From assembly GCA_000165345.1 (NCBI GenBank), contig CM000430.1, positions 224,001-288,000 on the forward strand: 64,000 nucleotides of DNA, given 5' to 3'. Below are positions 1 to 64,000 of the stretch, one piece after another (the stretch's first letter is position 1; each line of letters opens with the position of its first letter). The notes beneath the pieces were generated by a model that saw only the letters and a program-made list of their open reading frames with translations, did not search any database and was not told the origin of the DNA. Position numbers and translations under genes: made by a program.

Positions 1-1115
1 AGATCAGCATTGCCTTTATCCCTTGAAAATCCAACATTTTTCAAGCCCTTGCCCATACCTCTACACAAATCCCACACACCCAGGGCAGCCGCTGCTCTGT
101 AGTTCACAAACTGAGCTCCCTGTATATTTGCCAGCACCTTTGTCCTCGGTCTCTCAGACCTAATAGTGCGGAAAGCTCCTTCACCATCTTTTATAGAACC
201 CTCCTCATCAACCTGGATTTTGCCTTTTTCTTCTATTTTCCTTTGAGTATATGCACTCTTTCTCTTTAGTTGCTCAATCAGAGCCAATAGCATCTCATCA
301 GCTCTCTGAATCGACCTAAAAGATACATTTTTACCACATTGACCTGTTTGAGCCTCCTCTGCAGGAGAAATCAAAAATGCTGGTTGAAAGTATCTTACTG
401 ACGCAACCAAATCGTCAATGCTGACCATTGCCCTTCCACTTTCAGTCTGAACCAGAATTCCATCCGAGCCATTCCAGCATGACACTCCAGGAATCATTGG
501 CTGGCGGAACATCAGGTAATTGACATAGTCCTTGTTGGCTAGTTGAGGTGGGGGTTGTTCCAGCATGTCAAACTTACTTGCATTGTTCCCATATTTAATA
601 CATGAACGATTTCCAGTTCGTTCATCATTTTTCTCTTTTATGGACTCCAACTCTCTCCTTTTGACTCTCTCCAAATCTAGTCCATGTCCTATTAGTAGAT
701 AGTCCACTTCAGGCATCAAAGATGCTAACTCATAATTCTCTGATTGATCCGATTCAATCTTGGGCAAAATACAATGGGGCAGGCCTCCAAAAGTTGGAAC
801 AGTGAATGACGGGGTCGCAATACTGGCTATCCCGAAATTCTCTAGGTTTACAAGACTCGATTTTGATCCAGTTTCTGTTATCTGAATACTCTCAATCAGA
901 TCTGGGTTTTTAGAGGCCGTCTTAATTTCTGAGTGTCTTATCATATCACCATATTTTGAAAGAAAACATTCAGGAATCTCAAGGACTCCTAGTCTGTACC
1001 TTGCACCCCTATTATTATGCATTAAAATTCTAAAATTAACCATTGTATTAGATTTAACTAATTTAACAACTTTGAGGTGTTTTTCCTTATAACTTTTTAA
1101 ATCCCCAAAAGACAT
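1..1115 (-). CDS. Queuine tRNA-ribosyltransferase accessory subunit-like protein (QTRT2/QTRTD1-like), 5' part only; the gene runs off the left edge
   Basis: Manual minus-strand translation from an ATG at 1113-1115 gives a stop-free reading frame to position 1 (MSFGDLKSYKEKHLKVVKLVKSNTMVNFRILMHNNRGARYRLGVLEIPECFLSKYGD...TPSFTVPTFGG...). The early segments RLGVLEIPECFLSKYGD and TPSFTVPTFGG resemble the QTRT2/TGT N-terminus (CRLGKI...DIPGCLLYTKTGS; TPxFMPVGT). The catalytic DSGGFQ motif was not seen, which fits the non-catalytic subunit. It is absent from the ORF track because it has no in-window stop. Confidence 0.45.
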   Translation of the reverse strand, partial: MSFGDLKSYKEKHLKVVKLVKSNTMVNFRILMHNNRGARYRLGVLEIPECFLSKYGDMIRHSEIKTASKNPDLIESIQITETGSKSSLVNLENFGIASIATPSFTVPTFGGLPHCILPKIESDQSENYELASLMPEVDYLLIGHGLDLERVKRRELESIKEKNDERTGNRSCIKYGNNASKFDMLEQPPPQLANKDYVNYLMFRQPMIPGVSCWNGSDGILVQTESGRAMVSIDDLVASVRYFQPAFLISPAEEAQTGQCGKNVSFRSIQRADEMLLALIEQLKRKSAYTQRKIEEKGKIQVDEEGSIKDGEGAFRTIRSERPRTKVLANIQGAQFVNYRAAAALGVWDLCRGMGKGLKNVGFSRDKGNAD

Positions 1116-1295
1116 TTCGCGGGTTTTTAGAACACTGGATAGACACGGATCAATAATTTGCAAATCATAATAAGCACTCTGACAAAAAATTCACTTTGCC
1201 AAGTAATAATAGTATTCATTATGGCTATATTGGAAGTATTATCAGTATCGCAGCAGCGATAGGATCAGTAGAATTTGCCATGTTTGTGGTCCCGG

Positions 1296-1425
1296 TGTAG
1301 TAATGATGTTAGTGATGGAAGTGGTAGTAATAGTAGTAATATTAATAGTAGTAGTAGTAGTGGTAGTAGTGGTAGTAGTGGTGGTAGTAGTAATATTAGT
1401 AGTAGTAATATTAGTAGTAACAATA
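1296..1425. repeat. Imperfect (AGT/GTA)n trinucleotide microsatellite in the spacer between two minus-strand genes
   Basis: Direct reading shows gtagtaatagtagtaatattaatagtagtagtagtagtggtagtagtggtagtagtggtggtagtagtaatattagtagtagtaatattagtagtaac. Both ORF-track translations here (poly-Ser on + and poly-Leu on -) are low-complexity read-through artefacts. Confidence 0.8.
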
Positions 1426-1622
1426 TTGTCAAAACAATAAATTTCTCCTCCTTAGTCTCCGGTATGCATGCAAGACCCAAGTCTAGATATGGTTATGGGA
1501 GGATCCAAATATTCTGTTCCAGAGGCACTGAACTCCAGACCTCATATAACAGGGTCCACAATAACTTTGTCAAACATAATTACACTTCTTTGTTCAAATA
1601 TTAACAAGAGGGCTTCCATCTT

Positions 1623-3542
1623 CTAAACTCTGTGAGAGTTTGAATTGTCATAGATAAGTATATTTTTGAGGAGCATTTGCAAATTTGCAGATTTTTCGGG
1701 AAGATGATTCTGGCTCTCGGCAATCAAATGGCTATTCTCTAACGAGTCTATGGATGGTTGTGGGGCTGATTGAATTCTAAAGAAATCGGAAAATGATAGG
1801 GATGAATTGTTGGTATGGTCAATGTGAGAGCCCTTATTGGAGGTAGAATTTGCATTAGGAACGGCGGTAGTAGTATTAGTAGTAGTAGTAGTAATAGTAT
1901 TAGTGGCGGCGATAGGGTTAATTGGAAAATCTGTGATTCCATTATATGGAGAGTTGATACTGCCATCATTGGGTGGAAGTAAAATAGAGCTTTCATACTT
2001 CTGATTCATCCTAACATGACCAGGCTCAGGTCTATAGCGAGCCTGCTTTATTCCAGACACGTAACTGCAGTGGAGTTGAGTAGTGTTTGGGAAGGAGTTA
2101 ATTGTATTTGAAGCTGGTGAGGGAATAATCGGAGGGTTAACACAGCTGCCATTATTACGAGGAATATTACAGCCGTTCATGAAGGGCATATGATTGATCT
2201 GTAGAGAACTACTCTGTTGAGCAGCACTCTTAGACTTGGCTTCAAACTGCTCCTGATGAAAGTTTCGGTTTCTAGTAGATCCCTCGACAATAGGTCTCAG
2301 GGTAAGCGGAAGAAGTGCATCCTCACCTGCCTTAAGCTGGATTTTAAGAGGTTTTCCAAAGAACTTAATCCCCGCGATAGATCGGATTGCTGCCCATGTA
2401 GAGGGTTTGTTGTCATAGCTAATAAAGCCAAAGCAACGGTTTAGTTTCCCATTATTGTTAGCCGTCGGTAGTCTAATTCCAACAATATGGCCAAATCTCT
2501 GGCACAGCTGCATTAGAGTAACCTCAGTCCAGTCATTGGGTATGCCGTATATGAAAAGGTTGGCGCCTCCTGGACCATCTCTTAGCAGCGTAATAGAGGT
2601 CGGAAGGAAGTGTTTATCATCCTTTGCTTGGCTAACAGATAATGTCGGTTGCATATTGCCGGTGAAAGAATCCCAATATTCACATAAACCATTTTCTCGA
2701 TAGTATTGCATCCATCTTGCCGGAGGTTGATGCATCTTGTGATCTCTTCTGAAGCAGTTCCATGTGCCAAAGAATCCCTTGTTCTTTTCAATTCGGTTAT
2801 AAGATGGTAACCAAATCTCAGTGTCCTGAGGTTGGTACATTATAAGCCTTCGATTGGTTTCCTGGAACTCTGTGATAATTTGTTCTGCCTCTTGTGGATC
2901 ATAGGCAGAGTCAAAACTTGAAGAGAGTACGGATGGTGGAGGAATTGGGGATATGCAAGCCACAAGGCGGTGGAATGGCGCATTTTTGAAGTGCCTTCTT
3001 AGATGAAGGTGTTGGATGACTTTCTGGGCACAACTCCATGTCTTGAATGTTGCATATGCAGTTCTCCATTCCTTGTAACTTGGTTGGTAGTTAAGAGCAA
3101 TCATACGGTGGCAGTTGTCCTCTTCGCTTCGTGTATCAAAAGAAGATAAGATAACTGATTTTAAGTACTCATATGGAACATTCGGAGGAATGTTCCCAAT
3201 AAATACTATCGGATAGAGTAGACCACATGGTACAACTGCTATCGGGTTATCATCAAATATAAAATTGTTTACATATCGGGATTTTAAGTCCTTTGAACTG
3301 TTGTTTATAGGCTCTTCGTTCATATTACCCATAAATGATCCAAATTCATTGAGAGCTAATCCTCCTCCCTTGATAGGGTCCTCCCATCCAATTTCATCAG
3401 CCTTTAAACATGATTCCTGGACTGGCCATCCAATATCTGAGGCAGTTGATTCACTCAAAGTTTGGTATTGTGAAACTAACTCCTCCTCGAAAGATGGCGA
3501 GAAATAGCTCGACAGTCCTTTATTGCCATGGCTCTTATACAT
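1623..3542 (-). CDS. RNA-binding protein with RRM-type domain(s); family uncertain
   Basis: 639 aa from an ATG start. It contains an RRM-like block (NLFIYGIPNDWTEVTLMQLCQRFGHIVGIRLPTANNNGKLNRCFGFISYDNKPSTWAAIRSIAGIKFFGKPLKIQLK) and an earlier RRM-like segment (YPIVFIGNIPPNVPYEYLKSVILSSFD). A poly-Thr/Asn tract (TTTTTNTTTAVPNANSTSN) is encoded by an (AGT)n-type repeat at about 1858-1905. Confidence 0.5.
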   Translation of the reverse strand: MYKSHGNKGLSSYFSPSFEEELVSQYQTLSESTASDIGWPVQESCLKADEIGWEDPIKGGGLALNEFGSFMGNMNEEPINNSSKDLKSRYVNNFIFDDNPIAVVPCGLLYPIVFIGNIPPNVPYEYLKSVILSSFDTRSEEDNCHRMIALNYQPSYKEWRTAYATFKTWSCAQKVIQHLHLRRHFKNAPFHRLVACISPIPPPSVLSSSFDSAYDPQEAEQIITEFQETNRRLIMYQPQDTEIWLPSYNRIEKNKGFFGTWNCFRRDHKMHQPPARWMQYYRENGLCEYWDSFTGNMQPTLSVSQAKDDKHFLPTSITLLRDGPGGANLFIYGIPNDWTEVTLMQLCQRFGHIVGIRLPTANNNGKLNRCFGFISYDNKPSTWAAIRSIAGIKFFGKPLKIQLKAGEDALLPLTLRPIVEGSTRNRNFHQEQFEAKSKSAAQQSSSLQINHMPFMNGCNIPRNNGSCVNPPIIPSPASNTINSFPNTTQLHCSYVSGIKQARYRPEPGHVRMNQKYESSILLPPNDGSINSPYNGITDFPINPIAATNTITTTTTNTTTAVPNANSTSNKGSHIDHTNNSSLSFSDFFRIQSAPQPSIDSLENSHLIAESQNHLPEKSANLQMLLKNILIYDNSNSHRV

Positions 3543-4562
3543 TGTTCTGCATTAATATCGTGCTCCCTTTGTTATTCCAAGCTTCTAGCATGCAAGAGTT
3601 TTATTTGTACACAAATTATTATTTCTGATTTTAAAGAAGACAGCATTTTTTGGCGGCAAGTGTCTCTAGTGGGGTTAATTGCCAAACTTGGCCAAATTTG
3701 GCAATGAATAAAAATATCCTTCCCTCCCCACTTATTTTATTTTTCCGTAATTTTTTTGCTTCATGAATGCATTTAATTTCTCCCAAGTCCGTTGCATATA
3801 GTTTCTCCTACTATCGCCTTTGCTAATGACAGGGTTCTACTTTTTTGCATTTTTTCTTCTATTGACAGATCTAATACAAATCACTGGGATGGAACGATCC
3901 GTAATCAGATCTTTAAGGGGGGAAAATTGGAGAACTAATTCGTCTAATAACGGTTGCTAATACCTAGAATAGAGCTAGAGAGGTCTTATTAGCCTCCAAC
4001 CCAACGGAGTTCTTGGCAGACCTCCTTGTTCTCTCTACGCTAGTCTTTGCTACAAACTATTATTACACTACTCCTTTCTCTGCTCTGTTCTAATGCTAAT
4101 ACCTCTCCAAGATTAACCCTAAAGAGAAAAATAAAGTCGAAAAACTTGGCAGAATTGCGTTTCACCAAACGAACGCAATGAAGACCTAGATAAAAAATGG
4201 GCGCCTATAGATCTATAATTGTGACAAAACATTCCTAATAAACATAATAAAGAAGTCTAGTGACAATACTTACAGATTTGATAAATTGGTCAATTAATGC
4301 GCCTTTCCGTCTGTCTTTAAACTTACTATTACGAATAAGTAATTATCGTTATTAGAGACGAATAATACATATAGTAAAAGAGGCGCGCATTTAGACTTAG
4401 CGAACGGTATTTAGGAAATGTTAAATTAACGGAAAAAACCAAAAAGGCGCGACTAAATGACCAAAACAATTCAAAGCTGAACTTTTACTAGAGTATCGGT
4501 TAGCTATTTCCGATTATTAAAGAACTATAGTCTTGGCCTTCTTTAAAGTAATAAAGCACTAA

Positions 4563-6326
<1,764 letters not shown>

Positions 6327-6697
6327 TATAACCCAAAAGCAACAATCGATGGACAAGGCAAGTCGAAGCCATGGTCCAAAGTGGTAAGCAGACAACCACA
6401 AAGAAATTGGGGGGTCTAAACCAGCTTAATAGAGACAAGGTTCTTGGTTCATGAAAACTATTTATCGGAGGGAACAGAGGAACTGATCATTTGTGCTAAC
6501 AGCTCAGCTATCTTTGTTTTTTCGGCTATTGAGAATGTTCTTCTCAGCCGGTGCTGAAAACATCACGGCTGCAATAGCAATATAATCAGCGTTGCAGTCT
6601 TCAGGTAAAATGAAGACAAGTGATTTTTACGCAGGCCTTACCTTGACGCATTCGAGGTGGAGCGAAGACATATCCGCACGTACCCAGCTACTAAAAG

Positions 6698-6706
6698 TTT
6701 GGCGCC
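6698..6706. promoter_or_regulatory. E2F-like motif TTTGGCGCC
   Basis: Seen in sequence. It is one member of a recurrent GGCGCC-core family in intergenic DNA and lies inside the GC-rich ORF-free island. Confidence 0.3.
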
Positions 6707-7246
6707 TTGCGGTAATGGCGGTAGCGTTGTAACATTGAGAAAATGAAATAAGACAGCATGCAGGAGTGGATCTAACTAGTTCAACATGTTTAGAGGAATA
6801 AGGATGTTGCGCGTATTCTTTCGGTTATATTATCTGTGCGAAAATAACTGAGTGCGCTGTTTTATTGTGGGCAATTACAAGAGTTCATATTGGTCTTTTG
6901 TGGTGCGAATGAGGCTGTCATTCTTTTTGCTTATACGTTTATTCGTCTTTAGTTGTTAGGGACTAGTTGCTGAGTACCAGAATCCAAACTTTAGCATTTA
7001 TTTCTTTGAAGGACTCCCTCAGTATTACGAGTCTTTCCGCCTGTTGCGAAAAAAAAAATCAAACTCAGGCTTCAGTTCCCAGAAGAATTGCGTTTCCGAC
7101 GAGTATATATGGTTTTGTAGATAATTTGAGTATTAGATATTGGCTTTGTTGTGTTAATTTATTATTTAAGATATTTGTTTTTGTTCGGAATTTTTTCACT
7201 TGGACACATGTTGTGGCTCCTTGAGGGATGTGAATTATATACCGGC

Positions 7247-7258
7247 ATTGGGCGCCAA
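7247..7258. promoter_or_regulatory. E2F-like motif ATTGGGCGCCAA, about 190 bp upstream of the Rpn9-like gene
   Basis: Seen in sequence; a palindromic GGCGCC core flanked by TT and AA. Confidence 0.4.
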
Positions 7259-7450
7259 CAGCCTTTTGCATTGAGTGGGAGGGGGGAGAGGGGAAGACTA
7301 AGCTTAACAGACTTTCTTCTTTGGAAGGATCCACCATTGACAAAGAGTGTAAACAAATCATAGATATTCTCAAATAGAGTTTCTTGAGAGAATCTAGTTA
7401 AACAAAAGATTGAGGGAACGTAGAACGGAAAGGCTTGGGAAACAAAAGCA

Positions 7451-8743
7451 ATGATGGAATCTAGGACTCCATTGGAACAGCTAGAAATAGAGCTCAATAA
7501 GAGAGTTGAGCACAAGGAGCAGATTGAACAGTTAAAGTCTTATTTGAAGGAAAAGTTATATTTTCAGTTTTTGGAATCCTCTTTGGAATATATTTCTACT
7601 GATGGTCTCAAGGTTTGCGGAAACGAACTATGCGAATTCTTGGTAAATGCAGTTGAACCACTTAAAAGTAACTTTGATCCTTTGAGGTATGCAGTGTTTG
7701 TTGGGGAGGTTTTATCGAGGAGCCCCATCAGTATCCAAGAAAAGGTGGAGCTTCTCAAAAAAACAATGGGAGATGAGGATTTATATCAAGTAAAAGAAAA
7801 TTACAAGAATGCGAGCTTGACTCAAGAACAAAATATTGCACCAAAACAAGAAATCAAGGGTGATCTATACTTTAGATGCTTGCTAGCATTGGAGTATTCC
7901 AAGTCCAAGGATCTAAGTGTCGATTGTGAGGAAATGCTCGAGTTTTTAACCAAAAAGTTGGAGTTTTATAGGGGACTTGAGGCTGAAATATTAGCTTTAT
8001 ATCATCGTTCATATGCCTCTTATGAGAAAACAATGGGGAGAGTGAGCAGGTTTTACAGACAAACTATACACTACTTATCTTATACTCCTCTCAACAAAAT
8101 ACCTTATAAAGAAAAACCATCTTTGGTTTACGAGCTAATTATGGCTGCAGTCATTTCTGAAGAAATATATAATATGGGTGAGCTTGTTCTTCATCCAATT
8201 GTTCAGGAATTTAGTTCCATAGTTAAAGGAAATAACTCTAATCAGATGATAGATGAACTGACAAAAAAAGAGTTTGCAGAAAACGCATGGATACTTGAAA
8301 TATTAGTTTCATTGCATGAAGGTGATCTTAACTCTTTTATGAATGCTATTACAAAGTATCAAGATAAGGTTAGTAAAACCCCACTTTCCACTCCAGATGC
8401 CAGGGTATGCATTACCAAAAAGACTGCAACTCTAGCACTTATGGACTTAGCCTTTAGGAAGAATAAGAACGAGAGAGTTCTCACTTTTGACGAAATTGCA
8501 AAGCATTGTAGGATTGGAGCAAATGAAATTGAGCTATTAGTCATGAAGGCAATTAATATGAACTTGATAAAAGGTATTATTGACCAGGCTTCTCAGACTG
8601 TAGAAATTAGTTGGGTACACTCTAGAGTATTAGACAAAACAAGAATGAAATTATTAATGGACAAGATTGATAATTGGATCGGTTCCACCACGGATATTGT
8701 TTCCCAACTTGAGAATATTGCTCCTGAGCTTGTGAATTCCTAA
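7451..8743 (+). CDS. 26S proteasome regulatory (lid) subunit Rpn9 / PSMD13
   Basis: 430 aa with a C-terminal PCI domain. The C-terminus IKGIIDQASQTVEISWVHSRVLDKTRMKLLMDKIDNW closely parallels the PSMD13 tail ([37 protein letters not shown]). Confidence 0.7.
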   Translation: MMESRTPLEQLEIELNKRVEHKEQIEQLKSYLKEKLYFQFLESSLEYISTDGLKVCGNELCEFLVNAVEPLKSNFDPLRYAVFVGEVLSRSPISIQEKVELLKKTMGDEDLYQVKENYKNASLTQEQNIAPKQEIKGDLYFRCLLALEYSKSKDLSVDCEEMLEFLTKKLEFYRGLEAEILALYHRSYASYEKTMGRVSRFYRQTIHYLSYTPLNKIPYKEKPSLVYELIMAAVISEEIYNMGELVLHPIVQEFSSIVKGNNSNQMIDELTKKEFAENAWILEILVSLHEGDLNSFMNAITKYQDKVSKTPLSTPDARVCITKKTATLALMDLAFRKNKNERVLTFDEIAKHCRIGANEIELLVMKAINMNLIKGIIDQASQTVEISWVHSRVLDKTRMKLLMDKIDNWIGSTTDIVSQLENIAPELVNS

Positions 8744-9047
8744 TATATGTTTGAATATATACAAGTATAAAGTATTAAACACAATGAAATAGGATCTAAT
8801 TTAGAAATAAAAGAAAATAACTTTAACATTTTAATTCGTATTTTGCTACTTTTTCTAATTGAATCTATTCTATATTTTTGACAGAATAAGTAATTAGGCT
8901 TAGTTTTCTGTGTTTAATAATAAAATTTGCTCTAAGAATAAAATGTGAAAACAGATTCAATGGCAAAATTTAAGACATGAGGAAGTAGTGAACTAGTTGA
9001 ATGTTTTTCTTGATGAAGTGAGAAAAACTCGATGGGTATTTAAAAAA

Positions 9048-9992
9048 TTAAAGAAAGTTTTTGACGGTTTCGTAAGTACCCCAACATAAAGCATATGATG
9101 GAGCAATTAAAAGTGACCTGGCTAAAGCTCCGGAATACATTCCTCTGATACCTTGTTTTCTTAAAGTATCAATAAAAGCTTTTTTAACGCTAGGATAAAC
9201 AACTCTTAACGTTTCTTTTTGGGAAACATGACATGCTTGCGTTTGAAGCTTAGTTTTAATAAGATCGAGAGGGTTAGTAATAAATGCTGCAGTTCCACCA
9301 CTAATTCCAGCAATAACAAAATTGAATGTGTTTTGTTTAAGCAAATCATCCTTATTTTTTCCAAAAAGGGATTTGAGATTCTCATTTAATAATACAAATA
9401 AACCAGTTTGGGGGATATTCATAAACAAAGTTATAGGTAGGGACCTATAAAATGACCGAATTCCCTCCCTTTTGAACATTGTTATAATACAATCAGCCAT
9501 TCCTTTATAAGAACCAACTTGTAATCTTTGCTTAATAACATCAAGAGGGGTGGCAATAATATCATGAGAAATGGTTGATAATCCACCACATATAGCAGGG
9601 GAAACCACTGAATTGAATATACTCGTATTGGCGTCATGTAAAAGACTAGATTTACTTTCAGCTCGTTTTTCTAGTTTCTTAGTAATTTTTGACATCAACC
9701 TCTTAGAAAACTCGTAAGTAGTAAACATAGATGCGTGAGCTGGGACATTGCCAAATACTACAGCAGGAAATCCTCTAAAAAGAGCTCTTGCTCCATTGCT
9801 TCTAATAAATGCAATCATACCTCGATTTCCTGTTAAACCATCAACCTTTCCAGATTGTAGGCATGTCTTAATTGTATCTAGGGGAAAAAAGCAGGAATGC
9901 TCCATAACCCCTGCAATACTACCCGCTAGGGAGTGTTTCCAAAAAGGAATATCTCCTTTCCAGATTTCCCAGTCCTCAATATCTTTCTCCAT
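9048..9992 (-). CDS. Mitochondrial carrier family (SLC25) protein; substrate unknown
   Basis: 314 aa with three tandem repeats each carrying the Px[DE]xx[KR] signature (PLDTIKTCLQ, PLDVIKQRLQ, PLDLIKTKLQ) and six predicted TM helices. Confidence 0.8.
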   Translation of the reverse strand: MEKDIEDWEIWKGDIPFWKHSLAGSIAGVMEHSCFFPLDTIKTCLQSGKVDGLTGNRGMIAFIRSNGARALFRGFPAVVFGNVPAHASMFTTYEFSKRLMSKITKKLEKRAESKSSLLHDANTSIFNSVVSPAICGGLSTISHDIIATPLDVIKQRLQVGSYKGMADCIITMFKREGIRSFYRSLPITLFMNIPQTGLFVLLNENLKSLFGKNKDDLLKQNTFNFVIAGISGGTAAFITNPLDLIKTKLQTQACHVSQKETLRVVYPSVKKAFIDTLRKQGIRGMYSGALARSLLIAPSYALCWGTYETVKNFL

Positions 9993-10027
9993 AACTTTAG
10001 TATCTTTTTTCCTTTAAAATTCAATGT

Positions 10028-10040
10028 TAGGCGCCAATTT
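10028..10040. promoter_or_regulatory. E2F-like motif TAGGCGCCAATTT, about 38 bp upstream of the mitochondrial-carrier ATG
   Basis: Seen in sequence. It lies in the 70-bp gap between the carrier start (9992) and the 3' end of the cyt b5-domain gene (10065). Confidence 0.4.
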
Positions 10041-10064
10041 TAAAAGAAAATTAAGAAAAAATAA

Positions 10065-10795
10065 TTAGTCGATTAAATTTCCCACATAACTAAATTGTAA
10101 AATTCTTTCACAATTAACCCAGTGATGAAAATGACTGCATGCTTTAGAAACATCTTGGCCTGCAAACTGAAGTAAGATTTCTTTACCTAAAGAGAAGAAT
10201 TTGTTTTCACTTGTTCACGTTAAATTTGGTCAAACTTACCTCCAGGGTGGAACTCTAGATATTTTGTAATGTCGTAAACTTTTCCTTGATAAGATATCCA
10301 GCAATCTTTCTCACTGTTGTGAGTTTTTAGTTCTTCTTTAGTAATTGGTCTGCATTGTTTTGGAGCAGAACCTTCCTGATCCTTCATTAACCCCATATAC
10401 CTAGCTTGATTAATCGATGACCTTTTGCCTTCTTTAAGTCCTTTAATTTTAGTCGCACTCTCAGTTATCATTGCCTTATTTGGGTTGCCTTGTTTTACTA
10501 CTCGAATGATATTAAAAGCACAATCTTCGACCAGTTCGTCTAATGTTGTGGCTCTCCAACAAACTTTATCGCCTTCTTCCAAGTATGATACCTCTATTTC
10601 TAATAAGTCATCTCCGCAAAATTTCCCATGAATACGAATAGATTTGTCCAAATAATTTACCAGGTTTTGCTTTGTCTGACCTCCTGGCCAAGTAAGGTTT
10701 AAGTCTTCACTATCTGCAAACTTACAGACTAATAAGCCTGATCTCTTCAAACCCATTCCAGCCATTTGGCTGGGACATACTTGACCCAAAAGCAT
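10065..10795 (-). CDS. Cytochrome b5-like heme-binding domain protein, two exons: join(10795..10240, 10186..10065), intron 10187..10239
   Basis: The ORF-track protein stops right after HPGG (…DITKYLEFHPGG|KFDQI*), inside the conserved cyt b5 motif. On the minus strand HPGG is followed by GTAAGTTTGACC (donor), and 53 bp later by TCTCTTTAG (acceptor). Splicing restores HPGGKEILLQFAGQDVSKACSHFHHWVNCERILQF…*, a textbook cyt b5 core (HPGG-EILL-AGQD-S--F---H). The N-terminal ~130 aa form an uncharacterised domain. Confidence 0.7.
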
Positions 10796-10899
10796 ATACT
10801 AAGTTCTTAAAAGAAGCAAAATTAGAAGACTATTGCACGAAAGAAGTGTAAAAAATTAATTATTTGCCTTTATAGTTAATAAATTGTTCATGCAGAACC

Positions 10900-10913
10900 T
10901 TTTACGCGCAATT
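10900..10913. promoter_or_regulatory. E2F-like variant TTTTACGCGCAATT, about 110 bp upstream of the cyt b5-domain gene
   Basis: Seen in sequence; a CGCGC core variant of the GGCGCC family. Confidence 0.25.
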
Positions 10914-11220
10914 CTCATTTTTAGAAAATTACAATATTTATTTTTTATCAAATTTTAAATCCAAGTTCTAGAGGTATTATAAAAACATAACTTCTTAAAA
11001 ACTACTATTTAATTAATTATGGTATAATTTTCTCTCTTGCTCAATTCTTATTCACTTTAGAATTCATATATTAATCTCATATCTAATATAGACCATTTTT
11101 TTGGCGGTAACTGGCATTCTTGTATAAGCTGATTTTGTTTTTGCATATTTCCAGTTTAATATTTTTGAGTAAAATAGATATTCTTTTATTTTTGATAAAT
11201 TGAAACTTTTTGGAAATGTT

Positions 11221-12264
11221 ATGCTTGCATGGATAAAATTGATGTTCAGTATTTATATAATATTTTATATAATTTTTTTCTATATTCAAGTAGTCTATAG
11301 TTTATATTCAAATTTGAGTAAAGGAGCAAACAACCACAAGTACTTTATTTTAAATCCTATACAGTATAATGACTTTGTGCTAAACATTATAAAAAACTCA
11401 GAGGAAACTAGCTCAGAAAGCAGTTTTAGAAGATCTGATAATCTAAACCAAATAATTTCAAGCCAAATTAAAAACATTATTTGCAAGGAATCGGATTTAG
11501 TATTCAGCAATACTGAGACGAATGTAGGCCATAGTACAATTTTGAATTTGACTACTAGCGACAGTAAGACTAATGGAAATAGTGATTACTTGCTTCTATT
11601 TGGTGCCGATAGATGTATTTTGGATTCATCTTTTATAGATGGTAAATTTACCAAGATTAATATTCGATTTATCCCAAACTTGGCGAATCCCACAAAAGAA
11701 GTATATCAAGACAAAATTTGTGATTGTGTCTTCAAAAAAGGAAATGCTGATGAAGGCAGCCCTAGCGAATTCCAGGTTAATTGTAATTCTGATTCATCCA
11801 ATGATTCAAATAAAAAGGTACCAGAAGAACATAATTATCTAGAAATAGGAGGGGCAGCAACTTTAAATATTGCTGATTTAGTTAATCTACCTACCCCAAT
11901 TATAGATAAAAATTCTCAGGTAGGTAGGCAAGTTAAGGTTGAAGTTTCTAATAAATCTCCTTTAAAACCTATAATTAAACCAAACCATATCAAGGCTTCA
12001 AAGCCAAAAGTAAATAAGTTTAACTTTTCAAAATACTTTTGGGAAACTAATAGTGGATTTTTTGGTGAAGGACAAGAAGCTATTAAAAAGTCAAATATTG
12101 AATATTGTGAATCTCACAGCCAAAGCAAATCGTGCGAGGATGAAGAAAGATCTAGAATAGAGAGAGAATTTAGAGAAGGTTGTAATAGCAAGGAACATCA
12201 ACTAATATTAGAAACATTATTAATTATAGTCAATAAACTAGTAGAGTATTTAGACAACAAATAG
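11221..12264 (+). CDS. Hypothetical secreted or membrane protein with N-terminal signal anchor and Cys-containing ectodomain
   Basis: The ORF-track start at 11200 is a TTG. The first ATG (11221) gives MLAWIKLMFSIYIIFYIIFFYIQVVYSLYS (hydrophobic), followed by a Ser/Asn-rich region with scattered Cys and a Lys-rich C-terminus. No recognisable domain. Confidence 0.4.
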   Translation: MLAWIKLMFSIYIIFYIIFFYIQVVYSLYSNLSKGANNHKYFILNPIQYNDFVLNIIKNSEETSSESSFRRSDNLNQIISSQIKNIICKESDLVFSNTETNVGHSTILNLTTSDSKTNGNSDYLLLFGADRCILDSSFIDGKFTKINIRFIPNLANPTKEVYQDKICDCVFKKGNADEGSPSEFQVNCNSDSSNDSNKKVPEEHNYLEIGGAATLNIADLVNLPTPIIDKNSQVGRQVKVEVSNKSPLKPIIKPNHIKASKPKVNKFNFSKYFWETNSGFFGEGQEAIKKSNIEYCESHSQSKSCEDEERSRIEREFREGCNSKEHQLILETLLIIVNKLVEYLDNK

Positions 12265-12395
12265 ATGCAGATATATATATTAATCTAGCAGGTCATTTAA
12301 GTCTAGAAACACAAATGACTTGTTGTTAATTAATTAAGTCAAAACAAACTTAATAAAGTACGATTTAGGAATATTAAGTGATAATAAAAGGCTAT

Positions 12396-14552
12396 TTAAG
12401 AATTAGATCTTCTGAACATTTCCAAAAATTCCTGAAAGTCTATCTCACCATCTCCATCTACATCAACCTCTTTAATCATATTCTTCACATCAGAAAGAGC
12501 CTTATCATTGATTCCCGCAGATCCTTGTTCAGAATTATATGAAAACACATTAAGTAATTCATTTGCTGTAATCTTCCCATTACCATCTTGGTCAAATACT
12601 TTAAAAGCCGCCCAACATACTTGTTCCTTTGAGTATTGTTTACTATCTAAAGTAGCTGCGATGAACTCCGTATAATCAATTGAACCACTTCCATCACTAT
12701 CAATATCATTTAGAATTGCAAGCAAGTCTGAGGGGAGCTCAGTAATCCCGCTATTCTTCAGTCCTGTAATGATTTCTTGTGGAGTTAGAGTTCCATCACA
12801 ATTAGCATCCAAAAGAATAAAGGCTTCCTTTAAATTACTAATTTGGCTCTCTGTCATCTGCTGAGCTATGACAGTAAGGGCAACCTTCATAAAACGATTG
12901 TATTTGTGGAATGCTCTGAAATTAGATAGCAGATTCAGGCCTGAAGAAGATGAAATAGATCTTCTCTTTGACCTACAGTACCTAAGTCCTCCCTTAATAT
13001 AGCCATTTCTTCTCGAACCCATTAAATTGCAATTTCTGGGCTTTTGTTGGCATTCCAAGGCTTTTAGGTTATTAATACTTGAATCAATATAGTCGCTAGA
13101 CACTATGCCTGTTTTCATAAAGCCATCATTGGAGTAGAAATAGTTTCTAGGAGACAGGAAGAGAATGTCATCTGCAAATCTAGTAATCCAGGGATGGTTT
13201 AGTGCATCTCTAGCTGTAATCCTCTCAGACGGATTATAAGTAAGTAATTTTCTGATCAAATCAATAGCAAGAAATGAAACATGCTTCCAGTCCTCCTCTT
13301 TAAAGGCATATACTCCCTTTTGAACTTTATGAAGTATTATACTATCATTACTACCATGAAAAGGTGGATATCCACAAAGTAGAATGTATAGGATAACTCC
13401 TAAGCTCCACATATCACATTGTTTGTCATATTTACCTTGCAATACTTCAGGAGCAACATAATACGGGGTTCCTGCTCGAGTATTTAAAGAGGTATCTTCA
13501 TTGTTAACTCTCGCGGCTAACCCAAAGTCAATAATTTTAAGTGGAGCATTGTAATTCTTATTGAGAAAGAGGAAGTTCTCTGGCTTCAAATCACGGTGAA
13601 CAATCCCATGATCATGACAATAACAAATTGTAGATAAAACCTGCTTCATTAGGTTGGCTGCATAAATCTCATCAAAACTCCCTTGACTAATAATTCTATC
13701 GAAAAGCTCCCCTCCACTACAAAGCTCCATGACTAAATATATATTTTCTTTATCTTGATATGTCTCATAGAGCTTTACTATATTTGGATGATCCAAATTC
13801 TTCAAAATGTTAATTTCCTTCATAAAGTTATCTAACGCTTCCACTCTAGTCAGTGGAATCGTCTTAATTGCTCTGATACAGCCTGTCAATCGGTTAGTAC
13901 CACTTTTAACCGAACCATAAGTTCCTTTTCCTATCCTTCCAGAATCAATAATATAATCTGAGTGTATTGACCCTTTGCATGCAGGAATTAAGCCTTCACG
14001 CCTAAACTTGCCTTCTGTCAAAGATAATTTAGGGCCACTACCTTTTTCAGATTCTGTTGGAGTTGCAGAATTCGAATTTGAGGTGTTTGTTGCTGATACA
14101 TCCGTTATACCCATTACTGTTGTACTTGGTGAAAGTTTAGGGATTGACTCATATTCACTTAAGCTTTCGAAACGGCTTTCATTAGACAACGCCATTTCAG
14201 ATGTTAATTCAATTAAATCACAAATCTCATATTGTTCAAAATAATTATCGTTACCATTTCTATAAGCCAAAGGAGAAGTCGGATCTGAGGTTGAACATGA
14301 TGCTTGACTTTTTCTTTCCTTTGCTAAATACCTGTCTGGCGAATTTCCTACAATATTACCATGGTTAATTAAGCGGTCTACAGCTTCTTTTAAATATTCT
14401 GGCTTTCCATGAGTCATGTTATGTGCTGGGAAATTTCCTCTCTTATTACTTTGTTTTCTTCTAACCTCTTTATTCTTGTTTATTTCTATGGAGTCCTTTT
14501 CATATCTTCTTGAACAAACTCCATTTAATGCGTTTTGGCCCTGTCCCATCAT
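12396..14552 (-). CDS. Calcium-dependent protein kinase (CDPK) with long N-terminal extension
   Basis: 718 aa. Ser/Thr kinase domain (GKGTYGSVK…AIK, HRDLKPENFLF, DFGLA, GTPYYVAPE) followed by a calmodulin-like domain with four EF hands (DANCDGTLT, DSDGSGSIDYTEF, DQDGNGKITANEL, DVDGDGEIDFQEF). An ~250-aa N-terminal extension and an ~100-aa insert lie between kinase and EF hands. Confidence 0.9.
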   Translation of the reverse strand: MMGQGQNALNGVCSRRYEKDSIEINKNKEVRRKQSNKRGNFPAHNMTHGKPEYLKEAVDRLINHGNIVGNSPDRYLAKERKSQASCSTSDPTSPLAYRNGNDNYFEQYEICDLIELTSEMALSNESRFESLSEYESIPKLSPSTTVMGITDVSATNTSNSNSATPTESEKGSGPKLSLTEGKFRREGLIPACKGSIHSDYIIDSGRIGKGTYGSVKSGTNRLTGCIRAIKTIPLTRVEALDNFMKEINILKNLDHPNIVKLYETYQDKENIYLVMELCSGGELFDRIISQGSFDEIYAANLMKQVLSTICYCHDHGIVHRDLKPENFLFLNKNYNAPLKIIDFGLAARVNNEDTSLNTRAGTPYYVAPEVLQGKYDKQCDMWSLGVILYILLCGYPPFHGSNDSIILHKVQKGVYAFKEEDWKHVSFLAIDLIRKLLTYNPSERITARDALNHPWITRFADDILFLSPRNYFYSNDGFMKTGIVSSDYIDSSINNLKALECQQKPRNCNLMGSRRNGYIKGGLRYCRSKRRSISSSSGLNLLSNFRAFHKYNRFMKVALTVIAQQMTESQISNLKEAFILLDANCDGTLTPQEIITGLKNSGITELPSDLLAILNDIDSDGSGSIDYTEFIAATLDSKQYSKEQVCWAAFKVFDQDGNGKITANELLNVFSYNSEQGSAGINDKALSDVKNMIKEVDVDGDGEIDFQEFLEMFRRSNS

Positions 14553-15640
14553 CTCCTTTTCAGAAAAAGCATTTCCTTCCTAAACTTTTACTTTTTTCCT
14601 ATTCAGAATATGTTGTAATTATTTCTATTAATTAATTCCAAATTATTAATTCATATGTCTATCAAACCATTAGCCTCGATGTTTATTCCTTATATGTTTT
14701 ATTATGATTTGAAGAAAATCAAGAATTAGTTTAGAATCACTTTGGGTATTCAACTTAATTTAATTTTTGAGAAAATAAGCTGAATTATATTTGGTTTATT
14801 AATCCTTGTGAACTAATTTGGCTCTTTACATTCATAAATGTTATTTGCCAGATTTACTTCAAGCTTATAAGGGATTATAACCACATTATATAATGAAAGT
14901 TTGCAATACTAATGTTCTAAAGTTTGCATTAATTATTACCTTTCTTTATCTTTTCGCTGATTTTTAATCTATTATTCACGCACGCTAATTTGCTTTGGCT
15001 ATTATTTTTAACTTATTTAACTTGTTATAATAATTATTTAAATAATTGGTTTTAACCGCCTAAACTTTTGTTTTCCATTAGCCATATTACTTATCAATCC
15101 ATTTGTAAAAATGTTAGCGCTCTGAAGAATTCAATTTTGATACTTTAATTATATTGCAAGAAAAATTAGAATTATTAAATAAAAATGTTTTTCTATTAGT
15201 ATAAAAAAAGCTAAAATAATTAGTTATATCTGCTTTATTTCTGAGAAATTCTATTTACAACAGGATGTTAGAGAAGAAAATGTGATTTAAAAGAATGAAT
15301 CTATATATACACACACAAAGATATTCTCGTTAATAAAGCTCAACATAGTTATTTTTAAAAGTCAAATACCTGTACTATCCACTGCATTGCTGTTTCTTTT
15401 TTCCATGAATTCATTCATTAAATTCATTTCCCTTTGCTTGTTTACCCCTTTATTTATTAAAACACTTTTAAAGGCGCCATATGTATCATGTCTATTCTGT
15501 CTCGAAAAATAAATAGCAAATTCATAACTTGAATAGCAATAAATATTGAAAAAATTAGTGTTATAGAGACGTGGGTCAGAGCAAGTCATTTTGGGAAGAA
15601 TTCGTTTATTTATTTGACAAATTAATCCTAACATTTAAAT

Positions 15641-15961
15641 ATGCCACCAAAGGGTGAAAAGAAGACTAAGGAGCAAATTGCAGCAGCAGCAGCAGCAGGA
15701 GGTAGAGCAAAGCGCAAGAAGTGGTCAAAGGGTAAGCAAAAGGATAAGGCAAACCACTCCGTCTTGTTCGACAAGAAGACTGCAGACCGTTTCCATAGTG
15801 ATGTTTTGAAGTCAAGACTTTTGACCCCAGCTGTCGTTGTTAACCAATTAAAGGTTAATGCCAGCGCTGCTAGAGCCATGTTACGTGACTGTGAATCAAA
15901 GGGAATTATCAAGCCAGTTGGAGAACAGACTCACGGACAAATGATATATACAAAGGCATAA
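15641..15961 (+). CDS. RPS25: 40S ribosomal protein S25 (eS25)
   Basis: 106 aa. MPPKGEKKTKEQ…KKKWSKGKQKDKANHSVLFDKKTADR…LLTPAVVVNQLKVNASAARAMLRDCESKGIIKPVGEQTHGQMIYTKA aligns along its length with eukaryotic eS25 (MPPK…KKKWSKGK…VLFDKATYDKL…[21 protein letters not shown]…GLIK…IYTR). Confidence 0.95.
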   Translation: MPPKGEKKTKEQIAAAAAAGGRAKRKKWSKGKQKDKANHSVLFDKKTADRFHSDVLKSRLLTPAVVVNQLKVNASAARAMLRDCESKGIIKPVGEQTHGQMIYTKA

Positions 15962-16156
15962 ATGGAATATTATTGTAAATTTACGTAGTTGATTACTTAC
16001 CATTTATTAAATGTCTGAGTAGTCGAATAGGTTTAAATAAAGTAATTCATTATTTAGTATATTAAATAGTATTCATCTCTGCTAAATGGTCTTATTTGTA
16101 TCTATGTATTTATAAATATTTATGCATAAATTTAATTATTTGCTCTCTAAATTGCA

Positions 16157-17911
16157 TTAAACTACGAGACAGCTATTTTCTATTAAATTATTTAGTAGGT
16201 CTATAGGAGTCTTATTGCGTTGAAGATCGATATTACTCTCACTAGTAGAGAGAGTGCGAATAAACTCTATGTTAAGACTTTGTGAAAACAGTATTATTAT
16301 TTCGTCTAGGAGTCTCTTTGCTCTCTTAAAATCATCAATATAGTCAAAGGTCAATGATTCTTGATATTCTTGTTTCGAAAGTAAGCAATAGGCGACTTGT
16401 AAATTGCTGAATATATGTCTAACTAGAGGCAAGAAAAACGAAATATCAGTAGTATTTAATAATAAATAAAGTATTTTAAGACCACAAAATATCATATAAT
16501 ATCCATTAATTAATTTCCCTTCAAAAAAGCCAACTTTAGATATATTTTTCGGTACAATAGAATCTGTCTCAATTTTAATTGAGTCGTCACATGTATTGAA
16601 TTCATGATTAGTACACAAAAATGACAATTTAGCCCAATTAATTATATTAATTTCTAGTGATGCTTTAATTAATAAATAATATTTTTCATTTGACTCATTT
16701 TTAGAAAACAATAAGGGATTAAAATAGTTGGCGATTAAAGCACAAAAAGAGCTTAAATAATTTATTTCTTGTTTTTCGCTTGAATAATATTTTAATTCTA
16801 TGCTATTTATAATAATAAAAATTCGATTGAACATGTAATCCATCATACTTTGCATCCTATTAAAATACGCATCATCAATCATTTGTTCAATATCTTTAGG
16901 TAAATAACTCAACTCAAGAGTCATTAAATTTTGAATATCTGTAAACATTTCCATATATATTTGAAAGTAATTCCAATATTCTACATCATCTATGCAGCCT
17001 ACCAAATTATAAGGAAATTGGTTACGTATTATTTCATATAATTCAAATTGTAAAAATAAAATAGTCCCACATCTATTATTCTCTTTATTATATGTTTGAA
17101 TAATTTTAAGTGTTTCAGTAAATTTGATAGCAATTAATAGAATACTCTTTTCATATGCACTAGAATATTCATATGTTCCATTGTTAATTTCAGAGTCGTT
17201 AATTTTATTATTCATCAAAAAAAGAGTCTTTATCATTCCAATGATTTTAGAAAATAATATGACTTCCCAAGACCTTTCAATATTCATTACAGTTTCTGCT
17301 TCAAATTGATTTAAATGAATTTTATTTACCATTATTTCAGACTTTCTCTTATATATTTCGTACATTCTAATATAACGGTTCTGAACTAATTCTTCGAGAG
17401 TCTCTCTAGAAACTGAATTAGTATCCTGCAGTAAATAGATATTATTAGAGTTAAATTTAGAAATAGCATGTTCAATTAAGCTTGCAATAGAGTTAAAGTT
17501 GCGAATCGATTCATTCTCAATCAAGTTTGGCTCATATTTGCCACTCACAGCATTCCTATATAAAGTGCAATATTCACCAGTATTATCAGATATCATAAAT
17601 TCACTGTCGATAATCTCAAACATCACAAATAAATCAGAAATGTCAAGCTCTGGTTGAGCTGTCAATTCTAATTCAAAGCTCGTAATAAAAGTATTTGCAA
17701 GCCTCTTGAACGAGTTATAAAGTATTTCAGAAATCTCATCATCGCATAGGTAGTCATATAAATATCCACATACTCTCTTTTTCAAATTTTCATATATTTT
17801 TTCAGAGTTTTCATTTAATGAAAAGTTATCAGAATTGAATGATTTTGCGTTAAATTCTGGCCACTTATTGATATACTTTCTAAGAAAATCCAATAGTTGA
17901 ATACAACTCAT
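16157..17911 (-). CDS. Hypothetical protein, predicted all-alpha
   Basis: 584-aa ORF with ATG start, Asn/Ile/Leu-rich and no low-complexity collapse. I could recognise no catalytic or binding motif. Confidence 0.5.
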   Translation of the reverse strand: MSCIQLLDFLRKYINKWPEFNAKSFNSDNFSLNENSEKIYENLKKRVCGYLYDYLCDDEISEILYNSFKRLANTFITSFELELTAQPELDISDLFVMFEIIDSEFMISDNTGEYCTLYRNAVSGKYEPNLIENESIRNFNSIASLIEHAISKFNSNNIYLLQDTNSVSRETLEELVQNRYIRMYEIYKRKSEIMVNKIHLNQFEAETVMNIERSWEVILFSKIIGMIKTLFLMNNKINDSEINNGTYEYSSAYEKSILLIAIKFTETLKIIQTYNKENNRCGTILFLQFELYEIIRNQFPYNLVGCIDDVEYWNYFQIYMEMFTDIQNLMTLELSYLPKDIEQMIDDAYFNRMQSMMDYMFNRIFIIINSIELKYYSSEKQEINYLSSFCALIANYFNPLLFSKNESNEKYYLLIKASLEINIINWAKLSFLCTNHEFNTCDDSIKIETDSIVPKNISKVGFFEGKLINGYYMIFCGLKILYLLLNTTDISFFLPLVRHIFSNLQVAYCLLSKQEYQESLTFDYIDDFKRAKRLLDEIIILFSQSLNIEFIRTLSTSESNIDLQRNKTPIDLLNNLIENSCLVV

Positions 17912-17982
17912 CGCAAATTACATACTTTTGGCCACAATATTTCTCTAATTAGTCAATTTATTTGTTCATTGACAGAAAAAAG

Positions 17983-17995
17983 TTTGGGCGGGAAT
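17983..17995. promoter_or_regulatory. E2F-like motif TTTGGGCGGGAAT, about 75 bp upstream of the 16157..17911 gene
   Basis: Seen in sequence. It resembles the classical E2F consensus TTTSSCGC. Confidence 0.35.
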
Positions 17996-18050
17996 ATTTG
18001 AATTTGTCAACGATCAAAATGACATGAAATTACATTAAATTTAAAAAAAA

Positions 18051-19568
18051 TTAATGATAAATATTATGAGTTACATTTGTTAAGTTAGCAATATACCCAG
18101 ATATATTTTCCAGTGGAATCTGTGGTATTCCTTCAATTTTATTTAAGTCTATTTGATCAATCTGTCCTTTAGAAAGAGCCCACAAATAATAATATAATAA
18201 AACTGCAATAGGCTGTCCACAGAAACAAAATGTAATCCAAAACAAAACATTGCCAAGAGTCTCTCTTTTTTGAATATAGCTTGATTGGGTCCAAGATGAG
18301 AGTGGGACTTGGAAAACAAAGGCAAGCACGACCCACCCTGTCCATCCGATATCTAATGGCACAACTACCAAATATTCATGAATTAAAGCAGAAAATGTGA
18401 ATACAAGTAAGCCTGAAAAAGAACTACTGAATCCCTTCTTTCTTAATGGCTTGAAAATATGTCTTGTGAGGAAGAAATGAACAGGGAGGTTCCATTTTCT
18501 CCAATACTCTCCAAAATTTCCAGCATTCCACCAGTCAAGATAAAATGCTCTGTCTGCAAAACATGTAATTTCTCCAAGTATATTAAGATAATGGTGAAAT
18601 AGTGAAACAAATCCCAATAACCACACATAAAGAGATGGAATTGAGAGCTTCATAATTCTAGTAGCCATATGGCCTAAAAATTGGAAAATATTCATACTTT
18701 GAATCTCCTTTAATGTAAAAGTGTAGTGCGCAGTCACCATAACATATTGTTCAGTTATTATTTTGATGAGAATAATACATGTAATTAGTTCAATTGTATG
18801 TTTAATCACCTGCAACCACCTTATTCCACCAGTTCTTGGATACCAGAATTGAAAACACATAGTTGGTGCCATTAGAAACCAATAATGATATCTTAATGAT
18901 AGACTTGTTGGATATTTACTCGCAATTTCAGCTTCTGGAGAGGTTCCGCAAACTTCATGGAAGTCTTCATTATTTAATATGCATCTTCTGACATCGTGGC
19001 AAACATGATGAAATGATAAAGTTTTGAAAAACCAAACAAATGAAAAGCTGAGTAAAATTAAAGAAGAGAGAGGATTTGGTGAGTAAAATTTAACGGTTTT
19101 ATATGGAATATAAAGCATCATTAGCATATTAATCATAATTAACACCAGAGATAACCCCCCCGTTATTTTAGGTAAACTAGAATGTGCAAAACCACAATTA
19201 GCCTGATTTGAGTTACTATTTGGCTCGCAGTCATAAATATTGAGTAAAAATATTTTTAAAGAAGCAAGATACTTCTCGAGCAGATAGGAAACAAATACCA
19301 AAGCCAGTAGTTGACAAATACACCATAGAATTGGCCAGTTTTGAATTAAGTCTGTAATTCCCTTGGGAAACGAAACTTTACAGCCATACTTCATTGCATT
19401 TTCCAGTACAACACCCATATTTGTGAACACAAGAATTAATATAAACAGATTAAAAAATCCTTTTAGATTTAGGTCTGCTGAGTTTTTACTTAGAATTGTT
19501 GTGCTCGCCATTTTATGGGGAATATCAAATAACGGTCGACCCCTATAATCTACACCTGAGTTCTTCAT
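18051..19568 (-). CDS. Membrane-bound O-acyltransferase, DGAT1/ACAT (sterol/diacylglycerol O-acyltransferase) family
   Basis: The ORF-track start at 19589 is a TTG; the first ATG is 19566-19568. Multi-pass membrane protein with the DGAT1/ACAT signature FYLDWWNAGNFGEYWRKWNLPVHFFLTRHIFKPL (compare FYRDWWNS…W…WN.PVH.W..RH.Y.P) and a conserved His in a TM segment. Confidence 0.7.
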   Translation of the reverse strand: MKNSGVDYRGRPLFDIPHKMASTTILSKNSADLNLKGFFNLFILILVFTNMGVVLENAMKYGCKVSFPKGITDLIQNWPILWCICQLLALVFVSYLLEKYLASLKIFLLNIYDCEPNSNSNQANCGFAHSSLPKITGGLSLVLIMINMLMMLYIPYKTVKFYSPNPLSSLILLSFSFVWFFKTLSFHHVCHDVRRCILNNEDFHEVCGTSPEAEIASKYPTSLSLRYHYWFLMAPTMCFQFWYPRTGGIRWLQVIKHTIELITCIILIKIITEQYVMVTAHYTFTLKEIQSMNIFQFLGHMATRIMKLSIPSLYVWLLGFVSLFHHYLNILGEITCFADRAFYLDWWNAGNFGEYWRKWNLPVHFFLTRHIFKPLRKKGFSSSFSGLLVFTFSALIHEYLVVVPLDIGWTGWVVLAFVFQVPLSSWTQSSYIQKRETLGNVLFWITFCFCGQPIAVLLYYYLWALSKGQIDQIDLNKIEGIPQIPLENISGYIANLTNVTHNIYH

Positions 19569-19700
19569 TTTCACAAAATCACAAATCAACAGAAAGAATT
19601 ATTTAATATACATAAATCTATATAAATATCTAAATTATTTTTTACTTGGCTATTTGCATTATTAATTCATCCTTTTTTTGTCCTCACACAGTGTAGCGCA

Positions 19701-19717
19701 TTGGCGCCTAAATTTTG
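19701..19717. promoter_or_regulatory. E2F-like motif TTGGCGCCTAAATTTTG, about 115-135 bp upstream of the MBOAT gene
   Basis: Seen in sequence. Confidence 0.4.
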
Positions 19718-19880
19718 CACAGTCTTAATAAGTCCATAAGAAAAATTAGTGAGATGGGAGTGGAAATAAAAGGAAAAATCAAACTTATAATTAAAAGATT
19801 TTCGTGGTAGCTTGTTAGCGATGTTAGTGACTGTTACTTCAATGGAGGGAGTTGGAGACTTAATTATTCTGAACTAACCC

Positions 19881-22793
19881 CTACATAGAAAGTTGACTCT
19901 GAGAGTCTTGATCCGTGTAACTTCTTTTACAAATTATTTTGATATTATTTCCCATTGAGTCAGTAGTTTCTGATATTAAGTAGTGCTTTAAGAATGAGGA
20001 TGATTTTAAATACGATAATGTCACATTATGAGAAAGTTTGATTTTCTCTGCTATTGCTATAAACTCATCCAGATTTACGGTCAGATTGTCAACTTCTTCC
20101 ACAATAGTATTCATCTGCTCCTCATCCCAATTTCTGAGCTTAATCTTTTGAATCTTATCTGAGAATAATTGTAATAAGAGATTTTCCAGCACATCCACAA
20201 ATCCACTGCTCAATGCCTTATATCTAGAGAAGATCTTTGAAAGTCTCTGAGCTACTGCATACTTTTGACTCTGAATGAATGATTCGAGCACCATACCAAT
20301 CGCTCCATCAACATCCTTATTTGATACGACTGGACTCAGTCTCATTTTTGCTTGAGCCTCTGCAAGACGAATAATACTCTCTATATGTCTTACAGTCATT
20401 GAAATGCCTCCGGTTTGCTGAGCCTCTTGTCTAATTCTCGAGTAGAATGTTATAATCTTTTCTTTATCAACGCTTCTAATCTGTGGTTTACAGTATTTCC
20501 TTGCGTATCTAATATATTTGCAGAGTAGCTTTTGGTCGATTGGTGCAAATCTCTGATCACAATTTTGGCTTGTATCGCTTAGACCAGAAGAAAACTTCTT
20601 CTCTTGATCATCCTGGTCCAAGCCACTACTTCCATACATTTCCTGACTATTCATGTGAGACTGAACCACGAAATTCGCCAATAATTCGTCTTTCATTGGA
20701 TGAACCTCGTCCTTCAAAACCGCTAAAACATCAAAACGAGAAATAATAGGATCTGTCAAATCTACATTATCCTTAAATGTCAAGCTGGAGTCATATTTGC
20801 CAAATATTGGGTTTGCTGCTGCAATAATACTGCACCTTGCACGTAGTGTTGTCACAATTCCTGCCTTTGAAATTGAAATACTCTGTTGTTCCATTGCTTC
20901 GTGAATAGAAACTCTATCTTTATCGCTCATTTTGTCAAACTCATCAATCAAACAGATACCTTCATCAGCAAGAACTAATGCACCTCCTTCGAGTGTCCAC
21001 TCACCAGAAATAGGATCTCTTCTAACTGAAGCAGTCAACCCAACAGCTGATGCTCCTTTACCTGATGTGTAAATTGTTCTGTCAAAACTCTTTTCTACAT
21101 ATTTGAGGAACTGACTCTTTGCAAGCCCAGGATCACCAACAATTAAGACATTAATATCACCTCTAATATGGTGGTGTTTACCTTCCACTTGCTTTCTAAC
21201 CCCAGAAAATAATGAACAAGCAATGGCTGTCTTAATGTGATTGTGGCCATAAATTGATGGTGCAATTGATGAAACAATCTTCTCTTTTATATCAGGATCT
21301 CTGGATAACTCTTTAATTTTTTTGTAGTCCTCATCAGTGAGATCATCTTTTCTAAGCGCATCATGCTTCTTCTCAATATTATTGCAGAGTATTTGGGTTC
21401 CCAAAATTGGGAATCCAGATTTGATGTTTAACTTTTGGTCCCTAAATGTTCTGTAAATTCCAGTAACAATAATTTCTTCACCTGGACAGGCATAATCTAC
21501 TAAGTCTCCACTAACAATGATTTCTCTGGACCTCGGAACTCTTCCAGCTGGAACACTACCAGGGGATTCTTGAATAGTAAGCTTTTGATAGTTTTCGTAA
21601 ATTGTCTTTTCTCTGTTAATTACAAAGGGTCCCTTGCTCTGGCAATCGGTACATTTTCCAATATTCTTCATTATTGAATTGCTTTCGCTCAAAGATCCAC
21701 TTTCAAACAATGGATTGTCTTCATAAGGCCCTAAATTATCGCAGCCACACTTTACACATTCCATATATAGAGATTTAAACTTAGTCAAAATGTCAGTTCT
21801 CCTAGTAATAATTCCAGAAACCCTGATTAACTGGTTTAACCATTCTACTCTTAAATCTCTGAGTTGATCAATATAGTCTAGACCAATCAATCTTACCATA
21901 ATGGACTTTCCAGAATATAAACTATGGTACATAGATGTTACGACCTCATATGCACATTGGTTAAAACATTCAATTACTGGAGTAGGATAAAGGTTCAAAT
22001 AGTCCCAGAGTTTGTAACAAAAAGTAAAAATGTGCTTAACATCCACATACAAGCTGGTTTTTTCTTCTTGTACCATTTCTTCGATTTTTTTAATATAATA
22101 GAGATCTTCAAAAGAGATATTTCTGCCTTCTAATTTGTTATCACCATTTGAAATAGTTTTGTACATTGAGGAGAGTTTGAAGTCTTGTAGAAATACCTTA
22201 AATAGACGTCGAATGATATTTTCTACATGCTCACTCCATTCAGACTGCTCAGCCAATGGCAAATCTTGAATTAGTTCATTAATATCAACAATGGCGCCTC
22301 CTCTGGCTGCCTCGTCTGCCATCTCTCTAAAGGCTTCTCTACGTTTCCTTCTCTTTTCAATCTCACCTTCATCGCCATCATCTGCATTAAATGTGGAAAT
22401 TCCATATTTGTGGTGAATTTCCGTCTGCTTTCCCTGGGATTTCTCAGATTTCATTCTATCAAGAGCTAAATCTGCTCTTCTTTTTGCCTCAATATCATCT
22501 TCATAGTGAGTATCATCCAACATCTCAGGGTCATATTTATCTAATTCAGGGTTCTTATTATAATCATTCATGAAGTTGTCTCCATACAAATCTTCTCCAA
22601 GCTCCTCCTCTGACTCATTTGCAATCTCTTCCTCATACACTACTTCATCAACCGCTACCTCTTCTGCCTCACTGTAGTCACTAGGATCTTGTGTTAATAA
22701 AATGTTTGCAATGCCATTGCTTGAAGAATTATTTCCATCATGTGAATTCTGTGACGACTCATCGTCATCATGAACTCTATAGTTGCTACTCAT
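19881..22793 (-). CDS. MCM2: DNA replication licensing factor MCM2
   Basis: 970 aa. Acidic N-terminal region, C4 zinc finger (CVKCGC…CTDCQSKG), MCM box with Walker A GDPGLAKSQFLKYVEK (the MCM2-type GDPG.AKSQFLKYV), Walker B DEFDKM and arginine finger SRFD. The motif SIAPSIYGH is MCM2-like. Confidence 0.85.
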   Translation of the reverse strand: MSSNYRVHDDDESSQNSHDGNNSSSNGIANILLTQDPSDYSEAEEVAVDEVVYEEEIANESEEELGEDLYGDNFMNDYNKNPELDKYDPEMLDDTHYEDDIEAKRRADLALDRMKSEKSQGKQTEIHHKYGISTFNADDGDEGEIEKRRKRREAFREMADEAARGGAIVDINELIQDLPLAEQSEWSEHVENIIRRLFKVFLQDFKLSSMYKTISNGDNKLEGRNISFEDLYYIKKIEEMVQEEKTSLYVDVKHIFTFCYKLWDYLNLYPTPVIECFNQCAYEVVTSMYHSLYSGKSIMVRLIGLDYIDQLRDLRVEWLNQLIRVSGIITRRTDILTKFKSLYMECVKCGCDNLGPYEDNPLFESGSLSESNSIMKNIGKCTDCQSKGPFVINREKTIYENYQKLTIQESPGSVPAGRVPRSREIIVSGDLVDYACPGEEIIVTGIYRTFRDQKLNIKSGFPILGTQILCNNIEKKHDALRKDDLTDEDYKKIKELSRDPDIKEKIVSSIAPSIYGHNHIKTAIACSLFSGVRKQVEGKHHHIRGDINVLIVGDPGLAKSQFLKYVEKSFDRTIYTSGKGASAVGLTASVRRDPISGEWTLEGGALVLADEGICLIDEFDKMSDKDRVSIHEAMEQQSISISKAGIVTTLRARCSIIAAANPIFGKYDSSLTFKDNVDLTDPIISRFDVLAVLKDEVHPMKDELLANFVVQSHMNSQEMYGSSGLDQDDQEKKFSSGLSDTSQNCDQRFAPIDQKLLCKYIRYARKYCKPQIRSVDKEKIITFYSRIRQEAQQTGGISMTVRHIESIIRLAEAQAKMRLSPVVSNKDVDGAIGMVLESFIQSQKYAVAQRLSKIFSRYKALSSGFVDVLENLLLQLFSDKIQKIKLRNWDEEQMNTIVEEVDNLTVNLDEFIAIAEKIKLSHNVTLSYLKSSSFLKHYLISETTDSMGNNIKIICKRSYTDQDSQSQLSM

Positions 22794-22897
22794 GATGAAA
22801 AGTCTAGTAATTATTTAAAATTGAAGCAACAATACTATTCAGCCTCTAGTGTTTAGTTTCTTTCATTAGCAACTTACGGAAAAACAGTGTCTGCATG

Positions 22898-22912
22898 TTT
22901 GCCGCCAAAATT
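22898..22912. promoter_or_regulatory. E2F-like motif TTTGCCGCCAAAATT, about 105 bp upstream of MCM2, in the spacer shared with divergent PGS1
   Basis: Seen in sequence. MCM genes are classical E2F targets in other eukaryotes. Confidence 0.45.
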
Positions 22913-23277
22913 GTGGGGAACTTTACTTACTAAAGAGTTCAATTGCAGCAGCTTAAATAAAACAAAAAACTGCACTAATGGAATAATTAAACCATTTGAT
23001 TTCTAATTTTTGAGCAACTTTATAACATAATTCGTTACTGAACCTAAAGCATAGTAAATATAAATTACTCATTAGTATTAAATAGGTGCAAAATTTGTAA
23101 ATGCGTACAGTACTCTGATTAATTAATTAAAAAAAGACGTTCTTTCTTAAAAGATATCTTTTTTATAACTTTTTCCATTCTTATTGTTTATTTTAATTTA
23201 TTTATTCTATTTTTCAGTTGTCAATTAGGAGCCAACAGAATTTAAGAGGGAAATTTTCGGTTTTAGAGAAAATAACC

Positions 23278-24807
23278 ATGTCTGAAAAAATTATAGGCAA
23301 GGTTTTCAGGGTCAAAGATGATCAAATTCATATCTTGAATTCTCCATCATCATTTAAAGACTCACTTAACTCTATATTACTCAATGCTAAAAATAGGATA
23401 TATATTTCATCTTTATATACGGACAATGAAAATGAGGTAAGGGGAAAATTTTCAAATAGAATTCCCACTGAGTCATAGAATTTCAATTTATTATTAACTC
23501 ATTAATTTGTATCTCTATAGATTACCAAAACACTAAGAAATGTGGCTGAAAAATTAGAGAATAGTAGTGCTAGAGATTTAAAGATTAAAATAATTTTAGA
23601 TTATAATAGAATGACAAGAAAAGAAAATATTAACCCATTTATTAAGGCACTCAATAAATATCCAAACTCAGTAGTAATTTCACTCTGCAAAATTCCAATA
23701 GTTAATTATTCAGGTAATTTACTTGGACGAGCTACATGGAACGTGATAAATATTTTTTCAAAATACAAGAGAGTATCGTTTCTAAAGGAGGTGCTTGGAG
23801 TATACCACATAAAAATATTTATGGCAGATGACAACATAATTATCACCAGTGCAAATTTGAATTCTGAGTACCTTTTAAATAAACAAGATAGATACATAAT
23901 GATTACAGGTGCAAAGGAAATATGCGACTATTTCGAACAATCATTAGATTTAATATCAGAATACTCGCATAGAGTTTTGTCTGAGGGAGAAATACAAAAA
24001 CCTAAAAAACTCCATTTTAACGAATTAAAAAGAGATTTAATGGAGTTAAGTAGTGATGCAGACTTTCATGATAAAATAGCATCCACAATTAAGAAAAAGT
24101 TGAACAATGAAGATGCTTCTGATGATTGTGTACTGGCATCTTATTTTCAATGTTCTCCAATAAATATCAAAGCTGAAGAGCAAATCATTACAAATATTTC
24201 CCAACTTTGCGATAAAAAAAACACAGATATTTTTCTGATCGCTCCTTACCTAAATCTTCCCAAATACTTTATCTCACTGCTTAAAAATAGAGAGAGATCA
24301 GTAAATATAGTATCTGGAGTTCCTATCACGAAATGTGATAAAATGATTAAGAAACACAATAAACCGTCATTGGAAAGAATCAGAACTCTAGTTCTTCCAA
24401 AACTATACACTTACATAAATTACTTATTTATAAATCAGCTTAGGACGCAAGGAAATGGAATTATTAATTATTTCGAATATAAAAAGCCAAATTGGTCATT
24501 CCATTTTAAAGGTATTTATTTTTTTAGAAATATTAGCAAATCTAACCCTTGTGGCTCGAATATGCAAAATCAAGGGCAAATCATGGCTACTACATTTGGA
24601 AGTTCTAACTACAATTATAGAAGTACTAATAAGGATTTTGAGTGTTCATTTGTCCTAATACCCAATCAAAATAAAATTCTTGAAAAATCTTTAAATAATG
24701 AATTGACAAATATAATGAACACATCTGTAAAACAATGCGCGCCAAAAATCACTTGGAGACGTTTATTAATTTTGAAAGTAGTCAAAATATTTCAAGAATA
24801 TTTGTAG
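23278..24807 (+). CDS. PGS1: CDP-diacylglycerol--glycerol-3-phosphate 3-phosphatidyltransferase (PGP synthase, PLD superfamily), two exons: join(23278..23436, 23521..24807), intron 23437..23520
   Basis: Two ORF-track pieces (23218..23478, a TTG start with the true ATG at 23278, and 23542..24807, a GTG pseudo-start) share a frame across a GTAAGG…TCTCTATAG intron. The spliced N-terminus (IHILNSPSSFKDSLNSILLNAKNRIYISSLYTDNENE|ITKTLRN) matches yeast Pgs1 (IDIIESPSQFYDLLKTKILNSQNRIFIASLYLGKSETEL). It carries an HKD motif HIKIFMADDNIIITSANLN (H-x-K-x4-D…GSxN). Confidence 0.75.
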
Positions 24808-24860
24808 CAGAGAAGACTGGAGACAATATAGATAGATTTTCCGCTGCTTAAGAAAATCTG

Positions 24861-24881
24861 ATATATATATATATATATATA
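24861..24881. repeat. (AT)10 dinucleotide microsatellite just upstream of the MOCS3/Uba4 start
   Basis: Direct reading: atatatatatatatatatata. Confidence 0.9.
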
Positions 24882-24898
24882 GGTTTAGTTTGTTGAAA

Positions 24899-26386
24899 AT
24901 GGAAATTATTGATCAAAACTGGGCCACTTTTGGATTTTACTTTTTATCAGTTGTAATATGCACCCTTTCAACTATAGTATTTTTCCTTTGGAAATCTGAT
25001 GGTGAAGTAAACACAAAAAAAGATATTTTTGAGACAATTAACTCTCCTTCTCTATCCGAAGAAAATGTTATTAGATATTCCAGACAAATTGCACTTAAAG
25101 AAGTTGGAGTATCTGGCCAAGTAAAATTAAAGAATGCAAAGGTATTAGTAATTGGTGCTGGCGGATTAGGTAGCCCAATTTTGCTTTATCTTACTGGAGC
25201 TGGAATTGGAGTTATTGGAGTTGTTGATCATGATACAGTTTCAACTAGTAATTTACATCGCCAAATTATTCATTCCACAGATAAAAACCATATGAGCAAA
25301 TCAATTAGTGCTAAACAATCATGTAATTCTCTTAATCCAAATACCCGAATTATCACATATCAAGAGGCTCTATCTATTGATCTAGTTAAGGAAATATTTC
25401 CACTCTATGATGTAATTGTAGATGCTACTGATAATTGTAGAAGTAGATATTTAATCAATGATGCAGCAGTATATTATAAAAAGCCTGTAGTTTCTGGAGC
25501 CGCACTGAAATGGCAGGGCCACGTCACTGTATATAACTATTCTAACGGCCCATGTTACAGATGTATTGCACCTAGAGAAGATAATGGAAAGGTTGATGGT
25601 ACTCCTGGAGGTGCAGAAATTTTTGGTGTATTAGGAATGATGGTTGGCGTTATTGGCTGTTTACAATCTACTGAAGTCATTAAAGTAATACTTAATGACT
25701 TTGGAAAGGGTGATAATAGTGGAATTGACTCTTCTAATCACCTTCCTGTTTTATCTGGGAAAATGCTCTTTTATAACTCATTAAGTAATGAACATATGGT
25801 ACGACTTGTTAGAATTAGAGATAAAAATAGCGAATGTAAAACATGTGGTAGTAATCCTATCCCATTCTTTAAGGCTGGAATTGATAGCTATAAAGTATTT
25901 AAGGGAATGGAAATGGCTAAAGACTCGTTCTACCCAATTCCAAGCTCAAATATTCTGAGCTCCGATAATTTTGAAGAAAAAATGAATCTTGCAAGAAAAT
26001 CAAACATTGATATCAAAATCTTTGACGTAAGACCAAAGAATCTTTATGATATTTCACATATTAAAGGCTCCAAGAATGTATTAGAGGACGACGTCATTAA
26101 GGGCCTTGCAAGCTTAGGCGTCCATACTAACTCTAAGACCGGTGAGATTATTAACTGGCCAAAGGATAAAAATGATCAAATCAAACAATTCTTGGTTGAA
26201 TACTTTCAAATTAATGAAAACTGTATTATTTTAGTACTCTGCTTAAATGGGGTTAGATCTTACTATATTTCTACAGTTATTCAGCAATGCTTTGATAAAC
26301 TAAATATGAAAGTATCAAACTACTACCTGAATGGAGGAATTTCATCTATTAGAAGCAAATTACTCAAAAATTTCCCAAATTTATAG
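24899..26386 (+). CDS. Adenylyltransferase and sulfurtransferase MOCS3/Uba4 (URM1/MOCS2A activating, E1-like) with C-terminal rhodanese domain
   Basis: The ORF-track start at 24890 is a TTG; the first ATG is 24899. ThiF/MoeB fold (VLVIGAGGLGSPILLYLTGAGIGVIGVVDHDTVSTSNLHRQIIH), zinc-binding CxxC pairs (CYRC…CKTC) and a C-terminal rhodanese module (IKIFDVRPKNLYDISHIKGSKNV…VLCLNGVRS with an active-site Cys). There is an unusual hydrophobic N-terminal segment (FGFYFLSVVICTLSTIVFFLW). Confidence 0.85.
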   Translation: MEIIDQNWATFGFYFLSVVICTLSTIVFFLWKSDGEVNTKKDIFETINSPSLSEENVIRYSRQIALKEVGVSGQVKLKNAKVLVIGAGGLGSPILLYLTGAGIGVIGVVDHDTVSTSNLHRQIIHSTDKNHMSKSISAKQSCNSLNPNTRIITYQEALSIDLVKEIFPLYDVIVDATDNCRSRYLINDAAVYYKKPVVSGAALKWQGHVTVYNYSNGPCYRCIAPREDNGKVDGTPGGAEIFGVLGMMVGVIGCLQSTEVIKVILNDFGKGDNSGIDSSNHLPVLSGKMLFYNSLSNEHMVRLVRIRDKNSECKTCGSNPIPFFKAGIDSYKVFKGMEMAKDSFYPIPSSNILSSDNFEEKMNLARKSNIDIKIFDVRPKNLYDISHIKGSKNVLEDDVIKGLASLGVHTNSKTGEIINWPKDKNDQIKQFLVEYFQINENCIILVLCLNGVRSYYISTVIQQCFDKLNMKVSNYYLNGGISSIRSKLLKNFPNL

Positions 26387-26407
26387 AAACTTATTTATAC
26401 TTAATTT

Positions 26408-28453
26408 TCAAACCTGAAAAACAAATATCACATTTTTTGGAATAATTGATTCAGGTTTTCCTATACTTTTTAGTGACATAGTTATATGTCCATCTATATA
26501 ATTATTATATTTCTTATAACAGTGATTCAGATACTTGAATAAAACTATATATGAATAATAAAAGTCGGCTTGATCATTTGTATTGTGATCTTGATTTACT
26601 AATTTACCTCTTAATTCACCAATATGTTGGTTATATAACCTTTTAACAAAATCTATTAAGAATAGCAAAACAGTCTTAATATTATTTTTTTGCGATTTAC
26701 TTATATTTTTTATTACTGTTGAAAATATTTCGGTGAATCTAATTGAATTAATATATCTTGGTGAGTTTTTAACTATTCTTGGAGAAAATGTATTTAGAAA
26801 AGGCAGTTCAATATTAGAGTTAATCGATACTTGATATAATTCCGAGTTAATTATTTCGCTTGGAATTTGACCAAAAAGATAAATAAACTTGGTCAGATTA
26901 TTTGCTGTGTGCAGTTTATCAAAATTTTCAAAAAACGTACAAATACCTTTAGAACCTGTTTCTAACTTAAAGTGTTTTTTAATGTATGGATCACATAATA
27001 AATTTGAGACTAGCTGATAGTAAACTGCCTTGCTGGCATCATTTCCCAAGTCAATACTTGCAATATTACTGATTAAGTTAAATAAATTTTGTGAAAATAT
27101 GGTCTTTTCAGAAAAAGCACTAATTCTTGGAAGTACACTTCTTTCCAAGGCTAAAGAATATAAAACTGAATCTTCGGTAATCACATGAATTATATCATCT
27201 GATAAAACTTGCAAAAATTGGTGTATGAATACTATCTCTCGTGAATAGTCATATATAATTTCATCTTTATGAACAAAATTTGAAATTAAGTAGTAACTTA
27301 AAGTAATACTTTGAATTTTATTATAGTATGAAACATTTTTAGAAATAAGTGGAATTAATATTTGAAACTCCCAAATTAATGTTCTCACATTCTTCCACTT
27401 GTCTTCAATTGCTTGAGTTGGTAAACTCTCGTAAATATATTCAATTCTATCTTTGCCTAATAATGAATGCCATCTGCTACAAATATAATGCATTATCTTG
27501 TGATGTTGAAATGTATTTGAGATAATTAGCTTTATAACTTTCTCGAAAGTAGATAATTCTCTAATATAAGCAGTAATAATAAAAAGTATTTCACATTTTA
27601 AGTATATAGAAGGAAGATTTTTTGTTTCAACAATTTCAACAATCAGACGTTCTTCAGATCCAATGCTTGAATATTCATCCCAAAGATTAAAAATAAAATG
27701 ACAGTTATTAATACACAATACTTTGTCATTTCCAGAACCTTTATCATCAAAAGTTAGCATATTCAATACAGCACATGTTTTTTGTTCTAATGTATTTAGC
27801 AGATTAATTTCACTTTCAAGCTTTGAAATGTATTTCTTATCCTTATTTTTTGTAGAATGTATATTTCTAATTTCTTCAATTGGTTTATCACAATATTTCT
27901 TATCTTGAATAAGTCTTAGAAACCTAAATCTCGAAGCAAGTTTAATTTCATCCAAAAGCGTTAATTTTTCTATAATATGATCAAAAATCTGATTTTTGAT
28001 CATCTTTGATTTTGTAAATATCAGAAATGGTAATAATAAGCAAGATAGAAAGGATAAGAGATCTTGAGAGTTCTCTATATTGCAATACTGGCAAAAATGT
28101 TCAACAAAAGAACTTTCAAGCTGAGCAATTCTTGCGCATATTCCTATAGAAATTATCCAATTTTTTTTTGTTAAGAAAAAAAGTTGTGGCCTTATATACT
28201 CCAAATGCCCATTATATGTATTTAAGTTGTTGCTGCAAGCAATTACTCTACTAGAATATGACTTTAATATTGTAATTAAAATCTTGACATCGTTTATTGC
28301 ATTGAATAATCTACAAACAACTTCTATTAAAGAATAATAATTTGCTTCTGTACAGATAAACTCTTCTGATACATTTTTTTGTACCTTTACAAGCTCAATT
28401 TCTATCTTTGATTCAACGCCAAGGCATAACTTGTGATTTATCCCAAAATTCAT
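26408..28453 (-). CDS. Hypothetical protein, large helical, no recognisable domain
   Basis: 681-aa ORF with ATG start, Leu/Ile/Asn-rich. No catalytic or binding motif recognised. Confidence 0.5.
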   Translation of the reverse strand: MNFGINHKLCLGVESKIEIELVKVQKNVSEEFICTEANYYSLIEVVCRLFNAINDVKILITILKSYSSRVIACSNNLNTYNGHLEYIRPQLFFLTKKNWIISIGICARIAQLESSFVEHFCQYCNIENSQDLLSFLSCLLLPFLIFTKSKMIKNQIFDHIIEKLTLLDEIKLASRFRFLRLIQDKKYCDKPIEEIRNIHSTKNKDKKYISKLESEINLLNTLEQKTCAVLNMLTFDDKGSGNDKVLCINNCHFIFNLWDEYSSIGSEERLIVEIVETKNLPSIYLKCEILFIITAYIRELSTFEKVIKLIISNTFQHHKIMHYICSRWHSLLGKDRIEYIYESLPTQAIEDKWKNVRTLIWEFQILIPLISKNVSYYNKIQSITLSYYLISNFVHKDEIIYDYSREIVFIHQFLQVLSDDIIHVITEDSVLYSLALERSVLPRISAFSEKTIFSQNLFNLISNIASIDLGNDASKAVYYQLVSNLLCDPYIKKHFKLETGSKGICTFFENFDKLHTANNLTKFIYLFGQIPSEIINSELYQVSINSNIELPFLNTFSPRIVKNSPRYINSIRFTEIFSTVIKNISKSQKNNIKTVLLFLIDFVKRLYNQHIGELRGKLVNQDHNTNDQADFYYSYIVLFKYLNHCYKKYNNYIDGHITMSLKSIGKPESIIPKNVIFVFQV

Positions 28454-28573
28454 TATTAATATTTACTAACACAAATTGCGGTAAAATTTCTGGTCAAAAA
28501 ATTTTAAGACAAACTGAAATAAAAATTAGCATAAAAAAAAGTTAAATTATTAATTAGCGTTAAGTTAATCCAA

Positions 28574-29542
28574 CTAGCTACTTTCAATTGTGAATCCAAT
28601 AATTATAGGCAGTAATACTACGAGAATTAGTATAAATATACACAAAATAATCCAAAGCATCTTTTTCTGAGTTTTCTTTTGATACTTTCTGGCGGAAATT
28701 AATTCAATATCTGCCTTTTCAGTGTAATCTTTTGCAGTTGAAACGGAAAATTCAATATGATCCAACATTTCACCCTGCTCGTTAATCAATGATGCTAATT
28801 CAATAAATAGTTGCTGAAGCTCTTCAACACTTTTCTCAAGCTTTCTAATATCTCTATATCTATCTTGTAATTCAGTTATTGCATTTCCAATAGTTTCATG
28901 TGATCCACTCAATTTCATTTTTATTAGTTGCGTTGTAGTTATCTTACCTTCTTCTTCTGCAATGGACTCAATAGCACTTTGCGTTGCATCTGGATAAACA
29001 ATTTTGATTTGCCTAAAGATTTTATTTCTCATCTCAGTTTTGTACTCGGATTGCACGGACTGAAACTCATATATAGTTTCCCTAAATCTTTTTGAAATAG
29101 TTTGGAGTAAGTTCTCTCTAATCATAATTTCAGTAGCTTCTTTCTTGCTTGCCTTCTTTTTAAGATTTTCATTTTGGATCCTCAAATATTCTATATTATT
29201 CTTTAGCTCCAGAGTCTTTTCATGAGTCTCATCCAGAATCTTAGCTAAATTTTCAGATATTTCCTCGTCCTTGCTTGAACTCGTAGTTAGCAATGCACGT
29301 TGTTTATTAATCCTAATTCCATCAATCATCTTATTTATATAACCAAGAGAAACTCCAATCGAGCGAATCTCACTGTAATAACTGGACATTTCTTCATCGT
29401 TTTTTGAGTTGCCATTTTGCTCATTTACGCCTTGGTCCACACCTACTTGAGCAACACCCTTTTCAGCATTGCTAATTGCAGCAGAGAATTCTGGGTGTTT
29501 TGCAACTGCATATTTCCTAAGATCATAGAGTAGGTCAATCAT
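28574..29542 (-). CDS. Syntaxin (Qa-SNARE), tail-anchored
   Basis: 322 aa. N-terminal helical Habc-like region, a SNARE motif with the central Gln (RDIRKLEKSVEELQQLFIELASLINEQGEMLDHIEF) and a C-terminal TM anchor (MLWIILCIFILILVVLLPIIIGF). Confidence 0.8.
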   Translation of the reverse strand: MIDLLYDLRKYAVAKHPEFSAAISNAEKGVAQVGVDQGVNEQNGNSKNDEEMSSYYSEIRSIGVSLGYINKMIDGIRINKQRALLTTSSSKDEEISENLAKILDETHEKTLELKNNIEYLRIQNENLKKKASKKEATEIMIRENLLQTISKRFRETIYEFQSVQSEYKTEMRNKIFRQIKIVYPDATQSAIESIAEEEGKITTTQLIKMKLSGSHETIGNAITELQDRYRDIRKLEKSVEELQQLFIELASLINEQGEMLDHIEFSVSTAKDYTEKADIELISARKYQKKTQKKMLWIILCIFILILVVLLPIIIGFTIESS

Positions 29543-29643
29543 GTATGTAATCTCACATCCGAATATTAAATGAAATTCAGTCTCATTGCTACTTTTTATT
29601 CTTGATTTAATTTATCAACTTTTTTCATTTACAAATATGTGCC

Positions 29644-29657
29644 ACGTGGCGCCAAAT
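29644..29657. promoter_or_regulatory. CACGTG palindrome overlapping the E2F-like motif GTGGCGCCAAAT, about 100 bp upstream of syntaxin
   Basis: Seen in sequence: gccacgtggcgccaaat. Confidence 0.35.
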
Positions 29658-30591
29658 CACAAATATTTATTTAATTGCACAGATCCAAATAAATTGTATG
29701 ATATTTACTATATAACGGACAGGAAAAAACACATAAGTTTGCTAAGATAATTCCCACAATTAAAATACCTTGTGAAAATTTTACTGTAAACTAATTTAAT
29801 CTAAACCTTAATTTTGAACCGCTCTAGGCTTCTTCTGCCTCAATTAACAATGATTGCTCAATGTTTGACTATAGATAGGACCTATGCTTAAAGCAATTAA
29901 GACTTGTATTCCAAGTTTTACAATACTTGACTCATTCCCTACCTCCAAATCATAATGCTACAATTTATATATTTCAAATAATAACTATTTAATACAATGC
30001 GATTTTGATGACAAAAATAACGTATTTTTTTCTAATCCTATAGAATGTATTTAGCATCGAATTCTATTCTTAAATGATTTGAATTATGATTCATTCCAAT
30101 AATTGAGCTTTTACATTCAAACTATTAATCAAGCGCACTCAAAACTACCTTCTCGTTTTAAGTCGTAATACAGCAGCTTGAATCAAGATCCAGCACTATA
30201 TGTAGAAATATAACTCATTTATACATATTTGTGAAGAATTTATTACTTTTTACTTGAATTTTTCCCGTTTAAAATACTCAAAATTCTAATCAAGATCAAT
30301 AGTAAAAAAAGGTGATAAACTCTAAGCTAAGGAAAATTTTATTAACAAATTATATGCAATAATAAATTGCTTTAGAAATGCTTACGAGCAGGAAGCTGCA
30401 AATTCACGTTAATATTAAATCTTATATTCTAATGAAAAATTTATTCGAGGAAAAATGGGAGCAAGATCAATTGCCGGCAAATCACTTTAATTTATTAAAC
30501 ATAAATATTATGTACAATTTTTATATTTATAACTGTATCTTTTCCTATTATTTTAATTAAAGATAAATTAACTTTTGAAATGTGTCTTGAA

Positions 30592-30613
30592 ATTGGGCGC
30601 CAAATCGCCAATT
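30592..30613. promoter_or_regulatory. E2F-like motif ATTGGGCGCCAAATCGCCAATT, about 230 bp upstream of the C2H2 zinc-finger gene
   Basis: Seen in sequence. A GGCGCC core is followed by a second CGCCAA half-site. Confidence 0.4.
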
Positions 30614-30842
30614 CCAGTTTTTTATATAGTCAAATATATATATAAAGTCGCTGGAGTGGAGCGAATAATTAAAATATTGTGGTTATAGGACGCCGCCAAT
30701 AATTAATAAATAATTATTACTTTTTTCCTTTCCAGTTGAAATTAAACGAGTTTATGTAAGCGGTTTGCTTTGTGATTAAACAGTTGAGTAAAAGTTGGCA
30801 ACATTAGTAGAATCAAATAATATTCGTTATTTATGAAGAGTA

Positions 30843-31850
30843 ATGTCTTCAGAAGCAGTAGATGTGAAATCTCCAAGACTATTCGCTTGTGGATATCCTG
30901 GTTGTCATGCATCGTTTAAAAGAAGGTCTCATTTGGAGCGTCATGCTCAAACTCATACCGGAATAAAGCTTTTTAAATGTCATGAATGTTCAAAAGCATT
31001 CGGAAGAAGTGACCACTTACGCCGTCATATGATGTTGGTACATAGCTCAATTGAAGAAAAAGCGAGTTATCCATGTTCATCCTGTAATAGTGTATTTATG
31101 AGTCCAACATCATTAAGAAGACATATTAAAAGGTCACATGACACACCATATATTTGTGAGGTTTGTGGTAATCTCTTTCCATCTGCCACTTCCCTTCAGA
31201 GGCATACTCTCAGGCAACATCTTACTGCTGAAATTCCATTTCCTAATCGTACAGAAGATAGCAATTCAAAGCAATGTTGGTATGTTTGCAGAGCTGATCC
31301 TATGTTATGCTCTGCGGCTTTTCTTTCGTACCCTGGCTTAGTAAGACACATTAAATCTAAGCACTGGTCCTCGTCTAATGAGCCACAACCACTCATTCTT
31401 AACCAGAATCAGTGTATAATAAATAATGAGAATTCGCAAAATCAATGCCTATACGCCTTGCCTAATGAGGCCAACGTAGGCCATAACGAAAATGATCCCT
31501 TATTGAATAATACAATTGGGGAAAATAAAGATAGTGATATTGATTGTTCATATAGGTGTCCATACCCTGATTGTGGAAGATTTTATAGCTCAAAGAGCAA
31601 TGTCAGAAAACACATACAAGTTTCACATTGTAACAGCAAACCTTACGAATGCCACTTATGCCCCAAAAAGTACGGCTACAGAACTCCTTATATTCGCCAT
31701 ATGAAAAACAGCCACCCTGAATTCCAAGACGAAAACATAATAAATGACCATTGTAGTGGAATTACCACAATGGACGAATCTCACAGCGATCTAACGATAC
31801 CCGGAACTCCTCACTACCCTCCACTATACGTTGATGCTATTCCTTTTTAA
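30843..31850 (+). CDS. C2H2 zinc-finger protein (about eight fingers)
   Basis: 335 aa with repeated Cx2-4C…Hx3-5H units (CGYPGCHASFKRRSHLERHAQTH, CHECSKAFGRSDHLRRHMMLVH, CEVCGNLFPSATSLQRHTLRQH, CPYPDCGRFYSSKSNVRKHIQVSH, CHLCPKKYGYRTPYIRHMKNSH, and others). Confidence 0.85.
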   Translation: MSSEAVDVKSPRLFACGYPGCHASFKRRSHLERHAQTHTGIKLFKCHECSKAFGRSDHLRRHMMLVHSSIEEKASYPCSSCNSVFMSPTSLRRHIKRSHDTPYICEVCGNLFPSATSLQRHTLRQHLTAEIPFPNRTEDSNSKQCWYVCRADPMLCSAAFLSYPGLVRHIKSKHWSSSNEPQPLILNQNQCIINNENSQNQCLYALPNEANVGHNENDPLLNNTIGENKDSDIDCSYRCPYPDCGRFYSSKSNVRKHIQVSHCNSKPYECHLCPKKYGYRTPYIRHMKNSHPEFQDENIINDHCSGITTMDESHSDLTIPGTPHYPPLYVDAIPF

Positions 31851-32069
31851 TTTGGCTCGGGGCCGCATAATCATATTAAATGGAAGTAAACTAATTCAAA
31901 TTATCAAATTTTATAGTATCAATAGCTTGAAGCTTTAATTTTTGTTTATTTAAGAGATTTTCTATTTTATACAAAAAAAATTATTAGAATAGGAAAACAT
32001 ATGCAATAGTCTAATAGGAAACACCTATTATAAATTCACAATTCCTTAGGTGGTTAGAGCTTTGGATTA

Positions 32070-34091
32070 TTAGGCCTTCTCCTTCTTTGAAGATGAGTCT
32101 AAATTTTTGCTTGTCAATGAGTCAATATGCCTAAGTAAGTTTCTAGCCTTAAGAATTTGCTTTGCAAAAATATCCCCAAAGAATTTATCAACCTGCTTCC
32201 CTTCAATAATGTGTATTGTGTCTAGATCTAAAAGTAAGTCTACATCACCATTTAATTGAACCAGCTCACCAGAATGTAAATCTCCTGATTTCCAAATCTT
32301 CTGACGTCCAGATCTACTTTTAATTGCAATTATTTGAGATCTCGCGATACTTGATGGTTCCTGTACCTCAAAATCATCAGTAGTAGTTGAAGGCGTGCTA
32401 GATATTTCATTGGCTTGAGAGTCAGATCCACTATTACGAGACTTAATTACCTCGCGAGATTTCAGATTACCGTTTTTCTTTGCAATATGCATTAAACTTG
32501 CCAAAGTATCAACATTCAAATTATTGTAAAGCTTTGTGAAAGACCTAATCATAGAATTCAATTCATAAAGGTGCATCAGGGGTGAGAATGTCTGCATCTG
32601 CCTTTGTTGAGGTTCATTCTGATCAGCCTTTAAAATATGATCTCTTGGAGTTATTAAAGGCACACTTGGGGATATAAATCTTGGAGATACCTTAGATAGC
32701 ATTTCCTTCCAGTTTGAAGTGTCAGATCCCAGTGGGGAAAATGAGGGTGATGACTTTCTATCATTCTGATGTGATAAAGATTCCTCCATCCTATTAAAGT
32801 TGGAGCTATTTCCATAAGAAAGAAGTTGACAGAAGAGCATCAGCCATGACATTCTATCGATAAACTTTCCTATGGCATCGTGTTGGTATGGAGAAGAGTG
32901 AGCAGAAGAATTATTAGAATTCATTGCATTCGATGCAAAACTGACGGTACTCTGTTGGAATATACGGATTGCGTCGATGTATCTTTGTAACATCATGTAA
33001 GAAAATCCTAAGTAATACAAATAAGATACATAAGCAGTTTGCACCTTCCATAATAATGGGCGGAAAATCTGGTGATCAATTCCATTTGAAACCTCAATTG
33101 CAATGTAGTAGCTTCCAAGTAATGCATGTAACCTTAATAACCCGAGAATTGAGAAGTAACCAAGTTGATATCTAATAGGGAATGATTCAACAGAGTTTAG
33201 AACTTGTAAATGTTCCTGTTGAGAAGCTGTACTATCTGCACTCATTAGCAGTCTTACTTCACTTAAATCAACAAATGACTGGAATATTTGGAAAATAATA
33301 TCACATCTCCAAACATCTTGGTCCACCTTGGCAGCTCTTCCGTCATTTTGACCTTGTTCGCTCATTGAAATTACATGCGCTACCCTAGTTCTGTATCTAC
33401 ATGTGTCCTGGAATTGATACAAAAACTCATCAATAATGCCATGAATCATTTCTGGAGGTAGACATATTTCGTCTTCTCGATCAAAATTTGTACTTAAATT
33501 GTTACTTTCAAAATACTCCTTAAGAGAATTTGGAATCTGTGAACTTTGTGATTCAGTGCTTGAATGCCCCCTAAATAATAAATGATTAAACAATGCAATA
33601 TAGTTTTTCCATGATGAGACTCTATCTATCCATTTAACATGGTTGGGGAATTTAGCAAATATGTGACGATAATATTGCTCAATATACAAGAGTTTGGTCA
33701 GCTCCGAATAATTGTTGAAGCTATCAATTAAATTTTCCACCACTGATGGGTTTGGCCATCGAGATTTCATATAATACTTAAAGGTTAGATTATTATGTAA
33801 ATTTTCATTAAAGTATCGAATTCTATCAACATCACGACGTGAAATAGAATCATTTAGATTAATTAAGAAAGATTGCACTTCATCTGGAAATGACGTCTCT
33901 GAATTGTAACTCTGTTGAGTTTGAAGCTGACTTTCTATATTAGCGTTTTGAGACATTGGAGTTTCTTCCTCCTCTTCATTAATGCCGATTTCCAAGAGTG
34001 CATTTCTACTGGTTGACACGGCAACTGCAATTGCAGTATTTACGTCTTCTTCTACCTCCTCTAACTGATCTGGAACAATTTGAAAGGACAT
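32070..34091 (-). CDS. Eukaryotic translation initiation factor 3 subunit L (eIF3l)
   Basis: 673 aa. Several blocks align with human EIF3L: [12 protein letters not shown] vs [30 protein letters not shown] vs [43 protein letters not shown] vs [45 protein letters not shown] vs YYVGFAYLMMRRYQDAIRVF; and the C-terminal [21 protein letters not shown] vs IHIADTKVARRYGDFFIRQI. Confidence 0.85.
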   Translation of the reverse strand: [673 protein letters not shown]

Positions 34092-34512
34092 ATTAATTAA
34101 TTATTTGCTAAATATTATGATCTCACCAAATATAAAAATGAAAGTGATCGAATTTCAACGTCGTATGTAGAATCAAAACTAAATGCGGTAAACTAACATT
34201 TTTTTTTTGATTCGAGACACTGAAAAAATATTACCTAAATAATTTTCCCTCTTTTTTTCTCATTTAATAACATCCTAATTTCTCCTAAATAAGGCAATAC
34301 AAATTTTTATTACTTTATTTATACCAAACTACGTTTCTACAACTCCTCCCTGCTAGTTAAATTAGCCATTTGTTAACAATACTTATTAGCTGTCAAATTT
34401 CCACAGTTTTAATTAATTGGGAGCTTGCTTGCAAACAAATTAGTGTTCTGAGCAATAGAATTGATGCTTTCAATAAAAGTATTTGATTTCTGCTATTTTG
34501 GTACACATTGAT

Positions 34513-34525
34513 ATGGCGCGCAAAT
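34513..34525. promoter_or_regulatory. E2F-like variant ATGGCGCGCAAAT in the divergent eIF3L/ZPR1 spacer
   Basis: Seen in sequence, about 75 bp upstream of ZPR1. Confidence 0.35.
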
Positions 34526-34586
34526 ATTCTGTTTTTTAGGTAATTCTCTGGTTAAAGAAAGACTACATAAGTTAATATATTAAAAA

Positions 34587-36069
34587 ATGGGTGGAAATTC
34601 TGAATACAGCAGAGATGATGACACCGGTTTAACCATTATTCAATCACTCTGCATGAACTGTCATAAAGAAGGTGAAACAAAATTATTACTTACTTCCATT
34701 CCACAATTCAGAGATGTAATATTAATGTCATTTGAATGTCCACATTGTGGATTTAAAAATAACGAGATCCAATCGGGAGGTGTTTTGCAAGATAAGGGCG
34801 AGTGTATAGAGTTGGTTGTAACAAATGTTTCTGATTTAGATAGACAAATCGTCAAATCAGAATTTGCAACTATTTCTATATTGGAGCAAGAGCTTGATAT
34901 TCCTCCATCTACTCAAAAAGGAGTAATTTCAACAATTGAAGGTATAATCACAAAAACTATCCAAGGCCTTTCACTCAACCAAGAAGCAAGAATTGCTCAA
35001 GATCAAGAAGTAGGTGGGAAAATTGAAAAAATTATTAACAATTTAAAAGGATATCTAGAAGGTAAGGGACTTCCTTTTACTATCAAACTAGATGATCCAA
35101 GTGGAAATAGCTTTATCCAAAATCCAATTGCACCCCTTGTTGACCATAATATGAAAAGAAAACTTTATGATCGAACAAAGGAGCAGCTGGAAGAAATGGG
35201 ATACTATGGAGTTCAGAATCTAAAGGACGATGAAAGCCAGCGTATTTCTACATACCAACCAAAAAAAGATAATTCAAATGTAACATTCAGCAAAGGAGCT
35301 GACATACCTGAGCACTTAATCCCCCACTATATTGACTTGAATAAGAGTATAGAGGACCAAGGCGAGTTAGGTAGCAATGAAGATCGTATTAAGTTCGATG
35401 TACCATGCCCAAATTGTGGCAATAATGGAGAGAGTGACGTATGTGAAATAGATATCCCTGGCTTTAGAAGATGCCTTATTATGGCGTTTGTTTGCAATTT
35501 TTGTGGAATAAAAACTAATGAGTTAAAACCTTCAGGAGCATATGGAGAGCTCGCAAAAAAATGGTAAGTTTGTTTATATTTATCAAAATTAATTCAATTA
35601 TCATTTCTATTATTTTAGGATTTTGACTGTTGAAAGCGAACTTGACTTAAATAGAGACATCTTAAAAAGTGATACTGCTTCGATTGAGATTCCTGAAATT
35701 GAACTTGAAATGGGTATGGGATCTTTAGGATCACTGTTTACGACTGTTGAGGGTATGATTGTCAAAATTACAGACTCTTTGAAGGATTGCTTTACATTTC
35801 AAGGTGACTCTGCAACATCTGAACAAAAGAAAGGTTTCCAAAGAGTTATTGAAAAGCTGGAAAACTTGTTAGAAAAAAAAGAAAAGTTCACTCTAATCAT
35901 AGATGATGCAGCAGACCATAGCTTTATTGGCAAACGTATTGTTAATGGTCAATTTGTCCAGGATGATCAGCAATTGAAAACAGAAAAGTACCAACGTACT
36001 GATTATCAAAATGAAACACTTGGAATTAATGATATCAAAGTGGAAAATTACTCTGAATCCGAGAATTAA
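34587..36069 (+). CDS. ZPR1: Zinc-finger protein ZPR1, two exons: join(34587..35563, 35619..36069), intron 35564..35618
   Basis: Exon 1 carries two ZPR1-type C4 fingers (CMNCHKEG…CPHCGFKNNE and CPNCGNNGE…CNFCGIKTNE), each followed by an A/B-type domain. The ORF-track protein ends …ELAKKW* because TGG is followed by TAAGT; reading TG|GTAAGT…TTTTAG|G restores the frame (…KK-W-ILTVESELDL…). The downstream piece 35623..36069 starts with a TTG pseudo-start in the same frame. Confidence 0.75.
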
Positions 36070-37928
36070 TTTCCATTCTCGAGCTCCTCAATAATCTTTC
36101 TTATATATTTTTTGTATTTTCTTTTTATTTTTAAACCTTCAGTTTGAGTTATATCTTGATTATTACCAGCTACTAGAAAGATATTATTTGAACAATTTGG
36201 TAGGTAAAGATTTGTGCCATAGTCATCCCTATGTAATATATAGTTGAGTAAATATGTAATAGCCATCATTGGCTCTAATCCTTTTTTCTTTATTTGCCTC
36301 TCAATCTTTTTTCCAAACTTTGATATTTTCTTAATTCCTAGCTTTGATATATTTTGTTCATCAACGCTTTCACCTCTATCTAATTTTGACTTTCTTAGAA
36401 TATGTTCAGTAAAGGATATTAATCTTTTTGAAATAGAATGACTAATCGAATCAATATTTTGTCCAAATAAATATTGCAATTTAAACTTGGATCTGGTTCT
36501 TACAGAATATAAAACTATCCCTAATATATAGTTAAACCTTGTATCACGAATTGCTTCTATTTCTATGGCATAAAACCCAAGAATTGAAAGCAATGCTGAA
36601 AATTCCGTTATGTTTGTATTCCTAGGCAAAAACAATGCAATATTGTTTGCAACTGAAGAAAGACGGATAATCATCTCTTTATAATTCAAAGATGAATTAT
36701 TCTCTAAATTAAAATGTTTAAAACCATTGTATGAATATCCGCCCCATGGAGGAGAGGCAAAAGCCCATTCAAAATTTTCAAAATTGTTAAATACTTGCTT
36801 GGCGATTGAAAATGATTTAAAATCATATTTATTATGGCTATGGTTTTGGTACCAATCACAAAAATCTAAAATATCGCCATTAACAAAAACTATATTGCTT
36901 TTAGGGTCAAAGTACATGCTTAAATTATAACTGTCATCAATTGAATGTGCTATATTAAAATGTAGTGTAGGAGATCCAGAATCTCTAATTGCATCAATAG
37001 AATTTTTATCTCTAACATTGCTTTCAGTATTATTCCAAGATTGATCTCCATACAACTTATATATTTGTGAGTTATGTTTACAAATCAGAGTTCTAGAGTT
37101 TGAAATTTCTACTGAAATTACGCGTTTACAATGCTGAGAAAATGCTATTGTGTTACTACCAACTCCTCCGCATGCATCCAATACTGTGCAGCCTCTTAAT
37201 CTTCTAGCTATGTGCTGAGAAAGAATTTCGGGAGTTGCATCCATTATTGCATCTCCATCCAAAATGATTCCATCATCATACTTTTGAAATACAAGATACT
37301 CTCTTCCAACATTACCTGGGAAAATAGATAGATTTTTTTTCAAAAAATCAACGTTTACCTTTGTTTCTTTCTTCCTTTTTTTATTAATAAGAAATTCACT
37401 TCCCTCTTTAATATTTTTTGGACTATCTAATACTCCAAAAAGAGCTTCTTCTAATTCACGATCGTTTTCCTTAAATTTTTCAATATCAAATGAAATTCTT
37501 TCAAAGTTTTCTTTTTCAAATTCTGAATTGAGCGGTGTGCAAGGAAACCTCTCAGAAACAGAGTATAGTGAATTTTTACATAAATTGGGAATGATAGATC
37601 CGGGCATATTTGTATATCTGATTGGCAAATTTGTTATCCTCCTTGTAACAATTATTCCCCTAAATAGCTCTTTATTACCCATAGAATTCATAATATTCTC
37701 AATTCCAGAAGAAAAAAGCGATGAATTTGAAACTAAATTCAGCCAAGAACTTATTTCCCCTTTAATTATAACCAATTCATTTCCTGTAAATGAACTTTTC
37801 ATGTTTGATTCAACATTTTTTTTATATTCATTCTCGAAAAAAGTCAGCTCATTTACTTGACTATCTTGTGAAATCTTCTTTCTTTTCCTCTTTTTTGTAT
37901 TAACATCCACTATAGTTGAATCTACCAT
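36066..37928 (-). CDS. TGS1: Trimethylguanosine synthase (TGS1-type cap hypermethylase)
   Basis: 620 aa. Methyltransferase motif I VLDACGGVGSNTIAF (compare TGS1 VVDAFCGVGGNTIQF), the post-I acidic residue region (RVISVEIS) and the TGS1-specific SPPWGG motif (FASPPWGGYSY). Lys-rich N-terminus and a long C-terminal extension. Its stop codon overlaps the ZPR1 stop. Confidence 0.75.
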   Translation of the reverse strand: MVDSTIVDVNTKKRKRKKISQDSQVNELTFFENEYKKNVESNMKSSFTGNELVIIKGEISSWLNLVSNSSLFSSGIENIMNSMGNKELFRGIIVTRRITNLPIRYTNMPGSIIPNLCKNSLYSVSERFPCTPLNSEFEKENFERISFDIEKFKENDRELEEALFGVLDSPKNIKEGSEFLINKKRKKETKVNVDFLKKNLSIFPGNVGREYLVFQKYDDGIILDGDAIMDATPEILSQHIARRLRGCTVLDACGGVGSNTIAFSQHCKRVISVEISNSRTLICKHNSQIYKLYGDQSWNNTESNVRDKNSIDAIRDSGSPTLHFNIAHSIDDSYNLSMYFDPKSNIVFVNGDILDFCDWYQNHSHNKYDFKSFSIAKQVFNNFENFEWAFASPPWGGYSYNGFKHFNLENNSSLNYKEMIIRLSSVANNIALFLPRNTNITEFSALLSILGFYAIEIEAIRDTRFNYILGIVLYSVRTRSKFKLQYLFGQNIDSISHSISKRLISFTEHILRKSKLDRGESVDEQNISKLGIKKISKFGKKIERQIKKKGLEPMMAITYLLNYILHRDDYGTNLYLPNCSNNIFLVAGNNQDITQTEGLKIKRKYKKYIRKIIEELENGN

Positions 37929-37937
37929 CTATTTATC

Positions 37938-37957
37938 TTTTTTTTTTTTTTTTTTTT
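37938..37957. repeat. Poly(dT) tract, 20 nt (poly-A on the TGS1 sense strand), 10 bp upstream of the TGS1 ATG
   Basis: Direct reading. Confidence 0.9.
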
Positions 37958-38272
37958 AAATAAATCTGCATTGCATTTGGAAAATTTTCTTGTCAAATCT
38001 GGAAAAAAATACCGCCAAAAATGTATTGACATGTATTTTCTTCGAAAATTTTTATTATCTCTAGTACTCATTAACAAAATATCAACTAAACGAATCACTT
38101 TAATAATAGAAAGAAAAAAATCAAAAGAAACTCTCAGATACTCAGATGTATTTATGAGATTTAAATTAAATAAGTAAAATATATATTAAAAACTAATATT
38201 TATTATAGCTATAACCATTAAAACGTTGACTTAATAATTAATACTTAATAACAAGATATATAATTTAGCCCT

Positions 38273-39202
38273 TCACAAGAAAAAAGGTACAATGGCCTTC
38301 CTATGTTTTGGATAGTTAGCGAATTCTTTATGATAATTTCTGTGTTTCTTCAATGCCCATTGTGACATTTGAATAAATGCAATTAAAGTGTAAAGCCAAC
38401 AAGTAGCACAATTTGCAATAAAGCTAAAACATATCCATGAAAGTGTTTCCCAGAAGTAATTCGCGCATGAAACAAGATCAAAGCCAGAACCATAGGGAAT
38501 GCCTCTTTTTTTCGTACCTCTATCTCTTAATTTTCTCAAAACCAAATGAGAGTTAAAGTTCAGAGACTCAAAGACACACATTAAAATGGCAATAAAGTAT
38601 AGGGTTACGGGGGAAAATTCCGGAGGTGAGAACTTTGGATGAAATGTGTAGTATCCAACAGAAGCTCCAAAAATAAACCAGTAATGGAAACAATTTATTG
38701 GAAGTCTAATAATGGGCATCGTTGCATTCGAAAACCTGTGAACAAAACATGTTTCAATTTCTCTTTTAATATAATGGCATAAAGCCAGAGCAAAAGTAAG
38801 CTTTTGAGAAATACTCTTTGGAGGAGCAGGTTCCCCATAAATTAATGTTGGGAAAAAATAAAAAATTGGAAAAATTATAATTGGGCCAAGATATTCTATA
38901 AAGAATACTAACCTCCATGAAATTTGGACACCTAAATCTTTGAAATACAAAGTGGTGCCATTTTCAATTCCATAGTCCTCTAATTTTCCTTCTTTAAGCA
39001 CCTCTCCATTTGAGCTTGCAACATTAAACCATTGCCTTTCTGGATAATAGTGAAACTCTTCGTAAAATTGTAGCTTTAGGTCACTAACAGTAGCATCCTT
39101 ATCTATATTTAACACTGCAAGATGTTTCCCACTACGTTTTTTTACATATATTCGTATGATTGAGTCAGACTGGGATTCCTCCATTGTTGAATCCATATCC
39201 AT
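38273..39202 (-). CDS. Very-long-chain enoyl-CoA reductase (TECR/Tsc13 family; ubiquitin-like domain plus 3-oxo-5-alpha-steroid 4-dehydrogenase domain)
   Basis: 309 aa. N-terminal ubiquitin-like fold (IRIYVKKRSGKHLAVLNIDKDATVSDLK), then a polytopic domain aligning with TECR: DLGVQISW, CHYIKREIETCFVHRFSNATMP, LRKLRDRGTKKRGIPYGSGFDLVSCANYFWETLSWI, HRNYHKEFANYPKHRKAIVPFFL. Confidence 0.85.
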   Translation of the reverse strand: MDMDSTMEESQSDSIIRIYVKKRSGKHLAVLNIDKDATVSDLKLQFYEEFHYYPERQWFNVASSNGEVLKEGKLEDYGIENGTTLYFKDLGVQISWRLVFFIEYLGPIIIFPIFYFFPTLIYGEPAPPKSISQKLTFALALCHYIKREIETCFVHRFSNATMPIIRLPINCFHYWFIFGASVGYYTFHPKFSPPEFSPVTLYFIAILMCVFESLNFNSHLVLRKLRDRGTKKRGIPYGSGFDLVSCANYFWETLSWICFSFIANCATCWLYTLIAFIQMSQWALKKHRNYHKEFANYPKHRKAIVPFFL

Positions 39203-39334
39203 AATTAACTTAGAACTTAAAGGAACTTAACAAATATTTCTTTACCAAGTTTCGTTTGCGTTGTTTTCTCAAATTTTTGTGTTAAAATCACCTCATTACT
39301 TGTGTTTTATTGGTGGGCTTTTGCCAGTAACATA

Positions 39335-39347
39335 TTGGCGCCATTTG
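39335..39347. promoter_or_regulatory. E2F-like motif TTGGCGCCATTTG in the divergent TECR/Tpt1 spacer
   Basis: Seen in sequence. Confidence 0.4.
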
Positions 39348-39519
39348 TGAATACTCATAATTTGAGGGAATTAATAATTTTCTTGTCTACAAGTACCGTA
39401 AAGTCTTTAGCGGCATTAATTGTATTTGTTTTGTTTGACAAAAAAAAGCATATTTAAATGGGGAATACTAATTTGCGCATATTTTTAGATATATTAATTT
39501 ATTAGATTAATATATATTC

Positions 39520-40284
39520 ATGACGAAAACCTCAAATGTGCTTATTTCAAAGAAGTTAACTTGGCTACTTAGACATGGAGATCCAGCAAAGACTGGACTA
39601 AATATGAGAAATGATGGGTATGTAGAAGTTAACGAGATTTTGAAGCAAACCTGTATTTCTCTTGAAAAATTACACTATATTGTAGAAAATGATCCTAAAG
39701 GTAGATTTAGAATAATTGATGAAAATGGAAAAAATTTGATCCGTGCTAACCAAGGCCATTCTCTTTCATTTATAGAAGATGAAAAACTTTTGGCTAGATT
39801 TGAAATTGATAATAATTCGGAATTTATTCAAAGAATAATTATACATGGCACATATTTAGATAAATGGAAAAATATTAAAATAAATGGGCTAAGTCGTATG
39901 AGTAGATCTCATATCCACTTTGTTTCCGCTACCAATTTTAAATTGGAATCTATAAAGCAAGGTTCAAAAATTTCGGAAGATATGTGCATTGACCAAATTG
40001 TTAGGGAAATGTGCAATTATAAGTGTACAGCAGGTATTAGGCCAAACTGTGAAGTATTAGTGTTTATTGATGTTGTAAACTGTGTTACTAATAGCGCTGA
40101 ATATAAATTCTATCTATCAGATAATGGTGTAGTTTTAACAAGAGGCAATTCTCAAGGAATAATTGATTCAACAATGTTTCTTTTTTGTATTGATATAAAA
40201 AATGGGGAAATATTACTAAATAACATTAATAATGAACATAAAATTACTGAAATAGTTAGATTTATTGTTAATTCAGCCCGATAA
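39520..40284 (+). CDS. TPT1: tRNA 2'-phosphotransferase (Tpt1/KptA)
   Basis: 254 aa. N-terminal winged-helix motif (ISKKLTWLLRHGDPAKTGLNMRNDGYVEVNEIL) and catalytic region (HGTYLDKWKNIKINGLSRMSRSHIHF), matching the Tpt1 H-G-T…R-HIH signature. Extra C-terminal ~70 aa. Confidence 0.75.
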   Translation: MTKTSNVLISKKLTWLLRHGDPAKTGLNMRNDGYVEVNEILKQTCISLEKLHYIVENDPKGRFRIIDENGKNLIRANQGHSLSFIEDEKLLARFEIDNNSEFIQRIIIHGTYLDKWKNIKINGLSRMSRSHIHFVSATNFKLESIKQGSKISEDMCIDQIVREMCNYKCTAGIRPNCEVLVFIDVVNCVTNSAEYKFYLSDNGVVLTRGNSQGIIDSTMFLFCIDIKNGEILLNNINNEHKITEIVRFIVNSAR

Positions 40285-40389
40285 TTCTATAAATTCTAAA
40301 TTTTTTACCGCATTGTGCTATCAAAATTTCATAAATTTGCATGAAAAATCCCAAAATAATGATAAATATGTGCATTAAATAAAATAAGA

Positions 40390-42105
40390 ATGCAAGCAAA
40401 TCAGATGGTAGAGCTGAAAGCATTGCAATCTCTAAGAGAAATTTATGATGAGAGCCAAGTAATTAAAGTAAATTTAAAAATTCCAAAGTATGTCTGCCTG
40501 GTGTCAAAATTGGATGGGTACAAAAATCCATATTTTTTTGATGATGAATTAGAATGCTGGGAAGGTAGGGATTGCACAATTTCAGGAAGGTTTAAGTTTT
40601 CAGCATCAGAAGGAATTCAATTAATTAAAGAAAGCATTTGTTTACACCCCAAAACTGAATCGATTATGATATTCATCACAAAAAATCCAGGAGATTTCGC
40701 TAATGAGGAAAATAATATGGGTATCAAGCTCCTTAAAAGACAATATAAGATGTTGAAATCCAGTATTTGCTTTTTTGAAAAACAAGAAATTAATAAATAT
40801 TATGAATACCCACTAAGCCCAACAAATCGTAATATAAACAATAGTTTGAATTTACAGACAAGTTGGAAGACTCTAAAAATATTTTGGTTCGAAGAGTGTA
40901 ATTTGATAGGGAAGGAGGGAACATTTTTAGCACTTGGAGTAGAAATGCCTTTTAGAAGAAGTTTGTCATCATTAATGATTCCAGGAAACTATTTTGACTT
41001 TAATGCTCTAGCTGATACTAAGCTAAACTATATAATAGGGTTAATCAACTTGGTAATTAAATATATTTCAGTTATTAGAAATGTATTTTGTAACACTTTT
41101 TATTTACCCGTCTTTCTTTCAACCGATTCAATTCTTTTGGATATAGAAAGATCCATTGAAGAAAGCATTCTGAATATTACTGAAATAACCATAACCGACA
41201 TTGGTGAAAAATCAAATTTAGATATAATAGAATACTCGACTTTTGGGAATCCAGATTGTCTTTATCCAATACTTAATATTTGTAAAAATAATAGGTACTT
41301 AAGTCCTGAAATAGCAATTTCCTATTTTATTGAATGTTTCTTAAGGAAGAATAGAGAAAACAGCCCAATGAAAATTGAGAAAATACAAAATATTTATGAT
41401 TGCTTTGACCCAAATATTTTGAAAAGCGCTGTAAATGAAAGAATTCTAAACAAATGGCAACCTTTAATTTTTTCTGGTGATATAATATTTCAAGATAAAA
41501 ACAATAATGTTTATAATGCTTTGAATAATCAAGATAAGATTACAGATTTGATTATTCAAAAGAAAGTAAATTTAATTGTAAAGATTGGAATGCCATCAAT
41601 TGTCTTCTCTCTTGGTTTGCTAATTTCGAATATTTTTGGAGGTAAGGACCTTTTTGTTTCATGTGATAATGATATTTTGCATTCTGTTGATTGTTTATGC
41701 GAATGGAATTCCTGCGGTGATTTTGTCCCATTTATTGGAAGAGTTAAAGAAGGCAATGTGATGAACTCTCTTTCTGGAAGAAGAAACCAATCTGTAGAAG
41801 ACATTATGCCAGAACTTAATCCTAAAAGTGGATCTCATCCTCACACCTTGCAGCTCAACAACAAAATCCAAAAGCTCTTGTGGGGCTGTCTTAATTTCAC
41901 TCCATGCCAGAGATTAACACTTGCTCAAGTCGAACATGAGCTTAGACGTATAAACGATGATTTAGCATTTATCTATCAACAAAGGATAAATAAGTTTGAC
42001 ACTAAATCAACTCGGAGCGTAAGGTGGATTAATAAACTTAAAGCTAATCTTAAAAAAAATGATAAATCTAGATCATCCGAGAATAATATTAATATTAATG
42101 TGTGA
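40390..42105 (+). CDS. Hypothetical protein, with a C-terminal region that looks like a degenerate kinase C-lobe (possible pseudokinase)
   Basis: 571-aa ORF with ATG start. The C-terminus (DLFVSCDND…PFIG…IQKLLWGCLNFTPCQRLTLAQVEHEL) resembles protein-kinase subdomains IX-XI. No GxGxxG, VAIK or HRD motifs were found. Confidence 0.4.
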   Translation: MQANQMVELKALQSLREIYDESQVIKVNLKIPKYVCLVSKLDGYKNPYFFDDELECWEGRDCTISGRFKFSASEGIQLIKESICLHPKTESIMIFITKNPGDFANEENNMGIKLLKRQYKMLKSSICFFEKQEINKYYEYPLSPTNRNINNSLNLQTSWKTLKIFWFEECNLIGKEGTFLALGVEMPFRRSLSSLMIPGNYFDFNALADTKLNYIIGLINLVIKYISVIRNVFCNTFYLPVFLSTDSILLDIERSIEESILNITEITITDIGEKSNLDIIEYSTFGNPDCLYPILNICKNNRYLSPEIAISYFIECFLRKNRENSPMKIEKIQNIYDCFDPNILKSAVNERILNKWQPLIFSGDIIFQDKNNNVYNALNNQDKITDLIIQKKVNLIVKIGMPSIVFSLGLLISNIFGGKDLFVSCDNDILHSVDCLCEWNSCGDFVPFIGRVKEGNVMNSLSGRRNQSVEDIMPELNPKSGSHPHTLQLNNKIQKLLWGCLNFTPCQRLTLAQVEHELRRINDDLAFIYQQRINKFDTKSTRSVRWINKLKANLKKNDKSRSSENNININV

Positions 42106-42530
42106 TCAAATTTTTAAGTTTATTTAAATCTGTGCTTAAAACTGTTTAAGTTTTCATTTTTTATTCAATAATGCGTGGTTGCTCTTTAGTATAAAACTAT
42201 TTTAGGGAAAGCAATAATTATTGGAATTAACATAATACAGAAAATTAACTAATAAATAAGAATTAACAGCCTTTAATTAAATCGTTTATCACTTTCTTTT
42301 TATAATTAAAAGCCTTAAATGGCTTTTTTTATGAGTATAAAAATAACTTATTGCGATAGTGTTTTAAATAATTTATTAATAATTGAATTTATCAATGCAA
42401 TAAATAGTAAAAAGGCACAATTATAACAATGAATTGATTAAATAGATTAATAGAGAATATGCATTGAAATTATTGCAACAAATTTTTTTAAAAAATTGTA
42501 TTTTTGTTAAAATTAAGAAATTTATAAGCA

Positions 42531-42544
42531 TTTAGGCGCCAATT
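42531..42544. promoter_or_regulatory. E2F-like motif TTTAGGCGCCAATT, about 180 bp upstream of the 42720 gene
   Basis: Seen in sequence. Confidence 0.4.
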
Positions 42545-42719
42545 ATCTAGTTACCAATTAGTGCACAATTGCACTATGTGGGATAGCAGTGCAATAATTA
42601 TTTTGCGCTGTCTAACCAAACTATTGACAAAAAAAAAATTAAAAATACAAATAAGTAACAAGTCCAAATATCATCACTACACCAAAACATATTTATCTAT
42701 TTTGAAGTGATTTAGGATT

Positions 42720-44972
42720 ATGACAGGAGTTTATGAAAAACAATGCAGAGGAGCAAGATTTGACTATATGGTATCAACTGTGGAGAATTGCAAAAGTTTA
42801 ATGGAAAACAAAAATTATAAGGAGTCATATTCATTGATTTGTGAACTCTTATTGTCTCTTTGCAATGATAAAGAGCTAATTGAAGAATTCTTTTACAGTG
42901 GTGCATTTGAATTATGTTGTGAATTTCTAAGAATTAAAGGAGAAAATGATATGAAAACAATGAATAATAGTATTCCTGAAGTACAAGAAGTTGAAGTTCC
43001 TTGCTTAATTGTTGAGCAGTTGTCGTTACTTTCATCATTTACATTGCAATCATTTGATGAAGAAATCGGAGAAATTTCAATGCTTATTTTCTTTTTAACT
43101 GAAAGGCATAGATATTATGTTGATGTAAATTGGAAATCAAACGAGCTAAAGTATATGGGAATTTTTCTTCAATCTCATTTTCGCTTTTTGTATTCTGCAA
43201 TTAAATCAATTAATAAGTTTGAAAAGAGCGAAGGACTTTCTATTTTACTATTAACACTAAAAAACATTGAAGTGGCAATACGTGGCTGCCCTGCTCATAG
43301 AATAGTTCCTAATATGGTGAAAGCACTTATTGAACATTCGACTTGGGAAATTATTAGTTTAGTTGCAGAGACAATTATTTCAAATACATTGGAGCTTGTA
43401 TTTGAGCAAAAGGAAAATACTGAAAATGATAATACCAAAATCTTAATGCAATTCAGGGAATGTACTTTTGTACTAATTCAGATTATATCATATTTACCAA
43501 CAATTGGTACAAGTCCAGGAATAAATAGACATATAATACCTTCTTTAATACAAATTGGGCTCCAAAAACTATTTCTAACTCAAAGTAATTCTACTGTAAG
43601 CATTAGGTGTTCATGTAGATACTGCGAGAATTGTAGAAAAATACAAAAAATTTGTACGAAAAGGGAAGAATTAATTATTAAAGAATCTGCCCCACTACTA
43701 CAGGAATTAATCGAAGTTTTTATCCAAAATAATGCTCTAGACCTACTAAGTAAATTAATAACAAGTATACAGAATATTGACAACAATTGTGTGATAAATG
43801 ATACTTCCTCAAGTAATTATTTTGGTTATCAAAGAGCATTCATTAATATGATACCTTTCGTACAAAAAAGATTTGATACTGATCATTTAAATAAAACTAT
43901 TGTCATGTTAATGCAAATAATGCCAAAATCGACAAAAATCTCGGCTGAAAATACTCAATCAATAACTACATTAGAATTAAATAGAACATGTTTTGCTAAA
44001 GTAACTATTTCAAAACCTGGGCTTGAAGACTCTGATATTAATTCAGATGAGAAATACAGTGATATTAAATCAATTGAAATTGTTACTTTGACTGAACAAA
44101 CAAAAGCTATTGTCAGCTGTTTGACTGGAATAATTTTACAAAGCTTTGAATTTCCATTAAAAAGTAATGAAAATGTTAAACTATCAGGAATTCTTGAAAT
44201 TGTTTGTCCTACATTTGAATTACTATTAAGGAAATGCATAATTGAATGGGAAAAACAAATTGATTACATTATTAATAATAAATTTACAAATGAACAGATG
44301 GTATTGATCTTATCAGAAATGAATACATTACTTCATTTAATTGTACCAATTTACTTAAAGTATCTAAGACATAAAAATATCAACGGTAATAGTAAAAATA
44401 TACACAAATCAACATTTCAATTTCTGCAAAAAACCCTTAGCAATATATTATCTGTATTTTCGGACTTTTTCTTAAGCTTATCTCAAATATTTATCACAGA
44501 ATCTAATTCTGAAAATCTTTCCAAGGATAATTTAAAATCACCTGCTCGTAATCAAATAAGCCAGGAACGAAAGGACATTATTTACTCTATTGGTTCTAGC
44601 CTAATTTCTTCACTATCAATAATCTCTGATGTTTCAACATACAACTGGACAAATGTATCACGAAGAAGATACTTACCTTCACCTCATTTTAAAATATGTG
44701 GCTGGATCTCATCTAGTCAATTCAAATTTGTCGATTTATGGAAAAGAATATTTATTTCTGAGCGTTGTATAATTGTTAAAGAGCTTTCTCAAATAGTAAC
44801 CCTAATTTCAGAAAGAAGCTCTGCATTGAACTCAAAAGATATTATAACACGAAGCCTCAAATTTAGTTCGGAAGATAATGATGAATATGATGCATTTTTA
44901 GAGGACACTGACGATGAGTTATATAATGATTCTTTAGAGAATATAAGCCTAAGCTTAAATAACGTTGATTAA
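42720..44972 (+). CDS. Hypothetical protein, large helical, with one Cys cluster (CSCRYCENCRKIQKIC)
   Basis: 750-aa ORF with ATG start and no recognisable domain. Acidic C-terminal tail. Confidence 0.5.
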   Translation: MTGVYEKQCRGARFDYMVSTVENCKSLMENKNYKESYSLICELLLSLCNDKELIEEFFYSGAFELCCEFLRIKGENDMKTMNNSIPEVQEVEVPCLIVEQLSLLSSFTLQSFDEEIGEISMLIFFLTERHRYYVDVNWKSNELKYMGIFLQSHFRFLYSAIKSINKFEKSEGLSILLLTLKNIEVAIRGCPAHRIVPNMVKALIEHSTWEIISLVAETIISNTLELVFEQKENTENDNTKILMQFRECTFVLIQIISYLPTIGTSPGINRHIIPSLIQIGLQKLFLTQSNSTVSIRCSCRYCENCRKIQKICTKREELIIKESAPLLQELIEVFIQNNALDLLSKLITSIQNIDNNCVINDTSSSNYFGYQRAFINMIPFVQKRFDTDHLNKTIVMLMQIMPKSTKISAENTQSITTLELNRTCFAKVTISKPGLEDSDINSDEKYSDIKSIEIVTLTEQTKAIVSCLTGIILQSFEFPLKSNENVKLSGILEIVCPTFELLLRKCIIEWEKQIDYIINNKFTNEQMVLILSEMNTLLHLIVPIYLKYLRHKNINGNSKNIHKSTFQFLQKTLSNILSVFSDFFLSLSQIFITESNSENLSKDNLKSPARNQISQERKDIIYSIGSSLISSLSIISDVSTYNWTNVSRRRYLPSPHFKICGWISSSQFKFVDLWKRIFISERCIIVKELSQIVTLISERSSALNSKDIITRSLKFSSEDNDEYDAFLEDTDDELYNDSLENISLSLNNVD

Positions 44973-45325
44973 AAAAAAATAACTTAAGAGTATTTATCTG
45001 GAATTTTGTACTGTTAATTAGATTTTACTTGGGAAATAATTTTAGAAAGTTAACTACGGAGTATTTTCAATATTTATTATATATATTTTCTATTTTTATT
45101 TTTTTTTCTAAATAAATTGATCCCCTTGCACGCGTTAAATGGGGGGGAATTACATGCTAATTAATTTGTATTTTAATCGTAATACAAATTAAATATATAC
45201 GAAGAAGTGTTTCTTAGGGATTAATGAAAGTTGTTCTTTGAAAAAGCCAAGTTATTTTTAAATCTTATGAGTGTTGGTAATATTCCGATTTACTTATTTA
45301 AAAATTAATAATCTTTCGTTTAGAT

Positions 45326-46603
45326 ATGGATTTATCTATTAAAAACGAAAATAGTTTGGCAAATTTCACGAGCGAAGAGTTAACATGCTACGAAACATGG
45401 TATAAAATAATTCAGCATTTCAGCGACAAATATCCTTCCAGTTCGGAACCGATTAATCACCATGATATTCCAAAGTTTGGGATGATTACGGCTAGGTTTT
45501 TAAAAACCTCGGGTATACCTAAGGATGTTCTTCACGATATATGGCAAATTGTTGATACTGAAAATAAAGGAATACTGGGATTTTCAGACTTTGGGAATGC
45601 ATGCAGACTAGTTTCATTTTTTCAACATGAAAAAATTTTCCCAAATCAACATATGTTATCAAAAATTCCTCTAAAACTTGCATATTTTAACATTTCAAAG
45701 TTTTGGGAAGAGGCTGAGAAAGCTGTTAAGGTTGATGAGCAAGATATAAATAGTATAATTAACTCATACTTTTCCGATACTTCGCATATTTCTGATTGCC
45801 TGAAAAGGTTCAAGGATTTAGACGAAAAGAAAAGTGGATATCTTGATGGTATTACGATCTTTAACAAGTACATAAGCTCAAATCTTGTTAGAAAAGAGCT
45901 TAAACAGATCTGGGACTTCTCTGATTTAGATGAGGATGGAAAGCTTTCGGCTGCAGAATTCATAATCTTCAACACTCTAGTCAAGGTTTCCATAGAAAGA
46001 AATATTAGTATTAATTCAGGTGTTTCTAAACAAAGTATGTTAATTGTGATCAACAAAATAATAGAAATGGAGAGTGAATATAAAGGAACAGATTATAGAA
46101 ATATTCTCAAGCTCAGAGAAAATAATTTAATACAATTTACTCCTGCTGAGGAAAAAGAAGTCGAAAAATTAAAGAGTGAAATTGAGATGTTGAACGGCGA
46201 AATTGATGATTTTAAACAGGCTAAAAATATATTGACACGTTATAAAGAAAGCGACGACCAGCAGATCCTTAAACTAAGCGAGAAAAAATTGATGTTGATG
46301 TCCGAACATAAAGAACTCATTCAAAATTTGAACGAAAAACACTCGGAAATAGTAAAGAACAGAGATTTAATTAACTATTTATACCAAGATATTAAATTCC
46401 TCAAAGAAACAAATAATTTGTTATCTAATTTCGATCTTCCAAAAGCTATAAATGTTAGAAATGGGAAGGTAGGCCCAGATACGAGTATTAACAAGAACAT
46501 TCCGAAGATTAATACAAATATAGGAGATGTTGTATTCGAAAAATGTCAAAATAGGAGGTATAAAGATTGGGTAGAGTTCCCTTCAAGGGGTAATCACGTT
46601 TAA
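45326..46603 (+). CDS. EH-domain protein (two Eps15-homology domains plus coiled coil; Eps15/End3/Pan1-like)
   Basis: EH domain 1: WYKIIQHF…GMITARFLKTSGIPKDVLHDIWQIVDTENKGILGFSDFGNACRLV. EH domain 2: SGYLDGITIFNKYISSNLVRKELKQIWDFSDLDEDGKLSAAEFIIFNTLV (EF-hand-like DLDEDGKLSAAEF). The C-terminal third is a heptad-rich coiled coil. Confidence 0.6.
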   Translation: MDLSIKNENSLANFTSEELTCYETWYKIIQHFSDKYPSSSEPINHHDIPKFGMITARFLKTSGIPKDVLHDIWQIVDTENKGILGFSDFGNACRLVSFFQHEKIFPNQHMLSKIPLKLAYFNISKFWEEAEKAVKVDEQDINSIINSYFSDTSHISDCLKRFKDLDEKKSGYLDGITIFNKYISSNLVRKELKQIWDFSDLDEDGKLSAAEFIIFNTLVKVSIERNISINSGVSKQSMLIVINKIIEMESEYKGTDYRNILKLRENNLIQFTPAEEKEVEKLKSEIEMLNGEIDDFKQAKNILTRYKESDDQQILKLSEKKLMLMSEHKELIQNLNEKHSEIVKNRDLINYLYQDIKFLKETNNLLSNFDLPKAINVRNGKVGPDTSINKNIPKINTNIGDVVFEKCQNRRYKDWVEFPSRGNHV

Positions 46604-46623
46604 TGAATTTCCTAATTTAGGTT

Positions 46624-49308
46624 TTATGATAGTTTGTATTTCTGTCCTGAAATCTTTCTAATACTTCCACTTATCACTAATGTGTCCAGGCAAGCATCAA
46701 ACTCCTTTCTATAGTCAAATTGGTTAAATTCACTTGAATTCCCTGTCTTGAGTTGTTCCATGATTTTGTTGAAGATTCCATCCTTGGAGATTCCATCAGG
46801 ATTATTGCTGAGGATCTCAAGCAAAATTTTATTTATCTTCGCTTGTATCATTCTTTCTCTTCCTCCAAAACCAATAGTCAGCTGTTCCATGTCGATCAAT
46901 CCTGTAGTTGGGTCAACTAATGCGCTATAGGTTGCAGACATCATTAGTCTAGTTGCCTCATCCACGTGCGATTTCTTAACCCATTCGGAAAGTTCCATTC
47001 TGGCCAGAGATTCCGAAATACGGATTAGGCTTTCTAGCTGTCTTGGAGTAGCAGTGATTGTTTTCTGTCTCTGCAAGCTGCCACCAGTAGAACCCTGTCT
47101 TCTCATTGAAATATAATTCTGCACCAACTTGTTGCACGCATCAGTTGATAGTTTTGGATTGCAATTTTGTCGGCAGTAACTTATATACCTAGAAAGAGTG
47201 ACTTTATCAAAAATGGCTGAGCTTGCGGGTTTTTCGTTTGAGTTATAGGATGTATAAAGCGCACATAGGTGTTCTGCAAGCCTTTTATCAGACTCTTCGC
47301 TCTGCTTGTCAAGCATTAGATAAATTAGGTCAAACCTAGACATCAATGATGGCGGAAGATTGATGTTTTCAACAACACTCTTTTTAGGATCATAACGACT
47401 TGAGATTGGATTTGCAGAGGCAAGAATAGCAACTCTTGCATTTAGTGAACAGATAATACCTGCTTTTGCAATGCTTACTGTTTGTTGTTCCATTGCCTCA
47501 TGCAAAATACTTCTTGAAGAATCATCCATTTTGTCAAATTCATCAATGCAACATATACCTCTGTCACTCAAAACTAGTGCTCCACTTTCTAGCACAATCT
47601 CCTTAGTTTCGGGGTCTTTTGTAATGTAAGCTGTCAGACCAACAGCAGAACTACCCTTTCCACTAATGTAATAACCTCTTGGGGTAATTTTGTGGATATA
47701 CTGAAGTAGCTGAGATTTTGCAGTACTTGGATCTCCACATAAGAGAATATTTATTTCACTCCTATTAAGAGAGGAGTTATTTGGCTGTTTATATTCTAAA
47801 GAGTTAGAAGATGAGCAATTCTGACCATCTAGACCAGCCACCATTTCTGATGCTGCCTTCAGTAGGTTTTTCCTACTTCCTCCAAAAAGTTGGCATAATA
47901 AACCTTTTTTTACATCATCATTCTCCCAAATACTTGGAGCGATTGACCTAGAGAGTTTATCATAAAGCATTGGATCCTTAGACATTGCGTGAAACTGCTC
48001 AATCATTTCTTTTGTAAAAAGATTGTTTTTCTCAACAGAATTAATGTTCTGACCATCTATGGACTGTATTCCATTGTCTATCTCTGACATTTCTCCAGCA
48101 GAATTACCAACTACAGAATAGAGCATATTACATGTGTTTTTGTTTACATGTAAAATGTCGATATAGGTTCTAAATACTGACATTAGCTGCCTTCTTTTAG
48201 CCACCTGTCTGACTCCGGATACCTTAACTATTCCATTAAACTCTATTCTATCGCCTGGACGGCAGCAATCAACCATTTCATCATATACATAACCTAAAAT
48301 TGTGTGTGGGGTCTCACCTGGTGGTATAGTATCAGGAAGCTCTTGGATCTTTAATATTTGCTTGTTAGAAAATTGGCATAAATTGTGCATAAGCTCAAAT
48401 GAGTAGTTGTTATTACAAACAGGGCACAGAGTAGGCTCATCAATCTCTCCCCCTATCAATAAACGATACTCTCTGTGGTCACAGTTTGTGTGCAAACCGT
48501 TTGCATTATAAGAACTAGTACATCTGAATACCGCCTTTTGCATCTCTGGAATAATGTCTGAACAGCGAATTACTATTCCACGAATGCTAACAAGTTGCTC
48601 AATATCCGATGGGTTTACTTCCCTCATATTACAAATATTAATATTATCAAATACACGTACTTTTGGAAGTGCAAATTCTTTTAGAAAATCATCACCTAGA
48701 ATTGACTCAATTTCAGATTCAATAACTTCATCCATAAATACTATCGCATCGCTTGGAGCGGATACAATAGTGTAATAAAGACCCTTGTTAAAGTCTTCAA
48801 TGTGTCTCAAGCTGATATCAAAGCTATATCCAGATGAGTGAGATCCATTTTTGTTATCATTTTCACCCTCAATTGTGAGTTGCGCTTCTAATAATTTCTT
48901 TAAAAGAGTCATATATGTTGATGTCCCACCATCAATCATTGAATTGCTCCCTTTTGAAGTACTGTACTCTGCAATTGAATCTCCATCTTTTGCAATGTAG
49001 CTTTTTAAAAAAGTTGAAAATAACTCCTTAAATTCAACTTCACCTCCAATTTCAACGCTGTTCAAATGTTTTTTTACTATTTCCGACTCATTCAAAGAAG
49101 ATGCATTACAACTGGACGCATAACGTTCGCCTCTAATTCTGGCCGTATCGCCTAAGTCCGTTCTTGAAAGCTTTCCTGCACTCCCAATTGTTCTTATACT
49201 TTGGCCTATTGAGCTTCCGTCCAATTGGGAATACCCATCATTCGCTGCGCTCATAGAAGCATCAAACATAATCCCATCGCTGTTTGCAACACTTTTTTCA
49301 TCTTCCAT
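46624..49308 (-). CDS. DNA replication licensing factor MCM, most likely MCM6
   Basis: 894 aa. C4 zinc finger (CTSSYNANG…CDHRE…CPVCNNN), Walker A GDPSTAKSQLLQYIHKITPRGYYISGKGSSAVGLTAY (GDPST…SGK.SSA.GLTA is MCM6-like), Walker B DEFDKM and arginine finger SRFD. The N-terminal block YMTLLKKLLE…ISLRHIEDFNKGL resembles the MCM6 N-terminus. MCM4 is not fully excluded. Confidence 0.6.
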   Translation of the reverse strand: MEDEKSVANSDGIMFDASMSAANDGYSQLDGSSIGQSIRTIGSAGKLSRTDLGDTARIRGERYASSCNASSLNESEIVKKHLNSVEIGGEVEFKELFSTFLKSYIAKDGDSIAEYSTSKGSNSMIDGGTSTYMTLLKKLLEAQLTIEGENDNKNGSHSSGYSFDISLRHIEDFNKGLYYTIVSAPSDAIVFMDEVIESEIESILGDDFLKEFALPKVRVFDNINICNMREVNPSDIEQLVSIRGIVIRCSDIIPEMQKAVFRCTSSYNANGLHTNCDHREYRLLIGGEIDEPTLCPVCNNNYSFELMHNLCQFSNKQILKIQELPDTIPPGETPHTILGYVYDEMVDCCRPGDRIEFNGIVKVSGVRQVAKRRQLMSVFRTYIDILHVNKNTCNMLYSVVGNSAGEMSEIDNGIQSIDGQNINSVEKNNLFTKEMIEQFHAMSKDPMLYDKLSRSIAPSIWENDDVKKGLLCQLFGGSRKNLLKAASEMVAGLDGQNCSSSNSLEYKQPNNSSLNRSEINILLCGDPSTAKSQLLQYIHKITPRGYYISGKGSSAVGLTAYITKDPETKEIVLESGALVLSDRGICCIDEFDKMDDSSRSILHEAMEQQTVSIAKAGIICSLNARVAILASANPISSRYDPKKSVVENINLPPSLMSRFDLIYLMLDKQSEESDKRLAEHLCALYTSYNSNEKPASSAIFDKVTLSRYISYCRQNCNPKLSTDACNKLVQNYISMRRQGSTGGSLQRQKTITATPRQLESLIRISESLARMELSEWVKKSHVDEATRLMMSATYSALVDPTTGLIDMEQLTIGFGGRERMIQAKINKILLEILSNNPDGISKDGIFNKIMEQLKTGNSSEFNQFDYRKEFDACLDTLVISGSIRKISGQKYKLS

Positions 49309-49417
49309 ATTTTTTTATCTTAAATTTTATAACGAACAAAAGGTTCTCCAAACAAATAATATCCGGGAAAGCTTCAGTAACTCGGTTATTTGAAAGGCTT
49401 TTAAATTGAGAAAATTC

Positions 49418-49431
49418 TTTTTTTTTTTTTT
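49418..49431. repeat. Poly(dT) tract, 14 nt, about 110 bp upstream of the MCM6-like ATG
   Basis: Direct reading. Confidence 0.85.
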
Positions 49432-49817
49432 GGATAGGAAGTATTTTCCCTTATGTGGGGTATATAGGTATACATAAATGAATACCGCTTTAGTGTGGGA
49501 ACAGTGACATTTTCCCAATTAATAAATTTAATATTTAAAAACAAAATAACAAAAATTTTTGGATATCTTTTTCCATAAACTACTTAATTGATTATCTTCT
49601 CATAAAAGTAATATTTATCTCTTCCTACTTAGAAATTTATTTAATGTAAAGTTAGCTTTGACTAGATAAAAAACTATATCAAATTTTCATACAGACAATA
49701 ATGAATTTTGCTCAATAATTGCGAATATTCAAAATTTGCACATTTTTTTTTGAATTATTCTGCCTATAATATATTTTGGATTAATTTGTTTTTTTTTTTT
49801 GTTTAATCATCCAATAG

Positions 49818-49830
49818 TTTGACGCGCTAA
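49818..49830. promoter_or_regulatory. E2F-like variant TTTGACGCGCTAA in the divergent MCM6-like/49946 spacer
   Basis: Seen in sequence. Confidence 0.3.
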
Positions 49831-49945
49831 GAACAAAGTTCTGATTAATTAATAATTTATGAGTAAATACAGAAAGAGAGGAAATATTGTATGTAGATTA
49901 GTGCTGAAGACTTAGTTAGAGTGAATTGCAGCTGATCGCATTACA

Positions 49946-52381
49946 ATGACAAAGGAGAGAAGCTCTTCAATAATTAAACTGGAGAACTTTGAAAGTGCAG
50001 AGGCATTAATAGAGAATTATAGAAGGGAGTTTGAAATACATAGGCTGCATGAAACTTTGGAGTCTATGCTAATTGAAGAGGATGAATCCATTACTAATAT
50101 TTTAAATGCTGCTTATAGTGATTATTCGTTGATTTCAACGGATTTATTACCACTTGTTGATAGCTATCTGCCAAGTATTAAACAATTCCAAGAAAAAATT
50201 GATTCTAATGTAAATGATGTTACATCTATTGTTGAAAGATATTCTGAGGAAATTAATTCAAAGATCGATAACCATAATCTACTTTTTACCAAAAAACTGG
50301 AACAGAATTTATTTAAAATGTGTTATGATGAAATTAAAAGATATAGAGAGATATTGTCTATTACAAAAAGTCAATTTAATAAAGATGAAACCAGTAATTC
50401 ATTTCTATCAATAAGAATAATTCATTATTGTATATTAAGGCTATTAAAGATCAGAAAAAGTATTGATGCGATATATCAAACTATTAAAAAAAAACACACA
50501 AAACTCGACTTTGAATTTGAAAACAATAAACATTATAATGACTGTTTTGAAATATGTAATAATTTCTCTGATGAATTAAAGACATTGGTTGTTCAAGCAT
50601 CTAATAATATACTACAAGCCAATTATAGTAATTTTTTAGAAACAGAAGACTTTAAGCAAAACAATAATATATTGCTTCAATGTATCTTCCTTCTCAACTT
50701 AAAGGATGAGTTCATATCTAAAGTGAAGAACTATATTGGAACTGAAATAATTAGTAATTACAATTTTTATGACAATAAAGATGACAAACTTTTGTTTTCA
50801 AATGTAATAAATGACTTGGAAAATATTATTCAAGGTGAAAAATTGGCCAATTTCATCAATAAAATTGTATTTTCATTATTTAATTATGATGATGCTGAAT
50901 TTTTGATGTTCTTAATAGATATTTATATCCAGGGAGTTTTGTTATTTTTATTAGAGCACGTAGAAAGTACATATTCTGAACATATAGTTTCTCCTACCGC
51001 TCCAATGGACTTATTTGTTCATCAGCTAAACTCGATTATATCTCTAATTGAGAAGAATGAAAAAATTTTAATAAATTTTGAATCCAAAAGGATCCCAGCA
51101 AATAAATTAAAGGAATTGAAGCTAAAAATTCTTATTTGTTTCAGAGAAAACTACTTTATCAACAATTACTCAAAAAAATGGAAATTTGGAACTTATTGGA
51201 ATCTAATTTATAGAAATATTCTGAATAGGAGGATTAGCATTAGAAACGAAGTAGTCGAATTTTCAAAGGTTTATGTATATGACAATAAGAAGTATTGGTT
51301 AAAGTATTCAATCGAAATAATACGTCAAATACGTTGGATCCTTGGAAATTCTTCAATTCACAGCAATACCCCTCTTCCTCCTTCAAGATATTTGGTTCCT
51401 TTATTTATGCGTTGCCTTTATTCATCATTATTATTATTATATGACTACTCAAGCTATTTGTTGAGCTTTACGGAATTAAATAACTTTTCTGAAAAAAACA
51501 GCCAAAACAATTCAATTTGGTCTTCAAAAACTAAACCAGAACATATTTGTTGTGTATTAATGGATGCAATTTCTTTCGAAGAGTGGGTAAATATTCATTT
51601 TATTAACGAGATGTTCTTTCATATTGATCAGGTGAAAAGTGAATTTGGGTTTGTTGAGCCATTTGAATTATCTGAATATGAAAATGTTTTGGATATTGAT
51701 CAACTTAAATCGATGGTTAAAGATGAATTGATTAATCAAGATTATTTGGCTCATATTAATGAAAATCTCTTCAAACCGTTAACTAATACGATTAGTATTT
51801 ATTTGAAAAATCAAACGATAAGAATATTTGAAACAGGACTCAGAGCGGTTCCCTGTTTATATAGGCTTACTACAACATCAATTTCTAGCAAAGTTTCCGA
51901 TAAGATTGATAACAGTGAAAGAGTACCAAGTAGCTATATTGAGAATGCAACAAAACCCATTGAAGTGTTTTTAATATTTTCCTTGAATGCAATTAAATCA
52001 GTTATCGCAGATTTAAGTAGCAATACGATACAAAAGCTTAGAGAAACTTATTACAATATTTTATTTAATACTTTTGAGGGAATATTTGAGGAAATATTTG
52101 ATATTTGTGAAAAACAAATTCTTTCATCCAAGCACCAGCTGGCTTCACTACAAAAACTAGCGCAGAAAAATATAGGATCAGCAGCTAATAGAATTGACCC
52201 AAATATAATAGCATCTCAATATATGACGGACGTTGATACATGGTTGACAAAAATGCTCAGGTTAATCTCAAACTTCTTTGAAAATTTAGATCAAGGATCC
52301 GAAAAATATGTTAAAGAATATATAAATGCAATAAAAGAAGCTCCTAAATATCTTAAACTATATGAAATACTAAAAAACTAG
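49946..52381 (+). CDS. Hypothetical protein with an N-terminal coiled coil resembling vesicle-tethering (COG2/Vps51-type) subunits
   Basis: 811-aa ORF. The N-terminus (ENFESAEALIENYRREFEIHRLHETLESMLIEEDESITNILNAAYSDYSLISTDLLPLVDSYLPSIKQFQEKIDSNV) follows the F..F…LE.L…L…LIN.DY.DF..LS..L pattern of the COG2/Dor1 N-terminal domain. The rest is a long helical region. Confidence 0.35.
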   Translation: MTKERSSSIIKLENFESAEALIENYRREFEIHRLHETLESMLIEEDESITNILNAAYSDYSLISTDLLPLVDSYLPSIKQFQEKIDSNVNDVTSIVERYSEEINSKIDNHNLLFTKKLEQNLFKMCYDEIKRYREILSITKSQFNKDETSNSFLSIRIIHYCILRLLKIRKSIDAIYQTIKKKHTKLDFEFENNKHYNDCFEICNNFSDELKTLVVQASNNILQANYSNFLETEDFKQNNNILLQCIFLLNLKDEFISKVKNYIGTEIISNYNFYDNKDDKLLFSNVINDLENIIQGEKLANFINKIVFSLFNYDDAEFLMFLIDIYIQGVLLFLLEHVESTYSEHIVSPTAPMDLFVHQLNSIISLIEKNEKILINFESKRIPANKLKELKLKILICFRENYFINNYSKKWKFGTYWNLIYRNILNRRISIRNEVVEFSKVYVYDNKKYWLKYSIEIIRQIRWILGNSSIHSNTPLPPSRYLVPLFMRCLYSSLLLLYDYSSYLLSFTELNNFSEKNSQNNSIWSSKTKPEHICCVLMDAISFEEWVNIHFINEMFFHIDQVKSEFGFVEPFELSEYENVLDIDQLKSMVKDELINQDYLAHINENLFKPLTNTISIYLKNQTIRIFETGLRAVPCLYRLTTTSISSKVSDKIDNSERVPSSYIENATKPIEVFLIFSLNAIKSVIADLSSNTIQKLRETYYNILFNTFEGIFEEIFDICEKQILSSKHQLASLQKLAQKNIGSAANRIDPNIIASQYMTDVDTWLTKMLRLISNFFENLDQGSEKYVKEYINAIKEAPKYLKLYEILKN

Positions 52382-52391
52382 CATAAAGAGT

Positions 52392-54878
52392 TCATTTTTC
52401 GTCCCAAACTCGGTACCCTTTCCAATCAATCGGACAAATATAGTTATGTTCCTCCATGAACTTTAATAATGTTGAACTTGGACCATCTTTTTTCCCCCAA
52501 TTTTCTATACAATCACGCTCAAGGTCTAGAAGAATTTGTTTAGATACATACCAATTTCCTGCTAAGTAGTGTTTCAGACCTTTATTAAACCTATAGTAAA
52601 AATCTTGAAATAAATGTTTTCTCATGTTTTTTATAGAACTGTCTATATAAAATTCAGAAAATGCCCTGTAACTTAATTTACCAGTGTCAACTTGGTGAAA
52701 AATGCTGCTCGTCTCATCATCTTGAGCCTCTGGATCAATATCTATTGTATATAATTCCAGAGGTTGATTACTACCTTTTAAAGTAACGCAATCTATTTTC
52801 CTGCAAAACTGCTTCATGCTAACAGAAAGCTTTTCGAAAAGATTATGAGAAAGCAGAATATTTACTCCATAATGCTTTGTTGCACTTTCAAGTCTTGAAG
52901 AAAGGTTAACATTTGGAGATAAATAAGAGGCATCTATTTTATATTCTGAACCTATTGCGCCTTCTATTGCCCACCCATAATGTAATCCAAATCCAAGCTT
53001 TACTCTATAGTTTGGCATTCTTTCTTGGATTTCGCTCCTCATAGCGATTCTTTTTAGTTTGGGACAGCTAGAGATTTGCTTAATAATTATGACGAATGAA
53101 ATAACTGACATATCAGCTAATAAAGACTCCATCCCTTCCCACTTCTCGTCAGGTTTCCACACGAACAAAAATGCATCGCCAACATTCTTATTTGCTGATC
53201 CACCATATTTGCAAACTACTCCATGAGTAATTTCGGCAACTTGATTTACAAATACCATTACATCTTCACCCAATATTTCGGTTGCATCTGTGAAGTTTCG
53301 AATATCGCAAAACCCGTAAATACCCATTACTTTTTTACCAGGGAGTTTTACTACAACTTTATCATCTTTTAAATTATGAATAATTATATTAGCACCTGCA
53401 GATCCGAGACCTACTGCAAGTAATGTCCCTAGCTTTGAAAAGGTCTCCTCTAGCATTTTATTTGAAAATTTCCCCATAGTTGCATTTTCGTTACTTACTT
53501 CGTTGTATGCATTATTAGACATTTTCAACGCTAATAATGGATTACTTGCAATTGAGATGAGAGTATCGTTAATTCTCTTTATACTGCTGAAAATATGTTT
53601 TTCTAATACACAATGCACCAAAATCATTAATATTGTCAATAAAATTAGAGTTACAAATGATATTCCAATACTTAATCCTGCCCCCAATTGAAGCATCGTA
53701 GTAGTATCAAATACCATGGTTATCTTGGCTTTAAGCTCTTCTGGGCATGAACTATAAAAGTTAGAAATTGAATCAATACCTGATCTCATACATACTTGAC
53801 TCACATACTGCCTTAGTGATTGCTTGCGGATTTTTCTATAATCTTCAATTGGAATTAACGAGATCCCTTCTTTTAGAGTGGGTAATGTCAAAATTCCAAC
53901 AAACCAGGAAGGAATCTCAGAATTTGAAATAATTGACATAGCATCAGTCATAATTTCCAAATTAGATTTTGGGCAGCCTTCACATGTTGGGTTATTATTT
54001 AGAGTATATGGTGATTGTATAGCTACAAGCTTCATCCATTTAGAAGAGTCTCCAATACTATTTGTATAAACAAAATTACACAACTCTAACATATAAGCAA
54101 TTGGCCATGATTCATCACCTGGATACTGGTTTCTTAATATGGATAATTGACTAAGGTTTTTAATACTTAAAAATGCTGAACTATTTATTTGAATCCAAAC
54201 TGATGAACTTAATAAAGGATATAGCAACGCACTTAATACTAAAACGATTACAAATCTAAGGCCCAATATCTGCGAAAGAGCTATTTTATTCTCACTCAAA
54301 TGCTTATCAGAATCTAAATTATTCTTTGACAAATCTTTTTTTTGATTTTGTTGATATATGTTTTCTGTGTGAATAATCGATTTTTTATTGTATAACTTTG
54401 AGAATAAAGTAAAAAAGTCATTACAAACAAATAATAAAATAAATCTTGCACACTGCAATGTTGAGTTTATTAAGTTTAGTTGAAAGTTATATCCGTAGCC
54501 TTTTACTTGCGAAAACACTTGAAAATCATCAAAGTTTAGGGTATCAGCATCACATGTTGAATGCTCACTAGAGTCAAACAAAACTGCTGATAAAATGAGA
54601 AAAATATATGCGACCAAATCAAAAAAAAATATTGAGAGGTAGTTTTTTTTAAAGGCAAAAAAAACTAATATTTCGATTCCCCTAACGATTGTTAGAAATA
54701 ATATTATTGAAAAAAAAATCCAATCAGTTGTAGATTCTCTAAACAAAAATCGAACCTCATTGATAATAATTGAAGTTATTGTAAAGACCCCAAAAATTAT
54801 TAGTGTAAATTTGTTATAAAGAACTTTTTTCAATAATACTTCATATTCATATTTAAATCTATCCTTGAAAATCCTCAT
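52392..54878 (-). CDS. Membrane-anchored class III nucleotidyl cyclase (adenylyl/guanylyl): N-terminal multi-pass membrane domain plus C-terminal cyclase catalytic domain
   Basis: 828 aa. At least three hydrophobic helices lie in the first 110 aa, further TM segments follow, and there is a GYGYN motif. The C-terminal catalytic domain reads GIYGFCDIRNFTDATE…VFVNQVAEITHGVVCKYGG…KNVGDAFLFVW…VKLGFGLHYGWAIEGAIGSEYKIDASYLSPNVNLSSRLES (F.DI.GFT…G..K..GD.…+.G.H.G....G.+G…..Y...G..VN.ASR.E). Confidence 0.75.
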   Translation of the reverse strand: MRIFKDRFKYEYEVLLKKVLYNKFTLIIFGVFTITSIIINEVRFLFRESTTDWIFFSIILFLTIVRGIEILVFFAFKKNYLSIFFFDLVAYIFLILSAVLFDSSEHSTCDADTLNFDDFQVFSQVKGYGYNFQLNLINSTLQCARFILLFVCNDFFTLFSKLYNKKSIIHTENIYQQNQKKDLSKNNLDSDKHLSENKIALSQILGLRFVIVLVLSALLYPLLSSSVWIQINSSAFLSIKNLSQLSILRNQYPGDESWPIAYMLELCNFVYTNSIGDSSKWMKLVAIQSPYTLNNNPTCEGCPKSNLEIMTDAMSIISNSEIPSWFVGILTLPTLKEGISLIPIEDYRKIRKQSLRQYVSQVCMRSGIDSISNFYSSCPEELKAKITMVFDTTTMLQLGAGLSIGISFVTLILLTILMILVHCVLEKHIFSSIKRINDTLISIASNPLLALKMSNNAYNEVSNENATMGKFSNKMLEETFSKLGTLLAVGLGSAGANIIIHNLKDDKVVVKLPGKKVMGIYGFCDIRNFTDATEILGEDVMVFVNQVAEITHGVVCKYGGSANKNVGDAFLFVWKPDEKWEGMESLLADMSVISFVIIIKQISSCPKLKRIAMRSEIQERMPNYRVKLGFGLHYGWAIEGAIGSEYKIDASYLSPNVNLSSRLESATKHYGVNILLSHNLFEKLSVSMKQFCRKIDCVTLKGSNQPLELYTIDIDPEAQDDETSSIFHQVDTGKLSYRAFSEFYIDSSIKNMRKHLFQDFYYRFNKGLKHYLAGNWYVSKQILLDLERDCIENWGKKDGPSSTLLKFMEEHNYICPIDWKGYRVWDEK

Positions 54879-55092
54879 TTTATTTTCAATTTTTGTAAAA
54901 CTGATAAGTTTGAAATTTTCATGAAATATAGACTAACAGAAACTGAACATCAAAAACCAATACTCATTTATTCTTATTTGTTATTAAGGCTTGAGTTGAT
55001 TTTTTATTTTAAGTAATTTTAGCCATTATTTTCACATGCCAATAAATACAGTCATTACTAGACTCACACCCCCACCAGTTGTAAATTAATAA

Positions 55093-55107
55093 AATTGCCG
55101 CTAAAAT
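55093..55107. promoter_or_regulatory. E2F-like half-site AATTGCCGCTAAAAT in the divergent cyclase/DDHD spacer
   Basis: Seen in sequence. It resembles the MCM2-upstream TTTGCCGCCAAAA. Confidence 0.25.
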
Positions 55108-55249
55108 AGAATAAAATAAAATAAAAATTTCAATAAGAAAAAAAGAATGTGTTATATTTATTGATAGATAGTTGAAAATAAAGCTTAGGTATATGTTATT
55201 ATGTAATATTTGTACTTTTATAAAAGGTTAAAGCTACTACTTTGACAAT

Positions 55250-57307
55250 ATGTCCCCACAACTAAAAAACCTACACGATAAGAAAATATCCATTGATTTT
55301 ACTTTTCAAGATTTTTTTGAGCCTGATACATTGATTCAAGCTGATCGCCATTCTAGTCAAAGCAAAGAGGAATTGATTGAAGAATTTGACACTTTGTTTT
55401 CGGTTATTCCAAAAAATGACAAGACTTCCTTCGTCACTGGTTGTAGAGACTTTTTTATAATTGATAAAAAGCATTCAACTCAGAAAAACACCTCTAAAAA
55501 GAAAGGACTTAATACTAGTTTTTCAGAAATAAATAATTTAATTTCTAATGAAGCTAATGGAAAACGAGACGATTGTAATTTATCTTCAAACAGTAACGTT
55601 GAATCGCAAACAAGAAGAAACAAAACAAATCGATCTGGGGTTGGGAAAAGAAAGAACAAGAAAATAAGGTTCAATAGTGGTACTAAAGACAGTTTTCAAG
55701 AAAACTCTGATTTATTCCAAAACGATAGTCCTGGTCCTAATAATGGAATTTTGAATTATGAAGATTTTAGTCCTCCAAATTCACACAAAGAAACATTGGC
55801 AAGCGAGAATTCTTCATCAGAACAGTTCTCGCCATTATCAGAAAAGAAGCTACCTATAATTGATGGATATGGCCCATTTTCTCCAAGAAAATCAAAACAA
55901 CCTCCTCATATTATGCTGATTGTTCACGGAATTGGTAGCAACGAGTCTGCCATTAATAAAAATAGAGAGGAATTTGTTCACCAGCTAGAATCTGTAAAGG
56001 CACACTGGTTTTGGGAGGTAGATATTGATATTACGGTGGATGCAGTAGATTGGAAAAGTAAATTGGCATCTGTACAAGACCATATGTTCGACAGAATTAC
56101 TCTTCCTCAACATAGAGAAAATAGAATGCTTCTAAATAAGACGATTGGGGATGTGATGTATTTTATGGTTCCGAGATACGGAGATTATATTATTGCGGAA
56201 GTTGCAAAGCAATTAAATCAGAAAATTAAACAGTATAAGTCAAAAATTTCGGAAAAACCAAAAATTGTCTTAATTGGCCACTCTTTGGGAAGCGTAATAG
56301 TATATGAGCTTGTTTCAAGACAACAGACCAGGATTACTAAGTCAGAAATCCCAAAGCTCGACTTTGTTGTAGATCACCTGTTTCTGTGGGGTTCGCCATT
56401 ACCAGCAATGCTTGTAATGATGTTTCCGGAGTATCTGCGTTCAGGATTGACTCTTCCGAAAGGTCTTGCACCAATTCAGCCCAATGAAGGTTTTAGTGGA
56501 GGTAATTTTATTCTAAATAAATGCCCTGAATTAAAGATCTACAATGTCTTTCATCCATATGACCCTGTTGCATTCAGACTTGAGCCATTATTATATCCAA
56601 ATTTGGTTTCTCTGCCTGATCCTGTTCTTTTACCGTATTGGCGCAATCTTTCAAAGAGAACTTATCATCAGTGGGATAAGGAGATGGAGAATGCAAGAAA
56701 AGCTTTGTATGAGAGTATTAGTGGGATAACCTCTTCCATTTCTAATGCTGTGCTTGGCGGAATATTAGGATGGGGAGGAGTGAATGAATATAAATCTACG
56801 TTAGAAGTAAATCTTGTTCCCAGAGACCAAAAGATTAAACAGTTGAGAGATGAATCTGTGATTTCTAAATTTAAAACAAAGTTTTCCGCAAGTAGAAAGA
56901 CGGGTGCATTTACTGGTATCAACTTTTTAAATTCGTCAGAAAGGCAGTTAAAGACGCATAGCAATTCTGATAGAAGAGAAAGCGAATCTGTAAATTTTTC
57001 TTTGTTAAAAACCAATGAGGTTCCAGGAATACCAATTAGAGTGGACTATCAACTCCAAGAAGGGACTACTGAACACTACATTTCGTCATTAGCATTTCTT
57101 CAGTCGCACTTTAATTATTGGAAGAGCAGAGATTTAGGATTCTTTATATTATGGAAAATAATTGAAGATTTTGAGCCAGTAATTTCCTATGACGACTATA
57201 GAGCTGCATTAGAACATTTAAAACAAGATCAAACTGGGCTAGAGAATCTCGACTCGTCATCTGAGATTTCAGATGACTCGTCTTACAATGAGATAGAATC
57301 CGATTAA
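55250..57307 (+). CDS. DDHD-domain phospholipase (PA-PLA1 / SEC23-interacting protein family)
   Basis: 685 aa. Lipase nucleophile elbow IVLIGHSLGSVIVYELV (GxSxG) and a DDHD-type block (YNVFHPYDPVAFRLEPLLYP…, and at the C-terminus HYISSLAFLQSHFNYW). Long low-complexity N-terminus. Confidence 0.65.
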   Translation: MSPQLKNLHDKKISIDFTFQDFFEPDTLIQADRHSSQSKEELIEEFDTLFSVIPKNDKTSFVTGCRDFFIIDKKHSTQKNTSKKKGLNTSFSEINNLISNEANGKRDDCNLSSNSNVESQTRRNKTNRSGVGKRKNKKIRFNSGTKDSFQENSDLFQNDSPGPNNGILNYEDFSPPNSHKETLASENSSSEQFSPLSEKKLPIIDGYGPFSPRKSKQPPHIMLIVHGIGSNESAINKNREEFVHQLESVKAHWFWEVDIDITVDAVDWKSKLASVQDHMFDRITLPQHRENRMLLNKTIGDVMYFMVPRYGDYIIAEVAKQLNQKIKQYKSKISEKPKIVLIGHSLGSVIVYELVSRQQTRITKSEIPKLDFVVDHLFLWGSPLPAMLVMMFPEYLRSGLTLPKGLAPIQPNEGFSGGNFILNKCPELKIYNVFHPYDPVAFRLEPLLYPNLVSLPDPVLLPYWRNLSKRTYHQWDKEMENARKALYESISGITSSISNAVLGGILGWGGVNEYKSTLEVNLVPRDQKIKQLRDESVISKFKTKFSASRKTGAFTGINFLNSSERQLKTHSNSDRRESESVNFSLLKTNEVPGIPIRVDYQLQEGTTEHYISSLAFLQSHFNYWKSRDLGFFILWKIIEDFEPVISYDDYRAALEHLKQDQTGLENLDSSSEISDDSSYNEIESD

Positions 57308-57386
57308 TTTTTCTCAGTTAATTATAAAGAAATTAATAAAAACTTATCTAAAGTATATTTTCTTACTGCGATGTTTGTTAAGTACT

Positions 57387-58655
57387 CTAATGCACTCTAA
57401 CATAGTTACTAGGATCAGTTACTTGTTGATAATGGTCTCTCATAGGTATTAACCAGGTAAAGTTATTAGCTAAAACTCGTGGAAGGTAGTTTAGTCTAAC
57501 AAAGTAGACAATTGTTCGTTTCCAGTTTACCTTCGGCTGTTGAGGGAAACCATCACCTTCAAATATTGCCCTTCTTTTTTCATCCTCGGTGTAATATGAC
57601 TCAATCTTGTAAGTAATATAATCGGCCATTCTTGGATAAAACCTATATTCCTTGAAATAGTAAAGGACCACAATGATACCTAGTAGGCAAAATAGACATG
57701 TTGTGATGAAACTAACGATAGGATCAATAATATATTTGCTTAACAAACCACGACTTTTCTCCTGATTTTTTTGATTCCTTCTTATTGTAGGCTTTGGAAC
57801 CGGGATTTCTTGATTGATCAAGTTTATAGAGTTGGCTGATAACTTACAATTTGAAGAATTTGCAGAATGCCTACATGTATGAATGCAAGTATTTAGTTCT
57901 GAAACAATAAGAGGAGAAATACCTCCGGATTTGTATTGTGCTTGTTTAAGATTGCTCTTGCATCGCTCAATACAGTCCTTAAACATATTAATTACATTCT
58001 TTTCGCATTGATCTGCCGGTAATTCAGGAGATGGACTTGATGGAGTGTTTTGATTAGAAGTTTCTTTCATGTTGTTTGTGTTTTGAGTAGTTCCTTCTAA
58101 CTTTTGTTCAATTAAAGCTTGCTCCTTACTCGAGCTCTCTGAACTCTGGATAGTCGACTTCTTGTTATTTTGTTCATTTAAGTTCTTTCCTGTAAATCCA
58201 AATGAGAACATGTTCCTACCCCTTTCTTCTGGCTTTGTATTATTTTGCGGATTTTCAGGATATAGATGATACTCGAGATAGTGCTTTAAATCTTCAAATT
58301 TTCTTTTTAATATTGGTTTATGTTTCACTTCTTCTTTTTTTGAATTTGAATTAATCCTTGATATTACGTCTTTAATGTTTTGTGGTATCCATGAACTAGA
58401 CTTGGTTTTAGGAGTTGGAGGAGAAACTTTAATCATCTTTTTAAAGCCCTCAAAAACATCAGTTGAGCTTGATGTTACATTTTCATCCATCAGAAACTCT
58501 CTCAATAAGTCCAAATTAAACCATGAATCATTTGTCTGATTTGTGGCTTTGCTATTGACAATAAACAATTCACAAGTTGCATAATTAAATACAGTAAAGC
58601 AACTATATAGAAATATAAATATTGTAGAATAATTAATAAGAGGCAAACTCTTCAT
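57387..58655 (-). CDS. Hypothetical type I membrane protein: signal peptide, Cys-rich ectodomain, single TM, basic cytoplasmic tail
   Basis: Signal peptide MKSLPLINYSTIFIFLYSCFTVFNYATC. Ectodomain with at least eight Cys (CEKNVINMFKDCIERCK…CIHTCRHSANSSNCK). TM helix IVSFITTCLFCLLGIIVVLYYF. Tail of ~80 aa. Confidence 0.5.
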   Translation of the reverse strand: MKSLPLINYSTIFIFLYSCFTVFNYATCELFIVNSKATNQTNDSWFNLDLLREFLMDENVTSSSTDVFEGFKKMIKVSPPTPKTKSSSWIPQNIKDVISRINSNSKKEEVKHKPILKRKFEDLKHYLEYHLYPENPQNNTKPEERGRNMFSFGFTGKNLNEQNNKKSTIQSSESSSKEQALIEQKLEGTTQNTNNMKETSNQNTPSSPSPELPADQCEKNVINMFKDCIERCKSNLKQAQYKSGGISPLIVSELNTCIHTCRHSANSSNCKLSANSINLINQEIPVPKPTIRRNQKNQEKSRGLLSKYIIDPIVSFITTCLFCLLGIIVVLYYFKEYRFYPRMADYITYKIESYYTEDEKRRAIFEGDGFPQQPKVNWKRTIVYFVRLNYLPRVLANNFTWLIPMRDHYQQVTDPSNYVRVH

Positions 58656-58750
58656 TTTAACTACAAATTTTACTTAGTAATTAAGATGGAAGAATTGGTT
58701 TATTTATGCTCAAACTCACTTTTCGTGAGGAAACATGTAAAAATTAGCCA

Positions 58751-58766
58751 ACGTTGGCGCTCAATA
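58751..58766. promoter_or_regulatory. E2F-like variant AACGTTGGCGCTCAAT, about 100 bp upstream of the 57387..58655 gene
   Basis: Seen in sequence. Confidence 0.3.
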
Positions 58767-58925
58767 GCTAACCAACACTATTCGTGATTGCCGCAAATAA
58801 CGGATTAATAGATCTATTTAATTATTTAAAAATAACCTACATAGTTTAGGAATCAAATTATGGAAATTCCCCCCAAGATCCCTTATCGTACTAAAGAAAC
58901 AGAACAAGGTTTGAAAACACAATAA

Positions 58926-60959
58926 TTAATTATTCAGCTTCTTAAAAATGCTGGTAGCACCAAATATATCTGAAATTATTCCACCTTTTGAAAGCTTTTT
59001 ATTGCCGCTCCCCTCATCTTCAATTTTTTGAACTTTAGTTTCTAGTTTTTGTTCGTGCTTGTCTCCCATCATCATTTTCATAAACTCATTAAAGTCAATA
59101 TAGCCATCTTGATTGATATCTACTTCCTTTAACAGCGAGTCTATTGTAGATTGTTCAAATGCTTCTTGAAGAAACGTGATATTTAGAACACGGCTAAGTT
59201 CTTGAGGAGATATCCTACCATCCATGTCAAGATCAAATACTTTGAATGCTGCCTTGCAGAGCGATTCTTGCTCATATAGCTTATGATCAATTGATGCAGC
59301 AATAAACTCTGTATAATCTATTCTACCATTTCCGTCAGTATCTAATTCCATTAATAGATTATCTATATCATCTCCCAACTGAGATACATTTTGAATTTTG
59401 TGTAGTGCACTTCTGATTTCATTAATTGTTAAAACTCCATCTCCGTTTCTATCTAATGTAGAAAACAATTTTTGTAATGCGCCTATATCAGCGTCATTAA
59501 GGTGGTATGCAACACATGTAAGAGCTAATTTCTTTAGTTTACTTTGTCTTTGGAAGTCCCTGAATCTTGCAAGCAATGAATTACAAACATCGTTAGTAAA
59601 ATAAGTAGCATCTGCAGTATTTGGAGAAGAAATTTGAGATTTAATCCAAGGATGATTTAAAGCATCTTGGGCACTTATCCTCTTATTTGGATCGGTCATT
59701 AATAACCTCTTAATAAGATCTTTTGCAGAGTCCGAAACATACTTCCAACTGTTGTGTTCTAATGAATATTGACCAATTTTTACCTTTCGTAAAATCTCAA
59801 CATTATCTTTTCCATGAAACGGTGGATATCCGCATAGTAAAATATATAAGATTACTCCTGCGCTCCATAAATCACATAATTTACTATAGCTACCATATAG
59901 TACCTCTGGAGCAACATAATAAGGAGTCCCCACAACAGAAGTAAACTTGTGTGTTTTTGGACATTTTGCAGCAAAACCCCAATCAATTACTTTCAATAGA
60001 GAGTTTGGAGAAGAGTCCGAAAATAAAAGATTTTCTGGTTTTAGGTCTCTATGCATAAATTCATTAGAATGGCAATATGCAATTGCACTAAAAACTTGTC
60101 TCATAATCACTGCTGCATACCTTTCAGAAAAGTGTCCTCGCTTAATAATTCTATCAAATAATTCTCCTCCCGTGCAAATCTCCATGACAAAATAGAGATA
60201 ATTCGTATCCTCAAATACTTCAAAAAGTTTAATAATATTTGGATGATCCAGCCTTTTCATTATCAAAATTTCTCTTTTTAAACGGTTAATATTTTCGAGT
60301 TTTGGTTTAAGTATTATTTTTACTGCTCTCTGTGCACCTGATTGTTTATCAATAGCTTTTACAACAGATCCATAAGAGCCTCTCCCCAAATTTCCCAAGT
60401 TCAGTTCGTAGAAATCATTAATATTCCTGTTAACAAGCGCATGCTCTTGAATTAAGCATGTTCTATCAAAAATTCCATGAGAAACTTTTGTACTCTCAGT
60501 ATTTTTGATATTTGAATCTGTAGAAGTTTCACGCTCACCATTTGGAGTGGTTACTTCCGGACTTGAGCATAGGCCTGCATATTCATTCTTGTCGCTTCTT
60601 TTTGAAAATTTGATATTCTTATTTGCATCCACAAATGACTTACTTTCAATAATTAGTCCACGAGAAATCTGTTCTTTCCCGCTAACCTTTTTTGGATCAC
60701 GGTATGGTTCTGTTGGATTGAGTTTTTGCTGAAGCTCCCCTGCACACTTTGTACACATAGCTGCATAAATGTGTCCCTCAAGATAATCATCGGAGTCTAA
60801 GCAGTTATTGGATTCAGATTTAGCTTCTTCAACTTCTGGTACAATTTCCTTTTCTTCGGCTTTAATATTGCACTCTTCCGTTACATTATGTAATACAGGT
60901 ACCATATTAGCTCCTACACGTTTAGCGCATTCATCTGCATTTTGTTCTATATTTAACAT
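58926..60959 (-). CDS. Calcium-dependent protein kinase (CDPK), second paralogue, with N- and C-terminal extensions
   Basis: 677 aa. Kinase domain (GRGSYGSVVKAIDKQSGAQRAVKII, HRDLKPENLLF, DWGFA, GTPYYVAPE) plus four EF hands (DRNGDGVLTINEI, DTDGNGRIDYTEF, DLDMDGRISPQEL, DINQDGYIDFNEF). An ~200-aa N-terminal extension includes a CTKCAGE pair. Confidence 0.9.
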   Translation of the reverse strand: MLNIEQNADECAKRVGANMVPVLHNVTEECNIKAEEKEIVPEVEEAKSESNNCLDSDDYLEGHIYAAMCTKCAGELQQKLNPTEPYRDPKKVSGKEQISRGLIIESKSFVDANKNIKFSKRSDKNEYAGLCSSPEVTTPNGERETSTDSNIKNTESTKVSHGIFDRTCLIQEHALVNRNINDFYELNLGNLGRGSYGSVVKAIDKQSGAQRAVKIILKPKLENINRLKREILIMKRLDHPNIIKLFEVFEDTNYLYFVMEICTGGELFDRIIKRGHFSERYAAVIMRQVFSAIAYCHSNEFMHRDLKPENLLFSDSSPNSLLKVIDWGFAAKCPKTHKFTSVVGTPYYVAPEVLYGSYSKLCDLWSAGVILYILLCGYPPFHGKDNVEILRKVKIGQYSLEHNSWKYVSDSAKDLIKRLLMTDPNKRISAQDALNHPWIKSQISSPNTADATYFTNDVCNSLLARFRDFQRQSKLKKLALTCVAYHLNDADIGALQKLFSTLDRNGDGVLTINEIRSALHKIQNVSQLGDDIDNLLMELDTDGNGRIDYTEFIAASIDHKLYEQESLCKAAFKVFDLDMDGRISPQELSRVLNITFLQEAFEQSTIDSLLKEVDINQDGYIDFNEFMKMMMGDKHEQKLETKVQKIEDEGSGNKKLSKGGIISDIFGATSIFKKLNN

Positions 60960-61391
60960 TATTAACTATGTGAATGCAGATGCTCCTAATTTTACAAAAA
61001 TTATTCACTAAAAACAAATTTTGAATTTTACTAAAACCTATAAAAAGATTAATATTCTAGTTTAACATGTCAATTCAGAGTCTTGTCCATATTAGGCGGT
61101 AATTCGTTCGGGTCTGACTTTTTTCTTAAGGTTGGTGTATTTTTTTTTTTTTCAAAAATAACACGATTGTGCCAATTTTTCTGAAAAAATTATAGTAATT
61201 GACAAAATTTCATAACTGTTTATAAATGCACTCAAGTAATAGAGGAACTATTTTGTTTTTTTCATTCCTTTTACTAGATCTGATGTTATTTAGATAGTGT
61301 AATTTTAGGCAAATAGTTTTTTTTTTCAAAATTAAGGACTTATTTTTTTTTACAACTAATATCTACAGCTATCTAGAAAGTTTTTCTATTA

Positions 61392-62840
61392 TTAATTAAA
61401 TTTTTTTGGTTCATCCACCTGCACAGAAGATAATCCATCACTTAAATTGGCTTCTTGAGTTTCGTTTGGGTTATTCATTAGCAAATTAATTGGGGTTACA
61501 TACATAATGAATGATGAAACTACGTAAAATAGGTGGAAGTAGAAGAAGTTTGAGGGGTTCAATTTACTATACATAATTGGAATAACTATGTAAATAAATC
61601 CAACAGGTGCAGTTGTCAATGCCATCAGGAAATTAATATTAGAGAATCCAAAACATTCGACTAAATAACAGTATGCAGTCGAATAAATGCAGCTTGCATA
61701 AGAAAAGAATATAAAGAATGAGAATATTCTCACTATATGAGATGCATTGAATAAGAAAAGAAATGATACAATAATTCCCAATGAGTTTTGGAAGATCATC
61801 CCTTTAGAAACTCCAATTTTGTCCATTATAAATCCATTCATTAAAGAAAATATGAATGAAAAGCATTGAAGGGTAGAAAATATAGACATCTGGCTTCTTA
61901 TAAGATCTATGTCAGTATTATTGGCACTTTGTAAGAATGAATCCAGGCATGCCTTAATTGAATCCGATCTGAAAACTGTAAGAGTAAAGTAAGGAAGTAA
62001 AAGAATGAAAAATGAAGATTTGAGTTGATTAATTAATGATTGATTATGAAGAGAGATCATCTCTGTAGAGCAAGTTGTATTAAATGTTAGTTCTGAGTTA
62101 GAATCTTCTTCCTCAATTGAATCTGAGCCTTGAAATTTTTCAAAAGAATTTTTGGGAATGAGCAATAGTGCAACCATTGCCAGTGTACCACAGACAAAAA
62201 TTGAATAAAATATCAAAATATTTCTAATACGAATTCCAGAAAATTCGTGGAAATGGTAGATGAAATAAAATACAAATGCTGAAACATCGCCCATTGTACT
62301 TAAAATAGATATTATTTTATTACCATGGTTTGGAAATAAATTACTTACAGATACAACACTGTTAAAAATTGGACCTTGAGGCAAACCTATTAATATAAAT
62401 CCAAGAGGATATAATGGAAAGTTTTGATTACTAATACAAAAAATTAAAAGCCCAAGCATAAACATTACTTGCCCAATAAATCCAGTTAATTTTGGACCCA
62501 AATTATCAAATAGCTTTCCACCTCCTAATACCGAAAGAATTATATTAGGTGCCATAATGCCTGCTGTCCAACATGTTGTAATATAGTTATCTTGAGCTTT
62601 GCATTTAGCTCCAGTTGGCAAAATTTCAGTTGGAATACCGTCGCAAACCCATTCATATGCGCCTAACTTATTCATAATAAATCTAATGCAAATACTTTGC
62701 TGAATTGCCGAAGTTGTAAGGCCGCAAAAAACACAGTAGATTATTAAGAGTATGTAACGGTTAATACCATATGGAGTTTTTTGATCATCTTTTCTTAACA
62801 AAGGAGAGTTCTCATTTCTATTCTGCGATTCATTATCCAT
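61392..62840 (-). CDS. Polytopic membrane transporter, MFS-like (about 12 TM)
   Basis: 482 aa, about 12 hydrophobic segments arranged 6+6 around a central hydrophilic loop (EEEDSNSELTFNTTCSTEMISLHNQS). No diagnostic family motif was recognised by eye. Confidence 0.45.
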   Translation of the reverse strand: MDNESQNRNENSPLLRKDDQKTPYGINRYILLIIYCVFCGLTTSAIQQSICIRFIMNKLGAYEWVCDGIPTEILPTGAKCKAQDNYITTCWTAGIMAPNIILSVLGGGKLFDNLGPKLTGFIGQVMFMLGLLIFCISNQNFPLYPLGFILIGLPQGPIFNSVVSVSNLFPNHGNKIISILSTMGDVSAFVFYFIYHFHEFSGIRIRNILIFYSIFVCGTLAMVALLLIPKNSFEKFQGSDSIEEEDSNSELTFNTTCSTEMISLHNQSLINQLKSSFFILLLPYFTLTVFRSDSIKACLDSFLQSANNTDIDLIRSQMSIFSTLQCFSFIFSLMNGFIMDKIGVSKGMIFQNSLGIIVSFLFLFNASHIVRIFSFFIFFSYASCIYSTAYCYLVECFGFSNINFLMALTTAPVGFIYIVIPIMYSKLNPSNFFYFHLFYVVSSFIMYVTPINLLMNNPNETQEANLSDGLSSVQVDEPKKFN

Positions 62841-63109
62841 TTTGGAAAAAAAAGAAAAATATATATGAATTAAGTCAAAAGTTACAATGCGGCGTCGTAT
62901 ACCGCCATTCCGACATAATAGAAATTGAACTTTGTTCAGATCAAGTTATTTTGTTCTCAATTAAAGTATTAATGGGAGTGCCACATTATTTTATTGTTGC
63001 TCTTTAGCAGTATTTCACTCCGTGAAATTAATGAATATTTACAAACTACCGCTTTATTTATCTTAACGTTTACCATAACAATAGCTCTGATGGAAGTTGC
63101 CTATGCGAA

Positions 63110-64000
63110 ATGATGAGAGAAGTTTGCTCAAGGTCCTTGAAGTTTGGACAGATTCTTTCTAGATCCATATTCCAACAGCTAAACGTATCGTTTAATGGAA
63201 AATGCTTATTTTATGGTGCTCTTTTCAACTTATCAAATAGAATATTTTTTAAAAGTATTACGTATAGTAGCGATCCATATAAAGTCTTAGGAGTTTCTAG
63301 AAATGCATCTGATGAAGAAATTAAGCTTAAGTTTAAGGAGTTAGCAAAAAAGTACCATCCTGATTTAAACCCATCGGAAGAAGCCAAAAATAAAATGGCA
63401 AAAATAGTGAAGTAAGTTAAACTGGACTTATAAATTAATTAACTGTATTTTTAGTGCATATGAGACGCTTTCGGATTCAAAAAAAAGAAAACAATTTAGT
63501 AATTCTGGAATAGGGCAAGCTGGACAAAAGTATAATATTTATAAAGATAGTAAGACTAAGCAGGCATTTAACTGGTTTGAAGATAGTCCTTGGATGACGC
63601 CAAACATAGATGAAATATTTATGAGTTCTTCATTTTTCGATAATCTATTTGGGCTTGGGGAATACTTTATGAGAGAGAAACAGATTTTGAGGAAAAATAT
63701 ATATTTGAATATTGAGGTGGATATTTTGGATGCAATTAATGGGACAAACAGAACACTTAAAACTAATTCTAGTTGTAAATGTGATGCCTGCAATGGCGCT
63801 GGCATCATTAAAGGACTAAAATTAGCTAAATGTTCAAATTGTGGTGGTTCTGGGCTGAATGTTTACCATAACGGTCCTTTATTAATCAAGTCATTGTGCA
63901 TGAAGTGCAGTGGTACTGGATATTCAAATTTAATGCTTTGCATAAAGTGTAATGGTAGCGGCCATATTATTAAAGATAAGAACGTTTTCCTAAGAATCCC
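63110..64000 (+). CDS. DnaJ/Hsp40, type I (J domain plus CxxCxGxG zinc-finger repeats), two exons: join(63110..63411, 63455..>64000), intron 63412..63454; 3' end beyond the window
   Basis: J domain [46 protein letters not shown], which the ORF track terminates at GTG AAG TAA. Reading AA|GTAAGT…TTTTTAG|T restores …[22 protein letters not shown]…, the usual J-domain helix IV. It is followed by four CxxCxGxG repeats ([34 protein letters not shown]). An ~60-aa N-terminal extension precedes the J domain. Confidence 0.8.

Follow-up and report, generated by a model that had tools for sequence, protein, structure and literature searches.

The window analysed here, a stretch of 64,000 nucleotides (contig CM000430.1 of assembly GCA_000165345.1, positions 224,001 to 288,000), holds a gene for a class III cyclase fused to a multi-pass membrane domain that contains a GYG tripeptide. 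This raises the question whether the membrane part is an ion channel, a voltage sensor or something else. The alveolate ACalpha family is described in the literature as ion-channel/cyclase fusion proteins (PMC3283738, PMC5746546). The protein is already annotated, and its membership in the ACalpha family is already known. It is a member of that family by descent, but calling it "voltage-gated" on that ground is not warranted. We conclude that the Cryptosporidium ACalpha orthologue is probably a cAMP-forming dimeric cyclase carried on a voltage-sensor-derived anchor and most likely no longer gated by voltage.

Gene structure and family membership

In the list of open reading frames the 828-residue frame is uninterrupted and coincides exactly with the coding sequence given in Table 1. 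Its translation is identical to C. parvum EAK88839.1/QOY43107.1. The closest in-frame stop 5' of the ATG is 18 codons away, with no other ATG between. Orthologues from about ten Cryptosporidium species align colinearly over the whole frame, Met and stop included, so that no intron or missing exon need be assumed; on this and the upstream stop we rejected the hidden introns or split gene model that a preliminary description of the locus had allowed for. The C. hominis protein XP_666311, listed as an AC/K+ channel fusion homologue (PMC3283738), falls in the same 90% cluster as the C. parvum protein. The proposed likeness to the ACalpha chimeras stands as orthology, through this cluster and full-length homology, but the GYG pore on which it had been argued does not.

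An exhaustive HMMER search with the N-terminal profile recovered 1668 relatives (622 with E<1e-10), including an Eimeria "adenylyl cyclase" and proteins from the ciliate Blepharisma and from Chromera. The Eimeria adenylyl cyclase P0022 was matched at E=1.4e-43 in a single stretch over profile positions 13-507, and the family alignments remain colinear over both the cyclase and the C-terminal domain. These distant relatives were recovered by the exhaustive search only; word-indexed searches with the protein, its alignment and the 52-sequence family alignment brought up nothing beyond Cryptosporidium sequences, the nearest outgroup P0012 and two bacterial cyclases. In cluster look-ups, the clusters of S4-poor relatives held environmental sequences only. 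Literature searches returned no functional study of the Cryptosporidium enzyme.

Table 1. Features of the adenylyl cyclase gene and its product (positions are those of the window).
Feature	Residues	Position	Strand	Basis
Complete CDS, C. parvum membrane adenylyl cyclase, ACalpha orthologue	828 + stop	52392..54878	-	ORF, exact protein match, colinear orthologues
Cytoplasmic N-terminus, 7 Lys/Arg	1-23	54810..54878	-	Positive-inside count; AF2 helix 2-20
S1-S3 of voltage-sensor-like four-helix bundle; E69 (S2, invariant), D87 (S3), R66 in place of charge-transfer Phe	24-103	54570..54809	-	
Degenerate S4; K126 and R145 left of nine periodic basic positions	126-158	54405..54503	-	Comparison with 121 relatives; motif scan
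GYG, apparent vestige of the outer end of S4	127-129	54492..54500	-	Columns 126/129 R/K in relatives; varies within Cryptosporidium; pLDDT<50 at 119-127
S4-TM5 linker, cytoplasmic, Lys-rich, poorly conserved	159-200	54279..54404	-	8 K/R; low pLDDT; variable among orthologues
TM5	201-223	54210..54278	-	Hydropathy 2.33; aligns with family segment ESxVGKKLSxxTTRRVIxLVL..P
Predicted extracellular alpha/beta domain	226-392	53703..54203	-	AF2 secondary structure, pLDDT 65-91
TM6	402-424	53607..53675	-	Hydropathy 2.71; AF2 helix 393-445
Cytosolic helical linker, including conserved NPLLA 446-450	425-515	53334..53606	-	AF2 helices 447-461, 470-504; invariant columns
LLAVGLGSAG, family "G-x-G motif after TM6"	486-495	53394..53423	-	Column conservation; inside AF2 helix 470-504
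Class III cyclase catalytic domain	516-715	52734..53333	-	PF00211; residue alignment to CyaB 3r5g, bPAC 5mbh
C-terminal helical domain, conserved	735-828	52395..52676	-	Helices 737-810 (low-confidence full-length model)

Membrane topology and the loop between TM5 and TM6

Hydropathy and AF2 prediction gave six transmembrane segments, at residues ~24-45, 49-76, 81-103, 130-158 (weakly hydrophobic), 201-223 and 402-424. The first five account for the several helices noted earlier in the N-terminal ~230 residues; TM6 and the 175-residue loop preceding it had been missed. Lys/Arg counts by the positive-inside rule are 7, 2 and 8 for the cytoplasmic segments versus 2 and 1 outside, and the topology is N-in with six transmembrane segments. 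The AF2 model of the membrane part was built from an alignment of 78 sequences (cut from 129), for a single chain with the cyclase domain left off; a full-length AF2 model from a 10-sequence alignment reached a pLDDT of 49.8 and served solely to assign secondary structure in the C-terminal domain. TM6 is predicted to extend as a long cytosolic helix to residue 445.

The loop between TM5 and TM6 measures ~175 residues here, with a median of 190 in 129 relatives. Its predicted ectodomain contains two N-glycosylation sequons and four conserved cysteines (Cys299, 302, 363 and 378) that are invariant in the orthologues. The pattern [TS]xG[YFL]G was found in this loop in none of the 129 family members. 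Judged from sequence and model, TM5 and TM6 appear to flank a disulfide-type alpha/beta domain rather than the P-loop of a K+ channel. The domain sits where Shaker/Kv channels carry their P-loop with T-x-G-Y-G.

At the other end of the protein, the C-terminal domain keeps G774, W776, D798, G799, P800, W819 and G821 family-wide, and a precomputed match to PF26726 "Helical_RasGEFs" may be located there. The Chromera relative shows a weak TPR_2 match in the same domain.

The GYG tripeptide and the voltage-sensor region

The string VKGYGYNFQ, reported earlier from the N-terminal part, is indeed found, at residues 125-133. It had been suggested as a pore loop lying C-terminal to the last helix; hydropathy and the AF2 model place its GYG between TM3 and TM4, on the outer side of the membrane. 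The composition of the protein predicts about 0.21 G[YF]G tripeptides, and two are observed, the second (GFG 629-631) inside the cyclase domain; as a motif, GYG does not go beyond chance. Nor is it embedded in T-[VI]-G-[YF]-G, as a K+ filter would be. In the orthologue alignment G127 and G129, separated by Y or F, are kept in most Cryptosporidium species, and more distant relatives have GFG, NFG (C. andersoni) or GAS (nearest outgroup) in these columns. Across 121 relatives the columns read R/K-A-S-R/K, the start of S4, with R/K at column 126 in 82% and at column 129 in 86%. Residues 119-127 (pLDDT<50) are the least confident part of the AF2 model. The tripeptide is probably a by-product of S4 decay.

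The first four helices would be descended from, and folded like, a voltage-sensor domain (S1-S4). The preliminary description had seen no clean S4 with spaced Arg/Lys, and comparison with the family bears this out: the S4 of all eight Cryptosporidium sequences has 2-3 basic residues and no ladder, whereas that of the 121 relatives has a median of nine and a ladder 7-8 long. When S4 is scanned for a basic residue at every third position, as in the family, only K126 and R145 are left in the C. parvum protein; the other seven of the nine basic positions carry G, Q, L, S, Q, L and V throughout Cryptosporidium. Arg66 replaces the charge-transfer Phe that the family has in S2, and E69 and D87 are invariant. 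S1-S3 are strongly conserved within Cryptosporidium. Most relatives, with an S4 ladder of 7-9 basic residues, Phe-x-x-Glu in S2 and Asp in S3, would possess an apparently working voltage sensor.

The cyclase domain

The class III catalytic domain recognized earlier was confirmed by Pfam Guanylate_cyc (PF00211), which matched residues 523-712 with E=3.3e-8 and 33.8 bits, above the gathering cutoff of 21.9. Solved class III cyclases were matched at up to E=1.6e-12. All six catalytic residues are kept, namely D525 and D568 (metal), K564 and S651 (substrate), and N658 and R662 (transition state), and this DKDSNR signature is conserved in all Cryptosporidium orthologues. Adenylyl cyclases carry Thr/Ser (IIIb) or Asp (IIIa) beside the substrate Lys, and guanylyl cyclases have Glu/Cys. 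The alignment of substrate-specifying residues, left for later in the preliminary description, gave Lys564 and Ser651, the adenylyl type and not the Glu/Cys of guanylyl cyclases; in its residues the signature is an adenylyl one resembling class IIIb. The closest solved relatives (CyaB 3r5g and others) are all enzymes that we take to be class IIIb.

The conserved G-x-G segment and similarity to channels

A G-x-G after the sixth transmembrane helix, the feature used by Prole & Marrion (2012), is present as GLG 490-492, and this G-x-G has been proposed as the pore loop (PMC3283738). The surrounding LLAVGLGSAG is the most conserved non-catalytic stretch of the protein. G492 is invariant, the column of G490 has G in 50/52 sequences and position 491 is F in 47/52; G[YFL]G occurs at the site in 117 of 129 relatives. 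The AF2 model places GLG within a continuous helix (residues 470-504) predicted with moderate confidence (pLDDT ~71-77). When the cyclase-family profile was extended upstream, the G-x-G helix showed no similarity to the N-terminal helices of solved cyclases, and matches began at beta1.

The preliminary description had tied the channel proposal to the Pfam Ion_trans profile (PF00520), and the outcome is divided: the C. parvum protein gave no match even at E<=10, but 37 of 52 relatives were matched, over S1-S4 only (profile positions ~3-117 of 241). An N-terminal profile dominated by Cryptosporidium sequences matched no solved channel, and Foldseek found no significant match in the PDB, the best being HCN1 with E=0.47. 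The hhalign comparison applied a 50% gap rule. Similarity to a pore domain was found neither at the sequence level nor at the fold level.

Discussion

The idea of a K+ channel/cyclase chimera in which the N-terminal helices would form a pore with GYG 127-129 as its selectivity filter draws on the presence of the tripeptide, on the retention of its two glycines, on either side of Y or F, by most members of the genus, and on the description of the family as an ion-channel fusion. It is hardly tenable, given a site that lies neither between nor after the last two helices, the NFG and GAS found in C. andersoni and the nearest outgroup, columns that belong to the start of S4 in 121 relatives, the missing T-[VI] context and chance expectation, and a model confidence that is lowest in this region. 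The ACalpha model published by Weber et al. (2004, as cited) instead builds a tetrameric K+-permeable pore from the post-TM6 G-x-G and lets flux or voltage regulate the cyclase, Cryptosporidium included. The conservation of LLAVGLGSAG, with its invariant G492, and the hydrophobicity of the segment (KD 1.6 in one orthologue) speak for it, as do the K+ conductance carried by the purified native Paramecium cyclase (Schultz 1992, as cited in PMC3283738 and PMC5746546) and the need for extracellular K+ in sporozoite exocytosis (PMC5746546). However, six transmembrane segments and an N-in topology make the GLG segment cytoplasmic, where it is predicted as part of a single helix; neither profiles nor fold comparison revealed a likeness to any pore domain, and the voltage sensor that would do the gating is degenerate in Cryptosporidium. 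A K+ conductance is reported for the native Paramecium enzyme only, and channel activity has never been confirmed for a recombinant member of the family (PMC5746546). A single-domain class III cyclase also needs dimers, and a tetramer fits only as a dimer of dimers. We consider such a pore unlikely, although the near-invariant G-x-G after TM6 is not accounted for by the voltage-sensor-derived anchor.

Electrical regulation might also survive in another form, through a sensor still working with few charges or a voltage-sensor-like bundle that itself conducts ions or protons (Hv1-like, omega-current). Loss of S4 charges is no strict exclusion of this, as K126, R145, R66, E69 and D87 remain; the acidic residues E69 and D87, which supply counter-charges, are invariant, R145 occupies a central ladder position, conservation of S1-S3 within the genus is strong, and voltage-sensor domains can in general conduct ions once S4 arginines are replaced (review PMC10651576). 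Against this, seven of nine basic positions are replaced in every Cryptosporidium species, the Phe of the hydrophobic plug has become Arg66, which could itself neutralise E69/D87, and Hv1 was matched only at E=0.92; a residual sensor or conductance seems quite improbable to us. A guanylyl cyclase, or an inactive pseudo-cyclase serving as scaffold only, could be imagined from the degenerate signatures of most metagenomic relatives (DKDSNR in only 10 of 52) and from the RRGSNT of the nearest outgroup P0012, but every Cryptosporidium orthologue has the six canonical residues, Lys564 and Ser651 specify ATP, and adenylyl cyclase activity has been demonstrated for the Plasmodium orthologue PfACalpha (PMC5746546). 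We rejected both readings on the catalytic residues and regard them as very improbable.

We thus favour the dimeric cyclase on a voltage-sensor-derived anchor. In relatives with an intact S4, membrane potential would be coupled to the cyclase via TM6 and the linker helices, in a voltage-sensor-coupled enzyme that is no canonical K+ channel. In Cryptosporidium the sensor appears to have decayed, and because the S4 charges are lost and Arg66 stands at the charge-transfer position, the membrane module would most likely be a static anchor and dimerisation scaffold. TM6 would lead through the long cytosolic helices with LLAVGLGSAG into the single class III catalytic domain and the C-terminal helical domain. 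Having one catalytic domain per chain, the enzyme would have to act as a homodimer, making cAMP at the cytoplasmic face, and it would be regulated not by voltage but through its ectodomain, its cytosolic helices or the C-terminal domain.

More speculatively, and with a tentativeness that we stress, an ancestral voltage-coupled cyclase may have turned into a voltage-blind receptor-type adenylyl cyclase in Cryptosporidium, its S4 charges erased before the genus radiated and its sensor locked by Arg66. Control would then have passed to the Cys-containing ectodomain, which might sense a host-gut cue; the ACalpha family would comprise voltage-sensor-coupled enzymes like Ci-VSP, not K+ channels, and the post-TM6 "pore loop" would serve as a cytosolic helix for transduction or dimerisation.

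Neither a channel-like label nor a GYG pore should be carried over to the Cryptosporidium protein. Its voltage sensor is degenerate, and none of the family members shows a detectable pore domain. Whether ACalpha proteins are voltage-coupled enzymes is a question from 1992-2004, and the S4-intact relatives (Eimeria, ciliates, Chromera) set beside the S4-less Cryptosporidium amount to a natural experiment on it. In related apicomplexans cAMP signalling governs exocytosis, motility and invasion. ACalpha is to our knowledge parasite-specific, humans having no enzyme built in this way, and its regulation is for that reason relevant to Cryptosporidium biology and to drug targeting.

Comparison with known systems

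With six-TM voltage-gated K+ channels (Shaker/Kv) the protein has the number of transmembrane segments and the N-in topology in common, and its relatives match Ion_trans and the voltage-sensor domains of Shaker and Cav1.1 over S1-S4. In contrast, the S5-P-S6 half of the Ion_trans profile is never matched by the family, and between TM5 and TM6 its 129 members have a globular domain of ~190 residues instead of T-x-G-Y-G. Set beside proteins with a voltage-sensor domain, the sequence similarity is marginal; here the S1-S4 bundle is followed by two more transmembrane helices and an ectodomain, the effector would be a dimeric cyclase, and the Cryptosporidium proteins lack the sensor charges.

The best solved relatives of the catalytic domain are class IIIb cyclases (P. 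aeruginosa CyaB 3r5g, bPAC 5mbh, OaPAC, Spirulina CyaC 1wc0; sAC-like), matched by the family profile at E down to 6e-18. They have the same six catalytic positions and a hydroxyl residue at the Thr position, where the Cryptosporidium protein has Ser; it differs further in an insertion of ~50 residues between the beta2-beta3 region and the second half of the domain, and in its unrelated N-terminal partner domains.

The closest likeness in overall design is to the alveolate ACalpha proteins (Paramecium, Tetrahymena and Plasmodium ACalpha, Toxoplasma ACalpha1-3 and the Eimeria "adenylyl cyclase, putative"), which have the same order of parts: S1-S4, TM5, a large extracellular loop, TM6, the G-x-G helix, a single class III domain and a C-terminal helical domain. 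Unlike these relatives, the Cryptosporidium protein lacks seven of nine basic residues in S4, has Arg at the position of the S2 charge-transfer Phe, carries GLG after TM6 where the others have GFG, and no longer scores against Ion_trans (C. parvum). Homology of the membrane part is significant (E ~1e-40 with the N-terminal profile), and the DKDSNR signature is common to Cryptosporidium and to the Eimeria, Blepharisma and Chromera members.

Gene and Orthologues

The minus strand of the window carries an uninterrupted 828-aa open reading frame at 52392..54878, with an in-frame stop 18 codons before the cyclase ATG and no ATG in between. Long open reading frames are tightly spaced in this AT-rich window (G+C about 27-41%). 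The reading frame, its cyclase domain, and the string VKGYGYNFQ (aa 125-133) were all found as given in the preliminary description. An identical protein is recorded from Cryptosporidium parvum (EAK88839.1/QOY43107.1, CPATCC_000819) and annotated as 'membrane associated adenylyl cyclase with 6 transmembrane regions and an adenylyl cyclase domain'. C. hominis XP_666311.1 is a member of its 90% identity cluster. Orthologues of 823-960 aa occur in C. hominis, C. meleagridis, C. tyzzeri, C. ubiquitum, C. canis, C. felis, C. andersoni, and others. The Cryptosporidium orthologues are colinear with the window protein from start to stop, and a hidden intron or second transcript therefore need not be invoked. 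Neither the gene nor its annotation or family assignment is new.

Only 10 bp (window 52382-52391) separate the stop codon of the cyclase gene from that of the convergent 811-aa gene, so that their 3′ UTRs must either be very short or run into each other. The neighboring genes gave no sign of a functional cluster around the cyclase gene, and the chromosomal context is ordinary.

Genes around the cyclase gene (window positions) and its catalytic residues (aa numbering)
Feature	Position	Strand	Remarks
EH-domain protein	45326-46603	+	
MCM helicase subunit	46624-49308	-	
Convergent 811-aa gene	49946-52381	+	Weak COG2_C match, E=9e-6
Adenylyl cyclase	52392-54878	-	
DDHD-domain lipase	55250-57307	+	371-bp divergent intergenic region common with cyclase gene
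Calcium-dependent protein kinase	58926-60959	-	Kinase and four EF hands
MFS transporter	61392-62840	-	
Metal ligands	D525, D568		Alignment to solved class III cyclases
Purine-specifying Lys	K564		Alignment to solved class III cyclases
Position of class IIIb Thr	S651		Alignment to solved class III cyclases
Transition-state residues	N658, R662		Alignment to solved class III cyclases

Family and Voltage-Sensor Descent

An exhaustive HMMER search with an N-terminal profile (aa 1-512, eight sequences) retrieved 1668 proteins at E<=1e-3, of which 622 reached E<=1e-10, including Eimeria 'adenylyl cyclase, putative' and proteins of the ciliate Blepharisma stoltei and of Chromera velia. These relatives are the alveolate ACalpha family of membrane adenylyl cyclases, to which the window protein is orthologous; the family assignment guessed in the preliminary description is thus correct. 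It is not new, since XP_666311.1 of the same cluster is listed as an adenylyl cyclase/K+ channel fusion homologue in PMC3283738. The sole Pfam match in the window protein was Guanylate_cyc (aa 523-712, E=3.3e-8). The Ion_trans profile gave no match even at E<=10, though 37 of 52 aligned family members match it (best E=7.8e-12). In every case inspected, these matches are confined to profile positions about 3-117 of 241, corresponding to helices S1-S4 of the voltage-sensor domain (VSD). Weak matches (E 0.012-0.15) of a family profile of the membrane part to the solved sequences of Cav1.1 and Shaker were likewise limited to the VSD. Dependence on P0012, the nearest relative outside Cryptosporidium, was tested by hhalign of a Cryptosporidium-only profile against a family profile from which Cryptosporidium and P0012 had both been removed. 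The comparison gave 96.9% probability and E=1.3e-10 over aa 4-102 (S1-S3); TM5 aligned separately. S1-S3 are descended from a voltage-sensor domain.

Charge Loss in S4 and the GYG Motif

Lys or Arg occupies positions 126, 129, 133, 136, 139, 142, 145, 148, and 151 in 82-98% of 121 non-Cryptosporidium relatives, and S4 forms a classical ladder in which R/K-x-x is repeated 7-8 times in succession (median), as also seen in a motif scan. All eight Cryptosporidium sequences have lost this charge: only K/R126 and R145 remain, the other ladder positions being G129, Q133, L136, S139, Q142, L148, and V151. The earlier caveat that no clean S4 could be seen was well founded. A few environmental relatives show partial erosion of S4, none as complete as in Cryptosporidium. 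The S2 F-x-x-E motif and the S3 Asp, which by Shaker F290/E293/D316 we take to be the gating-charge transfer centre, are widely conserved in the family (F in 47/52, E69 in 49/52, and D87 in 52/52). In every Cryptosporidium sequence, Arg66 replaces the S2 Phe (codon at window 54678-54680; S2, aa 49-76) beside invariant E69 and D87, and may compensate, as a 'plug', for the loss of the S4 arginines.

The preliminary description saw in GYG (aa 127-129) a possible K+-channel pore motif, an argument that does not hold. K126-G127-Y128-G129 aligns with 'R/K-A-S-R/K' of the family at the outer end, or start, of S4, between TM3 and TM4. The GYG is confined to the parvum-like clade; two species have GFG, C. 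andersoni has NFG, and P0012 has GAS. GYG as a selectivity filter was rejected on these grounds; judged from the alignment, the tripeptide would be a by-product of charge loss. G[YF]G occurs twice in the window protein (0.21 expected by chance), and one of the two copies lies in the cyclase domain.

Membrane Topology and Search for a Pore

In the hydropathy analysis, the TM segments at about 24-42, 58-76, 83-101, 204-222, and 406-424 were strong, and that at about 134-158 was weak and amphipathic. For aa 1-512, AF2 with a 78-sequence family alignment gave a model of good confidence (pLDDT 77.5, pTM 0.76). It comprises helices 23-45, 49-76, 81-103, and 130-152, a cytoplasmic linker, helix 184-223, an alpha/beta domain (234-391), a very long helix (393-445), and helices 447-461 and 470-504. 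GYG falls in the predicted extracellular TM3-TM4 connection, the least confident stretch (residues 119-127, pLDDT<50). Lys/Arg counts of 7, 2, and 8 on predicted cytoplasmic segments versus 2 and 1 on external segments fit an N-in topology with six TM segments and a cytoplasmic cyclase. The domain at aa 226-392, with conserved Cys 299, 302, 363, and 378 and two N-glycosylation sequons, would then be extracellular.

Filter motif and pore-profile match are both absent. The TM5-TM6 loop (median 190 aa, range 97-246) contains [TS]-x-G-[YFL]-G in none of 129 family members and G[YF]G in only four of them, and AF2 models it as a globular alpha/beta domain. The pore loop proposed in the literature is instead a G-x-G after TM6, in the window protein LLAVGLGSAG (aa 486-495). 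This is the most conserved non-catalytic stretch, with G492 invariant and G[YFL]G at the site in 117/129 members, and solved cyclases, whose matches start at beta1, did not align to it. With six TMs, the predicted location of the segment is cytoplasmic, and AF2 places it inside the continuous helix 470-504 (pLDDT about 71-77). We consider the published post-TM6 pore model the less probable reading, a cytoplasmic re-entrant arrangement of the G-x-G in a tetramer being possible. Motif counts, profile matches, and the AF2 model gave no computed support for a pore domain.

Catalytic and C-Terminal Parts

Alignment to CyaB (3r5g), bPAC (5mbh), OaPAC, and Spirulina CyaC showed a complete adenylyl-type catalytic set (DKDSNR). 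The Lys and the hydroxyl residue indicate ATP as substrate, guanylyl cyclases having Glu/Cys instead. By the established class III mechanism, one catalytic domain per chain means that a homodimer is required. Every Cryptosporidium orthologue has DKDSNR, as do the Eimeria, Blepharisma, and Chromera members; among the sampled relatives it occurs in only 10/52. A conserved helical C-terminal domain follows the cyclase domain; the precomputed PF26726 'Helical_RasGEFs' match on all orthologues probably covers this domain or the cytosolic linker helices.

Of the ACalpha-family proteins sampled in the family alignment (A3, relatives P0021-P0097), only about 20% have the full DKDSNR. Most carry RKDSSS or similar, in which the first metal Asp is missing and so is the Asn/Arg pair. 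This suggests that free-living alveolates underwent large expansions of paralogues that would be pseudo-cyclases or heterodimer partners. In P0012 (26% identity) the S4 ladder is perfect and the catalytic residues are lost (RRGSNT). Its gene is one of a tandem pair (L001, 5082-7628 and 7648-10038) on a gene-dense, eukaryotic ENA metagenome contig (ERZ27247970:k141_741691). The neighboring 796-aa gene has the same precomputed PF26726 match and is therefore probably a paralogue of P0012.

Discussion

A sensor that appears degenerate genus-wide in Cryptosporidium beside an intact catalytic residue set is modestly new, and we found no statement of it in the searchable literature. We infer that the window protein is a homodimeric cAMP producer in which the former voltage sensor would now be a static membrane scaffold, regulation having presumably shifted to the ectodomain, the linker helices, or the C-terminal domain. 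Residual voltage sensing seems less probable than such a scaffold, and we likewise give lower probability to a leak pathway through the VSD.

According to reviews, the cyclase activity of PfACalpha is proven, and channel activity has not been confirmed for a recombinant protein; K+ conductance has been observed solely with the purified native Paramecium enzyme (PMC5746546; PMC2279260; PMC10651576). Comparison of S4-intact orthologues with those of Cryptosporidium opens the question of 'voltage-coupled enzyme or channel' to test.
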